A stretch of DNA of 64,000 bases. Origin: Ignavibacteriales bacterium (GTDB lineage: Bacteria; Bacteroidota; Ignavibacteria; UBA10030; UBA6906). Positions 1 to 64,000 of this stretch are shown piece after piece. The stretch lies in assembly GCA_037441705.1 (NCBI GenBank), contig JBBIRR010000014.1, positions 13,229 through 77,228 of the forward strand, in the 5' to 3' direction. Every line of letters begins with the position of its first letter. The first letter of the stretch is position 1. Both the position numbers and the translations under genes were made by a program. The notes beneath the pieces are model-generated. The model was not told the DNA's origin, ran no database searches, and saw nothing but the letters and a program-made list of their open reading frames with translations.

Positions 1-2124
1 ATCGCCAAGATTATCCAGATCCTCAAACTGCCAAACGGCTTGATGAAGATTCTGGTGGATGGAGTTGTGCAGGCGTCCGTCAAGCGGTTCATCCCCAACG
101 GAAAATTCCTGGAGGCTGAGCTGGAGATCCATTTCGCACACGTGACGATGGACTCCGAGCTGGATGCCCTCCTGCGGCACACCTCGAGCCTCTTTGCCGA
201 ATACGTGCACCTGAACCGCAACGTGCCGAGCGAAGTGATGCTTGCCTTCGAAAACACGAAGGATGTTCAGCGGAAAGTCTTCTATATCGCATCGAATATC
301 CTGCAAACCGTCGACATCAAACAAAAAATCCTTGAGCTTACCAACACGCGCGATCAGCTGCACGAGCTCATCCGCATCCTGAACTCTGAAAACGATGTGT
401 TGAAGATCGAGAAAGAGATCGACTCGAAGGTGCATGATAACATCGCGAAGTCGCAGCGGAAGTATTTCATCCAGGAACAGATCCGCATCCTGCAGGACGA
501 GCTGGGCGAAGAAGAATCATCGCCGGAGCTTCTCAAACTGCGCGAGGATATCCGGAAGGCAAAGATGCCGAAGGCCGTAGAAGAGAAAGCGATGGAGGAG
601 TACAACAAACTCCGGAAGACGCCTCCGCTCTCTCCCGAATCGACCGTGATCCGCAGCTACATTGATTGGTTGATCAGCGTGCCGTGGTACAAGCGCACGA
701 AGGACAACTTGAATGTGGAACACGTTCGGGCCATTCTCGATGAAGATCATTTCGGGCTGGAGAAGCCGAAGGAGAGAATCCTCGAACACATTGCGGTGCT
801 GAACCTTGTTCGCGAGATGAAGGGGCAAATCCTCTGCTTCGTCGGCCCGCCCGGGGTGGGGAAGACGTCGCTGGCCAAATCCATTGCACGAGCATTGGGA
901 CGCAAGCTCGTGCGCATTTCGTTAGGGGGCGTGCGAGATGAGGCGGAGATTCGCGGCCACCGCCGCACGTACATCGGCTCGATGCCCGGAAAAATCATCC
1001 AGTCCATGAAGCGCGCCGGCGTCATCAATCCGGTGATGCTGTTAGATGAGGTGGATAAGATGAGCATGGACTTCCGCGGCGATCCGTCGTCGGCCTTGCT
1101 GGAGGTGCTCGACCCGGAGCAGAACTGCACGTTCAACGATCATTATCTCGACGTGGATTACGATCTTTCTCACGTCATGTTCATTACCACGGCCAACGTG
1201 CGCTACCAGATTCCGCTGCCGCTGCAGGATCGGATGGAGATCATCGAGCTTTCCGGCTACCTCCAGCACGACAAACGAGAAATCGCCAAGCGGCATATCA
1301 TCCCGAAGCAACTGCAGGAGCACGGGCTTGCCAAGAGCGGCATCACCATTACCGATCCGGCCATCGACAAGATCATTACGGAATACACCCGCGAAGCCGG
1401 CGTGCGCAACCTCGAGCGGGAGCTTGCCTCGGTCTGTCGCAAGATCGCCAAGGATATTGTCAGCGGCAATCAGAAAAACGGAAAGAAGGACCGCTCGGGC
1501 AGTCAATTCATCGTGACCCCCGAGAAAGTCGAAGAGTACCTCGGCGTTCCGAAGTTCCGCAACCGTCTGCGTGCCGATACCAATCGGGTCGGCTCAGCCA
1601 CGGGCCTCGCGTGGACAAACGTCGGCGGCGACATCCTGCATGTGGACGTCACCGTCATGAGCGGCAAAGAGAAGCTGACGCTGACGGGCCAGCTCGGCGA
1701 TGTGATGAAAGAATCGGCTCAGGCGGCGTTGAGTTATCTGCGCTCGAACGCGAAAGAACTCGGTCTCGATCCGGACTTTTACAAGGACCGGGAGCTGCAT
1801 GTGCATCTGCCCGAAGGCGCGATACCGAAGGACGGACCCTCGGCCGGCATTACCATGGTGATGGCGATGTACTCCGCCATCAGCGGAAAGCCCGCCCGCG
1901 CCGACGTTGCAATGACGGGCGAGATTACCCTGCGCGGCGAAGTGCTTGCCATCGGCGGCCTGAACGAAAAGCTCATCGCCGCGCAACGCAGCGGCATCAC
2001 GACGGTGCTCATCCCGCAGGAGAACGTCAAGGACCTCAGCGAGATCCCCCAGCGCGTGAAAGAGGGCTTGACGATTATTCCGATCAGCAAGATTGAGGAA
2101 GCGTTGCAGCATGTGTTCGCGTGA
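1..2124 (+). CDS. lon: ATP-dependent Lon protease (5'-truncated by window edge)
   Basis: Walker A GPPGVGKT, RRTYIGSMPG, LLDEVDK Walker B, catalytic PKDGPSAG and GGLNEK; frame open to position 1. Confidence 0.97.
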   Translation: MAKIIQILKLPNGLMKILVDGVVQASVKRFIPNGKFLEAELEIHFAHVTMDSELDALLRHTSSLFAEYVHLNRNVPSEVMLAFENTKDVQRKVFYIASNILQTVDIKQKILELTNTRDQLHELIRILNSENDVLKIEKEIDSKVHDNIAKSQRKYFIQEQIRILQDELGEEESSPELLKLREDIRKAKMPKAVEEKAMEEYNKLRKTPPLSPESTVIRSYIDWLISVPWYKRTKDNLNVEHVRAILDEDHFGLEKPKERILEHIAVLNLVREMKGQILCFVGPPGVGKTSLAKSIARALGRKLVRISLGGVRDEAEIRGHRRTYIGSMPGKIIQSMKRAGVINPVMLLDEVDKMSMDFRGDPSSALLEVLDPEQNCTFNDHYLDVDYDLSHVMFITTANVRYQIPLPLQDRMEIIELSGYLQHDKREIAKRHIIPKQLQEHGLAKSGITITDPAIDKIITEYTREAGVRNLERELASVCRKIAKDIVSGNQKNGKKDRSGSQFIVTPEKVEEYLGVPKFRNRLRADTNRVGSATGLAWTNVGGDILHVDVTVMSGKEKLTLTGQLGDVMKESAQAALSYLRSNAKELGLDPDFYKDRELHVHLPEGAIPKDGPSAGITMVMAMYSAISGKPARADVAMTGEITLRGEVLAIGGLNEKLIAAQRSGITTVLIPQENVKDLSEIPQRVKEGLTIIPISKIEEALQHVFA

Positions 2125-2169
2125 TGCGGCAGTCAGGGATTTCAGAGATCGTATTCGTTTGCATGAATC

Positions 2170-3825
2170 ATGAGTGATTACATCGTTACTGCCCGCAAGT
2201 GGCGGCCCATGAAGTTCGACGATGTCGCCGCGCAGACGCACGTCACCCACACGCTGAAGAACGCGATCAAACAGAACCGGCTGGCGCACGCGTATCTGTT
2301 TGCCGGGCCGCGCGGCGTGGGGAAAACCACTACGGCGCGCCTGCTTGCCAAGCTCGTGAACTGCCAGAATCCCACGACAGACATCGAACCGGACAACACG
2401 TGCGAGATGTGCGTCGAAATTACGGAAGGACGCAGCTTCGACGTGCTGGAGATTGACGGCGCCTCCAATCGCGGCGTGGACGAGATTCGCAACCTCCGCG
2501 ATGCCGTGCGCTACGGACCCGCGAAGGGCAAGTACAAAGTGTACATCATTGACGAAGTGCATATGTTGACCAAGGAGGCGTTCAACGCGCTGCTGAAGAC
2601 ACTCGAAGAGCCTCCGCATCACGTGCTGTTCATCTTCGCCACCACGGAAGTGCACAAGCTTCCGGCCACGATCATTTCCCGCTGCCAGCGGTTCGATTTC
2701 CGGCGCATCACCGTCGAAGAGATCATGACGAACCTGCGCACGATTGCGCAGAAAGAATCCATCGCCATCGAGGAGGAGGCCCTCCTGCTGATTGCCAAGA
2801 AGGGCGATGGCTCAATGCGCGACGCGCAAAGCATCTTCGACCAGATTGTTGCGCTGTGCGGCAAGACCGTCACCAAGAACCAGATCCTGCACGCACTGAA
2901 TATTGTGGATCAGGACTTCTACTTTCGCGTGACCGATCTTATCCAGGCACAGGATGCAAAGGGCGGACTTGAGCTGGTGCAGGAGATCATGGAACGTGGG
3001 TACGACATTAAAGACTTCCTCTCGGGCCTGACCGAACATCTGCGGAACATTCTCACCGCGGCGACCACGGGCTCCACTGCGTTGATCGAGGAATCGGACA
3101 TCTACAAAAACAAATATGCCGAGACGGCAAAGCGCTTCAGCGTAGCCGACGTGCTGCGCCTGCTGCGATTTGTGAACACGACCGAGGCGGCAATCCGGTG
3201 GAGCAGCCAGCCGCGCTTCAAGCTCGAGACCGACATCGTGCAGATGATTACGATGCCTCGCGCCGCCGACGTGGGTGATGTTCTTCAGCAAATAGAGGAG
3301 TTGAAAAAAAAACTTTCGGCAGGTAGCACGTTAGCCGACGTGCCGCAGCAGCGCATTCCTGCGCGGGCGGAGCCGTCGTCACCCCGAGCGACACCGCGAC
3401 CTGTTTTCTCTCGCCCGAACACGTTAGCACAACCTCCTTCGCCCGAAACGCTTCACACGGCATCGGCGGCACTTTCGGAAGGCGAGGTCCGTTCGCGCTG
3501 GTCCGAGCTGATTGGCGAGATACGTCGTGAACGCATCGCGCTGGGAACAATTCTCGAGACAGCGGTGCTGCAGGGCGTGCGCGGTTCGGCAATTCAAATC
3601 TCCGTGCCGGATGAATTCAGCTCCTCCGCCATCGGGCGGAACAAGGAATTGATCAACACCACCATTCAAAAGGTGTTCAACGCGCGTGGAAGACTGGAGG
3701 TGCACGTCAACCCTGACGCGGCACCCTCTATTTCTCTTGATACCGACGCTGCCATATCACCCCCGCACGAGGAGCATCCGATTGTCAAGACGATCATGCG
3801 GGAGTTGGGAGCGGAACCGCTGTGA
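2170..3825 (+). CDS. dnaX: DNA polymerase III subunit gamma/tau
   Basis: ARKWRP, GPRGVGKTT, EIDGASNRGVDEIR, IIDEVHML, SRCQRFDF; Pro-rich linker and C-terminal domain. Confidence 0.97.
   Translation: MSDYIVTARKWRPMKFDDVAAQTHVTHTLKNAIKQNRLAHAYLFAGPRGVGKTTTARLLAKLVNCQNPTTDIEPDNTCEMCVEITEGRSFDVLEIDGASNRGVDEIRNLRDAVRYGPAKGKYKVYIIDEVHMLTKEAFNALLKTLEEPPHHVLFIFATTEVHKLPATIISRCQRFDFRRITVEEIMTNLRTIAQKESIAIEEEALLLIAKKGDGSMRDAQSIFDQIVALCGKTVTKNQILHALNIVDQDFYFRVTDLIQAQDAKGGLELVQEIMERGYDIKDFLSGLTEHLRNILTAATTGSTALIEESDIYKNKYAETAKRFSVADVLRLLRFVNTTEAAIRWSSQPRFKLETDIVQMITMPRAADVGDVLQQIEELKKKLSAGSTLADVPQQRIPARAEPSSPRATPRPVFSRPNTLAQPPSPETLHTASAALSEGEVRSRWSELIGEIRRERIALGTILETAVLQGVRGSAIQISVPDEFSSSAIGRNKELINTTIQKVFNARGRLEVHVNPDAAPSISLDTDAAISPPHEEHPIVKTIMRELGAEPL
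3304..3312 (+). other. A9 slippery run in dnaX (candidate slippage/frameshift site)
   Basis: TTG AAA AAA AAA CTT; TAG at 3324-3326 (-1 frame) and 3332-3334 (+1 frame). Confidence 0.75.
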
Positions 3826-4011
3826 GAGCTTTTCACCTGCGGCAAGCGCGTGGGGGCGTCTGTCTCCGCCGAAGGGGTTTGTGTGATGTGAAGCCTTGAC
3901 TTTGACACTTCATTTGTCCAATTTTGAGCCCAGACTTATTTATGTGGAGAAGGCCCCCGCCAAAATGCTACACTCTAACTCAAGCCGATAATCTTTAACG
4001 AGAGGTGTGCT

Positions 4012-5049
4012 ATGAAGAACCGTTGGTCTGCTGTCGTGGTGATGATGCTTGCCTTGAGCATTCCGGTGATGGCGGGAGGCATTGCAAAATACGCGGGAGA
4101 GTTCATCTCGCTCGGTGTCGGCGGCAGAGCGCTCGGCATGGGCGGAGCGTTCGTGGCATTGGCAAACGATGTCACGGCCGGATACTGGAACCCCGCCGGC
4201 CTCTCCCACATCAACTATCCGCAGTTGGCTTTGATGCATGATGAGCGCTACGGCAGTTTAGTCAACTATGACTATGGTGCGGTCGCGCTCCCCGTCGGGC
4301 CGACGACAAGCTGGGGCTTGAGTGTCATCCGTCTCGGCGTGGATGATATTCCCGATACACGCAAAGCCGGCATCGACGCCAACGGCAACTACACCGAGGA
4401 CCCCACTCAGTTCACCCGGATCGATCCGAGTCGCGTCACCTACTTCAATGCTGCCGATTGGGCGTTCTACCTGACCTACTCGAAGAAGCAATCGGAGGAT
4501 TTCTCGTACGGAGCGAACCTCAAAATCATTCGTCGCGAACTTGGCGACGCCTCCGCAACCGGCATCGGCCTCGATATCGGCGTGTGGTACAGCATCACCG
4601 ACAAGATTGTTCTCGGCGCAAACTTGCAGGACGTGACGACGACCTTCCTCGCCTGGAATACAGGAACGAACGAACTGATCTCTCCCACGGTGAAGATCGG
4701 CTCGGCGTACTTCATTGAAGCGCTCGGCGGACGGTTTGCGCCGGCTGTGGACTTCGACATCCGCTTTGAGAATAGGAAGTCTGCCTCCACGTTTGCGCTT
4801 GGCCCGGTCAGCTTCGATGCGCATGTCGGTACGGAGTTCCTGTTCAAGGACGCCATGGCCTTCCGCGTCGGCTACAACGATGTGAAGCAAGTGTCGTTCG
4901 GGGCCGGGCTTCGTTTGCCGAAGCTGAACATTGATTACTCCTTTGCGCGTTTCGCACAAGCAGCAGGCGAGCGCCTCGATGATACGCATCGCATCTCTCT
5001 CATGTTCACGCTCGAGGCGGAACAGTTCCGCAGGGTCGAAGGCTACTGA
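4012..5049 (+). CDS. PorV/PorQ-like (FadL superfamily) outer-membrane beta-barrel protein
   Basis: Signal peptide; GVGGRALGMGGAFVALANDVTAGYWNPAGL motif; alternating beta-strands; THRISLMF near C-terminus. Confidence 0.85.
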   Translation: MKNRWSAVVVMMLALSIPVMAGGIAKYAGEFISLGVGGRALGMGGAFVALANDVTAGYWNPAGLSHINYPQLALMHDERYGSLVNYDYGAVALPVGPTTSWGLSVIRLGVDDIPDTRKAGIDANGNYTEDPTQFTRIDPSRVTYFNAADWAFYLTYSKKQSEDFSYGANLKIIRRELGDASATGIGLDIGVWYSITDKIVLGANLQDVTTTFLAWNTGTNELISPTVKIGSAYFIEALGGRFAPAVDFDIRFENRKSASTFALGPVSFDAHVGTEFLFKDAMAFRVGYNDVKQVSFGAGLRLPKLNIDYSFARFAQAAGERLDDTHRISLMFTLEAEQFRRVEGY

Positions 5050-5068
5050 GGTCAGCTTGTCGTTATTC

Positions 5069-5108
5069 AAGCCCCACCCTTCGTGATGGACAGCGGAGGA
5101 TGGGGCTT
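5069..5108. terminator. Hairpin between convergent genes
   Basis: AAGCCCCA...TGGGGCTT inverted repeat followed by T-rich sequence. Confidence 0.55.
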
Positions 5109-5118
5109 TCGCTTTTAT

Positions 5119-5598
5119 TCACTTCCACGCGCCGAGCATCCGACGCACGAGCACAAGCTGACCGAGATGATAGGCGTTGTGGTCGGCTACCAGAAGGGCC
5201 TCACGTAAAAGTGTCTGTCCGGTGCCGTGCGGAATGCGCGCGTAGAGATCGTTCGCCGGATCGGCTACAAGATCAACCATCGCCTGCAAGTCGCGGCGGA
5301 ACTGCTGCACGCTTCGCTCCCACGCGTCGCTCTGCGGAGGCGATGCGGCATGCGGCCAGTAGCCTGCCGGCCACTCCGGCGAGACGTGCTTCGCGTCCCG
5401 GCTGAACTCCAGGATGTCCCACTGTGAAATGCGGAGATGTTCGAGCAACTGCCAGGCGGTGTAGGGGATGCCCTCCAACTTCGTTCCTGCAAGATGCATT
5501 GGAAAATCCCGAACCGCAGACTCGAAACTCACGTGCGCATGCTCTCCTCGCAGAAGTTCCTGCACATGATGCCGCAATGCCTCGTCGTTTGACGACAT
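5119..5598 (-). CDS. DinB-family (DinB_2) protein
   Basis: Metal-binding His pattern LLEHLR ... [11 protein letters not shown]. Confidence 0.85.
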
Positions 5599-5643
5599 GA
5601 TCTCCTCCGGCTTGTTGTGAAAGAATGCTACCGAAACGCAGGC

Positions 5644-5672
5644 AATATACCGAGCTGGAACGGCGGAAACAA
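5644..5672 (-). promoter_or_regulatory. Sigma70-type promoter of the DinB-family gene
   Basis: Minus strand TTGTTT-N17-TATATT. Confidence 0.6.
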
Positions 5673-5744
5673 TCCGAAACGCGGCGGGTGTGGTACATTC
5701 TGTGAATGCAGCTTCTCCCCTGACGCGTCACACTCCACCTTGAT

Positions 5745-7943
5745 TTACTTGGTCGTCAGCTCGACGACGCCATTCCATTCGGGTGGAGGAGGGGTGAGCT
5801 TGAATTGCTTCGATCGCTCCAGATGAAGTTGTGTTGGATAGTCGTGCGGGCGGAGCTGCAGTGCCTCGCTGAATTTCGGAATCGCCTCATCCCACTGTCG
5901 GTTGCGATAGAAGCAAAGGCCTTCCGCGTAGAGCTGAAGGAACCGCTCGAGCGCGGGATCGGATGAACCGTCCCTGCGCTGCATCAGCTCGAACGTCCGC
6001 AGCGGTTCCGAGCGGCCCTTGACGGCAATCAAATCCAACTCTCTCCCCACAATCTGGTGTTTCACGCGATCATACGTTGCCTCGCTCACCATGATGCCGG
6101 TGTGATACACCTTGTTGGCTCCTTCAAGCCGCGACGCGATGTTGACGCCGTCGCCGATGACTGTGTAGTCGAACTTTCCGGTGCCTCCCATGTTTCCCAC
6201 CACAACTTCACCGGTGTTGATGCCGATGCGCACATGCAGCATGGGTTTACCCTCCTCGCGCCACTGCTGCCTGATTGCTGCCAGTTTCTGCTGCATGTCC
6301 AGCGCAGTGCAGCAGGCCCGCAGTGCATGGTCCTCCTGCGGCAGCGGGGCATTCCAAAACGCCACGATGGCATCGCCGAAAAACTTGTCCAGTGTGCCGT
6401 CATGCTCGAGAATGATCGCTGTCATCTCACTGAAGTATTGGTTCAGCAGGTTGACAAGGTCTTCGGACGGTAGTCGTTCAGAGATCGTTGTAAAGCCTTC
6501 GATGTCGGCAAACATGACGGTGAGTTCTTTTCGTTCGCCGCCGAGCTTGAGTTTCTCGGGGTGCTGAATCAACTCCTCCACGACCGTCGGATTGACGTAC
6601 GTGCTGAACATGGACTTGATCATCAGGCGCTGCTTGCGCTCGGTGACGTAATGGTAAGCCGTGCTTGCCACGTACGCGATCACGACTCCCACCATCGGTC
6701 CGACGGCCGCTATCACAATGTTGTATTTGGTAAAGAGAAACACCGCAAGGACACCAACAGCGATCACCTCCACGGCAACGATCAGAAATCCCACCAGCTC
6801 CAGCACGAAATGCCGAAGTCCCCTGCTGCTTCGCAGGGCCGACGTCCCATAAAAGGTCAGGAAGGAAGAGAAAACAATCACGAGAAAGTCAACCGGTACG
6901 GGCAGCCGTCGGAGAAATTCGCCGCGGAGAACGCTCTCGATGACGTTGGCGTGAATCTCGACGCCGAACATGAGATTCTCGCTGTGCAGCGACGGCTGCG
7001 CGAGTGCAACCGGAAACAGGTCATGATCCTCAGGCATCGTGGAGCCGACCAGTACAATCTTGTCCTTGAATGTCCCGTCGTACTTGTAGCCGAAATCGGG
7101 ATCGCTGAACGTGTTGATCTCGTGACCTGTAGCCGCCTCTTCCGTGGTCGTAACGGTTTCGTCGTCCAGCACATCCACAAACTCGATGCGACGGAATGTG
7201 CCGCTGGGGCCGTACAGGTTGATCAGAAACGAGGAAGGGTCATACTTCGGGATGCGCCGGCCGGCGAAGAGAAACGCATCGGCCTGATTCTCCGCGGTGG
7301 TCATAGGAGGAAGGCGGAGGAACTTGTTGAGCACGGCAAAGCTGAATGTTGGAACACGTGTCGTGTCTCGCGTACCATCAGCTGCGGCATAGCCCGTTTC
7401 GCCGTAGGGACTGTAACGCCTGTAGACGCCGTCGGCATCGTTGCGGATATTGACGAGCCCGAGCGCGCTGTCGATGTCGAAAAACCGGTTGCCGTAGGTT
7501 TCCTTTCCCCGCCTGATTTCGAACGCGTGTTGCTGCGTGTCCATCTTGCCCGCCAGTACAACAATGCCCGTCTCGCGAATAGCATCGCGGAGGGCATCAT
7601 CGTTTGCCGCGTCATGAGCATCGGGGCCGGTGAGAATGATATCAATACCCACCGCTTTCGCACCCGCGGTCTTGAGATTGCGAACGAGATGGGCGTAGTA
7701 CGAGCGGGGCCAGGGCCAGCGCGCGGAAAGAGACTTGAATGATTCGCCCGAGACTTCGACAATGACGACATGACTCGAGTCGGGAATGGCGGGATGTTTG
7801 CCTCGCTCGCGAAAGCGGTAATCCAGCGAGGCAAGCTCCAGTCGCCCCACTATCCCCAGCTGCAGCACCTCTTCATGCGCCACCACAATCGTGACAAGAG
7901 CTGCCGCAAGGGCAACAAGGAATTTGCGCACGCGCGGATTCAT
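5745..7943 (-). CDS. CHASE2-domain class III adenylate cyclase with C-terminal TPR-like segment
   Basis: WPWPRSYYA, DADGVYRR, GVEIHANVI (CHASE2); three TM helices; FADIEGFT, DKFFGDAI, YTVIGDGVNIASRLEG. Confidence 0.93.
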   Translation of the reverse strand: MNPRVRKFLVALAAALVTIVVAHEEVLQLGIVGRLELASLDYRFRERGKHPAIPDSSHVVIVEVSGESFKSLSARWPWPRSYYAHLVRNLKTAGAKAVGIDIILTGPDAHDAANDDALRDAIRETGIVVLAGKMDTQQHAFEIRRGKETYGNRFFDIDSALGLVNIRNDADGVYRRYSPYGETGYAAADGTRDTTRVPTFSFAVLNKFLRLPPMTTAENQADAFLFAGRRIPKYDPSSFLINLYGPSGTFRRIEFVDVLDDETVTTTEEAATGHEINTFSDPDFGYKYDGTFKDKIVLVGSTMPEDHDLFPVALAQPSLHSENLMFGVEIHANVIESVLRGEFLRRLPVPVDFLVIVFSSFLTFYGTSALRSSRGLRHFVLELVGFLIVAVEVIAVGVLAVFLFTKYNIVIAAVGPMVGVVIAYVASTAYHYVTERKQRLMIKSMFSTYVNPTVVEELIQHPEKLKLGGERKELTVMFADIEGFTTISERLPSEDLVNLLNQYFSEMTAIILEHDGTLDKFFGDAIVAFWNAPLPQEDHALRACCTALDMQQKLAAIRQQWREEGKPMLHVRIGINTGEVVVGNMGGTGKFDYTVIGDGVNIASRLEGANKVYHTGIMVSEATYDRVKHQIVGRELDLIAVKGRSEPLRTFELMQRRDGSSDPALERFLQLYAEGLCFYRNRQWDEAIPKFSEALQLRPHDYPTQLHLERSKQFKLTPPPPEWNGVVELTTK

Positions 7944-10384
7944 CAGTACTCAAGTCGGTACTTCAAACTCCAGAAATCGTCGTTGGGCGTTCCTTTATTG
8001 TGGAAATAGCTGTACTGAAGCAGAAGGTACATGTTCGGCCGCACGTTCCATTGCGCCGCGTAGTCGAACGTGAACCGGGAAAAATCCCCGAAGGTGGGAC
8101 TGAAGGAAACCGACAGCGCGGCGATATCCTGCGCAAAACTGTATCTGCCGTACGCAAGTACGGTGGAGTAGTTCAGCCGTGTTCGCGGCGAACCTCCGGG
8201 CGAAGGGAATTCATTCACGTTCAATGTATAGCCCAGCGTCGTTTGGAGCGGAACAGCATAACGCGTATTGAGCGTGGCCGAGATGGCGATGTTCTTGACG
8301 TCAAGGTTGCGCCGGGTGAAGTCGTTACGGAACGACGTCGCCATCGTCACAGACGCGACATGGTGCGCGCCATAGGTAAAACGCTGCATCGCATGGAGAT
8401 AGTAGCGATTGGTCTTATCGTTCACCGCGCTGATGGAGTCGGGGCCTGTGATGGTCATGTTGTTGACATTGGCGAAATGCGCGTAGCCGACACTGATGCT
8501 GGGCAGTTCGGGCGGAGGATCGTAGGTGAGGGCAACATTGACCGTGGTGAATCGGGTCGTCGCCGCTTTGGCTTTGCTCGTGTTGTCGTGCAGCCGCTCG
8601 TAGCTGAGCGTGACGAACATGTTCTGTTCCGGCAATCGGAGGCGATCCATCAAGTTGAAGCCGGCCACATCGGTGCGCAGAAAGGTTTGTCCAAAGGACA
8701 TATAATCGCTGCCGCGATGAATGTAGCTTATCTTGAACGCATTATCGAAGTAGTTCAGCGCAAGCCCCACGTCGTACGCAAACGTCGAAAGCTTCTTGAA
8801 CGAAAGAGGCCGAAGATTGTCGTTGACCGTGATGAAGTTCTTGAGCAGGTCTCGCGCGTCTTTGATAGCAGCAGCATCTTTCTTGTACACGCTGTCGATG
8901 TACGCGTCGGTGAAGTTCCCGCTGGAGATATCGCTGTTGTACGCGCTGAACGCCGCCTGCGCGGACAGCTCGATGCGGTTCATGTCAAACTTCGAAACAA
9001 GATCCGTCCCCACCACGAGGTTCTCCTGCGGCCGCGTGCCGAACGTAATAGACCGGACATCATCCTTTGCCTTCAGCCAGGTGAAACCGATCTGATACTT
9101 CTCGCCTGAACCAAAGCTCGGTCGCACGATGAAGATGTCCCGTGCGTACGTGCCGTACGTGTATTTCCCCCACGTGACGGAATCAATGCGGGCGTAAGCC
9201 GCAAAAGGGTCCGCCTGCTGTTCGATACCAAGTTGGTCAACGGGAATGGTTTTCACCAGCGCTCCCTCCACCGCTCGCGTCGTCTGGCCCAGCGTAAGGT
9301 CCACGTTGAACTTACCCAACCGTACGGACGTGTTCAAGCCTCGCACCCGCTTGCCGCTGAGAATCAGATTCGGATAACCCGGATAGCTATCCCCGTACCC
9401 GATGAGCAGCCATTGTGATTCGAGCGACGCGTAATAGCGGTTCTGCGGTTGACGCGAGGGCAGCTCATCGGAGGTGACGAAGACGTTCGCATTGAAGCGC
9501 CAATCGCCCTGGCTGCCGCTGAACCGCGCGCTGCCGCGATTGTACCATGTTCGGATGTTGCTCACCTTCTCGTTACGCGATTCGAGATCGACGCTACCGG
9601 TGTAGACGAACGGCTGAAAGGGCAGGGCAAGCGGCTCGGGTTCGCCGGCGACATAGAACTGCATGCTCGCCTGGCGGTGGAGATTTCCCTGCCGGTTATA
9701 CAGCAGCACCGTCACGCGGTGCCTCCCGGGCTTCAAGGAAAGACCATGATTGCTCGGCACATAAACCAACAGGTCGCCGGTCAGGACGGCGTCGCGCGAC
9801 ACATCCCTGCCGTCAAGAATGATTTGCGTTGCCCGACGTACGACCATCGTGTCTGCACGCAGAAGCGAGACAGAAACAACAACATCGGCCGGGTCGTATG
9901 TCGCGTTCGCCTCCGGACTTAAGAACACAAGCTGCAGATCGTCCTCTCGTTTGATGACAGGGATCTGCAAGGTGCGCGTCGGCGGGCGTTCAAGGGGATC
10001 GGTGCTTTCGCTCAACGGATGCGACTCCAACCCACCCGATCGTTTAGCCAAGACCAAGTAGTATTCCAGATACGGCGGCTGGACAACACCAGGCGGCACG
10101 ACAATGAACGCTGTGTTGCCGCGCAGATCCATCTCCCGCCGGTTCCAGGTCCCTTCGCCAAAGCGGCGATACAGAAAGTACACACGCTCGACGGTTTCAC
10201 CGCGATACAAATCGACGCTGATCGTGAGCGGTGTTTCGCTGACAGCTTCGGTGGGGCTGATCGAAGCGACGAGGGATGAAAGCTGTGCAAGCGTTGGGAA
10301 CGGGAGTGCGAAGCAACATGCAAGAAGGAGGGCGCGGATGCCGGTCGAGACCCTGCCTCCGCGCTCGCAGACGGCAATACTCAT
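7943..10384 (-). CDS. Large outer-membrane beta-barrel protein with N-terminal Ig-like domains
   Basis: Signal peptide (TLA-Q); beta-rich N-domains; long amphipathic strand region; C-terminal beta-signal WSLKYRLEY; overlaps both neighbours. Confidence 0.7.
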   Translation of the reverse strand: MSIAVCERGGRVSTGIRALLLACCFALPFPTLAQLSSLVASISPTEAVSETPLTISVDLYRGETVERVYFLYRRFGEGTWNRREMDLRGNTAFIVVPPGVVQPPYLEYYLVLAKRSGGLESHPLSESTDPLERPPTRTLQIPVIKREDDLQLVFLSPEANATYDPADVVVSVSLLRADTMVVRRATQIILDGRDVSRDAVLTGDLLVYVPSNHGLSLKPGRHRVTVLLYNRQGNLHRQASMQFYVAGEPEPLALPFQPFVYTGSVDLESRNEKVSNIRTWYNRGSARFSGSQGDWRFNANVFVTSDELPSRQPQNRYYASLESQWLLIGYGDSYPGYPNLILSGKRVRGLNTSVRLGKFNVDLTLGQTTRAVEGALVKTIPVDQLGIEQQADPFAAYARIDSVTWGKYTYGTYARDIFIVRPSFGSGEKYQIGFTWLKAKDDVRSITFGTRPQENLVVGTDLVSKFDMNRIELSAQAAFSAYNSDISSGNFTDAYIDSVYKKDAAAIKDARDLLKNFITVNDNLRPLSFKKLSTFAYDVGLALNYFDNAFKISYIHRGSDYMSFGQTFLRTDVAGFNLMDRLRLPEQNMFVTLSYERLHDNTSKAKAATTRFTTVNVALTYDPPPELPSISVGYAHFANVNNMTITGPDSISAVNDKTNRYYLHAMQRFTYGAHHVASVTMATSFRNDFTRRNLDVKNIAISATLNTRYAVPLQTTLGYTLNVNEFPSPGGSPRTRLNYSTVLAYGRYSFAQDIAALSVSFSPTFGDFSRFTFDYAAQWNVRPNMYLLLQYSYFHNKGTPNDDFWSLKYRLEY

Positions 10385-11079
10385 TGTTGCTTGTATTTGA
10401 TCTCGATCCGTTTCTTGTTCCCCTTCCCATCGTCCAGTTCAATGTCGAGGCGGTTCTCCTGCTCGGCAATTTGGGCCGACGCCTCAGCCGCTTGTTTCTC
10501 TTCCGGCGTCGAGGGACGCATCTGCACGTTCCCATCGCGCGTCGAAAGTCCGGTATAGCCCGCGCCGACATCAACCGACTGGGTTGACACCTTGTTCGTC
10601 AGACGAACAAGCCCCTCAAGCACAATGAGCTTGTCCGTCGAATCGGTTGCTGTGAACTGGCCGCTGGTGCCGCGAATCGAAGCCACCGATGTGGGCGACG
10701 TGAAACGGAATTCTTCTCCCGGTTGCTGCTTCTTAATGTGGAACCCGATGACACCGCGTTGCACCTCCGCCGATTTCGAAAAGGCATTGCCTTCCTGCAC
10801 TCCCGCGATCATCACTTCGGACTTTTCCCGCACGCGCAGCATGCTGTTGTCTTTGAATTTGATAACTGCAACGGATTTCTCGCCTGTTCGGACGCGTTCG
10901 CCCGAAGCAAGCACTTCGCCGCGCTGCGCCGGCTGCCAGTCTTTCCCGACCTGCATCCGCATCACATCAAGAATCACTTTACTGATCAGCGCGATAGCCG
11001 TATCGCCCGCGGGCGGCGCTGCGCCCAGAGCAAGCATGCCGCTCATCAACAGAAGTATCGAAACACGTGTGGGTTTCAT
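10381..11079 (-). CDS. Exported FecR-domain protein
   Basis: VRTGEKSVAVIKFKDNSMLRVREKS, FTSPTSVASIRGT, VLEGLV; N-terminal signal peptide. Confidence 0.88.
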   Translation of the reverse strand: MKPTRVSILLLMSGMLALGAAPPAGDTAIALISKVILDVMRMQVGKDWQPAQRGEVLASGERVRTGEKSVAVIKFKDNSMLRVREKSEVMIAGVQEGNAFSKSAEVQRGVIGFHIKKQQPGEEFRFTSPTSVASIRGTSGQFTATDSTDKLIVLEGLVRLTNKVSTQSVDVGAGYTGLSTRDGNVQMRPSTPEEKQAAEASAQIAEQENRLDIELDDGKGNKKRIEIKYKQQ

Positions 11080-11099
11080 CGCAACTCCCCTTTCTGAGA

Positions 11100-12161
11100 C
11101 TATTCCAGATTCACTGCGCCGACCGCCTCCGGATTCGATCGGATGTCATTCAGCACCCGCAGCAATTCCGTCAACGAGATCGGCGATCCGTTCAAGCGAT
11201 ACGTACCGGTGGGGGAGAGATTTTGCGCACGAATTTGATCGAAGATGGGCCTGTACACCGGCGGAAGAGAGCGCTCAAGGTCTTGCAGCAACCAGGCCAA
11301 CGATGTCGAACGCGTCGTGGAGATGGTGAACGAACGGAGAGCGCTGCGCTGCTCGAGGTTTGTGCCCCCGGCCGCACCGACAAGGCCGGTTACGTACCAC
11401 ACGTAGGTCTTGCCCGGCTGCAAGACGCGTGCGTTGGTCGGATAACGCAGCGATCGTGTTTCGACGGTTGCCGTGTGATGCGGCGTGCCGGTTGCCGTTT
11501 CTTCGAGGCTCCGTTGTCCGGGAAGTTTTTCGAAGATGGCGATCGTTGCCCGCGGTCCATCGTACTGCCACTCGAACAGCGGGAATTCTTCCGTCAGCAC
11601 CTCGCCATCCTGCGGCGCGAGCAGAACAGGTGTGGAAGGGTTCGTCAGGACAAACGTGAATTGCTTCGTGTCGGTGTCGGGGCCGTTGACTTCACGGACA
11701 TTCACGGTAAAGATGTAGCTGCCGGCCGGCATCGAACCGCTCGGCAAAGCGATCTCCAAGAACTTTGCTTTTGCATCGTTGTTGAAGATGTAAGTCTCTT
11801 GCGCTATCCCACGCCCTCGGCCTAACTCCAGGTTGGTCACCGTGCGTGTGCGCTCGATGGTGAACGGAACGGAAATGAAACGAGCCGCGTTCTCATAGCG
11901 CTCGCCATTGGCTAACAGAACATCGAGGTTGATCGTCATAACCGCCTGCACGGTTCGTGGAGCGGTCATCGTAATCGTGAACAGCCACTTCGGTGTGGTG
12001 GAGTTCAGATAGTCCAGGTCGTTGATCGTCAGGGAATTGACCGGAGCTGTAACCGTGGTGACCGTGATTTGCGCCTGGGTGGCTACCGGAAGGCAGATGA
12101 GCGGAACACTAAGCAGCAGGTATCGCCCCCCATTGCATACGCCTCGAAGGAATCGCTTCAT
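11100..12161 (-). CDS. Secreted hypothetical protein with Ig/fn3-like domains
   Basis: ATG 12161 after purine-rich SD; signal peptide TQA-Q; PVLLAPQDG...PLFEW...LQPGKTYVWYV fn3-like pattern. Confidence 0.7.
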   Translation of the reverse strand: MKRFLRGVCNGGRYLLLSVPLICLPVATQAQITVTTVTAPVNSLTINDLDYLNSTTPKWLFTITMTAPRTVQAVMTINLDVLLANGERYENAARFISVPFTIERTRTVTNLELGRGRGIAQETYIFNNDAKAKFLEIALPSGSMPAGSYIFTVNVREVNGPDTDTKQFTFVLTNPSTPVLLAPQDGEVLTEEFPLFEWQYDGPRATIAIFEKLPGQRSLEETATGTPHHTATVETRSLRYPTNARVLQPGKTYVWYVTGLVGAAGGTNLEQRSALRSFTISTTRSTSLAWLLQDLERSLPPVYRPIFDQIRAQNLSPTGTYRLNGSPISLTELLRVLNDIRSNPEAVGAVNLE

Positions 12162-12298
12162 GAGTTTCCCCTTCCTGACTTGTGTATGTACAGACAACAT
12201 TCCCCTGCGGGAAATGATAACAAAAACTGCGATTGATAGCAACAAGAACTATCCCGTTCCGGTGGAACAGCGAAGGCAGCACCCCCGCGAAGGCTCAA

Positions 12299-13603
12299 TC
12301 AAAAGTTCCGTATGTCGTTGTACACGGCAAACGCCATGAAGACCAACAGCAGCACGAACCCTGTGCGCTGGATCGCCAGTTTGAGCTTTGTCGGAAGCTC
12401 GCGTCCGATGATACCTTCGACGATCAGGAAGATCAGATGCCCGCCATCGAGGGCGGGGATGGGAAGGATATTGAGAATCGCGAGGCTGACGCTCAGCAAG
12501 CCCATGAACTGAAGATACACTTCGATGCCGACGTCGAACGATTCTTTCGCAAACTTGCCGATGCGGATAGGCCCGGCGAGCGATTCGGAGAAGGATACCT
12601 TACCGCGTATCAGACTGATGACACCCGAGATGGTGCCGGTGACAACCTGCTGAACCTCTCGGGCTCCCTGGCCGATGGCCTCAAACACGGAGTATTCGGT
12701 CTTCTTCACCGGTCCGGCATAGCCCGCCGAGAATTCTATTCCGATCAATCCCTTTTCTGTGGGGGTGATGGTTCCGGAAAGCACGCTGTCGCCGCGCTTC
12801 CATTCGATGACCAGCGGCTTGCCTGCGTTGCTCTTGATCGTCTCGACGATCCGAATGGCCTGCACGGGGCGGCCGGCAATCGTCAGAATGCTGTCGAGCG
12901 GTCGGATGCCGAGCTGCTCGGCCGGCATCCCCGCTGTGACTTTCTTGACAACGACGACGAAGTGCGCAGGAAGGAGGCCAAAGTCGGACTCCGCCTTCGC
13001 GTCCATCGGCGCGCCGTGGGAATGCACCTGCACCGTGCGCCCGTTTCGTTCGACGAGAAAGCGGAGGTCGCTGCCAATGTTCTCCAGATAAATTGCGCGA
13101 CGCAGCGCGTCCCAGTCGGCAACGGGTTTGTCGTTGACGCTCAACACCCTGTCTCCCTTCTTGAACCCCGCCGAGTCGGCAACGCTGCCCTCGAAGACAA
13201 ACCCGACCTCCGTCGTGTCGTACACGGTGCGGCCGTGAGCATAGGCCAGCGCGCTGTAGATGCCCAACGCTAACAGGACGTTCATGATCACTCCGGCAGA
13301 AATCACGATGATGCGCTGCCAGATGGGTTTGGATCGGAATTCCCACGGCTGCGGCGGCCGGTTGATGAAGTCCGTATCGAAGCTTTCGTCAATCATCCCC
13401 GCGATCTTCACATATCCGCCGAAGGGAATCCAGGAGATGCAGTAATCCGTGTCGCCGATCTTCTTGCCGAACGCACGCGGCGGAAAGCCGATGGAGAACA
13501 CATCCACACGCATGCCGAAGAGTTTTGCAGCGATGAAGTGGCCGAACTCGTGCACAAACACCAACACGCTGAGGATCACGATCGTGGAGATCAAATAGTC
13601 CAT
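12299..13603 (-). CDS. rseP: RIP metalloprotease RseP
   Basis: HEFGH, PFGGYVKIAG, two PDZ domains, NILPIPALDGGH; adjacent to dxr. Confidence 0.95.
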   Translation of the reverse strand: MDYLISTIVILSVLVFVHEFGHFIAAKLFGMRVDVFSIGFPPRAFGKKIGDTDYCISWIPFGGYVKIAGMIDESFDTDFINRPPQPWEFRSKPIWQRIIVISAGVIMNVLLALGIYSALAYAHGRTVYDTTEVGFVFEGSVADSAGFKKGDRVLSVNDKPVADWDALRRAIYLENIGSDLRFLVERNGRTVQVHSHGAPMDAKAESDFGLLPAHFVVVVKKVTAGMPAEQLGIRPLDSILTIAGRPVQAIRIVETIKSNAGKPLVIEWKRGDSVLSGTITPTEKGLIGIEFSAGYAGPVKKTEYSVFEAIGQGAREVQQVVTGTISGVISLIRGKVSFSESLAGPIRIGKFAKESFDVGIEVYLQFMGLLSVSLAILNILPIPALDGGHLIFLIVEGIIGRELPTKLKLAIQRTGFVLLLVFMAFAVYNDIRNF

Positions 13604-13620
13604 GGTCTTCCTTTCCCTCC

Positions 13621-14784
13621 CTAATGAACTGTAGCTGCAACCTGCTGCACAAACCCGCGGGTCTCGCGGTCAATGCGGACGATGTCCTCAAACGTGGCGT
13701 TGTGCATCGGCGTGTGGCTCTGCAAGGCATCCTCGATCAACAGCGGAATTGCAGAGAAGGGGATTTCCCCGTTCAGAAACTTTTGCACGGCAACCTCGTT
13801 GGCGGCGTTCAGCACGGCGGTCGCGCTTCCGCCCATCTCCAACGCTTGGAATGCAAGAGCGAGGCAGCGGAACTTCTCAACATCAGGCGCGTCGAACGTC
13901 ATCTCCTGCAGCCGGGAAAAATCCAGCCGCCGATACGGCGCTGCAGGACGATCCGGATACATCAGGGCGTACTGAATCGGAATCTTCATGTCGGGAATGC
14001 CGAGCTGGGCCTTCGTCGAGCCGTCCTTGAACTCCACCATCGAATGAATGATGGATTGAGGATGAATGACGACCTGAATTTTCTCGGGCGGAAAACCGAA
14101 CAGCCAATGGGCTTCAATCACCTCAAGCCCTTTGTTCATCAGCGTTGCCGAATCGATCGTAATCTTGTTTCCCATCCTCCACGTTGGATGATTGAGCGCG
14201 TCGCGGACGCTGATCGAGTGGAACGCCTCCTTCGGCAGCAAGCGAAACGGCCCGCCGGAAGCAGTCAGAATGAGGCGCTCGACGGAATCGGGATTCTCTC
14301 CGCGCAGGCACTGCAGGATCGCGCTGTGCTCGCTGTCCACCGGCAGCAAGCGGACGCCATGCGCGCGAACAGCATTCATCATGATCTCGCCCGCAACCAC
14401 CAGCGTTTCCTTGTTCGCAAGCGCGATGTCCTTGCCGGCTTCGATGGCACGCAACGTAGGCTTCAGGCCCGCGAACCCCACAAGTGCACTGACGACGATA
14501 TCAACGTCCTCGCGCGTGACAATCTCACACAGACCTTCCTCACCTGCGAGCACCTCCGTGGCCCCGTTGAGGACTTTCCCCAACATCGAGGCGTTGCATT
14601 CTTCCAACACCACAACTCCGCGGGGCTTGAATTGCTGCACCTGCTGCTGCAGCAACTCAATGTTGCGATGCGCCGTCAGGTAACTGACGCGGAAGCGCTC
14701 GGGAAAGTGCGAGATCACTTCGAGCGTACTTCGCCCGATCGAACCCGTCGAGCCAAGAATTGCTATGTTCTTTCTTTTCGTCAC
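13621..14784 (-). CDS. dxr: 1-deoxy-D-xylulose-5-phosphate reductoisomerase
   Basis: ILGSTGSIG, LANKETLV, PVDSEHSA, TASGGPF, NKGLEVIEA; GTG start inferred. Confidence 0.97.
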   Translation of the reverse strand: MTKRKNIAILGSTGSIGRSTLEVISHFPERFRVSYLTAHRNIELLQQQVQQFKPRGVVVLEECNASMLGKVLNGATEVLAGEEGLCEIVTREDVDIVVSALVGFAGLKPTLRAIEAGKDIALANKETLVVAGEIMMNAVRAHGVRLLPVDSEHSAILQCLRGENPDSVERLILTASGGPFRLLPKEAFHSISVRDALNHPTWRMGNKITIDSATLMNKGLEVIEAHWLFGFPPEKIQVVIHPQSIIHSMVEFKDGSTKAQLGIPDMKIPIQYALMYPDRPAAPYRRLDFSRLQEMTFDAPDVEKFRCLALAFQALEMGGSATAVLNAANEVAVQKFLNGEIPFSAIPLLIEDALQSHTPMHNATFEDIVRIDRETRGFVQQVAATVH

Positions 14785-14938
14785 GTTATCAAGGAAAATT
14801 GCTGCTGCGCCTCCCCGAATCAAGAAACAAAATCACCAAGTGAGGCGTTGTGATGAGTACACTTGGTGATGGCTGTTCTATGTGCGTATTCCGAAAGCAA
14901 GGTACGTAAATCGCCTCTGCTTCGCAAGGTACGGTCGG

Positions 14939-14966
14939 TTGTTTCCTCATGCAATTTTGATATATT
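14939..14966 (+). promoter_or_regulatory. Putative sigma70-type promoter
   Basis: TTGTTT-N16-TATATT(GA) upstream of the 15018 ORF. Confidence 0.5.
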
Positions 14967-15017
14967 GAGTTCAACAATCAGCGGCGTTCGTGCGATTGGG
15001 AATTGGTAGGATGAACG

Positions 15018-15563
15018 ATGCGCTCCCTTACTCTGACAATATTGCTCCTCGCTATCGTCGCTGGCCATTCTCCTGGCCAAACACGAATCTATACCGACAG
15101 AGGACACTGGGTGGGTCTTGGAGTTGGCGTTATCGGAGGCGATGGTCGATTTGCGGATCGTTGGACTGCGAGGGCAATGTATGACTGGCGGTTTGATACG
15201 TTCTGGTCGCTACCTGTTGAGGCTTCGGCCTTTAAGAGAGTTTCGATCAGGTACGACGGTGCCCAACTCCACAGCCATAGTTCAACCGTACTTGCCCTGA
15301 GTATAGCGTTGAAGCTTCGCGTTGTATTGGGACGTCTGAACACAGACTTCTTTGCACAAGCCGGGGTTGGTGCAGGATCGATGTATCCGGTCATCCACTA
15401 CGCTTACGGCGTGGAATATGGAATCGCCGAAAGGCTTGCTCTCACTCTTCAAGTAAGACGCCATACATCGAATCTTGAAGTGAACAACAATTTTTACACA
15501 CTCGGGGTGAATCTGAACCTCACCTCCGATAGGTTACGCGAAGAATATCTCAACGACAGGTGA
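15018..15563 (+). CDS. Small exported beta-barrel-like hypothetical protein
   Basis: Signal peptide; about 8 amphipathic strands (FFAQAGVGAG, YAYGVEY, FYTLGVNL); lower GC than flanks. Confidence 0.6.
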   Translation: MRSLTLTILLLAIVAGHSPGQTRIYTDRGHWVGLGVGVIGGDGRFADRWTARAMYDWRFDTFWSLPVEASAFKRVSIRYDGAQLHSHSSTVLALSIALKLRVVLGRLNTDFFAQAGVGAGSMYPVIHYAYGVEYGIAERLALTLQVRRHTSNLEVNNNFYTLGVNLNLTSDRLREEYLNDR

Positions 15564-15620
15564 GAGGGGGGTTCCGTCCGAATCGGTTTCGAAATATTCA
15601 TCCTCGTGCAGTGAAGGACG

Positions 15621-17480
15621 GTGTTCGGTATGAGCCGAAGAATTATAAGATTGCTCCTGTTTACGGTTCTGTGCAGCCCGCATTTGTGGGCACAGGACAC
15701 AAACGCCAAATTCCGTCTTGCTCAAAGTTATGAGCAGGGGGGTGACTTCGAAAATGCCGTTCCTCTCTATCGCGACCTCTACGCGCAGGAGCCTTCCAAC
15801 TACATGTACTTCGACGGGCTGCGGCGATCGCTGCTGCAGCTCAAGCGATACGATGAAGTGATCGGGCTTGTTCGCCACCGTCTGAGGACGTATCCGAACG
15901 ATGCGAACCTGCTTTGCCTGCTGGGCAGCGCGCTGTACCAATCGGGGAAAGAAAAAGAGGCCGACGCTGCGTGGGAACAAGCCATCGCAGCGGAGCCGGC
16001 AAACCCAAACGTCTATCGCCTTGTGGCAAACTCGCTTCTCGAAAACCGGCTTCTCGACAAGACGGCCGCGGTGTACCGCCGCGCTCGCGTCGCGTGCAAC
16101 GACCCGAATCTCTTCACGCTCGACCTTGCACAGCTCCTCGCAGTGAGCATGGATTATGCGGGCGCGACAACCGAGTACGTGCGCTATCTCGCACAGGCAC
16201 CGATGCAGCTGCCGTATGTGCAGAACCGCATGGCGCAGTTTACCGCCAAGGAAGACGCGCGCGCTGCAGCCATCAACGCCGTGCGACAGGCCCTCCGCAC
16301 GTCCAGCGACATGAACCTGTATCGTCTGTTGGGGTGGCTGCTCATGGAGGGCAAACACTTTGACGAGGCTTTCGAGGTGCACGCGACGCTCGACCGCCTG
16401 GCAAATGCAAAGGGGGGTGAAGTGTTTGCCTTCGCGGAGCGGGCTTACAAGGAAGGGGCCTTCGAGGTTGCTGCCCGCGCGTACAAGGCCGCTATTGATG
16501 CACCGCTGTCGCCGCAACGACTCCCCTACGCCCGGTTCGGCTACGCGCTGGCGATGAAGGAGCTCACCCTGCGCGCCGATACCGCGCAGACCTTGTTGCC
16601 GCAGGGCGGAACCATCCCTGAAACGCAGTCACGCTACGCAACTGCCATTGATTATTTTCGCAAGATCATCGAAGACTACCCGAGCTCCGACTTCGCTGCG
16701 CGGGCAGCTTACCAGATCGGGCTGATCCAGTTCGAGAAGTATTTCGATCTCGATGCCGCGCTTGCATCGTTCACCGGCGTGCAGCAAAGCCTCCCCTCCT
16801 CTTCGACCATCCAGTACGACATCGCCATCAAGATCGGCGAGGTGCTGACGGCCAAAGGAGACACGGCAAACGCAAGGGTCTGGTTCCGCAAAGTGGTTGC
16901 CGTGCCCACCGCAACGCCGGATCAGCAGGATGAGGCAACGTACCGCCTTGCCGAAGTGGAGTACTTCTGCGGAAACTTCGCCGAAGCACTGAAGAATCTC
17001 GAGTCCATCAGCACCAACCTCAAAGCCGATTACGCCAACGACGCGCTGCTGCTCACCGCCTTCCTGCAGGAGAACACGATCACGGCTCCCGCCCCGCTGA
17101 AAGAGTTTGCGCGTGCAGAGTTCCTCACGCGACAGAAAAAATACACGGAAGCAATCACGATCTTTCAAGCTCTGGTCGAGAAGTATCCACAGGCATTGTT
17201 CGTTGATGACGCTCTGCTGCGCATCGCGATGCTGCAAACCCAAGCGGGCCGCTACAACGATGCACTCCTTACCTATCACCAGCTCCTGCATCAGTTCAAG
17301 GAAAGCAGCATCGCGCTGGACCGGGCACAGTTCAACATTGCCGAGCTGTACGACTATCGCCTGAAGGACAAGGCCCAGGCGATTGCTGCATACGAACGGC
17401 TGCTTGCCGAGTATCCGCAATCGTTGTTTACCGAGCGCGCACGCAAGCGCATCCGCGAGCTGCGCGGTGATTCACTGTAG
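15621..17480 (+). CDS. Exported tetratricopeptide-repeat protein
   Basis: Signal peptide LWA-Q; many TPRs with YP-S motifs; C-terminal ARKRIRELRGD. Confidence 0.88.
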   Translation: MFGMSRRIIRLLLFTVLCSPHLWAQDTNAKFRLAQSYEQGGDFENAVPLYRDLYAQEPSNYMYFDGLRRSLLQLKRYDEVIGLVRHRLRTYPNDANLLCLLGSALYQSGKEKEADAAWEQAIAAEPANPNVYRLVANSLLENRLLDKTAAVYRRARVACNDPNLFTLDLAQLLAVSMDYAGATTEYVRYLAQAPMQLPYVQNRMAQFTAKEDARAAAINAVRQALRTSSDMNLYRLLGWLLMEGKHFDEAFEVHATLDRLANAKGGEVFAFAERAYKEGAFEVAARAYKAAIDAPLSPQRLPYARFGYALAMKELTLRADTAQTLLPQGGTIPETQSRYATAIDYFRKIIEDYPSSDFAARAAYQIGLIQFEKYFDLDAALASFTGVQQSLPSSSTIQYDIAIKIGEVLTAKGDTANARVWFRKVVAVPTATPDQQDEATYRLAEVEYFCGNFAEALKNLESISTNLKADYANDALLLTAFLQENTITAPAPLKEFARAEFLTRQKKYTEAITIFQALVEKYPQALFVDDALLRIAMLQTQAGRYNDALLTYHQLLHQFKESSIALDRAQFNIAELYDYRLKDKAQAIAAYERLLAEYPQSLFTERARKRIRELRGDSL

Positions 17481-17495
17481 GAAGCGGAGGAGAAG

Positions 17496-18791
17496 ATGAA
17501 GCACGGAAACCGCACAATCGTCCTGCGCATCATCGCGGCGAGCCTGCTGTTGCTTGCAGGCGTTCGCAGCGGAGCTGCTCAGGGGAAGATTCTGATCCCG
17601 ATGGACCTCACGCAGACCGACCATCTCAAAGCGTACGGCATCGCGTACTGGACGCTCACGAAGGGCATCGAGATAGATTGGCTGCTGAACTATCGCGGCG
17701 GCTCGTTTCTGATGGACTACGCCGAGATGATTGCCGCCGAGTGCCGCATCCGCGGCGTGGCGTTCTCGCCCATCAGCGCAGCCGATGCCGCGCAGATCTA
17801 CGCCGAGGTTCAGCGCGAGGATAATAACATGGATGTGATCCGTCTCGAGAAAGCACCGAAGGTGGCGGTGTATGTGCCGCCGGGCTTCCAGCCATGGGAC
17901 GACGCGGTGACGCTGGCCCTCGAATATGCCGAAATCCACTACGATAAGGTGTGGGATGATGAAGTGATGGCAGATAAGCTGCACGAGTACGATTGGCTTC
18001 ACCTGCATCACGAGGATTTCACCGGACAATACGGCAAGTTTTACGCTTCCTTCGCACAGGCAAGCTGGTATATCGAACAGCAGGTAACGCTCGAAAAGGA
18101 AGCGAAAAAGTTAGGCTTCAAGAAAGTGTCTGAATTGAAGAAAGCCGTGGCACGCAAGATCAAGGAGTACATTGCGGGCGGCGGATTCATGTTTGCGATG
18201 TGCTCGGCAACCGACACGTACGACATTGCCCTCGCCGCGGAGAACACCGACATCTGCGACGTGATGTACGACGGCGATCCGCCCGACCGCGATGCGCAGC
18301 AGCGGTTAGATTACTCGAAGACCCTCGCCTTCACCAACTTCACGCTCGAGCGCAACCCGCTCCGCTACGAGTACTCGGACATCGATCAGCCGCCGAGCGA
18401 TCTGCTTGGCTTGCAGAATCCGGAGACCGACTACTTCACACTCTTCGAGTTCTCGGCGAAGTTCGATCCCGTCCCCACCATGCTCACACAGAACCACGTG
18501 AACGTGATCAAAGGCTTTCTCGGTCAGACAACAAACTTCAAGAAGAGTCTCATCAAGAACACCGTCACCATTCTTGCCGAGAAAGAGGGACTCGATCAGG
18601 TGCGCTACCTGCACGGCAACTACGGCCGCGGCACGTTCACCTTCTACGGCGGCCACGACCCTGAGGACTATCAACACGCCGTCGGTGATCCGCCGACCGA
18701 TCTCTCATTGCACAAGAACTCGCCGGGCTACCGACTCATTCTCAACAACATTCTCTTCCCGGCTGCAAAGAAGAAACAACAGAAGACATAA
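17496..18791 (+). CDS. Conserved exported protein with class I glutamine-amidotransferase-like domain (family often mislabelled asparagine synthetase B)
   Basis: ILIPMD..QTDHLKAYG, PWDDAVTL, WLHLHHEDFTGQYGKF, FAMCSATD, GGHDPED, SPGYRLILNN. Confidence 0.75.
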   Translation: MKHGNRTIVLRIIAASLLLLAGVRSGAAQGKILIPMDLTQTDHLKAYGIAYWTLTKGIEIDWLLNYRGGSFLMDYAEMIAAECRIRGVAFSPISAADAAQIYAEVQREDNNMDVIRLEKAPKVAVYVPPGFQPWDDAVTLALEYAEIHYDKVWDDEVMADKLHEYDWLHLHHEDFTGQYGKFYASFAQASWYIEQQVTLEKEAKKLGFKKVSELKKAVARKIKEYIAGGGFMFAMCSATDTYDIALAAENTDICDVMYDGDPPDRDAQQRLDYSKTLAFTNFTLERNPLRYEYSDIDQPPSDLLGLQNPETDYFTLFEFSAKFDPVPTMLTQNHVNVIKGFLGQTTNFKKSLIKNTVTILAEKEGLDQVRYLHGNYGRGTFTFYGGHDPEDYQHAVGDPPTDLSLHKNSPGYRLILNNILFPAAKKKQQKT

Positions 18792-18867
18792 AGATGTAGG
18801 TAACCAACACGATTGCTTTTCGTATGCTGTATCGTCCGACCATCCATCAACAACCAAAGGTGACACC

Positions 18868-19485
18868 ATGAAGAAGTTCGCGTTCATCGTCGCAGCACTG
18901 GTGGCTCTTTCCGCCGCATCGTACGCTGCAAGTCCTGTCCGGTTCGGCGTTCAGGCAACCGGCGCCAACGTCAACGTTCCGAAGCCGCTGAACGAAATCT
19001 ATGGTTTCGGCTACGGGGGCGGCGTCCATCTTGATTTCAACCTTCCCGTTCTTCTCTCATTCCGTTTGCAAGGGGACTACGTTCGCTTCTCGGCAGATCA
19101 GGGAAAGTATCAGCAACTCCTTGCGTCGTTGGTGGGCGGTACGGCGGCGAGTGATTTTTCCATTGACGGTGGGGCGATCAGCGTCTGGTCGGTTTATGCC
19201 AATGTGAAGTCGAATTTTCTGCCGCTTCCGCTCATCTCGCCCTACATAACAGGCGGCGCGGGCGTTGCGAACCTCAGCGCAGCAGAGGCCACCATCAAAT
19301 ATCAGGGGCAGCCGGTCACCGGAGTTCCGGCCGTGCCGGGCGAAACAAAATTCTCGGCCAATCTCGGCGCAGGGGTCGATTTGAAGTTAGGCGTGGAGCT
19401 GTACGTGGAGGCGCGCTACACATGGATCTTTACCTCGGGTGAGACCAGCACCTACATTCCCGTTTCCATCGGCATCACGCTGTAG
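18868..19485 (+). CDS. Outer-membrane beta-barrel protein (OmpA-barrel/porin-like)
   Basis: MKKFAFIVAALVALSAASYA signal; SPYITGGAG, LGAGVDL, LYVEARY, terminal SIGITL. Confidence 0.8.
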   Translation: MKKFAFIVAALVALSAASYAASPVRFGVQATGANVNVPKPLNEIYGFGYGGGVHLDFNLPVLLSFRLQGDYVRFSADQGKYQQLLASLVGGTAASDFSIDGGAISVWSVYANVKSNFLPLPLISPYITGGAGVANLSAAEATIKYQGQPVTGVPAVPGETKFSANLGAGVDLKLGVELYVEARYTWIFTSGETSTYIPVSIGITL

Positions 19486-19492
19486 GATAGGA

Positions 19493-19525
19493 CCTCGGGG
19501 GCGCGGCGGGCACGCGTCCCCGGGG
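19493..19525. terminator. GC-rich hairpin between convergent genes
   Basis: CCTCGGGGGCGCG...CGCGTCCCCGGGG. Confidence 0.5.
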
Positions 19526-19527
19526 AC

Positions 19528-22500
19528 TCACTTATTCCCCTCTAACTTCTCCAATGCCTCGTAGTAGCGTTTGATGAGTTCCTGATAGTCTCTCGCGTAT
19601 CCTTCTTCGATAGCCTTTTGCAAATCCTGCTGCAGTCTGTTCCGTCCCTCTTGCGTGTTCAGGTCAATCCCGCCGGGACTCTTGCGCGCCACGTTGGTTC
19701 CTGTTTCTGCGCGGCGCTTCTTCTCGAAATCTCGTTCACGCGCCGAGCGTTGTGAGTCGAGCAAGCGTGAGAGGATGCGTTCCTGCTTCTTCAGCGTCTC
19801 GGGATTGACGTTGCCTTGCGCGAGATCGGTTTGTACTTCGCGCATCTCCTGCGCGATCTTGTTGAGATCGCCGAGCATCTTGCTCAGCTCGCCGCTCTGC
19901 GCGGCTTCCTTCGCCAACTGTTCAAGCGATTTGCGTACCATGCCCTGCTCGGCGGCGAGGCGGCCCAGTTCGGCAAGCTGTTGCTGCGACATTCCCTGCA
20001 GGTTCTGCGTGCCTTGATTGATGCCCTGCTGCTGTCCGGTCATCTGCTGCAGTCGCTGCATGAAGCCGGCCATGCCCATGCCCATCCCCTTCCCCTGCAT
20101 CATGCCCTGCATCGCGCCTTGCAGCAACTGCGAGGCTTCGTTGAGTGAGCCCATCGCGCCCTGCTGCTGCCCGCCGGCCTGCGGACCGTTGCGCTGGTCC
20201 AGCGACTGCATCGCCTGGCTCATCTGCCGCATCGCATCGCCGATGGCCTTGCCCAGCTCCGGCGTGATGGCAAACGTCTTCTGTGAAAGTCGGGACAGCC
20301 CCTGCGTTACATTTGCCAGATCACGCAGGATTTCCATTTGCGCCTGGGCATTGTCGCGGAACTGCTGCGAGTTCGGCTCCAGTCGCCGTGCCTGATTCTT
20401 GAGCGCCTCCTGCCGTTTCGAGAGACTCAGCAAATCCTGCAGGGCGCGGCGCATCTCGTTCACAATCTGTCGCTGTTGATTCTCCTGCATCGCCTGCTTC
20501 ATCCGCTGCATCCGCTGCATGAAACTTCCCATCTTCCGCATGGCGCTGCGCTGGTTCTGCATGGCCGATTGCATGTCCTGCTGCTGCAACTGCTGCGCAA
20601 TTTCGTCCATCTGCTTTTCGAGATCGGCCTGCTCCAACTCGTTGCGCGCGTCCTGGATCTCGTTCAGCGGCATCTCGGCGGGAAATTCTTCCATCTTCTT
20701 CTGCAGCTCGGCAAGTTCTTTCTGCAGTTGCTCAAGCTGTTCCTTCAAGTCCTTTTGCTGCTGTGCAAGCTCGTTCAGCTTGTTCTTGTCGGCAGGATTG
20801 ATCTGCTCCGTCTGCTTCTGCACCTCTTCCTGTTTCTTGAGCATCTCCTCCGTCCGCTTCACCATCTCATCCACTTTCTGCTCGATCTGGATACGTTTCA
20901 ACAACTGAATCGTCCGTTCGATGCTCTTGCGGAAATTTTCCTCACTGAACTGGAACTGCTGCATTGCCTGCCGCATCATTTCGGGACTGAGCTGCATCAT
21001 GGCCTGCTGCATCTTCTTCATCGCTTCGGCAAATTCGGGCGAGTTCAGTTCCTCCATCAGGCGCTGCAGCTCCTGATACTTCTCCAGCGTTTCGTGCGAG
21101 AGCGTCTCGCTTTTCTCCATCTTCTTAACCATCTCGTCGATGGTTTTGTTGACCTCCGCCATCTTCTTCTGAATCTCGTCGTACTTCTTCAGCATCTCCT
21201 CGGCCTTCTTCTGCTGCTGCCAGTCCATCTTCTGCTGGTTCTTCTTCATCTCCTGCTGGAGCTCTTCCAGCTCCTTGCGCGCCTGCTCGGCTTGCTTCAG
21301 TGCCTCTTTCATGCCTTCGAGACTTACCTCGTGAGCCTTGTCCACATCGGCGAAGACTTCTTCGAGCGAGGGAAGGCGCAGGATGTAGGTTTCGCTGCGG
21401 CCCGACTTCGGACCGCTCACATTGTCATTGTCAAACACTTCGAGGTAGTAACTGACGACGTCTTCCGGAGCGAGCGAGAGATCCTTCAGGCTCCAGAGAT
21501 GCGCGGCATCCATCTCGTTGGTATGAACGGTGGGCAGGGGCACGGCAACGAAGCGAAAGTCGGGCCACGGCTGCTCATAGCGCGAGTGAATCAGGCGGTA
21601 TGCAAGGCGCAGCGATGTGAAACCGTAGTCATCAGCAATACGATAGAGCATGTTCAGTTGCGTGTTCTCGGCAATATCCATGTTCGCACCCGGAAAGATG
21701 ATTGCGGCCGTCGGATGCGCGTCGGGAACGATCTTGAGCGTATACTGAATCGGATCGACACTGGAGATGCCTTCCTCGTCTTCGAGGTGGATGGTGTACT
21801 GGCGCTCATTCATCAGCGTAATCGTGCCCTGGGCGGTGCTGCCGTGAACGGTGAGCCGTGCAATGCTTGAATCGCTGAACAGCAAGCGCGCCCCGGCGAG
21901 CGGCTTGTTGGAGTCGATCCGGATCGCAATGCGCGTGCCGCGCAGCGCCGTTACATCGCCCACGTTGTCGTCGAGCTGGCGCGACGGCAGCTTTGCATAC
22001 GCCGGAAAGTTCAAGGTGAGCCGCAGCATCTTCACCATCGGGCGGTCGATCACGCTCAACGTGTATTGATCGCTGCTGACGTCTCCCGCTTTCACCGCGT
22101 AGGTGGTGGTGGATTTCAGAGAAGAGAACTCGTGCGTGAACAGTCCTGCAGCGTTCGGGGTGAGAGTCCGTTCCTCGAATTGGAGCTGGCCTTCGGGCTT
22201 GCTCAGAAGGACGAGCTGTTGAGGAAGCTCCTCGCGTGAGCTTGCCGTCGTCTCGGGCTCGAGACGTACCGTCACCGCCACGGAAGCCCCCTTCACCACC
22301 TCAATATTTCCCGGCTGAACAACGAAGCGAAACGGAAGCGGCGGAGCGAATGACTGGCTGTAGTGCCACAACCGGTTGGCGGCACCCAAGAATCCGACGG
22401 GCGAAGCCAGCGGAAAGAGCACGGCCGCAGCCACAACGACGCCAAGGACTTTTGCCATCCTCCGGGCAGGCGCAAAGCTGACCGCCCGCGTGAAATCAAG

Positions 22501-22941
22501 CGGTTCGATTTCTTTCCGAACATCTTCAAAGGATGCATCAATGAGCTCGGGCGAGAAGAGCTGCGTCTTGTTCCGCTCGGCGGAGAGCTGAAGAATGTTG
22601 ACAAGATGGTCGTTGATGCCGGGAAACATCCTGCCGACTTTGGCCGCCGTCTGCGTATCGCTTTCCTGAGGCAGCACCCGGAAAAGGGTCAACAGCGGGC
22701 GCAGCACACACCAGGCAAGCAAGCCCAGCCCACCGAGCGTGATGACCCAAAAGATCGTTGTTCGGGCAACCGTGGAGAGATAAAGCAGGTGTTCCACCAG
22801 CAGTGCAAGGAGGAGGGCCCCGATGATGATTGATGCAGAAAAGAAGAGGCCGTGTAAAAGAGAAGCAAGACTCTCTCTCTTTCTCACAAGAGAGAGACGC
22901 GTGACAAGGTCACTCAAGATTCTCGGCGTTCCATCGCTCAT
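19528..22941 (-). CDS. DUF4175-like membrane-anchored coiled-coil protein
   Basis: N-terminal TM helices, Ig-like domains, DDYGF and VFDNDNVSGPK motifs, long Gln/Met-rich coiled coil, ILSRLL...YYEAL end. Confidence 0.8.
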   Translation of the reverse strand: MSDGTPRILSDLVTRLSLVRKRESLASLLHGLFFSASIIIGALLLALLVEHLLYLSTVARTTIFWVITLGGLGLLAWCVLRPLLTLFRVLPQESDTQTAAKVGRMFPGINDHLVNILQLSAERNKTQLFSPELIDASFEDVRKEIEPLDFTRAVSFAPARRMAKVLGVVVAAAVLFPLASPVGFLGAANRLWHYSQSFAPPLPFRFVVQPGNIEVVKGASVAVTVRLEPETTASSREELPQQLVLLSKPEGQLQFEERTLTPNAAGLFTHEFSSLKSTTTYAVKAGDVSSDQYTLSVIDRPMVKMLRLTLNFPAYAKLPSRQLDDNVGDVTALRGTRIAIRIDSNKPLAGARLLFSDSSIARLTVHGSTAQGTITLMNERQYTIHLEDEEGISSVDPIQYTLKIVPDAHPTAAIIFPGANMDIAENTQLNMLYRIADDYGFTSLRLAYRLIHSRYEQPWPDFRFVAVPLPTVHTNEMDAAHLWSLKDLSLAPEDVVSYYLEVFDNDNVSGPKSGRSETYILRLPSLEEVFADVDKAHEVSLEGMKEALKQAEQARKELEELQQEMKKNQQKMDWQQQKKAEEMLKKYDEIQKKMAEVNKTIDEMVKKMEKSETLSHETLEKYQELQRLMEELNSPEFAEAMKKMQQAMMQLSPEMMRQAMQQFQFSEENFRKSIERTIQLLKRIQIEQKVDEMVKRTEEMLKKQEEVQKQTEQINPADKNKLNELAQQQKDLKEQLEQLQKELAELQKKMEEFPAEMPLNEIQDARNELEQADLEKQMDEIAQQLQQQDMQSAMQNQRSAMRKMGSFMQRMQRMKQAMQENQQRQIVNEMRRALQDLLSLSKRQEALKNQARRLEPNSQQFRDNAQAQMEILRDLANVTQGLSRLSQKTFAITPELGKAIGDAMRQMSQAMQSLDQRNGPQAGGQQQGAMGSLNEASQLLQGAMQGMMQGKGMGMGMAGFMQRLQQMTGQQQGINQGTQNLQGMSQQQLAELGRLAAEQGMVRKSLEQLAKEAAQSGELSKMLGDLNKIAQEMREVQTDLAQGNVNPETLKKQERILSRLLDSQRSARERDFEKKRRAETGTNVARKSPGGIDLNTQEGRNRLQQDLQKAIEEGYARDYQELIKRYYEALEKLEGNK

Positions 22942-23039
22942 GATCCTCTCTCCGTTCAGATTCATACTGCTGTATGATAGGCATTCGGTTGAAGACTCGC
23001 AACCGAACATTCACTCCCGACGCCCGCCCGATGTCTCGC

Positions 23040-24578
23040 CTACTTCCGTTCCAAATACAGTCCGGCCCCCGGGCCTACGGGAATCTCAAGACTGATCCAC
23101 ACAACAAGAAACAGTGACCACCCGAGAAGAAAGACGATGCTGTAGGGCAGCATAGTTGCGATGATCGTTCCTATCCCGGCCTCTTTGATGTATTTCTGAG
23201 CGAACGCGATGATGAGCGCGAAGTACGACATCATGGGCGTGACAACGTTCGTCGTCGAGTCGCCGATGCGGTAGGCCGCCTGCGTCAGCTCGGGCGTGAA
23301 ACCCAACAGCATGAACATAGGGACGAAGATCGGCGCCATAACCGCCCACTTTGCGGAGGAACTTCCCATAAAGAGATTCATTGCTGCTGCCACGAGAATG
23401 AAACACAGAATCAACGGGATGCCCGTCAGGCCGATGGATTTCAATAACTCTGCCCCCTTGATCGCTGTGATCAGGCCGATGTTCGTCCAGGAGAAATAGG
23501 CGACAAACTGCGCGGCGAAGAACACCAGCACGATATACACGCCGAGACTGCTCATGGATTTTCCCATCGCGTTGATCACGGCGCTGTCGCTGCGCAGCGA
23601 TCGCGTGGCAATACCATAGGCAACGCCGGGCAAGAGAAATACGAGGAAGATGATGGTGACAATGCCGTTGAGGAAAGGAGAGTGCAGCAGGTCGCCTGTT
23701 TCCGGATTGCGCAGCACGGCGCCTTCCGGGATCGTTGCAAGGGCAAGCGCGCCCGCACACAGAAGCACAACCGCGCCGGCCACCTTCAGGCCGCGCCGCT
23801 CTTCGGGCTTGAGCTGATCCATCGCGAGACGTTCTTCCGCGCCCGTGTACTGTCCCAGGCGCGGTTCAACAATTTTCTCCGTCACGAACGTACCGAGAAG
23901 GGTGATAAGAAATGTCGACGCCGCCATGAAGTAGTAATTGGCCGCGGCGTTGACCGTATACGTCGGGTCAACGATGCGCGCCATCTCCTGCGTGATGCCG
24001 GCCAGAAGAGGATCAACTGTCCCAAGCATGAGGTTTGCGCTGTACCCGCCGGAGACGCCGGCGAACGCAGCCGCGAGACCGGCAAGCGGGTGACGCCCGA
24101 ACGCATGAAAGATGATCGCGCCCAACGGAATGAGAATGACATAGCCCGCTTCGGAGGCCGCATTGGAAAGCACACCTGCAAACACGACAACCGCGGTAAC
24201 GAGCCTGCGCGGGGCCGCAAGCACAAGCGCCCGCAGTGCAGCGGTGAGCAATCCTGAACCTTCCGCAACACCGACGCCCAGCATCGCCACGAGCACGGTT
24301 CCCAACGGAACAAAGCCCGTGAAGTTCGTCACCATGCTGGTGAGCATGCGGCGGAGGCCGTCGCCATTCAGCAAGCTCACAGGCACAATCGCTTTCCCGG
24401 TGCTGGGGTGCACCGCAGTGAACTCCAGTGTGCCGACGATGGCCGAGCCGACTACCACCGACGCGGCAAACAATGCAAACAGCGTCGCCGGATGCGGCAA
24501 GGCATTCCCCACTTTCTCCACAAGGTCCAGCATACGATAGAAAAAGTTGTTCGTCGGTGTAGTGCGTGCTTGCGCCAT
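23040..24578 (-). CDS. AbgT-family transporter
   Basis: [41 protein letters not shown]; about 12 TM helices. Confidence 0.93.
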
Positions 24579-24628
24579 GCGTGATCTCCTCGGATAGCGA
24601 TCTGTTGAGTGGAAGGGGTTCGGCCGTT

Positions 24629-25297
24629 TCAGTTCGTCAACGCCCAAACCACAATGTTGGTTCCGAAGCGCAACGCCTCCTCGCGTTTCTCCGGGGGGTC
24701 ATGGTGAACATCAGGGTCGGCCCAGCCGTCGCTCGGATTGCTCTCGTAGGTGTAGTACACAACGAGGCGCCCGTTGTGGAAAAGCCCGAACCCCTGCGGC
24801 GGTTTCTTGTCGTGTTCGTGCGTCTTCGGAGGCCCGTTGGGGAATTCGAACTGTGTATGATAGAGGGGGTGAGTGAAAGGCAGCTCGACGAGATCCTGTG
24901 CTGGAAAAATCTTCTTCATCTCACGCCGGAACGCTTTATCCATTCCGTAATCGTCATCGGCGTAGAGGAACCCACCGTTTTGCAGGTACGTTCGGAGGCG
25001 TCGCACCTCCTGATCGTTGAAGGAGATGTTGCCGTGCCCCGTCATGAAGATGAAGGGATAGGTGAAGAGCTGTTCGCTGTTCACATCCACAAACTCATAC
25101 GTCGGCTCGACAATGATGCCGGTATGTTCCTTGACGAACTTCAGCAAGTTCACCTCTGCGGACTGATCGTTGTACCAATCGCCGCCGCCGGAGTATTTGA
25201 GGCGGGCAATCTTGAAGGCGCTGGACACGACGGGAGCCTGCGCAAGCCCCTCGCCGAACACAAACAACCCGATGAGGCAACATGAAATAAGCTTCAT
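24629..25297 (-). CDS. DUF4159 domain protein
   Basis: [41 protein letters not shown]. Confidence 0.88.
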
Positions 25298-25394
25298 GAA
25301 TCTTTCCTGCAAGGATACCTGATGCGCTATTGTGCCGATGTCTCAAGGTATGATTCCGCCTGTGAAGAGTCAATAAACGCCGAAGACAGCTTTC

Positions 25395-25459
25395 TTGCGA
25401 AACGTCTCATTTTTATGTACCTTTATGTCCCGTTTCGGTGGGTCGAAACGGTTTTTTTT
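25395..25459 (+). promoter_or_regulatory. Putative ffh promoter followed by terminator-like hairpin and T8
   Basis: TTGCGA-N17-TACCTT (25395-25423); CCGTTTCG/CGAAACGG stem 25430-25451; T8 at 25452-25459. Confidence 0.55.
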
Positions 25460-25487
25460 CTCACATGGTCTGTGCATCGCAGCGAAC

Positions 25488-26816
25488 ATGTTTGACGATC
25501 TGAGCAGAAAACTGGAGGGCGTCCTCAAGCGCCTGAGAGGGCAGGGGAAGATTTCGGAAGCCAACGTGGCCGAAACCCTGCGTGAAGTCCGCCGGGTGCT
25601 GCTGGATGCCGATGTCAACTACAAGGTCGCCAAGCAGTTTATCGACGACGTCCAGAAACGGGCGGTGGGACAAGAAGTTCTTACCAGCATCACGCCCGGC
25701 CAGCTCATCGTCAAGATACTCTATGACGAACTGGTAAAATTGTTGGGTGAGAAGCACACGGGCCTGCGCTTCTCGCCGATGCCGCCGACGGTGATTCTTG
25801 TTGCCGGACTGCAGGGTTCGGGCAAGACGACCTTCTGCGGGAAACTGGCAGCCCACCTGAAATCGCAGGGCCGCAGCCCGCTGCTGGTTGCAGCCGACAT
25901 CCATCGGCCGGCCGCAATTGATCAGCTCATCACGCTCGGCAGCCAGATCTCGGTGCCGGTCTACGCCGATCGCGCAGCCACCGCAGTTCAGATTGCCCGG
26001 CAGTCGCTCGACCACGCACGAAAGAACGCGCGCGACACCGTCATTCTGGATACGGCAGGGCGCCTGCATGTGGACGAAGAGATGATGCGCGAGGTGGAAG
26101 AGATCAAGGCCGCAACGAAGCCGCACGAGATTCTCTTCGTCGTGGACGCAATGACCGGCCAGGACGCGGTCAATACGGCGCAGGCTTTCAACGAGCGGCT
26201 GAACTTCGATGGCGCCGTGCTCACCAAGATGGACGGCGATGCGCGGGGCGGCGCAGCACTCTCACTGCGGGCAACGGTCGGTAAGCCGATCAAGTTTCTC
26301 AGCGTGGGAGAGAAACTCGACGCGCTGGAGAAGTTCCATCCCGAACGCCTTGCGTCGCGCATCCTCGGGATGGGCGACATCGTCACGCTCGTCGAGAAGG
26401 CGCAGCAGACATTCGATCAGGCGAAAGCCGACAAACTGCAGCAGAGGCTGCGCAAAGCGCAGTTCACTTTCGAAGACTTCCTCGATCAGCTCCAGGAGGT
26501 CAAGAAGATGGGACCGCTCAGTCAGGTGATGGGCATGCTGCCGGGAATGAACAAGCTGCCGCAGAACGTTCAGGTTGATGACAAGGAGCTCGTGCGCATC
26601 GAAGCAATCATTCAATCGATGACGAAACAAGAACGCGCCAACCCCGACCTGCTGAACGGCAGCCGCCGCAAACGGATCGCGCTCGGCAGCGGTACAAGCG
26701 TCCAGGAAGTCAACAAGCTGATCAAGCAGTTCGAGCAGATGCAAAAGATGATGAAGAGTTTCGGCAAAGGCGGCGGGAAGTTCAAGATGGCGCAGCGCAT
26801 GAAGGCGGCATTCTAA
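25488..26816 (+). CDS. ffh: Signal recognition particle protein
   Basis: LLDADVN, GLQGSGKTT, DTAGR, TKMDGDARGG, Met-rich M domain. Confidence 0.98.
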   Translation: MFDDLSRKLEGVLKRLRGQGKISEANVAETLREVRRVLLDADVNYKVAKQFIDDVQKRAVGQEVLTSITPGQLIVKILYDELVKLLGEKHTGLRFSPMPPTVILVAGLQGSGKTTFCGKLAAHLKSQGRSPLLVAADIHRPAAIDQLITLGSQISVPVYADRAATAVQIARQSLDHARKNARDTVILDTAGRLHVDEEMMREVEEIKAATKPHEILFVVDAMTGQDAVNTAQAFNERLNFDGAVLTKMDGDARGGAALSLRATVGKPIKFLSVGEKLDALEKFHPERLASRILGMGDIVTLVEKAQQTFDQAKADKLQQRLRKAQFTFEDFLDQLQEVKKMGPLSQVMGMLPGMNKLPQNVQVDDKELVRIEAIIQSMTKQERANPDLLNGSRRKRIALGSGTSVQEVNKLIKQFEQMQKMMKSFGKGGGKFKMAQRMKAAF

Positions 26817-26894
26817 GACACGCCGGGCCGCACGCCAGCGATGGACGATTGTCAACGTCAACACAATTCATAATTTATTGAGAGGAGAACCACA

Positions 26895-27329
26895 TTGGCA
26901 GTACGATTACGCCTGCGACGGATCGGGAAAAAGAAGATGCCCCAGTATCACATCGTCGCAGCGGATTCGCGCGCAGCACGCAACGGCAAGTTTCTGGAGG
27001 TGGTGGGCCGTTACGAGCCGCTGCGGAATCCTGTGTTCATTGAAACAAAAGAAGATCGTTTGATCTACTGGTTGAAAATCGGCGCGCAGCCGAGCGACAC
27101 GCTGCGAAGCTTGCTGCAGCGCAGCGGTATGTGGCTGAAATGGAACCTGCTGAAGAAGGGCGCGGACGAAGGGACGATTGCCCGCGAGATGGAGAAGTGG
27201 CAGATGGCGCAGGAAGAGAAACGCCGACGCGACGAAGAGCGCAAGGCACGGCGCGCCGCGGCAAAGCGGAAAGCTCGCAAGGCCGCAGGCAGCGAGGCCT
27301 CACCCGCTGCGGCACCGGCCACCGCCTGA
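26895..27329 (+). CDS. rpsP: 30S ribosomal protein S16 with C-terminal extension
   Basis: AVRLRLRRIGKK, IVAADSRAARNG, GAQPSDT; TTG start after GAGGAG. Confidence 0.96.
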   Translation: MAVRLRLRRIGKKKMPQYHIVAADSRAARNGKFLEVVGRYEPLRNPVFIETKEDRLIYWLKIGAQPSDTLRSLLQRSGMWLKWNLLKKGADEGTIAREMEKWQMAQEEKRRRDEERKARRAAAKRKARKAAGSEASPAAAPATA

Positions 27330-27446
27330 AGCCACACAGCCCGGAAAGGCGTTTTCCACTCACCACCGACGGGCGTTGCCGGAGAGTGTCAGGTCTGAAG
27401 CAGGAGTTGACGGGTACGATCTCACAACAATCACAAGAGGCGCGCT

Positions 27447-27677
27447 ATGCGGGAGTTCCTGACGTTCATCGCCAAACACCTCGTCGACAACCCGGATCAG
27501 GTCATTCTCGATCAGGAGGAGAAAGACGGCAAGGTCATCTTCAAACTCCAGGTCGGTCAGCCTGATGTGGGCAAGATCATTGGACGGAAAGGACGAACTG
27601 CGCAAGCATTACGAACACTGCTTGCTGCAGTCGCGGCCAAAGAAGGAAAGCGAGCTGTCCTCGAGATTGCAGACTGA
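27447..27677 (+). CDS. khpA: KH-domain RNA-binding protein KhpA
   Basis: LVDNPD, DVGKIIGRKGRTAQALR; conserved rpsP-rimM position. Confidence 0.92.
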   Translation: MREFLTFIAKHLVDNPDQVILDQEEKDGKVIFKLQVGQPDVGKIIGRKGRTAQALRTLLAAVAAKEGKRAVLEIAD

Positions 27678-28231
27678 TGCAACCATCCAATGAGCAGAGA
27701 ATTCTGATTGCGGTGGGAAAGGTCGTCAAGCCGTTCGGCATCCGGGGCGACCTTGTTATTTTCCCCATGACGGACAGCGTTGAGCGCTTCAAGAACCTCA
27801 AGCGCGTGTTTGTCGGGCACGACGAGCAGAAGGTTACCGAAACGAACGTAACACACGTCGTGGTGGAACCGCGGGGGGTGCGCCTTCGGCTCTCCGATTT
27901 CGCCTCCCGCACGGCGGCCGAATCGCTGACAGGCGCGCTGCTGTTCGTAGCGCAAGAGGACGCCATCAAACCGAAAAGGGGATCTTATTTCATACACGAC
28001 CTGATCGCCCTGAAGGTTGTCGATACGGAAGGCAACGACGTGGGCGTGATCAAAGAGGTAATGAAATACCCCGCGCATGATGTGTACGTCATCGAGCGCA
28101 ACGACAACGAGATCGCCATTCCGGCGGTGAAAGAGTTTATCAAGAACATCGACCTCGAACGACGCACGATGACGGTCCAGCTCATCGAGGGGATGTTGAC
28201 AGAGCCGGACAGCGTACACGAGAAGACATGA
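27677..28231 (+). CDS. rimM: 16S rRNA processing protein RimM
   Basis: VGKVVKPFGIRG, YFIHDLI, IPAVKEFI; operon context. Confidence 0.95.
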   Translation: MQPSNEQRILIAVGKVVKPFGIRGDLVIFPMTDSVERFKNLKRVFVGHDEQKVTETNVTHVVVEPRGVRLRLSDFASRTAAESLTGALLFVAQEDAIKPKRGSYFIHDLIALKVVDTEGNDVGVIKEVMKYPAHDVYVIERNDNEIAIPAVKEFIKNIDLERRTMTVQLIEGMLTEPDSVHEKT

Positions 28232-28944
28232 TGCGGATTGATGTTGTCACAGGATTCCCCCGGCTGCTGCACAGCCCGCTGAACGAAAGCATCATCAAGC
28301 GAGCGCAGGAGAAACGGCTCGTCGAAATCGTTGTGCACGACCTGCGGGAGTATGCCACCGACAAGCATCGGACGATCGACGATACGCCGTACGGGGGCGG
28401 CGCCGGAATGATTCTCAAACCGGAGCCGGTGTTTGCCTGCATCGAGCATTTGCAGAGTCAACGCCGCTACGACGAAATCATCTACATGACGGCTGACGGC
28501 GAGCGGCTGACGCAAAAGATCACCAACGAATTGTCGCTTGCTTCCAATCTTGTTCTGCTCTGCGGGCATTACAAGGGGATTGATGAACGCATACGTGAAG
28601 CGTTGGTGACGCGGGAAATCTCCATCGGCGATTATGTGCTGACGGGCGGCGAGCTGCCTGCCCTCGTCCTCATCGACGCTGTCGTTCGTCTGGTGCCCGG
28701 CGTTCTCGGCGACGGCGAATCGCTGCTGACCGATTCGTTCCAGCAGGGTTTGCTCGATGCACCGTACTACACCAAGCCGGAGGTATTCCGCGGCATGCGG
28801 GTCCCTGAAGTGCTGCTCTCGGGCAACCACAAGGAAATTGCGGCGTGGCGCGCCGAGCAGCAGCGCAAGCGCACGGCACAGCGCAGGAAGGATCTGCTGC
28901 ACGAGGAGCACGCTGCCGACGGCAGCGACGACGAGGGTGCATAG
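28228..28944 (+). CDS. trmD: tRNA (guanine-37-N1) methyltransferase
   Basis: [38 protein letters not shown]. Confidence 0.97.
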
Positions 28945-28997
28945 CCTCAACCAGAGTGTCAGAAAGAAAATCGAAAAAACAGTCAGGAGAATTCATC

Positions 28998-29342
28998 ATG
29001 GAAAAGCTGAAGCTTGTTGAAGCCACACAAATGAAAAGCGACATCCCCGCGTTTGCCCCGGGAGACACGGTCAACGTTCACGTGCGGGTCATCGAGGGAG
29101 ACAAAGAGCGCGTCCAGCAGTTTCAGGGCGTGGTCATCGGTCGGCACGGGTCGGGAATGAACGCGACCTTCACCGTGCGCAAGGTATCGGACGGGGTCGG
29201 CGTCGAACGCATCTTTCCGCTGCACTCCCCGCGCATTGCGAAAATCGAAAAAGTGAAGGAGGGTTCCGTCCGCCGGGCAAAGCTGTACTACCTGCGGAAC
29301 CTCGCCAGCAAGCAGATACGCCAGAAAACCTCGGCGCAGTAA
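28998..29342 (+). CDS. rplS: 50S ribosomal protein L19
   Basis: [34 protein letters not shown]. Confidence 0.97.
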
Positions 29343-29360
29343 GCTCGCGCTTTCGACGCG

Positions 29361-30203
29361 ATGAGAAGCATGAACGAGCAGCCTCACAGGACAAAGCGGC
29401 TGGGCATTCCATCCCAGATCTCCACGCGGCCGCTCACCGATGCGCTGCGGGGGCACCGCTCGTGGTGCCTTATTCAGGACATGCGGCCGACTCTCGCTCG
29501 TCTGCTCCGCGAACGAGAGTTACATGCCGCGCTTCTCTCTCCGCTCGATTACGCAAAAGAAAGTTCCGATTACTGCATCGTGCCCGACGCCGCGGTCAGC
29601 TCCACGGGCAACGGTTCGGTAGTGGTTCGTTTCAGGGATGGCGTCAGACAGATTACAACGCTGGCGGTGGACCCTGCCTTCGCCTCCGAAATCATTCTCA
29701 CCAAAATCATTCTTGCCGAAGAGTTCAACCTCGAGCCGGCAATCCTGCCCATGCACGCAACGGTGGACGTCATGCTGCAGAAGGCCGACGCCGCACTGCT
29801 GACCGGCGATGCGGCATTTGAAGCGTGGGGTTCTTCAGAAAACATCATTGATGTGGTAGAAGAATGGAACGAGATGACCGGCTTGCCGTACGTGCATGCG
29901 CTCTGGTGCGCATGGCAAAGCGATCTCACGCGCAAGGACGCGGAGCTGCTCCAGACCGCGCGCCTCAAGGGCGTGGAAGGAATCCCCGACATTGCACTGC
30001 AATTCTCCAAGGAACGGCGGCGCGGCGTTCAGGAATTCCTCGAATCCTTCTCCTACGAATTGGCCGCCGATGCACGCGAGGGCCTCGCTGAGTTCATGAA
30101 GTACCTGTACTACCACGGCGTCGTCGCGGACGTTGCCGATCTCAACTTCTACAAAGCCGAACCCGAAGCCGACACGCTGCCCAAAACGCTCTCGCCAAAT
30201 TGA
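29361..30203 (+). CDS. MqnA-like (chorismate dehydratase family) protein, divergent
   Basis: AALLSPLDY, ADAALLTGDAA, DVVEEWNEMTGLPYVHALW; usual YLN and SxTS motifs not seen. Confidence 0.72.
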   Translation: MRSMNEQPHRTKRLGIPSQISTRPLTDALRGHRSWCLIQDMRPTLARLLRERELHAALLSPLDYAKESSDYCIVPDAAVSSTGNGSVVVRFRDGVRQITTLAVDPAFASEIILTKIILAEEFNLEPAILPMHATVDVMLQKADAALLTGDAAFEAWGSSENIIDVVEEWNEMTGLPYVHALWCAWQSDLTRKDAELLQTARLKGVEGIPDIALQFSKERRRGVQEFLESFSYELAADAREGLAEFMKYLYYHGVVADVADLNFYKAEPEADTLPKTLSPN

Positions 30204-30228
30204 ATCTCTCGCCGCGCTTGTGTAGATT
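30200..30228 (+). promoter_or_regulatory. Putative recN promoter
   Basis: TTGAAT-N17-TAGATT. Confidence 0.5.
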
Positions 30229-30252
30229 GGCTTGAGTTTCTGTCTCCCACAC

Positions 30253-31989
30253 ATGCTCAAGTCTCTCACCATAAAGAACTACGCGCTGATAGATGAACTG
30301 ACTGTTGACTTTGCCAACGGTCTGGATATCATTACCGGCGAAACCGGCGCGGGCAAGTCCATCATCATCGACGCGCTCGGCTTGATTCTCGGTGAACGCG
30401 CCACTGCGGAAGCAATCCGCACGGGGGCAGACAAGGCCGTGGTCGAAGGCATCTTCTCGATCAGCGACAATCGAAAACTCCACGCCCTTCTGCAGGAACA
30501 GGAACTGGAAGCGGCCGACGAGCTGATCGTGCGGCGAGAGGTTTCCACAAAAGGGACAAGCCGCTGTCTGGTGAATGACTCGGTCGTGCCGCTCGCCGTG
30601 CTGAAGAAGATCGGCGAGCAGTTGGTGGATCTGCACGGCCAGCACGAGCATCAGTCGCTGCTCCGCACGGAAACGCACATTGAAATGCTGGACGAATATG
30701 CCGGCGTCGGCGATCTCCTGGAGGAATATCGGACCGCATACCGCTCGCTGCGCGCCGTATCGCAAGAAATCCAGTCGGTGCTGGCGCGCGAAGCACAGCT
30801 GAACGAGAAACGCGATCTCTACACGTTCCAGCGACAGGAGATTGATGCAATAGCCCCGCAGCCGGGCGAGGATGAACAGATTGAAGCCGAGCTGAAGATT
30901 CTGGAAAACGTCGAGAAGCTCGTCAATGCAACATCGTTGTTGTACGAGATGTTGTATGACGGCGATACGTCCGCGCACGATCTGCTGAGCAAAGCCGCCA
31001 AACAGTTAGATGAACTTGCGCGGATCGACGCACGATTCGAGGAGTACGCACGGGAGTGCCGCTCCGCCGAAACGATCGTCAACGAAGTGGCGAAATTCGT
31101 TCACCAGTACAGCGCGAGCGTGGAATTCAGCCCCGAACGGCTCGAGAAGTTGCGTCAGCGACTCGGGGTCTTGTTCAGCTTGAAAAGAAAATACGGCGGC
31201 ACGCTCGAGGCTGCACTCGCCCATCGCCAGCGCATCGAGCAGGAGCTTGCCGCTGCCGAAAACGTCGAGGCGACACTGCAGAAGCTGCGAGAGAAACGCG
31301 AGGCCGAACGGGCCGCGTGTGCACGACTTGCCCTTCAGCTCTCGTCACGGCGGCGCGAGGCATCCCGCAAGCTCGACCGAGAAATTGTGCACGAGCTGAC
31401 GGCGCTGGGCATTCCCAACGCCCGGTTCACGACACAGATGCGACGGCAGCAGCTCTCGACCGATGGCAGCGAGGATGAGGAGTACGTGCTGATAGAGAAG
31501 GAGAAGGTCCGCATTCACGCGCGGGGCTGCGACGACGTGGAGTTTTTCATCTCCACCAATCTCGGCGAGGAAGTGAAGCCGCTGGCAAGAGTTGCTTCGG
31601 GAGGCGAGGTCTCACGCATCATGCTGGCACTGAAGAGCGTTCTGGCAAAGGCAGACCGGCTGCCCGTGATGATCTTCGATGAAATTGATGTCGGCGTCAG
31701 CGGGCGCATTGCACAGGCAGTGGGCTTGAGCATGAAGAATCTCTCGCAACACCACCAGATCATTGCCATCACGCATCTGCCGCAGATTGCCGGACTGGCG
31801 GACGAGCATTTTGTGGTGGAGAAGGTCGAAGAAAAAAAAGGTTCTGTACGCCGCACCACAACCACCATCCGCAAGCTGACGCGCGACGAACGAGTGCGTG
31901 AAGTAGCCAGACTCTTAAGCGGAGCAGAAGTGACCGAAGCAGGCTTGAAAAGCGCGCGGGAGTTGATGGGGGTGAAGACGCCCTCGTAG
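30253..31989 (+). CDS. recN: DNA repair protein RecN
   Basis: TGETGAGKS, DLHGQHEHQ, ASGGEVSR, IFDEIDVGVSG, ITHLPQIA. Confidence 0.97.
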   Translation: MLKSLTIKNYALIDELTVDFANGLDIITGETGAGKSIIIDALGLILGERATAEAIRTGADKAVVEGIFSISDNRKLHALLQEQELEAADELIVRREVSTKGTSRCLVNDSVVPLAVLKKIGEQLVDLHGQHEHQSLLRTETHIEMLDEYAGVGDLLEEYRTAYRSLRAVSQEIQSVLAREAQLNEKRDLYTFQRQEIDAIAPQPGEDEQIEAELKILENVEKLVNATSLLYEMLYDGDTSAHDLLSKAAKQLDELARIDARFEEYARECRSAETIVNEVAKFVHQYSASVEFSPERLEKLRQRLGVLFSLKRKYGGTLEAALAHRQRIEQELAAAENVEATLQKLREKREAERAACARLALQLSSRRREASRKLDREIVHELTALGIPNARFTTQMRRQQLSTDGSEDEEYVLIEKEKVRIHARGCDDVEFFISTNLGEEVKPLARVASGGEVSRIMLALKSVLAKADRLPVMIFDEIDVGVSGRIAQAVGLSMKNLSQHHQIIAITHLPQIAGLADEHFVVEKVEEKKGSVRRTTTTIRKLTRDERVREVARLLSGAEVTEAGLKSARELMGVKTPS

Positions 31990-32065
31990 GTGCAAGGAAC
32001 GGGCGCCGCATGCTCTGCCTGTCGCAACGAAAATGACGCCGCCGCCGTAGAGCCAGGAGGTTAGT

Positions 32066-32263
32066 ATGGGAAAAGAAATTTGCAATGAATGTGGGAGAAG
32101 CGTTAAGCCCGGTTCCGGATTATTTGTGAATAGAATTCACGACTTCAACGATTATGAGACGCTGGTAAAGATGGGTAAGCCATTCCCAGAAGGGTGTTTT
32201 ATTTGCATTGAATGTGATAAAAGACTTGAGCTTGAAAACTACTTCGCGAGGTTCAAGAAATGA
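32066..32263 (+). CDS. Small putative zinc-binding protein (two CxxC)
   Basis: AGGAGG SD; CNEC...CIEC; low GC; ATGA overlap with next ORF. Confidence 0.7.
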   Translation: MGKEICNECGRSVKPGSGLFVNRIHDFNDYETLVKMGKPFPEGCFICIECDKRLELENYFARFKK

Positions 32264-32457
32264 AAAACCTGGAGAGAGTTATCTACTCCCTGAATGTCGA
32301 AGACATTCAAAACGTCGCCCGGGAAACGCTTGCCCGAAAGTTGACCGAGAGAGAAATACGTCTGGTTGGGGAAGCGATTCCAAATTACATCAACTGGTTT
32401 GATGCGATTGAATTTGCTATTCAGCAACATAACCTGAGGCCGAGAAAACGGAGGTGA
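32260..32457 (+). CDS. Small hypothetical protein
   Basis: Coupled to previous ORF; helical 65 aa; stop overlaps the cysS SD. Confidence 0.68.
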   Translation: MKNLERVIYSLNVEDIQNVARETLARKLTEREIRLVGEAIPNYINWFDAIEFAIQQHNLRPRKRR

Positions 32458-32462
32458 ATCTC

Positions 32463-33911
32463 ATGCCCCTCCACCTCTACAACACCCTCACCCGGCAGAA
32501 GGAAGAGTTCAAACCTCTCCGCGAAGGCTACGTCGGCATCTACGTCTGCGGACCGACGGTGTACGGCCATTCGCATCTCGGTCACGCAAAGAGCTACGTG
32601 TCGTTCGACGTCATCGTTCGCTATCTGCGCTACCTCGGCTACAGCGTGACGTACGTGCAGAACATCACCGACGTCGGGCATCTGTTAGGCGATGCGCACG
32701 AGGGTGAAGATCGGATTCTGAAGACGAGCCGCGCCGAACAGAAGCACCCCATGGCCGTTGCGGAGTTCTATACGCGCAGCTACTTCGAGGACATGGATGC
32801 ACTCAACGTTCTCCGTCCCGATATCTCGCCGCGCGCAACGGGCCACGTCATTGAGCAGATTGAGCTGATCAAACACCTGCTCGCAAAAGGGCTTGCCTAC
32901 GAGGCAAACGGCTCGGTGTATTTCGATGTTCACGCGTTTGCCGACTATGGAAAACTTTCCGGCCGCACGGTAGAGGAGCTTGAGGCAGGCGCGCGGGTCG
33001 AGGTCAAGGAGGAGAAACGCCACCCCGCCGACTTCGCGTTGTGGAAGAAAGCCGACCCGGAACACATCATGCGCTGGCCGAGTCCGTGGAGCGTGGGCTT
33101 CCCCGGATGGCACATCGAATGCTCGGCTATGTCCATGAAGTATTTGGGCGAGAGTTTCGACATTCACGGCGGCGGACTCGAGAATCAATTCCCGCATCAT
33201 GAATGCGAGATTGCGCAGAGCGAAGGTGCAACGGGGAAACCGTTCGTGAAGTACTGGTTGCACAACAACATGGTGACCGTCAACGGCCAGAAGATGGGCA
33301 AGTCGTTAGGGAACTTCACCACACTCAAGGACGCGTTCAAGAAATGGAAACCGGAAACGATCCGCTTCTTCATCCTCCAGAGCCAGTATCGGAGCACGCT
33401 GGATTTCAGCGACGAGGCCGTTGATGCTGCAGCGAAGGGATTGGAAAGGCTCACCAACACGTTCCGCACTCTCCGTGAGCGCATCAAAGCGGCGGCCGAG
33501 GATGGCAGCACCTCGCCCATCAATCTCACACGATACAAAGCCGCATTCCTCGCTGCGATGGACGACGACTTCAACACGCCGCAGGCAATTGCGGCGCTGT
33601 TTGACCTGAGCAGGGATGTGAATCAGTCGCTTGCCGGCGGGACATCCATGAGCGCCTCGACCATCCGACAGATTCTCGATCTCTACGAGGAGCTGGGCGG
33701 GAATATCCTCGGACTGACGTTCGGTGCCGCCGCTGCTGGTCACGACGCAGCGCTTGTGGATGGACTGATGAAGCTGATCCTCGAGATGCGCTCCGAAATT
33801 CGCGCGCAAAAGTTGTACGCCCTCTCCGACAAGATCCGCAGCGCGCTGCAAACGCTGGGCATTGTCGTTGAAGATCGGAAGGGGGAAACAACCTGGCGCA
33901 GAACGTTGTGA
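32463..33911 (+). CDS. cysS: Cysteine--tRNA ligase
   Basis: YVCGPTVY..HLGH, DFALWK, GFPGWHIECSAM, FPHHECE, KMGKS. Confidence 0.98.
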   Translation: MPLHLYNTLTRQKEEFKPLREGYVGIYVCGPTVYGHSHLGHAKSYVSFDVIVRYLRYLGYSVTYVQNITDVGHLLGDAHEGEDRILKTSRAEQKHPMAVAEFYTRSYFEDMDALNVLRPDISPRATGHVIEQIELIKHLLAKGLAYEANGSVYFDVHAFADYGKLSGRTVEELEAGARVEVKEEKRHPADFALWKKADPEHIMRWPSPWSVGFPGWHIECSAMSMKYLGESFDIHGGGLENQFPHHECEIAQSEGATGKPFVKYWLHNNMVTVNGQKMGKSLGNFTTLKDAFKKWKPETIRFFILQSQYRSTLDFSDEAVDAAAKGLERLTNTFRTLRERIKAAAEDGSTSPINLTRYKAAFLAAMDDDFNTPQAIAALFDLSRDVNQSLAGGTSMSASTIRQILDLYEELGGNILGLTFGAAAAGHDAALVDGLMKLILEMRSEIRAQKLYALSDKIRSALQTLGIVVEDRKGETTWRRTL

Positions 33912-33917
33912 GGATGT

Positions 33918-35468
33918 ATGACGAACACTTCGATCATCGCAAACGGGATCGTTCTTACCTGCGACGCAACCAATCGCTGCGGTCCGTATCATCTTCTCGT
34001 TGCCAACGGCCGCATCCTCGACATTTCCGAAAGTTTCGATAAGCTCGTACGAGACAATCCCGACGCGGAGATTATCGACGCATCTGACAAGCTCCTGCTT
34101 CCCGGCTTCATCAATGCACATTATCACACAGAGAGCTTCCTTCTGCACGCGCTGACGGACGGGACGCACTACACGCTGTGGAACGAGAACACGACGCTGA
34201 AGCAAACCTCCGAACGGCTGATGCATACGTCAAGTGCGAAAGACCTCGATGTGCTGTACGGGACCGTCTATGCCGCACACGCCCGATGCGGCACAACATG
34301 GGTGGGAGAGTTTCCGCCGTGCGTGCATGAGGAGAGCCTCGTGCAGATCGCGCGAGCAATCGAAACAAGCCGCCTCGGCTGCGTGCTTGCTCTTCGGACG
34401 TGGGATCACATTCGCGGGGCGCGGGCGTTGGGCAGCAGAGGCCTGCGTGTTGCGGTAAGTCTCGGCGAAGAACGCGACATGACGGTCTACAGCATTGAAA
34501 ACGCTCTGCGGGCTGCAAAGGACCTCAAGGCATCCATTCTTGCCCACGTTGCCGAACAACGCGAAGACGCGGACACCATGTTGAGGAATTTCCAGAAAGG
34601 CATCATTACCCTGCTGCAGTCCTTCAACGCATTGCGCCCCGAGACGATAATTGTACACGCAAACCACATCACGGAAACCGAAGCAGCGATGGTGAAAGAC
34701 GCGAACGGCACGGTCGTCGTATGTCCCCGCTCCACGGCGGCAAAACAAACGGGCTATCCCGCCTTGCGTCATCTCGCAAAGCGTTTCGTGCGGCTCGCGC
34801 TCGGCACTGATTGGGGAAGCATTGACATGGTAGAAGAAATGCGCTTCGTCAGTCAACTGCCGCTTGTGGTTCCGGGGCTGCGGGCATTCTCGCCGTTGGA
34901 GATCGTTCGGATGGCAACCATCAACGGCGCAGCCGCGCTCAACATCCACAAGGACACGGGATCGCTCGAAGTCGGCAAACGGGCCGACATCGTGTTCTTT
35001 TCTCTCAACTCTCTCCGCGTTGCTCAACTGAGCAAACACTCCCGCGCCGAAGAAGTCGCGCGCTGCGTGGTTGATATTCTTACCACCGGCGACATCTCCG
35101 ACGTGATGGTCGCAGGAGAGTTTGTCCTTCGTGACCGGACACTCGCCCGCACCTCGGAACCTGAGCGTATCGCGGAATGGCGCGGGCTTTGCTCACGATA
35201 CCTTCCGGGTCAACCGGCTCTTCAAACGCCCGTGCAGCCCGCAGCACAGCCGGCCAACATTATCCCCTTCACGCAGGAGCCGCGCGAACCGCAGGCGGCC
35301 GAAGGATTCGAGTCGGGATTTCCTCCGTCCCCTTCACCTCCCGTTGCCACAACCCCGGAGGTTCCCCCACATCCTTTCGCAAACAGGCCAAAGGTTCAAC
35401 GAGAGCCTGCGAAGATCGAGCTGCCGAAGAATACGCGAACGGTGTTCGGCGAGGATGAAGATATTTAG
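33918..35468 (+). CDS. Amidohydrolase (MtaD/deaminase-like) with Pro-rich C-terminal tail
   Basis: PGFINAHYH, AHVAE, IVHAN, LGTD, ATINGAAAL, GSLEVGKRAD. Confidence 0.85.
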   Translation: MTNTSIIANGIVLTCDATNRCGPYHLLVANGRILDISESFDKLVRDNPDAEIIDASDKLLLPGFINAHYHTESFLLHALTDGTHYTLWNENTTLKQTSERLMHTSSAKDLDVLYGTVYAAHARCGTTWVGEFPPCVHEESLVQIARAIETSRLGCVLALRTWDHIRGARALGSRGLRVAVSLGEERDMTVYSIENALRAAKDLKASILAHVAEQREDADTMLRNFQKGIITLLQSFNALRPETIIVHANHITETEAAMVKDANGTVVVCPRSTAAKQTGYPALRHLAKRFVRLALGTDWGSIDMVEEMRFVSQLPLVVPGLRAFSPLEIVRMATINGAAALNIHKDTGSLEVGKRADIVFFSLNSLRVAQLSKHSRAEEVARCVVDILTTGDISDVMVAGEFVLRDRTLARTSEPERIAEWRGLCSRYLPGQPALQTPVQPAAQPANIIPFTQEPREPQAAEGFESGFPPSPSPPVATTPEVPPHPFANRPKVQREPAKIELPKNTRTVFGEDEDI

Positions 35469-35533
35469 TGGTTGGATGGTATCCGAAGTTCCTCGTTAAG
35501 CCTTCCTGTTGGGGTGACCGGTGACCTCCTCAC

Positions 35534-35562
35534 TTGGTATTCGTTGCCCGTCTTTCTATATT
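35534..35562 (+). promoter_or_regulatory. Putative sigma70-type promoter
   Basis: TTGGTA-N17-TATATT(GA). Confidence 0.5.
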
Positions 35563-35615
35563 GAGATTGAGTTCGAACCAAGTCGTTCTCTGAACTGTTC
35601 TGAATTGTGAACGTT

Positions 35616-35687
35616 CAATCCCGTCGTTGTTTATCAAACGCAACAGCGCAGGTGGAAGTGTTGCGTTTGCAAACACGTACGGGATTG
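35616..35687. repeat. Long imperfect inverted repeat containing two TGT-N11/12-ACA boxes (candidate enhancer)
   Basis: CAATCCCGT/ACGGGATTG and CAAACGCAACA/TGTTGCGTTTG arms. Confidence 0.7.
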
Positions 35688-35737
35688 CAAAAGAGCGAAC
35701 AAATCAAACCACGCGGGGCAGGTTAGTGTCCAACGGT

Positions 35738-35752
35738 TGGCACTGATATTGC
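35738..35752 (+). promoter_or_regulatory. Sigma-54 (-24/-12) promoter
   Basis: TGGCAC-TGATA-TTGC, exact consensus and spacing, about 50 nt upstream of ATG 35804. Confidence 0.82.
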
Positions 35753-35803
35753 CCCTTCGGGGATAGTCCACGTCATGATCTAAGGAGAAAGGGAGGATTC
35801 GTC

Positions 35804-36733
35804 ATGAAGAATCTTCTAACGGGTCTGGTTGCGCTGGTCGCTTTTACGATGGTTGCATCGGGTTGCTACACCCAGTTGAAGACGGCGCGCGAGGAATCAG
35901 AGCAAGAGTCTGAATACACTGAGGGCGATCGAACGTACTCCGAAGAGGGCACGCGCTACGATGACGAGTACGACCCCTATTGGTCGCCGCGTCGTGCATT
36001 CTACTTCTATTACTATTACCCATCGTTCTCCGTCGGCTTTTTCCCCTGCGACCCGTGGTACTGGCGGTCAGGATGGTACTACACGTACTACGATCCGTTC
36101 TGGACGTGCGGGACGTTCTATCCGGGATACTATGCAGGATGGGTGTGGTGGGGGTATCCTTATCCACGATGGTGGTGGCATCCGTACGGATGGGGCTACG
36201 GCGGATATGCCGGCCGATATGGCCACGGCTCAACGCGCACAATTGGCGTGACGCGAACAACAGGCGACACGCGCAGCGGCTATGGTCGCGGCAGCGGCGG
36301 CAGCGATGCACTCCCATCAGGCTACCGGAGTGGAGGTGGCAGTGGAGGAGGGCGATCAGGTGCAGAACAACCGCCGGCCGGCACGCGCATTTCAACGGGA
36401 AGGAGCGGTGGTAGCGAATCAGGCGGAACCGAGGCGCGGGGATCGCGCAGCGGAAGCGTTACGCGCGGCGGCAAGACGCGCAGCAGCGGCGGGCGTGAAG
36501 CAACGCGCGGAGGCGAAGTGCGGACTCCGCCGAGACCGGCACCTTCGGTCGCACCCGCAAACCCGGGTGGCGGCGAGAGAGGCAGCAGCGGTCGCTCGGG
36601 AGGCGGCAGATCATCGGGAGGCGGGGGCTCGTACTCTCCACCGGCACACTCATCACCACCGCCCAGCTCAGCGCCTGCTCCATCGACACCGAGCGGCGGC
36701 GGCCGCAACTCGAGTGGTCGTGGCGGGCGGTAA
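35804..36733 (+). CDS. Low-complexity lipoprotein (Tyr/Trp/Pro-rich core, Gly/Ser/Arg-rich tail)
   Basis: GGAGG SD; lipobox VASG-C; compositional bias. Confidence 0.8.
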   Translation: MKNLLTGLVALVAFTMVASGCYTQLKTAREESEQESEYTEGDRTYSEEGTRYDDEYDPYWSPRRAFYFYYYYPSFSVGFFPCDPWYWRSGWYYTYYDPFWTCGTFYPGYYAGWVWWGYPYPRWWWHPYGWGYGGYAGRYGHGSTRTIGVTRTTGDTRSGYGRGSGGSDALPSGYRSGGGSGGGRSGAEQPPAGTRISTGRSGGSESGGTEARGSRSGSVTRGGKTRSSGGREATRGGEVRTPPRPAPSVAPANPGGGERGSSGRSGGGRSSGGGGSYSPPAHSSPPPSSAPAPSTPSGGGRNSSGRGGR

Positions 36734-36790
36734 GCTCTCAAGAATTTCATTCGTCGAGACACAACATTGCAAGAAAGAGGTGTTGATACG

Positions 36791-38224
36791 GTGAAGTATA
36801 TCTCAGCGGTTCTGGTGGTTTTATTCTTCGGTTCGGCCGCGCACGCGCAATTCCCTGAGGACGCCCTCCGCTTTGCAACACCCGGGCTGGGTGTCGGCAC
36901 GCGGGCCATCGGCATGGGGGGCGCGTACACCGGTGTGGCGAACGATTACAGCGCGCTGTTCTGGAATCCGGCGGGTCTCGCTCAACTCGAACAGGGCGAG
37001 TTCTCGCTCGGCCTTTCACATCTGAGCTACGGCAACACAAGCTCATACATCGGAACGGCACAATCCTACACGAACAATGCAACCCAGTTGAACGCGCTCG
37101 GAGTTGCATTCCCTATTCCCGTCCGGAGAGGAAGCCTCGTGTTTGCCTTCGGCTACAACCGTCAGAGTAACTTCACCACCGGCGTAGCCTTCGAGGCGTT
37201 CAATCCTACAGGCAGCATCATTCAAACCTACACACGTGACGGATCGCCGGTGAGCGGAGAGCCGAGCGGTATTGCCTGGGAGTTGTACCTTGCCGACACC
37301 ACCCGTAATGCTCAAGGCCAGCTTGTGTACTTTAGTCCGATTATCAACCGCGTAACACAGGTGGGAAAGGTCCTTGAGGGAGGCGGGTTGAACAACTGGT
37401 CGGCGGCCGGTGCCATTGATATTGCCCGTAACGTCTCCGTCGGCCTGACGCTCAGTTACGTTACAGGCAGCTACACGTATGATCGTTCATATAAAGAGCA
37501 GGATAATCGAAACATCTACAGCAGCCCGATCAACGGGAGTCCGCTCCAATTCGATCAGTTCACGCAGGATGATTTTGTCGACAGCGACCTGTCCGGCTTC
37601 AACGCAAAATTGGGATTGATGTATCGTGTGCCGGACAGGTTCCGCCTCGGCATAACTATAAAGTCGCCCACCTCGTTACGTGTGAAAGAAACGTTCGGCA
37701 CGACCTACAAGGCCTTCTACGATAACGGCGACATTGTCTCACCCGACCCGAGCAACCAATCCGGTGAGTATGATGTGCTGACCCCGTGGGTGTTCAGCGC
37801 CGGTGCATCTCTTGTCGTCCGCGATCTTGTGCTCTCGGGCGACGTGGAGTACACCGATTGGACACAGCTTGAATTCCGCAACGCCAATCCCGATGTGATT
37901 GCGTTGAACAAAGATATCAAGGATATCTTTCGGGCCACTGCCAACCTGCGCGGCGGTGCCGAGTACGACCTCAAGGAGATAGGCGTGCGCCTGCGCGGTG
38001 GGTTTATCTACAACACCTCGCCGTTCAAAGGCGACCCGAGTTCGTTCGATCAGAAGTATGTGACTGCCGGCCTCGGCATTCTTCTGAGTGAAGACACGAT
38101 GCTGGACCTCGCCTATGCCCGCGGCTGGTGGAAGACGTTCCGCTACAACTACACCGGCAGCCCGCAATTGTTGGAAGATATCGCGACCAACAATTTCGCC
38201 CTCACCTTCTCGTATCGCTACTGA
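36791..38224 (+). CDS. OmpP1/FadL-family outer-membrane transporter-like barrel
   Basis: Signal AHA-Q; GTRAIGMGGAYTGVANDYSALFWNPAGL; terminal LTFSYRY. Confidence 0.88.
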   Translation: MKYISAVLVVLFFGSAAHAQFPEDALRFATPGLGVGTRAIGMGGAYTGVANDYSALFWNPAGLAQLEQGEFSLGLSHLSYGNTSSYIGTAQSYTNNATQLNALGVAFPIPVRRGSLVFAFGYNRQSNFTTGVAFEAFNPTGSIIQTYTRDGSPVSGEPSGIAWELYLADTTRNAQGQLVYFSPIINRVTQVGKVLEGGGLNNWSAAGAIDIARNVSVGLTLSYVTGSYTYDRSYKEQDNRNIYSSPINGSPLQFDQFTQDDFVDSDLSGFNAKLGLMYRVPDRFRLGITIKSPTSLRVKETFGTTYKAFYDNGDIVSPDPSNQSGEYDVLTPWVFSAGASLVVRDLVLSGDVEYTDWTQLEFRNANPDVIALNKDIKDIFRATANLRGGAEYDLKEIGVRLRGGFIYNTSPFKGDPSSFDQKYVTAGLGILLSEDTMLDLAYARGWWKTFRYNYTGSPQLLEDIATNNFALTFSYRY

Positions 38225-38253
38225 TTGCAAGACGCACGTCGTTTGAATATATT
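38225..38253 (+). promoter_or_regulatory. Sigma70-type promoter for the downstream operon
   Basis: TTGCAA-N17-TATATT(GA). Confidence 0.6.
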
Positions 38254-38254
38254 G

Positions 38255-38294
38255 AAGTCCGTCCCAGCACTATCGGGACGGACTTTTGTGTTTT
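38255..38294 (+). terminator. Intrinsic terminator after the FadL-family gene
   Basis: AAGTCCGTCCC/GGGACGGACTT stem followed by TTGTGTTTT. Confidence 0.75.
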
Positions 38295-38313
38295 GTAACC
38301 TCTGGAGCCGCCC

Positions 38314-40755
38314 TTGTCCACACGAAAGAAGGTCATCCTCGGAATCCTTGGCGTCCTCGCGGTAACGCTTATCGCGGGTCTCTTCTTTGTTCGGTCGCAG
38401 ATTCGCAAATCGTTTCCGGAAACATCAGGCTCCATCGCAGTGCCGGGCATTGTTCAACCCGTCGAGATTGTGCGGGACGACTACGGTGTGCCGCGCATTG
38501 AAGCACAGAACGAGCACGATCTGTTCTTCGCGCTCGGCTACGTGCACGCCCAGGATCGTCTCTGGCAGATGGACATTACACGCCGCATCGGACAGGGTCG
38601 CCTTTCCGAACTTCTCGGTCTCGTGACACTGGATTTCGACCGGATGTTCCGCATCATCGGCATACGCAGAATTGCCGAAGAAGTGGAGCGCGCGATCACT
38701 CCTGCCTCACGCTCGCGCCTGCAGGCCTATGCCGACGGCGTGAATGCCTTCATCACGTCTCACAAGGGAAAGTATCCCATCGAGTTCGATTTGCTGCGCT
38801 ACGAGCCTGAACCGTGGACGCCGCTGCACAGCATCATCATCGGCAGACTGATGGCGTGGGAACTGAACCTTTCGTGGTGGACTGACCTCACGCTTGGCGC
38901 GCTTGTCGAGCGAGTCGGCTACGAAAAGGCCCGTGAGGTCTTTCCCTCCTATCCCCCAGAAGTGCCGCCGATTGTGCCGGCAAGCGAATGGCGCAAGGTT
39001 GTGAAACCGGCTTTGGCATTTCTCCAAACGGCTCAGGACTACTGCGCCTTCCGCGGCATCGGGGGTCTCCTGGGCGGAAGCAACGCGTGGGTTGTTGCTC
39101 CGCAGAAATCCGAATCAAACGCCGTTCTGCTCGCCAACGACACGCACCTGCAGCTGACCAATCCGTCCAAGTGGTACGAGGTGAGCCTGCACGGCGCCGG
39201 CTACAACGTCATGGGATTCTCCATTCCCGGCGTGCCCGGCATCGTTGCAGGGAATAATGCCGACATTGCATGGGGATTGACCAACACGATGGCCGATGAT
39301 GCAGACTTCTACGTCGAGCGCATTGATTCGACCGACTCGAGCAGATACATCTACGATGGGCAGTCGCTTCCACTCACCATTCGTGAAGAAGAAATCCTTG
39401 TGCGGGATGACACCCTGCACTACGTTACCATCCGCTCCACGCATCACGGCCCCATTGTGACGGACATTCACACCATGCTGAAAAAGGCGCGCCTTCCTTT
39501 CGTGGCTTCAATGCGATGGACCGGCGCAGAGATCAGCGACCAGATCGAAGCGTTCAACATCATCAATCGTGCACACACCTGGCAGGAGTTTGTTGCAGGC
39601 GTGAAGGAGTTCAGCGGACCGGGGCAGAACTTCGTTTACGGAGATGTGCACGGGAACATCGGCTACTGGTGCGGCGTGTGGCTGCCCAAACGTCCGCCCG
39701 CCGTTCAGTCGCTGCTTCCGCTTCCGGGCTGGGAGACATCCACCGAGTGGCAAGGGTTCGTGCCGTTCGAGCAGCTTCCGCATCTCTACAATCCACCCGA
39801 AGGGTTTATCGCAACAGCAAACAACAAGATTGTGGACGACAGCTATCCCTATCACATCTCGGCGTTGTGGGAGCCTCCTGCTCGGTTCTTGCGGCTGCGA
39901 GAAGAACTGAGCAAAGAGCAGAAGTTCTCTCCTGCGGACTTCGAGAGGCTGCAGAATGATCAGTTCTCCTACTATGCAAAGCGATTCACGCCGTACATTC
40001 TTGCAGCGTGCAAGGGGAAGCTCGATCCGCCGTATGGGGAGCTTGTGATGGATTATTTTTCTAACTGGAACTTCGTTTTCTCGCGCGAGGATATCGTCAC
40101 GGCCATCTTCCAACAATTTCTTACCCATCTGATGAAGAATCTGTATGAAGATGAGATGGGCAGCGATCTCCTGCACGACTACCTGCTGCTGGTCAACATC
40201 CCGCTGCGCGTTACCATGCGGCTCGTCGAGCAAGATACCACATCATGGTTCGACGACATCCGCACAAGCGCGGTCGAAACGCGGGACGACATTCTGCTGC
40301 AGAGCATGAAGGACGCCATCAACGCCCTCCGAACGACATTGGGTGATGAAACGAAAAACTGGCAGTGGGGCAACCTGCACACGGTCACGCTGCAGCATCC
40401 GTTCGGACTGAAGAAGCCGTTGGACAAGATTTTCAACATCGGACCGTTCCCGTATGGCGGTGCATCCACTGCACTCACCAGCGGCGAGTACAGTTTCAAC
40501 GATGCATTGCAGCCGGGTCCGTTGAATGTTCCGTTCGGCGTGACCGTCGGGGCTTCCTTCCGCCGCATTGTTGATATGAGCACTCCGTTCGAGGCACGAT
40601 CGATTCTGCCCAGCGGACAATCGGGCCAGCCCTTTCACGATCATTTCGATGATCAGACGGCGCTGTGGCTGAATGGAGCGTACAAGACGGTCCGCGCGGA
40701 CAGACAGGCAACGCAACAGCATGCTTCACGCTTAACCCTCATGCCACCGCCATGA
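38314..40755 (+). CDS. Penicillin acylase family (S45 Ntn-hydrolase)
   Basis: RDDYGVP, GYVHAQDRLWQMD, GSNAWVV nucleophile, LLANDTHL, PSGQSG; TTG start. Confidence 0.93.
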   Translation: MSTRKKVILGILGVLAVTLIAGLFFVRSQIRKSFPETSGSIAVPGIVQPVEIVRDDYGVPRIEAQNEHDLFFALGYVHAQDRLWQMDITRRIGQGRLSELLGLVTLDFDRMFRIIGIRRIAEEVERAITPASRSRLQAYADGVNAFITSHKGKYPIEFDLLRYEPEPWTPLHSIIIGRLMAWELNLSWWTDLTLGALVERVGYEKAREVFPSYPPEVPPIVPASEWRKVVKPALAFLQTAQDYCAFRGIGGLLGGSNAWVVAPQKSESNAVLLANDTHLQLTNPSKWYEVSLHGAGYNVMGFSIPGVPGIVAGNNADIAWGLTNTMADDADFYVERIDSTDSSRYIYDGQSLPLTIREEEILVRDDTLHYVTIRSTHHGPIVTDIHTMLKKARLPFVASMRWTGAEISDQIEAFNIINRAHTWQEFVAGVKEFSGPGQNFVYGDVHGNIGYWCGVWLPKRPPAVQSLLPLPGWETSTEWQGFVPFEQLPHLYNPPEGFIATANNKIVDDSYPYHISALWEPPARFLRLREELSKEQKFSPADFERLQNDQFSYYAKRFTPYILAACKGKLDPPYGELVMDYFSNWNFVFSREDIVTAIFQQFLTHLMKNLYEDEMGSDLLHDYLLLVNIPLRVTMRLVEQDTTSWFDDIRTSAVETRDDILLQSMKDAINALRTTLGDETKNWQWGNLHTVTLQHPFGLKKPLDKIFNIGPFPYGGASTALTSGEYSFNDALQPGPLNVPFGVTVGASFRRIVDMSTPFEARSILPSGQSGQPFHDHFDDQTALWLNGAYKTVRADRQATQQHASRLTLMPPP

Positions 40756-41510
40756 TCTGTTCCCCGAGCACTCAAGCTGCCCTTGCGCGTGCTGAACGCG
40801 TCGTTGCTTTCACGGGCGCCGGCATCTCCGCCGAGAGCGGCGTCCCCACCTTCCGCGGCACCGACGGCATCTGGGCGAAATTCAAACCCGAAGAGCTTGC
40901 CAACCTCAATGCCTTCCTCCGCAATCCGGAATTGGTGTGGGAATGGTACGCCGCGCGCAAGAAGGTGATTGCAGAGGTTCAACCCAATCCAGGACATTAT
41001 GCCCTGGCGGAGATGGAACAGATTTTTCCGTCGTTTGCAGTCGTCACACAGAACATCGACAACCTCCATCGGCGGGCCGGCAGCAAGCGCGTGTTCGAAC
41101 TGCACGGCAACATCGAGCGCAACTACTGCATGCAGTGCGGCACGCCGTTTACAAATGAGTATGTCTTGCAGGGACCCGCTGTCCCGCGCTGCCACTGCGG
41201 CGGTCTGATACGGCCCGACGTCGTATGGTTCGGCGAGTTCCTTCCCGAGAACGAATGGGCGGGAGCGGAACAGGCATGCCGCAGTGCCGACGTCCTGCTT
41301 TCCATCGGCACATCGGGCGTTGTGTATCCCGCAGCGTCCCTGCCTCTCGAAGCCAAGCGCGGCGGCGCGTACATCATCGAGGTCAATTGCGAGACAACGC
41401 CGCTGACGGACTACGCGGACGAATTCTTGCAGGGCAAGGCCGGCGATATCCTGCCTCTGCTCGTCCGCGACATCAAACGCCTACGGTCATCCGTTCCCCA
41501 ACGAGAGTAG
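40752..41510 (+). CDS. cobB: NAD-dependent protein deacylase (class III sirtuin)
   Basis: TGAGISAESGVPTFRG, WEWYAAR, TQNIDNLH, LHG, RPDVVWFGE, GTSGVVYPAA. Confidence 0.95.
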   Translation: MICSPSTQAALARAERVVAFTGAGISAESGVPTFRGTDGIWAKFKPEELANLNAFLRNPELVWEWYAARKKVIAEVQPNPGHYALAEMEQIFPSFAVVTQNIDNLHRRAGSKRVFELHGNIERNYCMQCGTPFTNEYVLQGPAVPRCHCGGLIRPDVVWFGEFLPENEWAGAEQACRSADVLLSIGTSGVVYPAASLPLEAKRGGAYIIEVNCETTPLTDYADEFLQGKAGDILPLLVRDIKRLRSSVPQRE

Positions 41511-41523
41511 GAACGCTGCATCC

Positions 41524-42966
41524 ATGACGCCCACGCGCTTTAACAACACCAAGATCGTCGCAACGCTCGGCCCGTCCACCAACTCCGTGGACATGATCGT
41601 CCGGCTCATTCAGTCCGGCGTTGATGTAGTCCGATTGAATTTCTCGCACGGCACACAGGAGGATCATCTGCGGGCGTTGATGAACCTTCGGGAGGCCGTG
41701 CGACGAACGAACGACCTCGTGGCGGTGCTCCAGGATCTTCAGGGTCCGAAGATTCGCATCGGCGATCTCTCAACGCCCTTCATTGAACTGCGGCAGGGAG
41801 AGACCTTTACGATCACGACCGACCCGATCATCGGCGATCGAACACGGGTGGCAACGACGTATGCTAACCTTACGCGCGATGTTCATCCGGGCGATGTGAT
41901 CTTGCTGGACGATGGAAAACTGCGCGTGCGGGTGATGGAAGTCCGCGGCAACGACGTTCGCTGTGAGGTGATCGTGGGGGGAACGCTTTCCGCTCACAAG
42001 GGCATCAACCTTCCCAACGTCGCCGTCAGTACGCCGTCGCTGACGGCAAAAGATATTCGTGACCTTGAATTCGGCATCGCACACGATATTGATTACGTTG
42101 CGCTTTCGTTCGTCCGCACCGCCGATGACATCCGCCAGCTGCGCAAAGCGATTGTCGAGAGAATCGAGAAGAGCCGCTTCCTGCCTATCGTGGCAAAAAT
42201 CGAAAAGCCGCAGGCCGTCGCCAACATGGACGAGATCATCGCAGAGGCGGACGCGATCATGATCGCCCGCGGTGACCTTGGCGTCGAGCTGCCGCCCGAA
42301 GATGTGCCGATGCTGCAGAAGAAGATCATCCGCAAGTGCAACGACGCGGGCAAGCCGGTGATTATCGCAACGCAGATGTTAGAGTCGATGATCAACAGCC
42401 CTACGCCCACGCGCGCCGAAGCCAACGACGTCGCCAACGGCGTCGTTGACGGTGCCGATGCGGTGATGCTCAGCGGCGAGACCTCGGTAGGACGATACCC
42501 TCTCGAAGCGGTTCAGATCATGGACCGCATCATTCGGAAAGTCGAAGCCGAGCATCTCGGCACGCATCGGATTCTCGACCATCCTCACACGGGCGTGAGC
42601 AGCAGGCACGACGCCCTCGGACGCGCGGCGTGTGTGCTTGCCGAGCAGATGCATGCCGCCGCGATTGTGTGTGTGACGCATTCCGGCGAAACCGCCCGTG
42701 TGCTTTCGCACTACCGTCCGCGCACACGCATCATCGCCATCACCGACCGCGTCAAAATCCTCCGACGACTAAAGCTGATCTGGGGCGTGCACGGCATTGT
42801 GGTGGAATCCCTCGAGCCGGATTCGGACAAAGCCGTGCGGCAAATCCAGGACAAGCTGTTGAATCTGGGCCTGATTCAACGCGGCGAGTACATTGTGCTG
42901 CTGGCAGGACAGCCCTTCTTCGCCCGCGGCTCCACGAATTTCATCGAAGTCGAAAAGGTAACGTGA
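41524..42966 (+). CDS. pyk: Pyruvate kinase
   Basis: TKIVATLGP, RLNFSHG, DLQGPKIR, ARGDLGVE, ATQMLESM, MLSGET. Confidence 0.98.
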   Translation: MTPTRFNNTKIVATLGPSTNSVDMIVRLIQSGVDVVRLNFSHGTQEDHLRALMNLREAVRRTNDLVAVLQDLQGPKIRIGDLSTPFIELRQGETFTITTDPIIGDRTRVATTYANLTRDVHPGDVILLDDGKLRVRVMEVRGNDVRCEVIVGGTLSAHKGINLPNVAVSTPSLTAKDIRDLEFGIAHDIDYVALSFVRTADDIRQLRKAIVERIEKSRFLPIVAKIEKPQAVANMDEIIAEADAIMIARGDLGVELPPEDVPMLQKKIIRKCNDAGKPVIIATQMLESMINSPTPTRAEANDVANGVVDGADAVMLSGETSVGRYPLEAVQIMDRIIRKVEAEHLGTHRILDHPHTGVSSRHDALGRAACVLAEQMHAAAIVCVTHSGETARVLSHYRPRTRIIAITDRVKILRRLKLIWGVHGIVVESLEPDSDKAVRQIQDKLLNLGLIQRGEYIVLLAGQPFFARGSTNFIEVEKVT

Positions 42967-43664
42967 ACGTGCCGTCATCGAGTACCGTGGACACATCTGC
43001 CGTCATCACAGCAACTGCTGCGCACGTTCAAGCCAGGCTTTCCGGCGAAGGTTCGGGGCATGATTGGTTCCACGTCGAACGCGTCTGGCGGATGGCAACC
43101 TATCTTGCGGAGCAGGAAGGGGCCGACCGTTTCGTGACCGAGCTTGCCGCCTTGCTGCACGACGTGGCAGATTGGAAATTCTCAGGCGATGCGACGGCCG
43201 GAGCGCGCGAGGCCCGGGCGTGGCTCGAGAGCCTCGGCGTTGAACGGGCAACGATTGATCATGTCTGCGACATTATCGCGCGTGTCTCGTTCAAAGGCGC
43301 CGGGGTCCCCGATCGGATGCCGACAAAGGAGGGAATGGTTGTGCAGGACGCCGACCGCCTCGACGCGCTCGGGGCGATCGGCATCGCGCGCGCCTTTGCG
43401 TACGGAGGACACGCCCACCGTGAGCTGTACAATCCCTCCCTTCCTCCAACACATCACCACTCCTTTGAAGAGTACAGAAACAACCGGGGAACAACGATCA
43501 ATCATTTCTACGAAAAACTCTTGCTCCTGAAAGATCGCATGAATACGCCCACCGCACGAACGATCGCCGCACAGCGCCATGCATTCATGGAAGAATTCTT
43601 ACAGCGCTTCTTTCGGGAGTGGGATGGTAATGATAGAGAGACTGCTTATCAGAAGAGGACGTAG
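42963..43664 (+). CDS. HD-domain phosphohydrolase (YedJ-like)
   Basis: GHDWFHVERV, ALLHDVAD, VQDADRLDALGAIG, HFYEKLL; GTG start inferred. Confidence 0.9.
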   Translation: MNVPSSSTVDTSAVITATAAHVQARLSGEGSGHDWFHVERVWRMATYLAEQEGADRFVTELAALLHDVADWKFSGDATAGAREARAWLESLGVERATIDHVCDIIARVSFKGAGVPDRMPTKEGMVVQDADRLDALGAIGIARAFAYGGHAHRELYNPSLPPTHHHSFEEYRNNRGTTINHFYEKLLLLKDRMNTPTARTIAAQRHAFMEEFLQRFFREWDGNDRETAYQKRT

Positions 43665-43666
43665 CA

Positions 43667-45670
43667 ATGAACCGATGGACGTTTCTTCTCGTCATGATGT
43701 TTTCGATGAACGGGTTCGCACAGCCGGACTATCCCTTCACGCCCGTGCCCTTTACGGAGGTGAGGCTTCACGACAGCTTCTGGCAGCCGCGCCTCGAAAC
43801 CAATCGAACGGTCACGATACCCGCCTCGTTCGAACAATGTCGCCTCACGGGCCGCATCAAAAACTTCGAGATGGCGGCCGCGCGGGCCGGCAAGTTCTGC
43901 ACAAAATACTCCTTTGACGATACCGATGTGTACAAAACCATCGAGGGGGCATCCTACACACTCAGTACGCATCCCGACGCAGGTCTCGACGCGTATCTCG
44001 ACAGCCTCATTGTGCTTGTTGCCCGCGCCCAGGAGCCTGACGGATATCTCTTCACCGAACGGACGATTGACCCCGTTAACACGAGCGCGAGAATCGGTAG
44101 CGAACGCTGGGTGAATGAACGGCTGCACAGCCATGAGCTTTACAACGCAGGACACCTTTACGAGACTGCCGTAGCGCACTATCGGGCTACCGGCAAGCGC
44201 TCATTGCTCGATATCGCACTCAAGAACGCCCGGTTGATTGCCGCAACCTTCGGTCCCGACAAACGCCGCGTTGCACCGGGGCATCAGGTGATCGAGATGG
44301 GGTTGGTGAAGCTCTTCCGCGTCACCGGAGACACAACGTTCTTGCGTCTGGCAAAGTTTTTTCTTGAGGAACGCGGGCGCGTTCGGTATGACACAACGAG
44401 CAACGACGTCTTCAAGAACGGCATGTACTGGCAGGATCACCTCCCCGTTGTTCGACAGCGTGAAGCAGTCGGGCATGCGGTGCGTGCGATGTACATGTAC
44501 AGCGGCATGGCCGATATTGCCGCACTGACACGGGATACTGCGTACGTGCAGGCGATTGATGCATTATGGGACAATGTCGTGTCAAAGAAGATGTATGTTC
44601 ATGGCGGCATCGGAGCAGCGGGAGACGGCGAACGGTTCGGCAAGAACTACGAGCTGCCCAATCGCGATGCCTACTGCGAAACCTGTGCGGCAATCGGTAA
44701 CGTGTTCTGGAACCATCGCATGTTCCTGCTTCACGGACATGCGAAGTACATAGACGTTCTCGAACGCATTCTGTACAACGGATTGATCTCCGGCTATGGC
44801 CTGGATGGCAAAACCTTCTTCTACACGAACGCCATGCAGATCAGCAAACATTACCGGCATCCGGACATCGAGCTTTCGCGCTCCCCGTGGTTTCCCTGCT
44901 CATGCTGTCCCACCAACATCACCAGATTCATTCCCACGATTCCGGGATACGTCTACGCACGAAGAGGGAATTCCCTCTTCGTCAATCTTTTCATCGCAAG
45001 CGAGACGGACGTGACGCTCTCGAGCGGCATACGCGTCGCTGTGCAGCAGGAGACAAACTATCCATGGCAGGGCAATATCCGGCTGACCCTGCGGCCGAAA
45101 ACACCTGTACGATTTGCGCTCCACCTCCGCATCCCCGGATGGCTGCAGCAGCCCGTTCCGTCGGATTTGTACAGCTATCTTTCATCCGAGAGCAACTCAT
45201 ACTCACTAACGCTCAACGGACGTGAGATGAAGCCGCAGATACATGATGGTTATGCCGTGCTCGATAGAACGTGGAGAGAAGGTGATGTTGTCGTCCTCGA
45301 GCTTCCGATGACTGTTCGCCGCATTGTCTCCCATCCCGCAGTCAAGGAAAATGCCGGCAAGGTGGCGTTGCAGCGAGGACCGTTGGTGTATTGTGCAGAA
45401 TGGATTGACAACGCGGGGGCGACTGGCAACATCATCCTTCCCGACGCCGTGCCGTTGAGAGCGGAGATGCGTACCGATCTCTTCGGCGGGATCGTCGCGA
45501 TAACCGGTGAAGTCCCCGCCTACAAACTTGCCGAGGACGGCATCACCATCACAACCGTGCGGCAGCCGTTCGTTGCCATCCCCTACTACACGTGGGCACA
45601 CCGCGGTGAGGGAGAGATGACCATCTGGCTGCCGCGACGTACCACTGCACTCGAAATCATCTCCAACTAA
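43667..45670 (+). CDS. Exported glycoside hydrolase family 127 (beta-L-arabinofuranosidase-like)
   Basis: HELYNAGH, GHAVRAMY, YCETCAAIG, CSCCPTN, YPWQG, RGPLVYC. Confidence 0.92.
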   Translation: MNRWTFLLVMMFSMNGFAQPDYPFTPVPFTEVRLHDSFWQPRLETNRTVTIPASFEQCRLTGRIKNFEMAAARAGKFCTKYSFDDTDVYKTIEGASYTLSTHPDAGLDAYLDSLIVLVARAQEPDGYLFTERTIDPVNTSARIGSERWVNERLHSHELYNAGHLYETAVAHYRATGKRSLLDIALKNARLIAATFGPDKRRVAPGHQVIEMGLVKLFRVTGDTTFLRLAKFFLEERGRVRYDTTSNDVFKNGMYWQDHLPVVRQREAVGHAVRAMYMYSGMADIAALTRDTAYVQAIDALWDNVVSKKMYVHGGIGAAGDGERFGKNYELPNRDAYCETCAAIGNVFWNHRMFLLHGHAKYIDVLERILYNGLISGYGLDGKTFFYTNAMQISKHYRHPDIELSRSPWFPCSCCPTNITRFIPTIPGYVYARRGNSLFVNLFIASETDVTLSSGIRVAVQQETNYPWQGNIRLTLRPKTPVRFALHLRIPGWLQQPVPSDLYSYLSSESNSYSLTLNGREMKPQIHDGYAVLDRTWREGDVVVLELPMTVRRIVSHPAVKENAGKVALQRGPLVYCAEWIDNAGATGNIILPDAVPLRAEMRTDLFGGIVAITGEVPAYKLAEDGITITTVRQPFVAIPYYTWAHRGEGEMTIWLPRRTTALEIISN

Positions 45671-45677
45671 AAACACC

Positions 45678-46394
45678 ATGGAATCTGCGCTGACGATGGA
45701 ACGACTTGCCGACGGCGTGTTATGGTATGTCGTATTTCTGTTCTCCACCACGCTGCACGAAGCCGCACATGCCTTCACGGCGATGAAGTTAGGCGACTAC
45801 ACCGCCTATCATGGCGGGCAGGTGACGCTGAATCCTGCGCCGCACATGCGCCGCGAGCCGTTCGGGACGGTGATCATGCCGATACTCTCGTTCTTCATGA
45901 GCGGATGGATGATGGGATGGGCAAGTGCACCGTACGACCCACACTGGGCGCTTCGCTATCCACGTCGGGCAGCCCTCATGTCGCTTGCAGGCCCCGCAGC
46001 AAACTTGCTGCTCGTGGTGTGCGCCGGCGTGCTCATCAGACTCGGCATGGCGCTCGGCATTTTCGCCCCTCCCGAAAGCATTACCTTCATGCATCTCACC
46101 GATGCACCCGGCGGCAGCCTCTGGACGCATGCTGCAACGATGGTGAGTGTGTTCTTCTCACTTAATCTTCTGCTCTTTGCGTTCAACCTTCTGCCCGTCC
46201 CGCCGCTGGATGGCAGCGGTGTGCTGCCGCTGTTCATGAGCGAACGGTTGGGCCAAAAGTACATGCGTCTCCTGTATCGCTCAGGTCTTGCGCTCGTCGG
46301 CCTGATTGTCGCGTGGCAGATGTTTGGGTACGTGTACAGACCGCTGCACTTCATTGCCATCAATTTGCTCTACCCGGGGCTGCATTATCAGTAA
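45678..46394 (+). CDS. Site-2 protease family (M50) membrane peptidase
   Basis: HEAAH, TLNP, AGPAAN, FNLLPVPPLDG. Confidence 0.92.
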   Translation: MESALTMERLADGVLWYVVFLFSTTLHEAAHAFTAMKLGDYTAYHGGQVTLNPAPHMRREPFGTVIMPILSFFMSGWMMGWASAPYDPHWALRYPRRAALMSLAGPAANLLLVVCAGVLIRLGMALGIFAPPESITFMHLTDAPGGSLWTHAATMVSVFFSLNLLLFAFNLLPVPPLDGSGVLPLFMSERLGQKYMRLLYRSGLALVGLIVAWQMFGYVYRPLHFIAINLLYPGLHYQ

Positions 46395-46447
46395 TCACGC
46401 TCATCATATAGTTGGAGTCTCGGTATTGACTTTGCCTGCACCACGCC

Positions 46448-46981
46448 ATGCACCTCGAATCCGCAATCCTCAAAGAACACTCGAAGCGTAACACCATGCG
46501 CATAGCGCGATGGGTGGGGAGCGACCGGCGGCGCTTCGGCCAATTGATGCGCTGTTTCTTGAAAGGTGAGTATCGTATCACGCAACGCGCGGCGTGGATC
46601 GTCTCGTGCTGTGCTGAACAGCATCCCCAGCTTCTCCTACCCTACCTCGGAAGGATGCTCGATCGGATGATGGAGCCGGGAGTTCACGTAGCGGTGAAGC
46701 GGAACGTCGTTCGCATTCTTCAGTTCATCACTGTTCCGAAGAAGCTGCAGGGAAAGGTGGCAACCATTTGCTTCGGCCTCCTCACGTCGCAACACGAGCC
46801 TGTTGCTGTCCGCTGTTTTTCCATGACCGTCCTTGCCAACATCGCCCGGCAGGAGCCTGAGTTGAAGAGGGAACTTCGGCTTGTCATCGAACAGCAACTT
46901 CCATGGGGAACTCCGGGCATCAACGCGCGCGGCAAGAGAATCCTCAGGCAGCTGAATCATCTGGGACACGTGGACTCTTGA
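46448..46981 (+). CDS. Conserved hypothetical helical-repeat (HEAT/ARM-like) protein
   Basis: QRAAWIV, HVAVKRNVVRILQ, AVRCFSM; helical pattern. Confidence 0.65.
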   Translation: MHLESAILKEHSKRNTMRIARWVGSDRRRFGQLMRCFLKGEYRITQRAAWIVSCCAEQHPQLLLPYLGRMLDRMMEPGVHVAVKRNVVRILQFITVPKKLQGKVATICFGLLTSQHEPVAVRCFSMTVLANIARQEPELKRELRLVIEQQLPWGTPGINARGKRILRQLNHLGHVDS

Positions 46982-47020
46982 TACATGGATTCGCGAACGG
47001 GAGTCTCCGTGTGCCGTTTT

Positions 47021-48808
47021 CTAAATCGTGCTCTTCCTTCCTCTGTTCACCTGCTTGAGATACTCCATCAGAGGCTGGAAGTAGTCCAGCATGGCGCGTG
47101 CGCTCAGATCCTGACCCGTGGTTTCTTTGAGGACGGCGCGCCAATCCTTGCTCGCGCCGTGTTTCATGATGCTGCGCAGAAACGCCGCCACCTCTTTGTT
47201 GCCGTAGTAGTTGCACGAACGAGGATCCTGTTTGAGGATCGTGCGCGCGATGTGCTCGTGCAATTGGAACTTCAACACACACGAGAGGGCATAATCATAA
47301 TACTGCGCCGGGTCGTCAATGATGTGGGTTTTCGTCGCGGCATCGCAGTATTGCTCGCCGCGTGGTGAGGGCGGAACGATCCCCTGATACTGCTCTACGT
47401 ACTGCCACCAACGACTGTTGAACTGATCTTTCGGCAGATCCTGCTCGTAGAGATCGTGTTCGAAGTGCGACATCGTTCCGGCGGCAAAGGGGATGAACAC
47501 GACCGAGCTGCTGGCAAGCGCGTCGTTCAGCAGCCATTGTATCTGATCGATCGTTACGTCCGGCGACATCAGCCCCACCGCTTCGAGATAGGGCCGCTGC
47601 ATTGATGCGATCGCCATCAGGTCGCCGATGCCTTCGTGGTAGCTACGGTTTGCTCCGTCGCGCAGCACCAGCGGCACGTCGGGGTTGGAGTATTCGATGA
47701 AATAGTAGATGTGGCCGAGTTCATGATGGGTCGTGCGGAACCAATCGTCGTTCGGCTCCACACTCATCAGTGAGCGATAGTCATCTTCCAGATTCAGATG
47801 CCAGGCCGAGGCGTGGTTGTTCTTCTTGCGTGGCGATCCCGGCTCGACCGGATAGAGGTCGGATTTCTCCCAGAATGTCTGATTCAACTTCGGGAAGCCC
47901 ATGCTGACGTAGAAGTTCTCGGCCTGCTGCACAATCCACTCTTTCGACTTGTCCTTGAACAGCGCGTCGAGGTTCACCGCCTGCACAAGACCCGGCCAGT
48001 TCTGCCCCCACCGATTGGGCAGCCAGTGTGCCGGCAACTTTTCGGGCACCGGCTGGTTGTAGCGCCGGGCGAGTTCGTAGCGCGCGTAGGTATGCAGCTC
48101 GCGATAGAGCGGTCGCAGCTCGGCAAGCAGCTTGTTCATCAAGTCCATCATCTCCTGCGTGCTCATGCCGTAGTCCGCGACCTCAAGCCCGAAGTACGAA
48201 CTGTAGCCCATCTCGCGCGCAACGCGGTTGCGCAGGTGTTGAAGGTCCGCCAATCCATCCTTCAACTTCATTCCTACCCCTTTCGAGGTTTCCCACGCCG
48301 CGAGCCGTTCGTTGAGGTCCCTCGACTCCTGCAGGATGCGATCAATGTCGTTCGTCGTTACCTTCCTGGGTTTCCCGTTCCGGACCGTCATCACATACTC
48401 GTATCCGTAGAGAACACTCGTCTGTTTTGTGGTAGCGGCGATGAGCGAATCCACCGCAGCAGGGATGGTTCCGGGGCTATGTGCTGCTGCGAGCCGAATT
48501 TTTTCGAGCTGCCGTACCTGAAGCGGGTCCAGCTTTTCTTTCTGCGCGAGAAGTGCCCGTGTTCTTTCGATGACTTCGACGCTGCCCTGGAACTTTGCGA
48601 GCGCTTTTGTTGCTTCGGTTGCAAGGCTATCATGCCGGTCGCTGATGTCGGTGTTCGCCAGCCACTGTGCTTTGTTGGCGTCGTACAGAAGTTTCTGATA
48701 GTGCGCGGCGTACGATTGCAGAAAGTCTTCCGCCTCGCGCTTCGGATCGCCGGCGCATGAAATCAGGACACCGGCTGTGCACACAAGAATAAACAGACGA
48801 GCAAGCAT
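47021..48808 (-). CDS. M2 family peptidyl-dipeptidase (ACE homologue), lipoprotein
   Basis: Lipobox LIS-C; LPAHWL, HHELGHIYY, HEGIGD, CDAATKTH, DYFQPL; start at 48808 rather than 49390. Confidence 0.92.
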   Translation of the reverse strand: MLARLFILVCTAGVLISCAGDPKREAEDFLQSYAAHYQKLLYDANKAQWLANTDISDRHDSLATEATKALAKFQGSVEVIERTRALLAQKEKLDPLQVRQLEKIRLAAAHSPGTIPAAVDSLIAATTKQTSVLYGYEYVMTVRNGKPRKVTTNDIDRILQESRDLNERLAAWETSKGVGMKLKDGLADLQHLRNRVAREMGYSSYFGLEVADYGMSTQEMMDLMNKLLAELRPLYRELHTYARYELARRYNQPVPEKLPAHWLPNRWGQNWPGLVQAVNLDALFKDKSKEWIVQQAENFYVSMGFPKLNQTFWEKSDLYPVEPGSPRKKNNHASAWHLNLEDDYRSLMSVEPNDDWFRTTHHELGHIYYFIEYSNPDVPLVLRDGANRSYHEGIGDLMAIASMQRPYLEAVGLMSPDVTIDQIQWLLNDALASSSVVFIPFAAGTMSHFEHDLYEQDLPKDQFNSRWWQYVEQYQGIVPPSPRGEQYCDAATKTHIIDDPAQYYDYALSCVLKFQLHEHIARTILKQDPRSCNYYGNKEVAAFLRSIMKHGASKDWRAVLKETTGQDLSARAMLDYFQPLMEYLKQVNRGRKSTI

Positions 48809-48864
48809 GTCAATCCTCCATTTGTCAGAGAGAAAAGAGCCGTCGCGCCCGGGCAGCGTCCCGG

Positions 48865-49809
48865 TCACCGGCGGCGGTTGCGAACGAGCGATGCCGCGAT
48901 GGCAACGGTGAGCACCAATCCCACGACCGTCAGAGAAACAACAATCGGGACATGAACGAAATCTTCCACCAACATCTTGCATCCGATGAACACCAGGATC
49001 AGCGACAGCCCGAACTTCAAATAGTAAAACGTATTCATCACGCCTGCCAGCAGAAAGTAGAGCGCGCGCAGGCCAAGGATGGCAAAGACGTTGGACGAAT
49101 AGACGATGAACGGATCCCGTGTTATGCCGAAGACGGCCGGAATGGAATCCACGGCAAAAACCACATCGGTGGTCTCGACCGTTATCAAGACCAGAAACAG
49201 CGTCGTGATGTAGATTTTCCCCTGACGTCGGATGATGAAGTTGTGGGAGTCGAAGCCCGGTTCTACGCGAAAGAATTTTCGCGCGAGGCGGATGAAGATG
49301 TTCTTGTCCGGATGGACTTGTTCGCCGCTGCCGAAAGCCATTTTCCATCCGCTGACGATCAGAATGATACCGAAGACGTACAGAACCCAATCGAACCGAG
49401 CGATGAGCACGGCGCCGAGCGCGATGAAGATGCCGCGCATGATGAGCGCGCCCAACACGCCCCAGAACAGGACACGGTGGTGGTATTTGGGCGGAACGCC
49501 GAAATAGGAGAAGATGACGATGAACACAAAGATGTTATCTACCGAAAGAGCTTTCTCCATCAGATAGCCGGTGAGGAATTCCAGGCTGACGCGCGTCGCT
49601 TCTGCCGCGCTGCCGGTTCTCTCCTTTACCCAAAAATACAACCCGAGATTGAACACCAGCGAGAGCGCAATCCAGATGACGCTCCAGACGGCGGCTTCCC
49701 GTACACTCACCGGCTCGTCTTTGCGGTGGAACACCCCGAGATCGAGGGCGAGAAGAAAAAGGATAAAAATGTTGAAGAGAATGAAAAGAAGAAGTTCGTT
49801 CTGGGGCAT
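48865..49809 (-). CDS. TerC/Alx-family membrane protein
   Basis: GYLMEKALSVDNIFVF, ETTDVVFAVDSIPA, SNVFAILGLRALYF. Confidence 0.93.
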   Translation of the reverse strand: MPQNELLLFILFNIFILFLLALDLGVFHRKDEPVSVREAAVWSVIWIALSLVFNLGLYFWVKERTGSAAEATRVSLEFLTGYLMEKALSVDNIFVFIVIFSYFGVPPKYHHRVLFWGVLGALIMRGIFIALGAVLIARFDWVLYVFGIILIVSGWKMAFGSGEQVHPDKNIFIRLARKFFRVEPGFDSHNFIIRRQGKIYITTLFLVLITVETTDVVFAVDSIPAVFGITRDPFIVYSSNVFAILGLRALYFLLAGVMNTFYYLKFGLSLILVFIGCKMLVEDFVHVPIVVSLTVVGLVLTVAIAASLVRNRRR

Positions 49810-49814
49810 CCGGT

Positions 49815-50492
49815 TCAGTCTCCACGTTCGTCAATCTGTGCAGTGAGCCAGCGGGTCATTGCCTGAAGACTTCGCTCGCTGATTTCGTGCGCCATGGGAT
49901 ATTCATGATACTCGACGCGCGCTCCAGCATCCTCCAGCCTCGAACGAATGATGCGGCTTGCCTCCACGGGAATCAGCTCGTCGTACACGCCATGCGCAAT
50001 GTAGAAGCTCTTTCCGCTGATTTCGCTCCAACGGTATGTCAGATGTGTCCCCTCGGCAAGGTACCCGCTGTTGGCGATGACACTGCGGAACAAGGACGGT
50101 TGACTCAACGCCATCGCCAGCGCCATCACCGTCCCCATGCTGAACCCGAGAAGATACAGATGCCGACGATCAATCGGATAGTACCCGAGCGCGTCGTGGA
50201 TGAACTGCAGCAGCCGATCGCAGCTTTCTCTGAACTGCACGGGATCGGGTTTGCCGGCGTCATAGAAATCGTACCACTTGTATCCGCCCCATTCCAACGG
50301 GAACGGCGCACGCACGCTGATCGTAAGCAGGCGAGGATCGAGAACCTGCGCGAGGCCGGCAAGGTCATGCTCGTCGGCGCCGAGGCCGTGTAGCATGATG
50401 ACGGTGGGATGCGGCGCAGGCGTGTCCGCTTCCGGCTCGAGGACGATGTGATGGAGCGTTGAGGTGATGGGGACAATCCGGTTCTGGCTCAT
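49815..50492 (-). CDS. Phospholipase/carboxylesterase (alpha/beta hydrolase)
   Basis: LHGLGA, GFSMG nucleophile, HGVYD, MAHEI; start MSQNR inferred. Confidence 0.88.
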   Translation of the reverse strand: MSQNRIVPITSTLHHIVLEPEADTPAPHPTVIMLHGLGADEHDLAGLAQVLDPRLLTISVRAPFPLEWGGYKWYDFYDAGKPDPVQFRESCDRLLQFIHDALGYYPIDRRHLYLLGFSMGTVMALAMALSQPSLFRSVIANSGYLAEGTHLTYRWSEISGKSFYIAHGVYDELIPVEASRIIRSRLEDAGARVEYHEYPMAHEISERSLQAMTRWLTAQIDERGD

Positions 50493-50538
50493 TGAGCTTG
50501 TAGGGTATTCGTTTCGAGTTTCGCTATGCCGATTGGTA

Positions 50539-51882
50539 TCATCGTTTTGCTCGCCGGTACTTCTCCTTGTACTTCTCGTACAGCATCGTATGCTTGCTTG
50601 TGAGATCAATGTTGCGCCCCTGAATGAACTCCATCTCCACCCGTGTTGCAATCTCCAACGGATCACCGTTGGTCACAATGAGCGTCGCGTCCTTACCGAC
50701 TTCCAGCGAACCGATGCGGTCGGCCACGCCGAAGATTTGCGCGGAATACAACGTGATGGCTTTGAGCGCTTCCTCCTTCGGCAGTCCGTACGCCGCGGCT
50801 TGCGCCGCATGATAGGGCAGATTGCGTTCATGCGGCGCCTCGTCGTCCGAGATGATGGCAAACGGAACGCCGGCCTCGTACAGCTTCTTCGGAAGCGTAA
50901 ACGGCTCATCGTATTTTTCAAAGCGCCGCGCCGGCAGCCGATGAATGCCTCCCGCTAACACGGGCACGTTGTGCTTCTTCAGCAAGTCCGTCACCCGCCA
51001 GGCGTCGTGCCCGCCTCTGATGATCAACTTCACGCCCTCCTGCTGCGCCCACGCGACCGCTGCCTGGATTTGCTGCACTTCAGTTGCGCTGACGGCAACG
51101 GGCACCTTTCCTTCCAGCACGGGAATCATCGCCTCCCACCGTACATCAGTGTTGTGGTACGTAATGCCTTTCTGGGCCTCGGCGTTTTTCGCAGCCATGT
51201 ACGCCCGTGCATCGCGGAAGGCTTCCGCCAACTCCATCAGCGCCTTGTCTCGATCCTTCTTTTGTTCTTCCTCCGATTTCGTCACCCACCATCCGCGGGC
51301 GATCGTCATCGAAGGCCATTGCACCACCAACGCTGCCGGAGCCTTCAGCGTCATCTCCTCCCACGTCCAGCCGTCACTCATCATCACGGCCGAGAGGCCG
51401 GAGATGAGTCCGCCGCGCGGCGACGTGACGAAGGTCGTGATGCCGTTTGCCCGCGTGACGGGAATGATTTCGGATTCCGGGTTGACGGCAACCTCGGCGC
51501 GGACGTTCGGATTGATGCGACCTGTCTCGGCAAAGTCACGCGAAGCGCGTACGGCGCCAATCTCCATCAAGCCGATGTACGTGTCGGGACTCATCAGGCC
51601 CGGATACACATGCTTGCCCGTCCCGTCAATCACGTCGGCATTCTGCGGGATGGTGACGTTCGTTCCAACGGCGACGATCTTCCCTCTGTCGAACACAATC
51701 ATGCCGCGCTGGATGGGAGCGGAGCTGACCGGATGAATCGTCGCGTTCTTGATGACGATGGGCTTTTCCTGCGGCTTCGCCGGAATCTGGCCGGCACCGG
51801 AGAAGGCATGAGGATTGACCACAAAAACACCGATCACTGCTTCCAGTATAAGAGCTCTAAGAAATCGAAAGGATGTGTTCAT
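50539..51882 (-). CDS. Exported amidohydrolase-family protein (degenerate metal site)
   Basis: IDGTGKHVYPG, ANGITT, ALKAITL, GSLEVGKDATL; HxH replaced by PDTY. Confidence 0.85.
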   Translation of the reverse strand: MNTSFRFLRALILEAVIGVFVVNPHAFSGAGQIPAKPQEKPIVIKNATIHPVSSAPIQRGMIVFDRGKIVAVGTNVTIPQNADVIDGTGKHVYPGLMSPDTYIGLMEIGAVRASRDFAETGRINPNVRAEVAVNPESEIIPVTRANGITTFVTSPRGGLISGLSAVMMSDGWTWEEMTLKAPAALVVQWPSMTIARGWWVTKSEEEQKKDRDKALMELAEAFRDARAYMAAKNAEAQKGITYHNTDVRWEAMIPVLEGKVPVAVSATEVQQIQAAVAWAQQEGVKLIIRGGHDAWRVTDLLKKHNVPVLAGGIHRLPARRFEKYDEPFTLPKKLYEAGVPFAIISDDEAPHERNLPYHAAQAAAYGLPKEEALKAITLYSAQIFGVADRIGSLEVGKDATLIVTNGDPLEIATRVEMEFIQGRNIDLTSKHTMLYEKYKEKYRRAKR

Positions 51883-51983
51883 TACTCACTCCATACCCTG
51901 TGGCTATTCGTTGCTCGGATTCGATGTCAATCAACTGATGGTGTCGCCTCGGATCTGTCATCAACCTGAAACCAGAGGAACGG

Positions 51984-54900
51984 CTACTGCCTTTCACGTG
52001 GGGCGTCTACCTCATCTGCCCGATGCGACGGATGATCCACCTCGTCGCCGCGCTTGGGCATACGCGGCGCGGGTTCGGTACCCGTCCCTTTCTTCGCAGC
52101 AAGCGCCTTCTGGATCAGTGCTGCGCGCTGGCGCTGGACTTCATCGTTCAGTTTCTTGTCTTCATCGAGGTCAAAATACCTCCGGCCGTCCACCCACGTT
52201 TGCTCGCACCTGGTATAGGTGGAGAAGGGATGGCCGCTCCAGATAACGAAGTCGGCATCCTTGCCCGGCTCCAGCGACCCGACGCGGTGGTCAATCATCA
52301 ACTGCTTCGCGGGATTCAGGGTGACGAACTTGAGCGCCTCTTCTTCGGCAACGCCGCCGTACTTCACGGCCTTCGCCGCTTCCCAGTTCATGCGGCGTGC
52401 AAGCTCGTCGCTATCCGAATTGAACGACACGAGAACGCCCTGCTCGTGCATGAGCGCTCCGTTGTAGGGGATCGCGTCGTAGACTTCCAGCTTGTACGCC
52501 CACCAGTCGCTGAACGACGAAGCGCCCGCGCCGTGTTTTGCCATCACGTCAGCGACTTTGTACCCCTCAAGGATATGCTGAAACACGCGAATCCTGAAAC
52601 CGAAATCCTCCGCTACGCGCATCAGCATCAGGATTTCGCTTTGCACGTAGGAGTGACAGTGGATGAAGCGCTTGCCGCGAAGGATTTCGAGAATCGCATC
52701 CAGCTCAAGATCCCGGCGCGGCGGGATGCCGGATTTCTCCTTCTCCCACTTCTGCCAGGCCTTCTCGTAGTCCAGCGCTGCTTTGAACTCATCCCGAATA
52801 ATCTGCTCGACGCCCATCCGTGTCTGCGGATAGCGCGTGGTAAAGCGATCGCCCCAGTTGGATTGCTTCACGTTTTCGCCGAGCGCGAACTTGATGGTGG
52901 GAGGACAGCCCTCGAACTTCATCTCGTCGGGCAGACTTCCCCATCGCAGCTTGATCATCTGCGCCTGGCCGCCGATGGGATTGGCCGAGCCGTGCAGGAT
53001 GTGCGCCGCTGTCAGTCCGCCGGCCAGCGCGCGATAGATGTCAATGTCATCGCTGTCAATGATGTCACCGATCCGCACTTCCGCCGAAACCGCCTGCCGC
53101 GATTCGTTCACGCCGCCTGATGCCGCCATATGAGAATGGGCGTCAATGAGTCCAGGCGTTACGTGCTTCCCGCGTGCATCAATCACCAGCGCGTCCGGCG
53201 GTGCGGAGAGCTTGGCACCGACGCGAGAAATTTTTCCCTGTTGAATTAGAAGGTCGGCGTTCTCCAATTTCCCCTGCGGGCCGCACGTCCAGATCGTCGC
53301 GCCTTGCACAAGCACGGCCGCGGGCTGAACGGGTTTGGCCGCGAAGCCAAACTCACCGAGAGGATAGACGGGTGGGAACGACGCCATCCTCACCTCTTTC
53401 GGCTTCAGCGTATCCGGCTCCGGCACATACGGACCGATACGACGCGCGTTCCACGAGAATGCTTTCCCGTCCGACCACTCGCCGCTGCCCGATAGTGCAT
53501 CCTTCCGCAACGCGGCGGACATACGCACAATGCCCGCGTAGCCGAGCGAATCTCCGGGGAACGAGAACGACAGGCGAAGCTGCGCAAGCACGACGTTCGT
53601 GAGCTTCGCCTCTTTCGTTTTCTTGATCGAACCCCTGAGCGACTCAGGCTCACCCTTGAGTGTAAGAAGAATCGAATCGGCCGATGCTTCGCGTGCGATA
53701 CTCAACAGCCACGTTCCGCGAGGATCAATCTCAGGAAGAGGCTTGATCTCATACCGCGTACCGTCAATCCAGCTTTCGCGGATGATCGTCTTCTCGTCGA
53801 ACACATCGCCACTCGTGACGATGAAGTTTGCCACCTTCCCAACTTCGAGGGAACCGAGCTGTCGTTCAACACCAAACATTCTGGAAGGAGAAATTGTTAG
53901 AGCAGCGAGCGCTGCGTCCCGGGAGAGGCCGCGCTGCACAGCCGTGCGTACCGCGGCGAGAAATGTCCCCGCATCCTTCAGCATGGCACCGGTCAGCGCG
54001 AATGAGACGCGGGCTTCATGCAGACGCTTCGGGTTCTCGGGCGCTTCGTCCCAATGACGCAGTTCCTCCAATGTGTATTGCAGCGCCTCTTCCGGCGATG
54101 AGACATTCGGTGCTTCAGGAAAGTTGATGGGAAGAATGATGGGGCGACGCGTGCCTTGCACGGCCTCAAGCCGGCGGTATTCTCTTCCGCTGCCGCGGAC
54201 GATAAGGTTGAGGCCGAACTCTTCCGCGATCTTGTCCGCGCGCAGCAGGTCAAGCTCGCTGTTCGTCTCAATCACGACGGGAATTTTCTTCGTCAATACG
54301 TCGGCGAGTGCAGCAAGGGCCTCATTCGTCTCGGGGCGTGGGAGTGAGGGATTTTTCGCGTACGCGTCGTGTGCTCGGGCATACCACTCCGCGTCGTACA
54401 TCGCTTGACGGATGAAGGCGATGATACCCATAAGCGAGCCGGGATATTCTTCCGAACCCCACTCGCCGGCAAGCTGCATGTGTTGGGCGACATTCGAACG
54501 CACCAGCATTTCATTCGGTTTCCCATCGCCGAGATTCACCACGGCACTCATGCCCTTGATGATGCCGCGCTGAGGAACGACAAGGGCGGCGGTGAAGCCC
54601 TGACTCCGAAGTTTCTCCGCCGCCTTTGCATCGGGCGTGAGAAGCTTCGCTGTGTTGTTCTGAGGCTGGGCCATTCTGTTCCAGTACTCGACACCGCGCG
54701 AAGGCTCGGTCTCCGGACGCTGCCGCTGCGGCTCACCCTCAGCCTGCGCCTGAGGCTTGGGCGCTTTGGGTACGCCGTAATCCGAATACGCATCAATGAA
54801 CCCGGGGTAGATCCATTGCCCCCTCATGTCCCATACACGAGCATCTGCGGGGATGGGAATGCCGGCGCCGACTGCAACAATGACGCCGTTCCGGATGACA

Positions 54901-55079
54901 AGTGTTCCGTTTTCGATCACTCTGCCCGGCACAGGAATAATGCGGGCGTTCGTGAAGGCATGCACCCGCGGCGTGTTCTTGCGGATGCCTTCGGCTGGTG
55001 TGGTCTGCGCTGCACCCGCGCGCACCAGCAGCACCAGGAGTGTTGAGATGGTCATCCACCGGGGGACTGAGGCAAACAT
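51984..55079 (-). CDS. Exported double-domain amidohydrolase
   Basis: Domain 1 PGFIDAYS (degenerate); domain 2 PGLIDAHSH, KFALGEN, HCHSY, FQHILEG, NSD. Confidence 0.88.
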   Translation of the reverse strand: MFASVPRWMTISTLLVLLVRAGAAQTTPAEGIRKNTPRVHAFTNARIIPVPGRVIENGTLVIRNGVIVAVGAGIPIPADARVWDMRGQWIYPGFIDAYSDYGVPKAPKPQAQAEGEPQRQRPETEPSRGVEYWNRMAQPQNNTAKLLTPDAKAAEKLRSQGFTAALVVPQRGIIKGMSAVVNLGDGKPNEMLVRSNVAQHMQLAGEWGSEEYPGSLMGIIAFIRQAMYDAEWYARAHDAYAKNPSLPRPETNEALAALADVLTKKIPVVIETNSELDLLRADKIAEEFGLNLIVRGSGREYRRLEAVQGTRRPIILPINFPEAPNVSSPEEALQYTLEELRHWDEAPENPKRLHEARVSFALTGAMLKDAGTFLAAVRTAVQRGLSRDAALAALTISPSRMFGVERQLGSLEVGKVANFIVTSGDVFDEKTIIRESWIDGTRYEIKPLPEIDPRGTWLLSIAREASADSILLTLKGEPESLRGSIKKTKEAKLTNVVLAQLRLSFSFPGDSLGYAGIVRMSAALRKDALSGSGEWSDGKAFSWNARRIGPYVPEPDTLKPKEVRMASFPPVYPLGEFGFAAKPVQPAAVLVQGATIWTCGPQGKLENADLLIQQGKISRVGAKLSAPPDALVIDARGKHVTPGLIDAHSHMAASGGVNESRQAVSAEVRIGDIIDSDDIDIYRALAGGLTAAHILHGSANPIGGQAQMIKLRWGSLPDEMKFEGCPPTIKFALGENVKQSNWGDRFTTRYPQTRMGVEQIIRDEFKAALDYEKAWQKWEKEKSGIPPRRDLELDAILEILRGKRFIHCHSYVQSEILMLMRVAEDFGFRIRVFQHILEGYKVADVMAKHGAGASSFSDWWAYKLEVYDAIPYNGALMHEQGVLVSFNSDSDELARRMNWEAAKAVKYGGVAEEEALKFVTLNPAKQLMIDHRVGSLEPGKDADFVIWSGHPFSTYTRCEQTWVDGRRYFDLDEDKKLNDEVQRQRAALIQKALAAKKGTGTEPAPRMPKRGDEVDHPSHRADEVDAPRERQ

Positions 55080-55121
55080 CACGGCAATCTTCCTTGAGTG
55101 TGAATGAAATGGCAAGTAGTC

Positions 55122-55664
55122 TCAGCGAGTGAATAATCTCTTGTAGACGGTAAAATCGGATGGTGAGAAGACGACGAACCGAACCTCCTGCAGCGAGGGG
55201 TGTTCCTCTACAAATGTCTTCACCGTCTCAAACGCGATGTTCGACGCGCGCTCGATCGGAAATCCATACGCTCCGGTACTAATGGATGGGAACGCGATGG
55301 TTTTGAGATCGTGCTCGACCGCGAGTCTCAGCGAGTTGCGATAGGCGCCGGCGAGCAGTTCATCTTCGCGATGGCCGCCGCCATGCCACACGGGGCCGAC
55401 GGTGTGGATAACGTACTTCGCCTTCATCTTGCCCGCCGACGTGATCATTGCTTCTCCTGTTGGAAGGCGACCGTGCTTCGCGACGTACGCTTTGCACTCT
55501 TCGAGAATCTGCGGGCCACCCGCACGATGGATCGCGCCGTCAACGCCGCCGCCGCCCATCAAACCGGAGTTGGCAGCATTGACGATCGCATCGACATCCT
55601 GCTGCGTGATGTCGCCCTGAACAAGCGTGAGGGTCGTGGTGTGGACGACGATGTGCATACGCAT
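55122..55664 (-). CDS. ymdB: Macro-domain O-acetyl-ADP-ribose deacetylase (YmdB-like)
   Basis: GDIT, AIVNAAN..LMGGGGVDGAIH, IHTVGPVW, FPSISTGAYGFP. Confidence 0.92.
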   Translation of the reverse strand: MRMHIVVHTTTLTLVQGDITQQDVDAIVNAANSGLMGGGGVDGAIHRAGGPQILEECKAYVAKHGRLPTGEAMITSAGKMKAKYVIHTVGPVWHGGGHREDELLAGAYRNSLRLAVEHDLKTIAFPSISTGAYGFPIERASNIAFETVKTFVEEHPSLQEVRFVVFSPSDFTVYKRLFTR

Positions 55665-55678
55665 GACACCGGGAAGGC

Positions 55679-57511
55679 TCACCAGGATTCCCGCGCAAGC
55701 TTCCAATGCTCGGGCGAACGCCACAGCGACGAGAGGAACAACTCGCGCATGAATGTGAATTCGCGGGGAAGCCTGTCATACAGTTTCGAGAAAAGTTCTT
55801 CGTGGGAAAGAAGCTCTTTCTTCCACTCTTCACTCTCCACCGACATGACCTTGTCGAATGTCTCGCGGGGCATCTTCAACCCATCCCACATGATGTCTTC
55901 ATAACGCGGCATCCAGCCCAACGGACTTTCGATGGCGTAGCCGCGGCCGTGAACGCGGTCGATGATCCACTTCAGCACGCGCATGTTTTCGCCGAAGCCG
56001 GGCCAGATGAAATTCCCGTTCTCGTCCTTGCGGAACCAGTTCACGGCGAAGATGCGCGGCGGATTCGGCGTGTCGCGTCCAAACTGCAGCCAGTGGTTGA
56101 AGTAGTCGGCGATGTGATAGCCTGCGAAGGGCAGCATCGCCATCGGGTCGCGCCGCACATTGCCGATCTGACCTGCCGCAGCGGCGGTAGTTTCCGAGCC
56201 CATCGTTGCAGCCAGATAGACGCCGAAGTTCCAGTTGACCGCCTGATACACCAGCGGCACAACGGAGCTTCTCCTTCCCCCAAAAACAAACGCGCTGATC
56301 GGTACGCCGTTCGGGTCTTCCCACCGCGGATCGATCGCGGGGTTCTGATGCGCGGGCACCGTGAAGCGAGCATTGGGATGAGCAGCAGGCGTTCCGCTCG
56401 CCGGGGTCCAGTCTCTCCCGCGCCAATCAACCAGATGCGGCGGCGTGTCGGTCAGTCCTTCCCACCACACATCACCGTCCGGTGTTTGCGCGACGTTGGT
56501 GAAGATAGTGTTCGCTCGGATGCATTCGATGGCGTTGGGATTGGATTTCGGCGATGTGCCCGGCGCCACCCCGAAGTATCCTGCTTCGGGATTGATCGCG
56601 TAGAGCCGTCCGTCGTCGCCTCGCTTGATCCATGCAATGTCATCACCGACGGTGGTGACCTTGTAGCCTTCGAATCCTTTCGGTGGAATGAGCATCGCGA
56701 AATTTGTTTTGCCGCATGCGCTGGGAAACGCCGCTGCGATGTACGTCTTCTCCTTCGATGGTGTTTCGACGCCGAGAATCAGCATGTGTTCGGCGAGCCA
56801 GCCCTCGTCGCGCGCCATCACCGAGGCGATGCGCAGCGCGAAGCATTTCTTGCCGAGCAATGCGTTGCCGCCATAGCCGCTGCCAAACGACCAGATGGAG
56901 CGCTCTTCGGGAAAATGCACAATGTACTTGTGCTCCTTGTTGCAGGGCCATGGCGCGTCCTTCTGTCCGGGCCCGAGCGGCATCCCCACCGAGTGAAGGC
57001 ACGGAACAAATTCTCCGTCACCCAGAACGTCCAACACTTTCTTGCCCATGCGCGTCATAATCTTCATACTCACCACCACATACGGTGAGTCGGTGATTTC
57101 AACACCGATGTGGGAAATGGGCGAGCCTAACGGTCCCATGCTGAACGGAACCACATACATCGTCCTCCCGCGCATGCACCCATCGAATAGACGCAGCAAT
57201 ATCTCCTTCATCTCGCGCGGGTCCATCCAGTTGTTGGTGGGGCCTGCGTCTTGCTTGCGGCGACTGCAAATGAACGTGCGATCTTCCACGCGCGCAACAT
57301 CGTCGGGGTCGGAGAGCGCAAGGTAGCTGTTGGGTCGCTTGTCGGGATTGAGCCGCTTGAATGTTCCCGATTTCACAAGTAAGTCACACAGCCTGTCGTA
57401 TTCCTCCTCCGAGCCGTCGCACCAATACACACGATCGGGCTTGCAGAGTTTTCGCATCTCCTCGACCCATGCCTGCAACTTCTGACTCTTAATGTGTGTG
57501 GGATTCAGCAT
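55679..57511 (-). CDS. pckG: Phosphoenolpyruvate carboxykinase (GTP)
   Basis: [53 protein letters not shown]. Confidence 0.97.
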
Positions 57512-57735
57512 TCCAGACTCCCTCTCAAGTGATGACAGTGGAAATCATTCCCTTCGGCTCCACGAATCTCGACTCCATGATGATTGGGGAAAACAGATAC
57601 TTGTGGGGATTCATCGAATTGCGTGGGTTAAGATAGGGAGTATGGGGGAGGATTTCAAGAACACTCATGCGCGTTCTTCGTCGGCGGCGAATTGTTCTGG
57701 CAAGGGGTTTATTGCAAAAGAATTCTCCCTGCTTG

Positions 57736-57764
57736 TTGCGCTCGGCGGGAAAAGAACATATATT
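57736..57764 (+). promoter_or_regulatory. Sigma70-type promoter of the protease-Lgt operon
   Basis: TTGCGC-N17-TATATT(GA). Confidence 0.6.
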
Positions 57765-57812
57765 GAGCCGCAGCCACGTTCCTATCCTTTCATCAGCATC
57801 ATGGAGGATGCT

Positions 57813-60206
57813 ATGTTTCCCCTGCATAGATTCGCTCCAACCCTTCTCCTGCTCTTCGTTCCCTGCCTCATCATCGCCCAGCAGGAATCGCCGTACAAAC
57901 TCAAGCCCGTGTACACGCCCCCGCTGCAGCGACCTGCATTGGAGGTTTCCCGTGCGGCTCTGCCGGCGAAGGCAACAGGCGCTCTCCCGGCCTTCGACGG
58001 CGATGCATTCCATCTCAACCTCGGCGCCGAGGCGCGCCGGGCAACACAGGAGGAGGCACGCAGTGTACTGAATGCCTACCTGAGTGCCATCGGATATAAA
58101 GGATCGCCCGATGACATCTCGTTTGTTCGTACCGTGCGCAGCGGCGAGACGAACAAGGAGACCCTCGAGAAGAGTATTAAAGAAGGGCAAGAGCAAACGC
58201 GGCGGAAAGTCGTGGGCAAGTTTGGACGAACGAACAAAGCCATCGACGAAGGCTTGCGCGAATCCGCCGATGAACTGCGCAGGCAGGCGGCAATGACGGA
58301 CGAGATTTTCGTGTTCGAGCAACGCTTCAAGGGAACGCCCATCGAGAACGCCGGCGCACGCGCTGTCGCACACGGCACCGCAGGGCTCTCCTCGCTCTCC
58401 GGGCGTATCTTCTCGACCATCAACATCACCAACACGCAGAAGCTCAACGCCGACGGCGCCATGCGTGCCGCGCGAGAGTATGTCAGCAAATCCGCCAAGC
58501 TCGATAACATCGGCAATGCCCGGCTTGTGTTGTTGCCGTACGGAGAGGGCTTCCGCTACGCGTGGAGAATGGACGCATCGGTGGAAGACGGTCCGTACGA
58601 AATTTGGATTGATGCCGAGAGCGGAAACGTGCTGCAGCTTGAGCCGCTGTTTTCGTACGACGCCGCGCGTGGGTTGGTCTTCAATCCGAATCCGAACGTC
58701 GGTACGGTAGAGAAAACGTTCGAAGTCGACCCGCCTTCGGGCAATACCTATCGCCTGCGTCTGAATAACGTGTTAGATGTGAACAACAACGGCGCTGATG
58801 GTGTGAGCAACGGCGATCTGACCATCTCTTCGGTCAACGTCACCGAGGCAAACTTCAACGTCAATCCCATCAACGGCACTGTGGTGGCGCGAACGAATCA
58901 GGCGAACTACAACTCCCGCTTTCAGGAGGTGAATGTGTACGCGTGGGTGTTCACCACGCGCAAGACGTATCTCGATCTCGGCAGTCAGAACTTTCCCTTC
59001 ATCACCGCAACAGTCAACCACAATAACCCGTGCGGGTTCGGCATCAACAACGCATGCGCAAGCGGCACAAACAGTCTCACCTTCGGCATCGGCGGCGCAA
59101 CGACAGGCACCAGCACGGCGTGCAGTCAGCTCTTTAATTCCGCCATTGATGCCACAGTCGTGCTGCACGAGTTCGGTCATCTGCTGAACCGCATACAGGT
59201 GAATGCGGCGGGCGGCACGATGACGCAGTCCATTAACGAAGGAATGGCCGACTTCTGGGCATGCACATTCAACAACACTGATACATTCGGGGCGTTCTGG
59301 AACAACAACTGTCCTGCACCGGTACAGACGAGCTTCGTGCCGCGCCAGGCCGAGCCACAGGATGTTTTTCCCGAGCACATCATCAACTTCGGCGACGGAT
59401 TCCCGCACAGCGACGGACAGATTATCTGCTGGGCGCTCTGGAACTCGCGCACCGAGTTGAACGCCATTGATGCGCTTGGAACGTTCAGCATCAATCTCAA
59501 TCTCGTGCGGGCACTGGCGAGTTCGGGGGTGGGCGTGGTGGCAGGAAGTACACACCAGCGCGTGCACGACGCGTACGTGAACCTGCTGCAGAATCTTGTC
59601 TCGCGCTACAGCACGAGTCGCTATGCGCACAAGATTCTCACGGGCTTTGCCCGTGCGGGCATCTTCCTGAGCGATCGCGAAGCCATTGTGGACATCAACG
59701 ACGACTACCTGAATCGCAACGACGCCAACGGACCGACGTTCACGATCTGGACGGGGCGCGACTACACGTTCAACGCCAACGGCAGTGCCAACACGGGCAA
59801 TCAGCCGTTCAACACGCGCTTTACGGTCGAAGTTGCTAACGACGAGGCGTTCACCGTCAACCTCGTCTCCAGCGGCTCGCTCGGAGGAGTTGTCGCCGCC
59901 GACGGCGGACGCGCAACGTGGACACTCCCGCAGGCCAACTGGAATACACTCAAAGCACAGAACCAGCTCTTCTACCGCGTACGAACAACCGACAACGCCG
60001 GCGGCAATGCGCGTACTTCCGGCAACCCCGGCAACGGGTTCCTGACGAACGTCCCCGCCGCGAAAGCGTTCATCAACGAGAGTGGTGAGTGTGAATGCGC
60101 CTGCTCGGCATCCGCACAAACCTCCTCCCAAGGCGTTGCGTTGGTGACGTTGATTCCGCTGGTCGGTGCAATGCTCTGGCGTCGCGCCCTGAAACGCGCC
60201 GCCTGA
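57813..60206 (+). CDS. Secreted M4/M36-type zinc metalloprotease with Cys-rich C-terminal membrane sorting signal
   Basis: GGAGG SD; signal IIA-Q; FTP/PepSY-like propeptide; VLHEFGH...NEGMADFWA; PHSDGQI; tail GECECACS, hydrophobic helix, WRRALKR. Confidence 0.88.
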   Translation: MFPLHRFAPTLLLLFVPCLIIAQQESPYKLKPVYTPPLQRPALEVSRAALPAKATGALPAFDGDAFHLNLGAEARRATQEEARSVLNAYLSAIGYKGSPDDISFVRTVRSGETNKETLEKSIKEGQEQTRRKVVGKFGRTNKAIDEGLRESADELRRQAAMTDEIFVFEQRFKGTPIENAGARAVAHGTAGLSSLSGRIFSTINITNTQKLNADGAMRAAREYVSKSAKLDNIGNARLVLLPYGEGFRYAWRMDASVEDGPYEIWIDAESGNVLQLEPLFSYDAARGLVFNPNPNVGTVEKTFEVDPPSGNTYRLRLNNVLDVNNNGADGVSNGDLTISSVNVTEANFNVNPINGTVVARTNQANYNSRFQEVNVYAWVFTTRKTYLDLGSQNFPFITATVNHNNPCGFGINNACASGTNSLTFGIGGATTGTSTACSQLFNSAIDATVVLHEFGHLLNRIQVNAAGGTMTQSINEGMADFWACTFNNTDTFGAFWNNNCPAPVQTSFVPRQAEPQDVFPEHIINFGDGFPHSDGQIICWALWNSRTELNAIDALGTFSINLNLVRALASSGVGVVAGSTHQRVHDAYVNLLQNLVSRYSTSRYAHKILTGFARAGIFLSDREAIVDINDDYLNRNDANGPTFTIWTGRDYTFNANGSANTGNQPFNTRFTVEVANDEAFTVNLVSSGSLGGVVAADGGRATWTLPQANWNTLKAQNQLFYRVRTTDNAGGNARTSGNPGNGFLTNVPAAKAFINESGECECACSASAQTSSQGVALVTLIPLVGAMLWRRALKRAA

Positions 60207-60210
60207 TTCG

Positions 60211-61071
60211 ATGCGTCCGCGCATTGTCGAAACGCTCAACGCGTGGTCCGGTACCGAATTGTTCGGCTGGCTCGTGCCGGACCCCGCTTTCGTGTACGCG
60301 CTTGCGATGGCCGTTGTCGGACTGGTGTTCGTTCGAAGGGTGGGGAAGGACGGTCTTGACCCGGTGCACGCATTGGGCGCAGCAATCTGGGCCATCATCG
60401 GCGGATTGATCGGCGCGCGGGTGTTCTTTCTCATCCAGCACAACGACCTCCTGCTGGCCCGACCGTCTATCCTCTTCGATCTGAACGGCGGGACGGTGTC
60501 ATGGGGGGCGTATCTCGGCGGCTCACTCGCGTTCATTCTCTACCTTCATCGCTCACACCAACCCTCGCTGCGTTATCTTGATGTGCTGGCATCATGTCTG
60601 GGCCTCGGGCCTTTCATTGCGCGGTGGGCGTGCTTCCTCAACGGAGATGACTACGGCACGCTGAGCAACGTCGCATGGGCCGTTTCGTTCCCCCACGGAA
60701 GCTACCCCTTTGCAGCACAGGTGCAAGCGGGGCTGCTCGACCCCGTCGCCGAGCTTTCTCTCCCCATTCATCCCGTTCAACTCTACCTCTCGCTCAAAGG
60801 GCTGCTCCTCTTTCTGGTCTGCACGATGCTCTGGAAGCGAAAACTTCCCGACGGATTCCTCTTCGCAATCTACTGGCTCCTGTTTGCCGCTGTTCGATTT
60901 GCGTTGGAGTTTTTCCGCGGAGATAGTACACGCGGGTTTGTGGGGGGACTTTCCGTCGGGCAGGGTATGGCGCTGGCCGTTTTTCTTGCAGCGGGGGTGA
61001 TGATGGCGTTCATCGCATGGCGGAGAACGTCACCGCTCGTCAAAGAAAAGATTGCCGGAGGAATTGAGTGA
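60211..61071 (+). CDS. Prolipoprotein diacylglyceryl transferase-like protein (divergent Lgt paralogue)
   Basis: GGLIGARVFF, ARWACFLNGDDYG, WAVSFP, IHPVQLY, RFALEFFRGD; about 7 TM helices. Confidence 0.88.
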   Translation: MRPRIVETLNAWSGTELFGWLVPDPAFVYALAMAVVGLVFVRRVGKDGLDPVHALGAAIWAIIGGLIGARVFFLIQHNDLLLARPSILFDLNGGTVSWGAYLGGSLAFILYLHRSHQPSLRYLDVLASCLGLGPFIARWACFLNGDDYGTLSNVAWAVSFPHGSYPFAAQVQAGLLDPVAELSLPIHPVQLYLSLKGLLLFLVCTMLWKRKLPDGFLFAIYWLLFAAVRFALEFFRGDSTRGFVGGLSVGQGMALAVFLAAGVMMAFIAWRRTSPLVKEKIAGGIE

Positions 61072-61093
61072 TTTCACCCCGGCGCTAAACCAC

Positions 61094-61122
61094 TGCGCTC
61101 CACAGCTTGATCGTGGAGCGCA
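61094..61122. terminator. Hairpin between convergent genes
   Basis: TGCGCTCCAC/GTGGAGCGCA perfect 10-bp stem. Confidence 0.6.
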
Positions 61123-61161
61123 ATGCGTGGTCGGGCAGGCGTGTCGTACAAGCTGCTGCGT

Positions 61162-63249
61162 TCACTGCACGGACTTTCCGTTCTTCAGATACTCCTTCAA
61201 CCAGTCGAACACCGTTTCATGCCAGAACTTGCTGTTGGCGGGCTTCAGAATCCCGTGTGCCTCATCGGAGAACCAGATGAACTTCGACGGCACGCCCTGT
61301 CGCTGCAGCGCAGTGAAGAGCTGCATCGCCTCGGAGATCGGCACGCGATAGTCACGCTCGCCGTGGAGAATCAGCGTCGGCGTGCGGAAATTTTTGGCGT
61401 AGATGTGCGGTGAGTGCTTCACAAACTCTTCCCGATTCTCCCACGGGATGCCGTGTTCCCACTCATCGAACCACACCTCTTCCGTCGTGCCGTACATGCT
61501 TTCGAAGTTGTACACGCCCGCATGTGTGACGATCGTGTTGAAGCGGTTGCCGGTATGGCCGAGAAACCAATTCATCATGTACCCGCCGTAGGAGGCACCG
61601 GCAGCGGCCTTGCGAGTGCTATCCACGTACGGCAAGCTGCATACGAAGTCAAGTCCCTTCATCAAGTCTACAAACACCTTCCCGCCCCAATCGCGACTGA
61701 TCTCGTTGACAAACTTCTGTCCGAACCCCGTGCTGCCACGCGGATTGGGCGCCATCACCACATACCCCTGTGCAGCCCACACTGCAGGATTCCAGCGGTA
61801 GTGCCATGCGTCAAGCCACGCGCCCTGCGGACCGCCGTGCACCATATACACAAGCGGATACTTCTTGCCTTCTTCCATAATCGGCGGCTTGTGAATCCAC
61901 GCCTGGACTTTCGTTCCGCCCTCGCCATCGAACCACACGCTTTCAGGTTCGGGAATCGTCAGCGCTGCGAACAGCTCATCGTTCACATGCGTGATCTGCA
62001 TGAAGCCGCTTCCGTCAAGATTGACCGTCGCAAGCTCGACCGGACGCGTGGCACGCTCATGCATGAACAACAGACGTTTGCGATCGGGCATGACCATGAT
62101 CGAACGATTGACGCCGCGATCGAACACCTTCTTCACATCGTTGCCCGTGACGGAAACGACAAAGATCGGCTCGCGGCCCTGTTCCTCGGACTCGAAGAAG
62201 ATGCGCTTGCTGTCCGGAAACCACACGGGCGCGCCGACGCTCGCGTCGAAGTTTTCCGTCAGGCTGCGCGTTCGGCGCGTCGTCCGATCGTACAGCATCA
62301 GCTCCCATCGGTCCGCCTCGAAGCCGGGCGTGCGCTGGGCGCGGTAGAAGAGATATCTGCCGTCCGGTGAGTAGCGCGGATAGCCGTCAGCGGCCGGATT
62401 GGTAGTAAGCTGTCGTGGTTCGCCACCGCTGATGGACACCGTGTAAATGTCATGATTGGTGTTCCAGGCTTCTTCGTGCACGGGCAGCGGCGTGGCAGTG
62501 TATGCCAGCTCTTTGGAGTCCGGCGAAAACGCGAAGTCCGTGCCCGCTGAAAAGGTAGATGACGTCGGCACCGCATCACGATCGCCGGGAGTGAGATCGC
62601 GTGGGACGGTCGGAACATCAATGCCTGCAAACGGCTGCACAAAGATGTGTTTGCGCTTGCCTTCGACCCAACCGTCCCAATGCCGATACAACAGCCGCGT
62701 GATGACGCGTGCTTTCACCGTGCTGTTCTTCATCTCCTCCAGCCGATTGCTGTTCAATGAATCGGCTTGCTCGAAGGGTAGATGGGAGAACTCGGGAAAC
62801 ACTTCGGACACAAAAGCGATCCATCGTCCGTCCGGCGACCAAACATGCTGCGCAGCTCCGGTTGCAAGGCGTGTAAATTGCTTCGCCTCGCCCCCATCGG
62901 GACTCACGATCCAGATTTGGGATGTGCCCGAGCGTGTGGACTCAAAAGCAATCCACTTGCCGTCAGGCGACCACATCGCCCGGCGATCTGCGGCAGGATC
63001 GTTGGTGAGTTGTCGCGGCGTGCCGCCGGCTATGGGCATCAGCCAGATGTCCGTCAGGTTCTTGTTCTCCTTCAGGTTCGGAGTTGTCACGGTGTAGGCT
63101 ACCCACTTTCCGTCGGGCGAGATCGCCGGCTCGGACACGCGTTGGATTTTGAAGAGATCGTCAAGCTCGAGCGGGCGCTTGTCCTGCGATTTGCTTTGCG
63201 TGAGCAAGACGCTCACAACGATGAGTAGTACAGCATTCTTCAAGGGCAT
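61162..63249 (-). CDS. S9 family peptidase (dipeptidyl/acylaminoacyl peptidase) with beta-propeller
   Basis: SPDGK repeats, VHGGPQ, GASYGG nucleophile, HGERDYRV, DEAHG. Confidence 0.94.
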   Translation of the reverse strand: MPLKNAVLLIVVSVLLTQSKSQDKRPLELDDLFKIQRVSEPAISPDGKWVAYTVTTPNLKENKNLTDIWLMPIAGGTPRQLTNDPAADRRAMWSPDGKWIAFESTRSGTSQIWIVSPDGGEAKQFTRLATGAAQHVWSPDGRWIAFVSEVFPEFSHLPFEQADSLNSNRLEEMKNSTVKARVITRLLYRHWDGWVEGKRKHIFVQPFAGIDVPTVPRDLTPGDRDAVPTSSTFSAGTDFAFSPDSKELAYTATPLPVHEEAWNTNHDIYTVSISGGEPRQLTTNPAADGYPRYSPDGRYLFYRAQRTPGFEADRWELMLYDRTTRRTRSLTENFDASVGAPVWFPDSKRIFFESEEQGREPIFVVSVTGNDVKKVFDRGVNRSIMVMPDRKRLLFMHERATRPVELATVNLDGSGFMQITHVNDELFAALTIPEPESVWFDGEGGTKVQAWIHKPPIMEEGKKYPLVYMVHGGPQGAWLDAWHYRWNPAVWAAQGYVVMAPNPRGSTGFGQKFVNEISRDWGGKVFVDLMKGLDFVCSLPYVDSTRKAAAGASYGGYMMNWFLGHTGNRFNTIVTHAGVYNFESMYGTTEEVWFDEWEHGIPWENREEFVKHSPHIYAKNFRTPTLILHGERDYRVPISEAMQLFTALQRQGVPSKFIWFSDEAHGILKPANSKFWHETVFDWLKEYLKNGKSVQ

Positions 63250-63332
63250 ACGAATTCTCCCAATAGTTGTTGTTGTACCAGACAGATGCATAGCACGCGG
63301 AGAGATTCTGGCAGACTACTCGTTCCCGGCAC

Positions 63333-63899
63333 TCACCGACTCCGCGGTGGCGTCTTATCCTCTTTCAGAAAGTTCTTCCACATCATAGACTCCACCGGTT
63401 TGTCCGTTCGCTCGGTGTACTTTGCGGATGGTTTAGTTCGATAGTTCGTCAGCACCTCGCCGTCCACCTCAAAGTAGATGAGCTGGCCGATGGGCATGCC
63501 GCGATAGATACGCACGGGTTGCTTGACCGAAATCTCCAACGTCCACGTGTTGCAAAAGCCAATGTCTCCTTTCCCCGCCGTTGCATGAATATCAATCCCC
63601 AATCGTCCGATGCTGCTCTTGCCTTCGAGGAACGGAACATGCGCATGCGTTTCCGTGTACTCCTCCGTCACGCCGAGATAAAGACGGTGAGGCAGAAGTA
63701 TCAAACCGTCTTCAGGAATTTCGAGATACTCAACCTCGTTGTGCAGTTTCGCATCCAGAATATCGCTCTTGTATGTTGCAAGCCATTTGCCGAGATGCAC
63801 GTCGTAGGAGTTCGAGCCGAGGTATTTCCGGTCAAACGGCGAGATGACGATGGTGCCTTTCTCCATCTCTTCGAGGATGCGTTTGTCGCTGAGGATCAT
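63333..63899 (-). CDS. dcd: dCTP deaminase
   Basis: MILSDK, NSYDVHL, EGKSSIGRLG, AGKGDIGF, TLEI. Confidence 0.93.
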   Translation of the reverse strand: MILSDKRILEEMEKGTIVISPFDRKYLGSNSYDVHLGKWLATYKSDILDAKLHNEVEYLEIPEDGLILLPHRLYLGVTEEYTETHAHVPFLEGKSSIGRLGIDIHATAGKGDIGFCNTWTLEISVKQPVRIYRGMPIGQLIYFEVDGEVLTNYRTKPSAKYTERTDKPVESMMWKNFLKEDKTPPRSR

Positions 63900-64000
63900 G
63901 CGGGGATGGTCAACGGAATTGTGGTTATAGTCATGCTTAATTTAGAAAATTCCCTGCGAAAAGCCATCGATGATCGATTCTTGAAGAGCATCGAGATACT

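Follow-up and report, generated by a model that had tools for sequence, protein, structure and literature searches.

A four-gene operon of Ignavibacteria and some other Bacteroidota predicted to connect an outer-membrane barrel with a CHASE2 adenylate cyclase

Gene content and organization of the locus

The window analyzed here, a stretch of 64,000 nucleotides from the genome of an Ignavibacteriales bacterium, contains four co-oriented genes at positions 5745-12161, all of which were recovered as minus-strand open reading frames where the earlier note had placed them. In the 5' to 3' direction, these are G1 (11100-12161; 353 aa from the ATG at 12161), encoding an exported Ig/FN3-like protein; G2 (10381-11079; 232 aa), encoding a FecR-domain protein; G3 (7943-10384; 813 aa), encoding a barrel protein; and G4 (5745-7943; 732 aa), encoding a CHASE2 class III adenylate cyclase. 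A 20-bp gap with a purine-rich stretch lies between G1 and G2. The stop codon of G2 and the start codon of G3 share the sequence ATGA (10381-10384), and the stop codon of G3 and the start codon of G4 share TGATG (7941-7945), both overlaps reading as originally claimed. The 137-bp spacer between rseP and G1 (12162-12298, minus strand) holds a sigma-70-like match (12242-12214), the sole one in an 8-kb scan, at 3.2 expected; this count is not above chance, and the scan does not cover Bacteroidota promoters. Promoter and terminator scans of the 8 kb around the unit produced nothing exceeding chance, and a search of Rfam yielded no matches across positions 4500-13000 at E <= 0.1.

The neighboring genes that were scanned encode Lon, DnaX, a 345-aa protein with weak PorP/SprF and UPF0164 matches, DinB_2, RseP, Dxr, a TPR protein and an OMP_b-brl protein. 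As stated in the earlier note, neither an ECF sigma factor (sigma-70 r2/r4) nor a TonB-dependent receptor (Plug, TonB_dep_Rec) is encoded among these neighbors. Within the four-gene unit, there is no phosphodiesterase gene and no separate TPR gene.

G4 belongs to the CHASE2 proteins (PF05226, residues 25-362; E 2.8e-49, 168.4 bits against a cut-off of 26.3) and, through its Guanylate_cyc domain (PF00211; E 5.9e-27, 94.9 bits against a cut-off of 21.9), to the class III cyclases. One N-terminal and three central hydrophobic segments (residues ~8-27, 347-365, 386-404 and 409-427) flank the CHASE2 part and, together with the Pfam match, delimit a predicted periplasmic region of residues 28-348 (6900-7862). 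The catalytic domain spans residues 472-652 (5988-6530), as judged from the Pfam match, the invariant residues and matches to PDB sequences. Class III cyclases are characterized by two metal-binding Asp residues, a substrate-specifying Lys and Asp/Thr, and a transition-state Asn and Arg. In G4, residues D480, K520, D524, T594, N601 and R605 do not vary across 43 sequences; we take D480 and D524 to be the metal-binding pair, K520 and T594 the substrate pair, and N601 and R605 the Asn/Arg pair involved in transition-state stabilization, and the Lys/Thr combination presumably denotes the ATP-specific subclass IIIb. The Pfam matches and these six residues bear out the description of G4 as an inner-membrane CHASE2 class III cyclase with intact catalytic motifs. 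When the G4 alignment was compared with PDB sequences using hmmsearch, the cyclase part was matched and the CHASE2 part never was; the closest relatives of solved structure are adenylate cyclases from bacteria, with CyaB (3r5g) ranking first (E 1.6e-60, residues 436-670 only). The C-terminus of G4 contains a conserved TPR-like region with a TPR match below the cut-off.

The FecR domain of G2 (residues 62-159; 10603-10896) scores 44.3 bits against Pfam PF04773, for which the cut-off is 24, in line with the original assignment. Apart from this domain, G2 has a single hydrophobic, signal-peptide-like N-terminal segment; it lacks any other membrane anchor, an anti-sigma domain and a Cys lipobox, and an alignment of 43 sequences shows conservation of its C-terminal tail. 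FecR-type anti-sigma factors are membrane-anchored proteins whose N-terminal anti-sigma domain is cytoplasmic, and are encoded next to an ECF sigma factor and a TonB-dependent receptor. G2 and its neighborhood have none of these, which rules out this assignment. Comparison of the FecR alignment with sequences of solved structures produced only a marginal match, to MtxA (E 0.063), and no fused G2-like proteins longer than 407 aa were found, which is a weak negative.

The G1 protein likewise starts with one hydrophobic, signal-peptide-like segment. Its AlphaFold2 model (pLDDT 84.6) consists of two beta-sandwich domains of the Ig/FN3-like type (residues ~33-172 and 179-280), followed by a small helical domain at the C-terminus (289-342). 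Foldseek recovered tandem Ig-like domains as matches to this model, and residues 174-283 align with an FN3-like fold in VIA-align (Z 10.8, rmsd 2.5, 97 residues aligned). There are no Pfam or NCBIfam matches to G1, and all 137 homologs are unnamed or annotated as 'hypothetical', so that, judging by its sequence, G1 is an uncharacterized family without an entry in either database. The earlier note had described this protein as exported or secreted and Ig/fn3-like. The signal peptide and the two Ig/FN3-like domains agree with this description, but 'secreted' goes too far, because only export across the inner membrane is implied. We interpret G1 as a periplasmic or outer-membrane-associated tandem Ig/FN3 protein, an assignment slightly favored as part of the reading of the whole operon given below.

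Conservation of the four-gene order

The order of the four genes is conserved across Ignavibacteria and some other Bacteroidota. In a synteny table of 80 species-level loci, where the denominators include testable loci only, G4 is located directly downstream of G3 in 67 of 67 loci, G2 upstream of G3 in 71 of 72, and G1 upstream in 65 of 67; a locus counted as a miss for G1 holds a diverged homolog (hhalign probability 96.8%). A survey that sampled 401 genomes of the phylum Bacteroidota recovered G3 from 135 of them and a G4-like protein from 137, and the presence or absence of the two agrees in most of the listed families. The G4 match adjoins G3 on the same strand in 111 of the 122 genomes with a listed G3 position. 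Ten of the 122 contain G3 relatives without a neighboring cyclase; these come from two families, in which the G3 relative is positioned behind HIT and small-TPR genes. In the eleventh non-adjacent case, G3 and G4 reside on different contigs. Among five genomes with lone G3 relatives that were checked, one lacks a CHASE2 match (completeness 98%). Thus, the gene order, the loss of which the earlier note had named as grounds for abandoning its interpretation, is kept far beyond Ignavibacteria. No account of this four-gene module was found in the literature searched, which covered few subscription journals.

Conservation of neighborhood could also arise if the genes were neighbors simply by descent and did not form a functional unit, with the cyclase sensing alone through its CHASE2 domain. 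Flanking housekeeping genes are conserved as well in most Ignavibacteria loci (rseP in 55 of 63, the 345-aa gene in 42 of 52), and the synteny in this group is therefore partly plain inheritance; moreover, CHASE2 cyclase paralogs operate in other gene contexts, having neither FecR nor G3 beside them in related genomes, and other accessory genes instead. Nevertheless, the four-gene order persists with different flanking genes in three loci where G3 is only ~26% identical; in these, the second gene has a Pfam FecR match, and homology of the first to G1 is supported at 96.6%. The start and stop codons overlap at two junctions, and the family-level distributions of G3 and G4 largely coincide. In addition, G3 and G4 remain paired even when separated from the other two genes, as in one genome where the unit is broken into rseP-G1-G2 and G3-G4, ~255 kb apart, with all four genes kept. 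Taken together, these observations make a purely inherited neighborhood highly improbable. Pairwise distances of G1-G4 correlate at r 0.87-0.94 (43 loci), against 0.70-0.79 with RseP, which is not independent evidence; the highest correlation is that of G1 with G3 (r 0.94, partial r 0.87), itself weak evidence.

We consider it somewhat better than an even bet (roughly 0.55) that G1-G4 form one operon encoding an envelope-spanning sensory pathway that ends in cAMP synthesis.

The G3 barrel and its structural relatives

The G3 protein has one hydrophobic, signal-peptide-like segment at its N-terminus and ends in YRLEY, its last residue being aromatic. Its AlphaFold2 model has a mean pLDDT of 85.4 and a pTM of 0.58, so that the relative placement of the domains is uncertain. 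DSSP of the model delineates two Ig-like beta-sandwich domains at the N-terminus, one of residues 39-144 and one of residues 153-245 (39-245 overall; 9650-10270), and these are followed by a beta-barrel of residues 260-813 (7946-9607), identified from the model, DSSP and structural alignment. The barrel consists of ~26 strands, counted from the DSSP string, with short turns on one side and, on the other side, long loops that are conserved to the same degree as the strands. The Ig-like domains show no detectable homology to G1 (hhalign 15%). G3 has no Pfam or NCBIfam matches, 436 homologs were collected, the family comprises 1717 cluster representatives at E <= 1e-3, and only unnamed Bacteroidota clusters were matched in the ESM Atlas. 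G1 and G3 therefore represent the two uncharacterized families anticipated in the earlier note, neither having a Pfam or NCBIfam entry.

The top Foldseek match of G3 is MtrB (6r2q_B, E 2.2e-10), and the ushers FimD and PapC are also among the matches. MtrB ranks first in VIA-align too (Z 20.1, rmsd 4.3, 441 residues aligned, model residues 258-813), with the next match at Z 17.8; all top structural matches are outer-membrane barrels. The barrel, another point on which the initial interpretation could have failed, is thus confidently modeled. G3 is predicted, again with odds only a little above even as part of the operon reading, to be an outer-membrane barrel of ~26 strands with the two Ig-like domains in the periplasm.

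Three known types of barrel were considered and rejected for G3. A TonB-dependent transporter possesses an N-terminal plug domain, a TonB box and a 22-strand barrel; G3 matches neither Plug nor TonB_dep_Rec, has beta-sandwiches as its N-terminal domains and ~26 strands, and its structural matches are confined to the barrel. The sheath of the MtrB/PioB porin-cytochrome systems is a 26-strand barrel that pairs with an adjacent multihaem cytochrome. The fold is similar, and MtrB comes closest to the G3 barrel in size and shape, with 441 of 649 residues aligned, but the sequence identity is 11%, and a multihaem partner is missing, given that G1 and G2 contain no CXXCH motif and no Cys at all beyond the signal peptide of G1. 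The fold shared with MtrB says nothing on the function of G3. Finally, an usher of the chaperone-usher pathway has a 24-strand barrel into which a plug domain is inserted, together with C-terminal domains, whereas the G3 model stops at the last strand (residue 812 of 813) and contains no inserted sandwich domain.

Short of these specific assignments, the barrel might serve as a channel in uptake-coupled sensing. Under this scenario, G3 would admit a solute or a polymer fragment that G1, G2 or both would bind and present to CHASE2, with no conformational relay. The barrel resembles TonB-dependent transporters, the substrate-specific porins OccK and chitoporin, and AlgE at Z ~16-18; the long loops are conserved like the strands, as at a binding or constriction site; the FN3-like domains of G1 resemble modules from glycoside hydrolases; and the lone G3 relatives without a cyclase fit an independent transport role. 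Conversely, G3 lacks a plug domain and any family match for a TonB box or a transporter, and the unit includes no tonB/exbBD or substrate-utilization gene. Furthermore, the FecR domain acts as a protein-protein relay in FecR-type systems and is covalently joined to the barrel in NsrA, the Sinorhizobium protein discussed below. On balance, uptake-coupled sensing appears rather unlikely.

Display or assembly at the surface, in which a sheath-like or usher-like G3 pore would expose or assemble G1 while the cyclase monitors the process or is controlled by it, resulting in surface or contact sensing, seems less likely still. MtrB, a sheath for MtrA/MtrC, is by far the longest structural alignment, and ushers also appear among the matches; G1 is composed of adhesin-like domains and, on the weak evidence of distances, correlates most closely with G3; and the NCBIfam entries nearest to G2 describe surface adhesins of Leptospira with FecR domains, none of which reaches its cut-off. 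These features have to be set against the absence of the usher plug and C-terminal domains from a model that ends at the barrel, the lack of CXXCH, and of Cys residues beyond the G1 signal peptide, in G1 and G2, the helical C-terminus of G1, which is unlike a beta-sandwich secretion domain, and the signal for G1 export across the inner membrane alone. A bolder variant, no less of a long shot, casts G3 as an MtrB-like 26-strand sheath through which G1, or else the conserved C-terminal tail of G2, reaches the surface, so that a continuous protein link would extend from the surface to CHASE2. Were this the case, contact or an extracellular macromolecular ligand would be converted into cAMP directly, the module would be a signaling counterpart of the porin-cytochrome 'wire', and the general role of CHASE2 domains would be to sense partner proteins, not small ligands.

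Comparison with NsrA/CyaK and a predicted route to cAMP

The proposed envelope-spanning sensory pathway has its closest counterpart in the NsrA/CyaK system. In reports on Sinorhizobium, both NsrA and CyaK are needed for the perception of an external protein signal, and the C-terminal part of NsrA is described as a barrel (PMC7529298), with the output being cAMP that acts on a Crp-type regulator (PMC13001267). The link between an outer-membrane barrel and a CHASE2 cyclase that the earlier note drew from this system is therefore real in these accounts, with the addition that NsrA also carries FecR and TPR domains. In the 1219-aa NsrA ORF on pSymB of S. meliloti, we located FecR at residues 85-179 and TPRs at 397-606, and this ORF overlaps the start of the CHASE2 cyclase gene. 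As in the case of NsrA/CyaK, and also CyaD1 and CyaD2, of Sinorhizobium meliloti, the barrel gene here lies directly upstream of the CHASE2 cyclase gene with an overlapping start, and a FecR domain is found on the outer-membrane side, that of G2 aligning with the NsrA domain at E 4e-10 (BLASTP). The two systems differ in that NsrA is a single FecR-TPR-barrel polypeptide, whereas FecR (G2) and the barrel (G3) are encoded here by separate, overlapping genes; in that the periplasmic TPR region of NsrA has no equivalent in G1-G3, the sole TPR match being at the cytoplasmic C-terminus of G4; and in the presence of two Ig-like domains on the barrel protein and of a fourth conserved gene, G1. The host of NsrA belongs to Alphaproteobacteria and that of the present module to Bacteroidota. 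No similarity in sequence between the G3 barrel and the NsrA ORF was detected (hhalign probability 0.2%, a profile compared with a single sequence), and hence their likeness may be convergent or only formal. The module is best regarded as a split, Bacteroidota-type variant of the NsrA/CyaK-type system; the earlier proposal of a distinct split-component system holds with respect to the split but not to complete distinctness, because NsrA itself shares the FecR domain.

Other systems show more limited parallels. In Campylobacterota, a CHASE2 cyclase is reported to be clustered with a FecR-domain outer-membrane protein, and the authors read the cluster as one pathway; by this description, it also includes a phosphodiesterase and a TPR protein, unlike the unit analyzed here (PMC9239204). 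The Burkholderia 'BiofilmReg' operon and its counterpart in P. aeruginosa encode an exported FecR-domain protein directly beside a CHASE2 sensor, but this sensor is of the histidine kinase type, LysM is present on the FecR protein, and the operon contains no outer-membrane barrel gene (PMC5192318). With FecA-FecR-FecI, the module has in common the predicted progression from an outer-membrane barrel through a FecR-domain protein to an inner-membrane step; unlike in that system, G2 has no anti-sigma domain or anchor, no ECF sigma factor or TonB-dependent receptor is encoded nearby, and a cyclase serves as the output.

The domain composition, the predicted folds and topology, the catalytic residues, the gene coupling and the conservation as a unit observed here lead us to propose that outer-membrane events probably control cAMP synthesis through this operon. 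In the pathway that we infer, from the protein-protein contacts and the direction of signal flow to the signal, the output and the dependence of the cyclase on its partners, an event at the G3 barrel, either ligand binding at the long, conserved loops or a perturbed outer membrane, would be transmitted to the periplasmic FecR protein G2, with G1 as an accessory, and from there to the CHASE2 domain of G4. G2 and G3 would jointly do the job that the single NsrA does for Sinorhizobium CHASE2 cyclases. The periplasm-facing CHASE2 domain would then modulate the class III catalytic dimer in the cytoplasm, and the cAMP produced would act on cNMP-binding regulators encoded elsewhere in the genome, in which cNMP_binding has 8 matches in 7 frames.

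Some CHASE2 cyclase paralogs found elsewhere are CsgG-linked. The module and these paralogs together suggest that coupling to outer-membrane proteins of various types is routine among CHASE2 cyclases. To our knowledge, what CHASE2 senses has been a standing question ever since its first description, and NsrA/CyaK, from a plant symbiont, is the only studied case of an outer-membrane partner for CHASE2. The module described here adds two protein families that are new to Pfam and NCBIfam. It is compact, widespread (135 of the 401 sampled genomes, as gauged by G3) and naturally split into separate proteins, and therefore suits reconstitution; as such, it could make the passage of signals across the periplasm to a second-messenger enzyme directly testable.

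Organization and conservation of the four-gene unit

The unit consists of four minus-strand genes in tandem: G1 (11100-12161; 353 aa ORF), encoding an exported Ig/FN3-like protein; G2 (10381-11079; 232 aa), a FecR-domain protein; G3 (7943-10384; 813 aa), a predicted outer-membrane barrel; and G4 (5745-7943; 732 aa), a CHASE2 cyclase. G1 and G2 are separated by 20 bp, the stop of G2 and the start of G3 share ATGA, and the stop of G3 and the start of G4 share TGATG. When the ORFs and junctions were read, every checkable detail of the earlier note, which had described four co-oriented genes coupled by these two overlaps, proved correct, as did its remark that no ECF sigma factor or TonB-dependent receptor gene is adjacent: none was found among the scanned neighbors. 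Upstream, on the same strand, are rseP (12299-13603, minus), encoding an M50 peptidase with PDZ domains, and dxr. A gene of the DinB_2 family (5119-5598, minus; 159 aa) lies 146 bp downstream of G4 but is probably not part of the unit, because the equivalent space after the cyclase gene is only 70-80 bp in many related loci. Convergent with the unit is a 345-aa gene (4012-5049, plus) with weak PorP/SprF and UPF0164 matches.

We identified 137 homologs of G1 and, among 8000 scored candidates, 436 homologs of G3 at E <= 1e-3, all unnamed or annotated as 'hypothetical'; the G3 profile search retrieved 1717 cluster representatives. A species-level scan with one genome per species yielded 80 loci, all from metagenome-assembled genomes labelled variously Ignavibacteria, Bacteroidota, Chlorobi or Chitinophagales. 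Among those that extend far enough on the relevant side, G4 is directly downstream of G3 in 67/67, G2 upstream in 71/72 and G1 upstream in 65/67. One of the two G1 misses (L060) has a diverged G1 homolog in the same place (hhalign 96.8%). In the other (L047), the genes upstream of G3 are divergent, and rseP-G1-G2 (L099:1628-4852) is found about 255 kb from G3-G4; the unit of this genome is broken into two pairs, with all four genes kept.

In an even sample of 401 genomes from the phylum, G3 was detected 135 times and a protein resembling G4 (E <= 1e-60) 137 times. Per-family tallies of the two are alike in most listed families (17/17, 51/61, 0/87, 0/21 and 0/12 for both) and differ in a few (family f7, 16/22 for G3 versus 19/22 for G4; f23, 3/3 versus 0/3). 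The G4 match adjoins G3, downstream and on the same strand, in 111 of the 122 genomes with a listed G3 position. The same four-gene order, which the earlier note had proposed to check beyond Ignavibacteria, recurs amid different flanking genes in distant families, where G3 is about 26% identical and GC content is 37-54%; there, the second gene has a Pfam FecR match, and homology of the first to G1 is supported at 96.6%. Because the flanks are also conserved within Ignavibacteria (rseP in 55/63 loci, the 345-aa gene in 42/52 testable loci), these distant loci are the stronger argument for a functional unit. Mere inherited synteny of G1-G4, to which the shared flanks of Ignavibacteria might point, is very improbable in view of the distant loci. 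Mirror-tree correlations (r 0.87-0.94 among the four proteins versus 0.70-0.79 against RseP) lend weak support to their coupling, given the non-independence of related sequences and the different saturation of the proteins compared.

Predicted folds and topology of the four proteins

G4 combines a CHASE2 domain (168 bits) with a class III cyclase domain (95 bits) and ends in a conserved, TPR-like region. With one hydrophobic segment before the CHASE2 part and three after it, the CHASE2 domain should be periplasmic and the catalytic domain cytoplasmic. An alignment of 43 orthologs shows no variation at D480, K520, D524, T594, N601 and R605; we take the aspartates to be the two metal-binding residues of class III cyclases, the lysine and threonine to be the substrate pair of the ATP-specific subclass IIIb, and the asparagine and arginine to be the transition-state residues. 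The nearest solved relatives are bacterial adenylate cyclases, with Pseudomonas aeruginosa CyaB at the top (3r5g, E 1.6e-60). All solved-structure matches to the G4 alignment are confined to residues 436-670, and thus no solved chain matched the CHASE2 part. In two loci of family f20 (L087 and L093), the cyclase beside G3 is in a longer open frame (856-937 aa) and aligns to G4 as two separate pieces; additional or strongly diverged sequence may separate its CHASE2 part from its catalytic part.

G3 has no match in Pfam or NCBIfam. Its AlphaFold2 model (pLDDT 85.4, pTM 0.58) consists of beta-sandwich domains at 39-144 and 153-245 followed by a barrel at 260-813, with 26 strands counted from the DSSP string of the model. 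The leading structural matches are outer-membrane barrels without exception. MtrB, the barrel of the porin-cytochrome complex (6r2q_B), is the top hit both in Foldseek (E 2.2e-10) and in a second structural comparison (Z 20.1, rmsd 4.3, 441 residues aligned), where the other structures match at Z 17.8 or lower. As predicted folds, therefore, the 813-aa barrel with N-terminal Ig domains of the earlier note is borne out, and its CHASE2 cyclase with intact catalytic motifs is confirmed by the domain scores and the six invariant residues.

The modeled barrel has turns of 2-7 residues on one side and long loops on the opposite side, the usual outer-membrane topology, which would place the Ig-like domains in the periplasm. 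Mean conservation across 71 sequences is 0.55 in the long loops and 0.55 in the strands, and the most conserved decamers are in loops, one at residues 311-320 (window about 9425-9454, minus) and the other at 518-527 (about 8804-8833, minus). In ordinary outer-membrane proteins, the long-loop side is the variable one, and loops as conserved as strands are unusual. In the model, these loops are predicted to be on the side facing outward or into the lumen. Their conservation would fit ligand binding at the start of a relay and also uptake-coupled sensing, in which the barrel only admits the ligand, an explanation that we consider rather unlikely.

G2 comprises a signal peptide, a FecR domain (44 bits), a charged linker and a conserved short tail; its sequence contains neither an anti-sigma domain nor a cysteine. 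G1, without a family match in Pfam or NCBIfam, has a signal peptide, and in its model (pLDDT 84.6) a pair of Ig/FN3-like domains is followed by a helical domain at the C-terminus. Thus, the description of G1 as exported and Ig/fn3-like stands, but nothing points to its exit beyond the periplasm, as 'secreted' had implied. Surface display or assembly, with G1 exposed or assembled through an MtrB-like sheath, would draw on the structural match of G3 and require such an exit; we find it improbable.

G3 and CHASE2 proteins in other contexts

Of the 11 genomes in which G4 does not adjoin G3, one has the two genes on different contigs, and 10/122, in families f24 and f36, have a G3 relative without a neighboring cyclase. 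At the three loci read, these stand-alone proteins (884-915 aa; L088:7536-11032, L089:7364-10923, L094:7540-11139) are preceded by a gene of the HIT family and by a small TPR-like one (111-130 aa), with no FecR or CHASE2 gene nearby; at L088, a GGDEF gene is located 1 kb upstream. Of five genomes of this kind that were checked, four encode CHASE2 proteins elsewhere, and none was found in the fifth, which is 98% complete.

Conversely, the second CHASE2 cyclases of related genomes (L100:2829-9621, L101:7654-14422, L102:2958-9827) are preceded by a different three-gene set. Its products are an unknown protein of ~390 aa, a lipoprotein of the CsgG family (PF03783, E about 1e-13 to 1e-14) and a protein of 830-860 aa, unrelated to G3, that matches CARDB and TPR weakly. 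These genes seem to supply this type of cyclase with alternative outer-membrane accessories. Because these cyclases sit behind quite different genes, FecR accompanies the G3 barrel, not CHASE2 as such.

The source genome encodes a second CHASE2 protein (888 aa; C23:17197-19863, corresponding to L083:7198-9864; minus), fused to a sigma-54 activator AAA+ domain. The genes after it on the same strand, as far as L083:2238, encode two unknown lipoprotein-like products, a protein of 666 aa that weakly matches the transglutaminase core and, last, a 236-aa exported protein, similar over its first ~45 mature residues to the N-terminal part of G2 proteins (hhalign 87%). The only other class III cyclase domains in this genome are a pair in neighboring frames (C28:48603-51164, minus; 693 and 723 aa).

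Relation to known systems and a putative relay

In Sinorhizobium meliloti, perception of a proteinaceous plant signal is reported to require the outer-membrane protein NsrA, with a barrel at residues 600-1200, together with CyaK and CyaD1/D2, which are CHASE2 cyclases (PMC7529298; PMC13001267). We located the pSymB locus by a tblastn match to G4. There, a 1219-aa ORF overlaps the start of the CHASE2 cyclase ORF and contains FecR (85-179) and TPRs (397-606) before its C-terminal part; the sequence record being unannotated, we identified it as NsrA by position and length. G2 is similar to the FecR domain of this ORF (E 4e-10 at 25% identity). Compared with the ORF as a single sequence, the G3 profile yields no alignment (hhalign probability 0.2%). 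Similarly, CHASE2 cyclases of Campylobacterota are reported to cluster with a phosphodiesterase, a TPR protein and an outer-membrane protein bearing a FecR domain (PMC9239204), and in Burkholderia and Pseudomonas a LysM-FecR protein is reported to adjoin a histidine kinase with CHASE2 (PMC5192318). Given these precedents, the pairing of a CHASE2 sensor with a neighboring FecR-bearing envelope protein is of a general kind already known. What is new is that FecR and barrel, combined with TPRs in one polypeptide in NsrA, are encoded by separate genes; that the barrel is large, with Ig-like domains and no relation to NsrA detectable in its sequence; and that there is a fourth conserved protein, G1, and a host in Bacteroidota. 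Literature searches on CHASE2, FecR, NsrA/CyaK and outer-membrane cyclases turned up no account of the four-gene module.

The earlier note had interpreted G1-G4 as trans-envelope cAMP signalling. This interpretation holds in part: composition, folds, topology, catalytic integrity and genetic coupling bear it out, and we infer the protein contacts, the signal, the direction in which it flows and the output. We estimate a probability of roughly 0.55 that the four proteins form a trans-envelope relay ending in cAMP. An event at the G3 barrel would be passed to G2, with G1 as an accessory, and on to the periplasmic CHASE2 domain of G4, which would control how active the catalytic dimer in the cytoplasm is. 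The resulting cAMP would then act on cNMP-binding proteins encoded elsewhere; the genome has 8 such matches in 7 frames, none on the contig of G1-G4. The unit is widespread and well defined, includes two uncharacterized protein families (G1 and G3), and is relevant to what CHASE2 domains sense.

Follow-up and report, generated by a model that had tools for sequence, protein, structure and literature searches.

A candidate C-terminal lipidation cassette in an Ignavibacteriales genome: a Cys-tailed metalloprotease encoded beside its own Lgt paralogue

Organisation of the locus

The window, meaning the whole 64,000-nucleotide stretch that was analysed, carries a pair of adjacent genes on its plus strand. 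The first (57813–60206, defined by its ORF, translation and alignment) encodes an exported M4/M36-like gluzincin metalloprotease of 797 aa with a Cys-helix-basic C-terminal tail, which we call the cargo. It starts at the ATG at 57813 and stops at 60204–60206, and an alternative in-frame ATG at 57801 would give a protein four residues longer. The second (60211–61071, plus strand) encodes a 286-aa paralogue of Lgt that its translation, its Pfam/NCBIfam matches and its position in a tree assign to a clade linked to such tails. Its ORF begins 4 nt past the stop codon of the cargo gene (60206 to 60211), the same gap that had been noted initially. The genes on either side (55679–57511 and 61162–63291) are both on the minus strand, and the cargo/Lgt pair therefore stands alone, as the initial annotation had described it in calling the locus a self-contained two-gene unit.

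Between the convergent genes, sequence and folding both point to a hairpin at 61094–61122, with a perfect 10-bp stem; the 69-nt stretch has a z of -2.66, and 1 of 200 shuffles folds equally well. The hairpin had been reported before, and no T-run is found 3' of it. The promoter that had been placed upstream of the cargo gene (57736–57764, plus strand, TTGCGC-17-TATATT as read from the sequence) is weak and not above chance, with 3/6 and 5/6 consensus matches in the two hexamers when counted by eye. It went unreported in a sigma-70 scan, which gave no plus-strand site upstream of the cargo gene (the lineage may use other promoter types) and a single site over the entire region, which lies on the minus strand, against 1.4 expected. 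The earlier description of the locus thus held for the gene pair, the gap, the hairpin, the Cys tail and the Lgt match, and its promoter did not rise above chance.

The cargo protein and its C-terminal tail

The cargo begins with an N-terminal signal peptide of the signal-peptidase-I type (57813–57878, plus strand; MFPLHRFAPTLLLLFVPCLIIA, then QQ), read by eye, and inspection by eye showed no N-terminal lipobox in it. Its zinc site, HEFGH (H452, E453, H456) with E476 as the third ligand (59166–59240, plus strand), is the HEXXH motif and downstream Glu ligand of thermolysin-like gluzincins (M4/M36), and is invariant in all 19 aligned homologues (alignment A3), in keeping with the earlier reading of this gene as an exported gluzincin protease. 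The protein passes the threshold of no Pfam or NCBIfam protease family, matches NF038111 weakly (13.4 bits), and has no match among PDB sequences at E <= 1. When its AF2 model (pLDDT 72.5) was searched with Foldseek, the top match was the M36 propeptide 4k90_B (E 6.3e-4), and further matches included a vibriolysin propeptide, aureolysin, and M36 catalytic chains (E 1e-3 to 5e-2). An N-terminal lipobox as the true target of the Lgt paralogue was considered and rejected, given that, of the 14 N-termini resolved in the cargo family, just two (L051 and L054) have a lipobox cysteine and the other 12 do not.

The C-terminal sequence of the cargo, GECECACSASAQTSSQGVALVTLIPLVGAMLWRRALKRAA, confirms the tail of cysteine, membrane helix and basic residues that had been noted. 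It consists of a Cys motif, GECECAC (G758–C764; 60084–60104, plus strand; alignments A2, of 24 rows, and A3), a 15-residue membrane helix, VALVTLIPLVGAMLW (V775–W789; 60135–60179, plus strand; from the translation, alignment and model), and a basic cytoplasmic end, RRALKRAA (60180–60203, plus strand; from the translation). This is the tripartite architecture of the MYXO-CTERM type with an invariant cysteine: C762 (60096–60098) is found in 24/24 tails of alignment A2, as is the helix residue P782, and C764 is nearly invariant. In the cargo model, the tail helix spans residues 775–796. While the cysteine of a lipobox directly adjoins its signal helix, the spacer between cysteine and helix is here ~13 residues, and exceeds 25 in L053 and L106.

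Against the MYXO-CTERM model TIGR03901, the window's tail scores 14.2 bits (E 0.042), under the 20-bit cut-off, and among 10 further tails only that of family member L044 passes (25.4 bits). A tail HMM run on the window's genome (G000) found the window's protein as the sole match (E 5e-28, the next best being 0.18), and a lenient tail pattern returned 13 ORFs, among which the window's cargo alone was judged convincing by eye.

The Lgt paralogue and its conserved residues

Lgt transfers diacylglyceryl from phosphatidylglycerol to the lipobox cysteine that follows an N-terminal signal helix. The paralogue matches Pfam LGT (PF01790) over residues 27–266 with 140.7 bits, where the gathering cut-off is 24.9, and its annotation as an Lgt homologue, if a divergent one, is sound. 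Against TIGR00544 it reaches 95.6 bits, under the cut-off of 118.9, and the ordinary Lgt of the same genome likewise falls just under it (113.2 bits). This ordinary, housekeeping enzyme is encoded by a separate lgt at C1:19537–20346, outscores the paralogue (184.9 vs 140.4 bits), and clusters by similarity with the sole Lgt of relatives. In one other cassette genome (G044), which may be incomplete, only one Lgt was detected.

Parts of a study of E. coli Lgt (PMC4728403) present R143, R239, E243 and R246 as catalytic or most conserved, and tie H103, the His of the HGGL motif, and E202 to activity or to the glycerol pocket. By alignment to the E. coli structure 5azb, R138 of the paralogue (60622–60624, plus strand) is the counterpart of the catalytic R143, R229 (60895–60897, plus strand) that of R239, E233 that of E243, and R236 that of R246, and all four are invariant in 23/23 rows of an alignment covering several phyla (A1). 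The same alignment places W98 at the H103 position and leaves E202 with no counterpart; the ordinary Lgt of this genome likewise has no His at the H103 position, where it carries Tyr, but keeps a Glu at that of E202. A change of N146 to Cys together with the loss of H103 was dropped as a hallmark of the paralogue because the ordinary Lgt of the same genome shows both.

Linkage of the enzyme clade to the tail

When 131 distinct Lgt rows were placed in a FastTree tree, the paralogue fell in a clade of 46 rows (support 90), and these 46 stay on one side of a branch in an IQ-TREE tree of 71 rows (SH-aLRT 91). A gene for a protein with a Cys-helix-basic tail lies directly upstream in all 42 distinct clade members that have upstream sequence, although these rows are related and not independent, whereas such a gene adjoins lgt in none of the 71 ordinary rows with upstream sequence on the other side of the FastTree tree. 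Behind these counts are 15 neighbour labels that inspection by eye changed, two of them to tail (L051 and L127), five from tail to other cargo, and eight from a heuristic hit to none. The MAGs of the clade are labelled Ignavibacteria/Chlorobi, Calditrichota, Acidobacteriota and Bacteroidota. The enrichment of Cys-tailed neighbours that the initial annotation had proposed to look for is therefore present, and it extends to unrelated cargo.

Among the 42 tail-linked rows, 37 have cargo of the protease family and five have other cargo, and the unrelated cargo is carried by one subclade. It includes a repeat protein that matches nothing in Pfam (L107, L114 and L115), BNR proteins (PF13088; L127 and L130), and a Peptidase_S8 subtilase (136.8 bits; L136, whose Lgt is partial and outside the tree). 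The cargo at L138, a protein of no assigned identity, also differs from the protease family. BLAST of the unrelated cargo against the protease showed no similarity beyond the tail. Because the cargo can be an unrelated protein, the linkage of Lgt follows the tail and not the protease. At one locus (L042), tailed cargo genes flank the Lgt gene on both sides.

Closer to the window, seven of the 12 genus genomes carry the cassette, and cargo and Lgt genes lie side by side in each of the six genus mates that have the paralogue, at 59–78% identity. Across 41 related genomes, strong protease matches occur in seven, which are exactly the seven whose paralogue scores 348 bits or more. When 19 genome loci were compared, the cargo and Lgt genes alone were conserved in 19/19, and no CPBP gene was found in the neighbourhood of the cassette. 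No same-strand tailed neighbour of at least 200 aa was seen beside L186, a second paralogue-level Lgt in G043, or L185, a weak third Lgt in G041. In a sister clade, the gene downstream of the enzyme in 5/5 loci encodes a lipoprotein that carries x-C right after its N-terminal lipobox cysteine, a pairing in line with a family of Lgt enzymes each dedicated to its own substrate.

It could be argued that a protease gene and a copy of lgt were merely inherited side by side, the pairing having no functional bearing on the tail, and the predominance of one cargo family (37/42) is what such inheritance would give. We regard this as very improbable, since the cargo varies from repeat protein to BNR protein, S8 subtilase and the L138 protein while the type and position of the tail persist, since the pair is scattered over MAGs labelled as several phyla and through only part of the genus, and since the enzyme and the tail pass the controls of the co-folding described below.

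Co-folding of enzyme and tail

The initial annotation had suggested co-folding the enzyme with the tail peptide, and the pair passes its controls, with a score of 0.78 (runs of 0.83, 0.72 and 0.78) against 0.23 for the best control. The runs have at least 57% of contacts in common, and partner pLDDT is at least 60. The mark applied was reached by 58/80 solved complexes and by 2/110 mismatched pairs, figures that are only approximate here because our own alignments were used. Because the sole solved sequence relative of the paralogue, 5azb/5azc, is listed without a peptide chain, the prediction is unlikely to have passed by reproducing a complex already solved. In the model, the tail helix sits on TM1/TM2, parallel to TM1 and antiparallel to TM2, which fits the required topologies. 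The controls were unrelated natural proteins and not other membrane helices, and generic helix packing may be the source of the modelled contacts.

Confident contacts begin at tail residue 35 and cover the helix and the basic end, with the cysteines outside them. This pattern, along with the loss of E202 and of the H103 position, is what might be expected if the paralogue bound the tail helix and did not lipidate it, acting as a receptor, a retention factor, a maturation partner, or a maker or remodeller of lipid for a tail-processing enzyme. We think it unlikely that binding is the whole of its role: the counterparts of the catalytic arginines and of E243 and R246 are invariant in 23/23 rows from several phyla, which is unexpected for a mere binder, the invariance of the tail cysteine (24/24) demands an explanation, and the partners of the sister clade carry a canonical lipobox cysteine.

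Proposed mechanism

Taken with the strict linkage to the tail, these results support the initial annotation's reading of a dedicated Lgt for a C-terminal Cys tail, and we consider it probable that the paralogue is a lipid transferase acting on the invariant tail cysteine, the transfer itself being a step that we infer. The locus would be a self-contained, horizontally mobile sorting cassette of two genes. The cargo would be exported via Sec using its ordinary signal peptide but remain anchored in the inner membrane through the C-terminal helix, its basic end facing the cytoplasm and its Cys motif lying immediately beyond the membrane on the other side. The Lgt paralogue would dock the tail helix on its TM1/TM2 face and transfer a lipid, by homology diacylglyceryl from phosphatidylglycerol, to the thiol of C762 and perhaps also of C764. 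This would leave the cargo lipid-anchored at its C terminus, and a protease may later remove the helix. For the wider reading, in which the clade represents the first identified enzymes to lipidate the cysteine of Cys-helix-Arg C-terminal signals, would read a helix in reverse orientation, and belongs to a lineage that switched from N- to C-terminal signals, we see the chances as evenly balanced.

Relation to known sorting systems

Like the Lgt of the Lgt-LspA-Lnt pathway, the paralogue belongs to PF01790 and keeps the counterparts of R143, R239, E243 and R246, and its proposed target is a cysteine at the outer face of an embedded signal helix with a cytoplasmic basic end. It differs from that enzyme in being an extra copy under the TIGR00544 cut-off, encoded beside a single substrate and without a counterpart of E202, and the signal differs in being C-terminal, with the helix reversed, no lipobox, and the longer spacer. 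To our knowledge, the sorting enzymes described to date are peptidases throughout. If the proposal is correct, a lipid transferase would join the peptidases among sorting enzymes, widespread genes misannotated as "prolipoprotein diacylglyceryl transferase" would be explained, and the tail would be a portable tag for C-terminal lipid anchoring.

Passages of a 2025 myxosortase paper (PMC11980579) describe Cys-containing C-terminal signals (MYXO-, JDVT-, Synerg- and CGP-CTERM) as thought to be lipidated and then cut by a CPBP protease, with the lipidating enzyme still to be identified and Lgt as a candidate only. The working model for MYXO-CTERM given there needs an "Lgt-like acyl-transferase", and for Myxococcus the housekeeping Lgt is favoured as the candidate, on the ground that TraA was processed by MrtX in E. 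coli. In the literature searched, we found no description of a dedicated Lgt paralogue for a C-terminal signal, and these passages and our searches agree with the initial annotation that none has been characterised. The paralogue is thus a candidate for the long-sought lipid-adding step on C-terminal Cys sorting signals and, if confirmed, would set a direct precedent for chemistry of the Lgt type in the lipidation of MYXO-CTERM proteins, a step still unsolved. Comparative genomics here singles out a small testable pair, the 286-residue paralogue and a tail of ~40 residues, portable to a laboratory host for testing whether an Lgt fold lipidates ahead of a C-terminal helix.

The tail resembles the signals of the MYXO-CTERM/MrtX system of Myxococcota in its Cys motif (often two close cysteines), helix and Arg-rich end, and the L044 tail passes the TIGR03901 model itself. 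Unlike that system, the cassette has as its neighbouring enzyme a homologue of a lipid transferase and not a protease, and serves one tailed protein in the genome and not dozens. The JDVT-CTERM/MrtJ system, as presented in parts of two sources (Haft, bioRxiv 10.1101/2023.06.07.544157; PMC11980579), is likewise a sporadic two-gene set of a sorting enzyme and its Cys-tailed target, but the enzyme there is a CPBP glutamic intramembrane protease, where here it is an Lgt homologue with no neighbouring CPBP. Archaeosortase A with PGF-CTERM and rhombosortase with GlyGly-CTERM also use a C-terminal helix signal and yield a lipid-attached protein, according to sections of 10.1101/2023.06.07.544157; these enzymes differ in being peptidases, or perhaps transpeptidases, that work on the backbone, with no invariant signal cysteine and no Lgt homologue.

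Search for a cognate protease

The search for an Rce1-like sortase that the initial annotation had suggested turned up no dedicated one in the cassette genomes. In the window's genome, no myxosortase-family CPBP passes the Mrt_core model (NF040914, cut-off 100 bits; best 32.5 bits), nor does any in the five other cassette genomes, which may be incomplete (best 36.5 bits), so that no recognised myxosortase is found in the 6/6 tested. These results bear on a further explanation, in which the tail would be a MYXO-CTERM signal like any other, lipidated by the housekeeping Lgt or another enzyme and cut by a myxosortase, with the paralogue serving, for example, the N-terminal signal of the cargo. 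The sub-threshold TIGR03901 match of the window's tail, the passing L044 tail and the preference for the housekeeping Lgt in Myxococcus (in the passages of PMC11980579 cited above) speak for it. We hold it to be quite unlikely, given the missing Mrt_core matches, the single tailed protein in this genome against the dozens that the abstract of PMC11980579 gives for myxobacteria, and the rarity of lipobox cysteines at cargo N-termini (2/14); in addition, the three stand-alone CPBP genes of the genome occur in 12/12 genomes of the genus regardless of the cassette.

Certain observations count against lipidation. A protein held by its helix has no obvious need of a lipid unless that helix is cut away, and the searches above turned up no cognate protease. 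The paralogue is under the TIGR00544 cut-off and does not keep E202 and H103, the cysteine stands ~13 residues from the helix and outside the confident co-fold contacts, and a single Lgt was seen in G044.

The genome encodes four CPBP homologues, none reaching the cut-off of any Mrt model. The three that stand alone were set aside as cognate protease on account of their distribution, and so was LspA, with two homologues in 10/12 genus genomes, cassette-negative ones included. The fourth CPBP homologue is fused to a PP2C-like domain, and four rhomboid homologues are also encoded in this genome.

A candidate C-terminal sorting cassette

The cassette consists of a cargo gene for a metalloprotease (gene 1) and an Lgt paralogue (gene 2), and the cargo ends in a tail made of a Cys motif, a membrane helix and a basic end. 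On balance we favour a reading close to that of the initial annotation, which proposed that the paralogue may lipidate the tail Cys and so anchor the protease: after export, the C-terminal helix would keep the cargo in place while the paralogue transfers a lipid to C762, perhaps also to C764, at the outer face. Compared with Lgt acting on an N-terminal signal, the proposed reaction would be its mirror at a C-terminal helix. NCBIfam has no model specific to the paralogue clade or to the tail. A full-text search of the open literature, supplements excluded, turned up no account of an Lgt paralogue devoted to signals at the C-terminus, in line with the initial annotation, which knew of no characterised example; in the text of an in-silico paper on Cys-containing tails, "Lgt" and "diacylglycer" are absent (10.1101/2023.06.07.544157). 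We rate the pair as a C-terminal sorting cassette with a lipid-transferase homologue as its cognate enzyme.

The locus and its exported metalloprotease

Gene 1 (57813–60206, + strand, ATG at 57813, stop codon 60204–60206) is followed after 4 nt by gene 2 (60211–61071, +), which confirms the annotated two-gene unit; a start at the in-frame ATG at 57801 would lengthen the N-terminus of the cargo by MEDA. The pair is free-standing, since the genes on both sides (55679–57511 and 61162–63291) run on the − strand. Of the regulatory elements first annotated, the hairpin at 61094–61122 is present, with a perfect 10-bp stem and no T-run after it (69-nt stretch, z = −2.66; as good a fold in 1 of 200 shuffles). 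The promoter fared less well: TTGCGC, 17 nt and TATATT upstream of gene 1 read as weak, and a sigma-70 scan of the region did not report them, returning a single site on the opposite strand against 1.4 expected. By eye, the flanking − strand ORFs (51984–57511 and 61162–63899) resemble an amidohydrolase, a macro-domain protein, a GTP-type PEP carboxykinase, an S9 prolyl-oligopeptidase-like peptidase and a dCTP deaminase.

The cargo has 797 residues. Its N-terminus reads by eye as a signal peptide for signal peptidase I (MFPLHRFAPTLLLLFVPCLIIA, followed by QQ), and its C-terminus is GECECACSASAQTSSQGVALVTLIPLVGAMLWRRALKRAA. It carries the gluzincin motif, HEFGH with a downstream Glu, and H452, E453, H456 and E476 are invariant in 19/19 aligned homologues. 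Scans against Pfam and NCBIfam gave no protease family above cut-off, with a sub-threshold PepSY match and a weak one (13.4 bits) to a rhombosortase-dependent M36 model, and a PDB sequence search gave nothing at E ≤ 1. In Foldseek, an AlphaFold2 model (19 input sequences, mean pLDDT 72.5) came closest to an Aspergillus M36 propeptide (4k90_B, E 6.3e-4); the propeptide of vibriolysin, aureolysin (M4) and catalytic chains of M36 enzymes came next (E 1e-3 to 5e-2). The gluzincin call thus stands as regards the motif, and the predicted fold suggests membership of an M4/M36-like family with a PepSY-type propeptide. As a conserved lipidation target the N-terminus was ruled out, because a lipobox Cys occurs in just 2 of the 14 resolved N-termini of the cargo protease family.

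An Lgt clade linked to the tail

A protein search with the paralogue returned 300 proteins at E ≤ 1e-20; among the matches listed (120 of the 300), identity was 47–97% and scores were at least 266 bits, compared with at most 108 bits for the ordinary Lgt of relatives. Strong protease matches occurred in 7 of 41 related genomes, exactly the seven whose paralogue scores 348 bits or more, and genus mates with such a paralogue keep the genes adjacent and the tail in place (6/6). Scans of genome and metagenome contigs collected 67 and 80 Lgt loci, in which we looked for a same-strand ORF that ends between 400 nt ahead of the Lgt start and 120 nt inside the gene and bears a Cys, then a hydrophobic 13-mer, then a basic cluster. 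Fifteen neighbour labels were corrected by eye: two loci (L051, L127) became tail, five tails became other cargo, and eight, with ORFs of 28–31 residues or membrane proteins with the Cys inside a helix, became none.

After exclusion of HSPs below 180 residues and of 7 identical rows, 131 rows remained, and FastTree placed 46 of them in one clade (support 90). Homologues of the paralogue prove enriched for Cys-tailed neighbours: a tail gene is present in 42/42 clade rows with upstream sequence, compared with 0/71 in the rest of the tree, where the neighbours are housekeeping genes. The other four clade rows have upstream sequence too short for classification, and one of them (L119) shows a helix and RRR in its 36 visible upstream residues. 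In an IQ-TREE tree with 71 rows, a branch with SH-aLRT 91 has all 46 on the same side. Across 19 genome loci, the cargo and Lgt are the only genes conserved in all 19. A small PF00300 histidine-phosphatase-superfamily protein with a lipoprotein-like signal follows the paralogue in 8 of these loci (L038:4865-5383, L043:5108-5671 and six more) and is not in the window.

The 42 tail-linked rows are related sequences, not independent events. We consider mere synteny of cargo and Lgt very improbable, and set against it the exchange of cargo within the clade. The cargo belongs to the protease family in 37 of the 42 rows, and the other-cargo rows form one subclade (support 100). Three of these (L107, L114, L115) encode a repeat protein of 430–480 residues with no match in a Pfam scan, ending in a GCGGCG-like motif, helix and WRRR; two (L127, L130) encode BNR proteins (PF13088) with NCCCNGG or GGGGGC ahead of the helix. 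At L136, whose partial Lgt lies outside the tree and by eye is nearest L128, a Peptidase_S8 protein (136.8 bits) ends in EDCCVGCG, helix and WWRRR, 470 nt upstream of Lgt. BLAST of the other-cargo proteins against the protease found no likeness beyond the tail. A more distant Lgt (L138, 37% identity) follows a protein of no assigned family ending in GGGCG, helix and RRR, and at L042 tailed protease paralogues flank Lgt on both sides, the second (4831–7395) directly downstream. Judged from these sequences, the linkage tracks the tail, not the protease.

A short ORF between the S8 cargo and Lgt (L136:1355-1855) repeats the Lgt start MRPKII..., as a duplicated fragment would. A paralogue-family gene that seems to be broken, L097:597-1622, occurs in a MAG labelled Gemmatimonadales, and 2.4 kb upstream of it lies a 342-aa protein with no family assigned that ends in GPGCGS, helix and RRPRGKRRR.

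Tail features and the search for a cognate protease

The 24 protease-family tails share three invariant residues, G758, C762 (the middle Cys of C-E-C-A-C) and P782 halfway along the helix (window 60156–60158), and C764 varies little. An N-x-S/T-G sequon (NESG in the window, 60075–60086) lies directly ahead of the Cys motif in 24/24 of these tails, 23 as trimmed rows and the last (L113) from a longer stretch. A tail HMM run over the source genome, G000, matched the gene 1 product alone (E 5e-28; next best 0.18), so that this genome is a case of one enzyme and one substrate.

The tail might follow the ordinary MYXO-CTERM route, with the neighbouring Lgt serving another purpose, which we regard as quite improbable. 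On its side, one of 10 further tails scanned (L044) passes the MYXO-CTERM model TIGR03901 at 25.4 bits. Others match weakly to tails of myxosortase-dependent families. The window tail scores 14.2 bits against a cut-off of 20, and our search for Rce1-like sortases put all four CPBP homologues of G000 below the cut-off of every myxosortase model. For Mrt_core, the best score in G000 was 32.5 of 100 bits, and none of five other cassette genomes, of completeness not established, passed (best 36.5). Three stand-alone CPBP genes occur in 12/12 genus genomes, with or without the cassette, and two LspA homologues in 10/12, irrespective of it. According to the 2025 myxosortase paper, the acyl-transferase of the MYXO-CTERM route "remains unidentified" (PMC11980579). 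The weaker LspA copy of G000 (C12:71962-72387) adjoins a CPBP-like membrane domain fused to a PP2C/SpoIIE-like phosphatase (C12:72478-74919).

The Lgt paralogue and its predicted contact with the tail

The gene 2 product (286 residues) matches Pfam LGT at 140.7 bits and misses the TIGR00544 cut-off (95.6 < 118.9). A separate housekeeping lgt is indeed present in G000 (100% complete, 92 contigs), at C1:19537-20346, and outscores the paralogue (184.9 bits; TIGR00544 113.2). Four of five other cassette genomes likewise have a better-scoring additional Lgt, and the fifth (G044, completeness not established) yielded one Lgt. In an alignment to E. coli Lgt (5azb), R138, R229, E233 and R236 correspond to R143, R239, E243 and R246, and all four are invariant across 23/23 clade members; the E. 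coli study singles out R143 as the residue critical for catalysis and R239 for the highest conservation (PMC4728403). W98 takes the position of the essential H103, and E202 has no counterpart. Loss of H103 and Cys at N146 were dropped as hallmarks of the paralogue, because the housekeeping Lgt of G000 shares both. The missing E202 counterpart would sit with a role that is non-catalytic or on the lipid side, the four invariant residues with catalysis, and we judge such a non-catalytic or lipid-side role unlikely. Under lipidation of the tail, we infer the transfer to Cys, the donor lipid and the fate of the tail helix, the donor lipid with less certainty because the E202 counterpart is lost.

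Co-folding of the enzyme (23-row alignment) with the last 59 residues of the cargo (24 rows) scored 0.78 (runs 0.83, 0.72 and 0.78) against 0.23 for the best control, the controls being unrelated natural proteins other than membrane helices. Runs had at least 57% of contacts in common, with partner pLDDT of at least 60. This passes a mark reached by 58/80 solved complexes and 2/110 mismatched pairs, rates that are approximate here because our own alignments were used. In the model, tail residues 35–59 (protein 773–797) contact enzyme residues 24–41 (TM1), 51–63 (TM2) and 91–92, with P782 against residues 30–37; the TM1–TM2 cleft is termed the "front cleft" in the E. coli work (PMC4728403). The contact pairs are oriented in parallel with TM1 but antiparallel with TM2, consistent with both topologies, and the confident contacts exclude the tail Cys residues. 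The model supports binding of the tail by the paralogue, short of demonstrating it.

A sister clade beside N-terminal Cys signals

A 7-row sister group of the paralogue clade has no tailed neighbour. Within it, all five loci of a subclade (L014, which is genome G008, and L056, L131, L132 and L133) encode directly downstream a protein of ~420 aa, one with a TIG domain, whose signal peptide terminates in a lipobox-like Cys, then x-C (LHGCTCPQPQ, LLTGCNCPQPQ, AISCECPQPN, ISGCTCPQPQ, GAGCDC; HEAGHAFNLLHSD in L132). This pairing suggests Lgt enzymes dedicated to an N-terminal C-x-C signal, and the wider lineage therefore resembles a group of Lgt enzymes dedicated to particular substrates. In both arrangements, C-terminal tail and N-terminal C-x-C, the Cys-bearing signal is encoded directly beside the enzyme gene.
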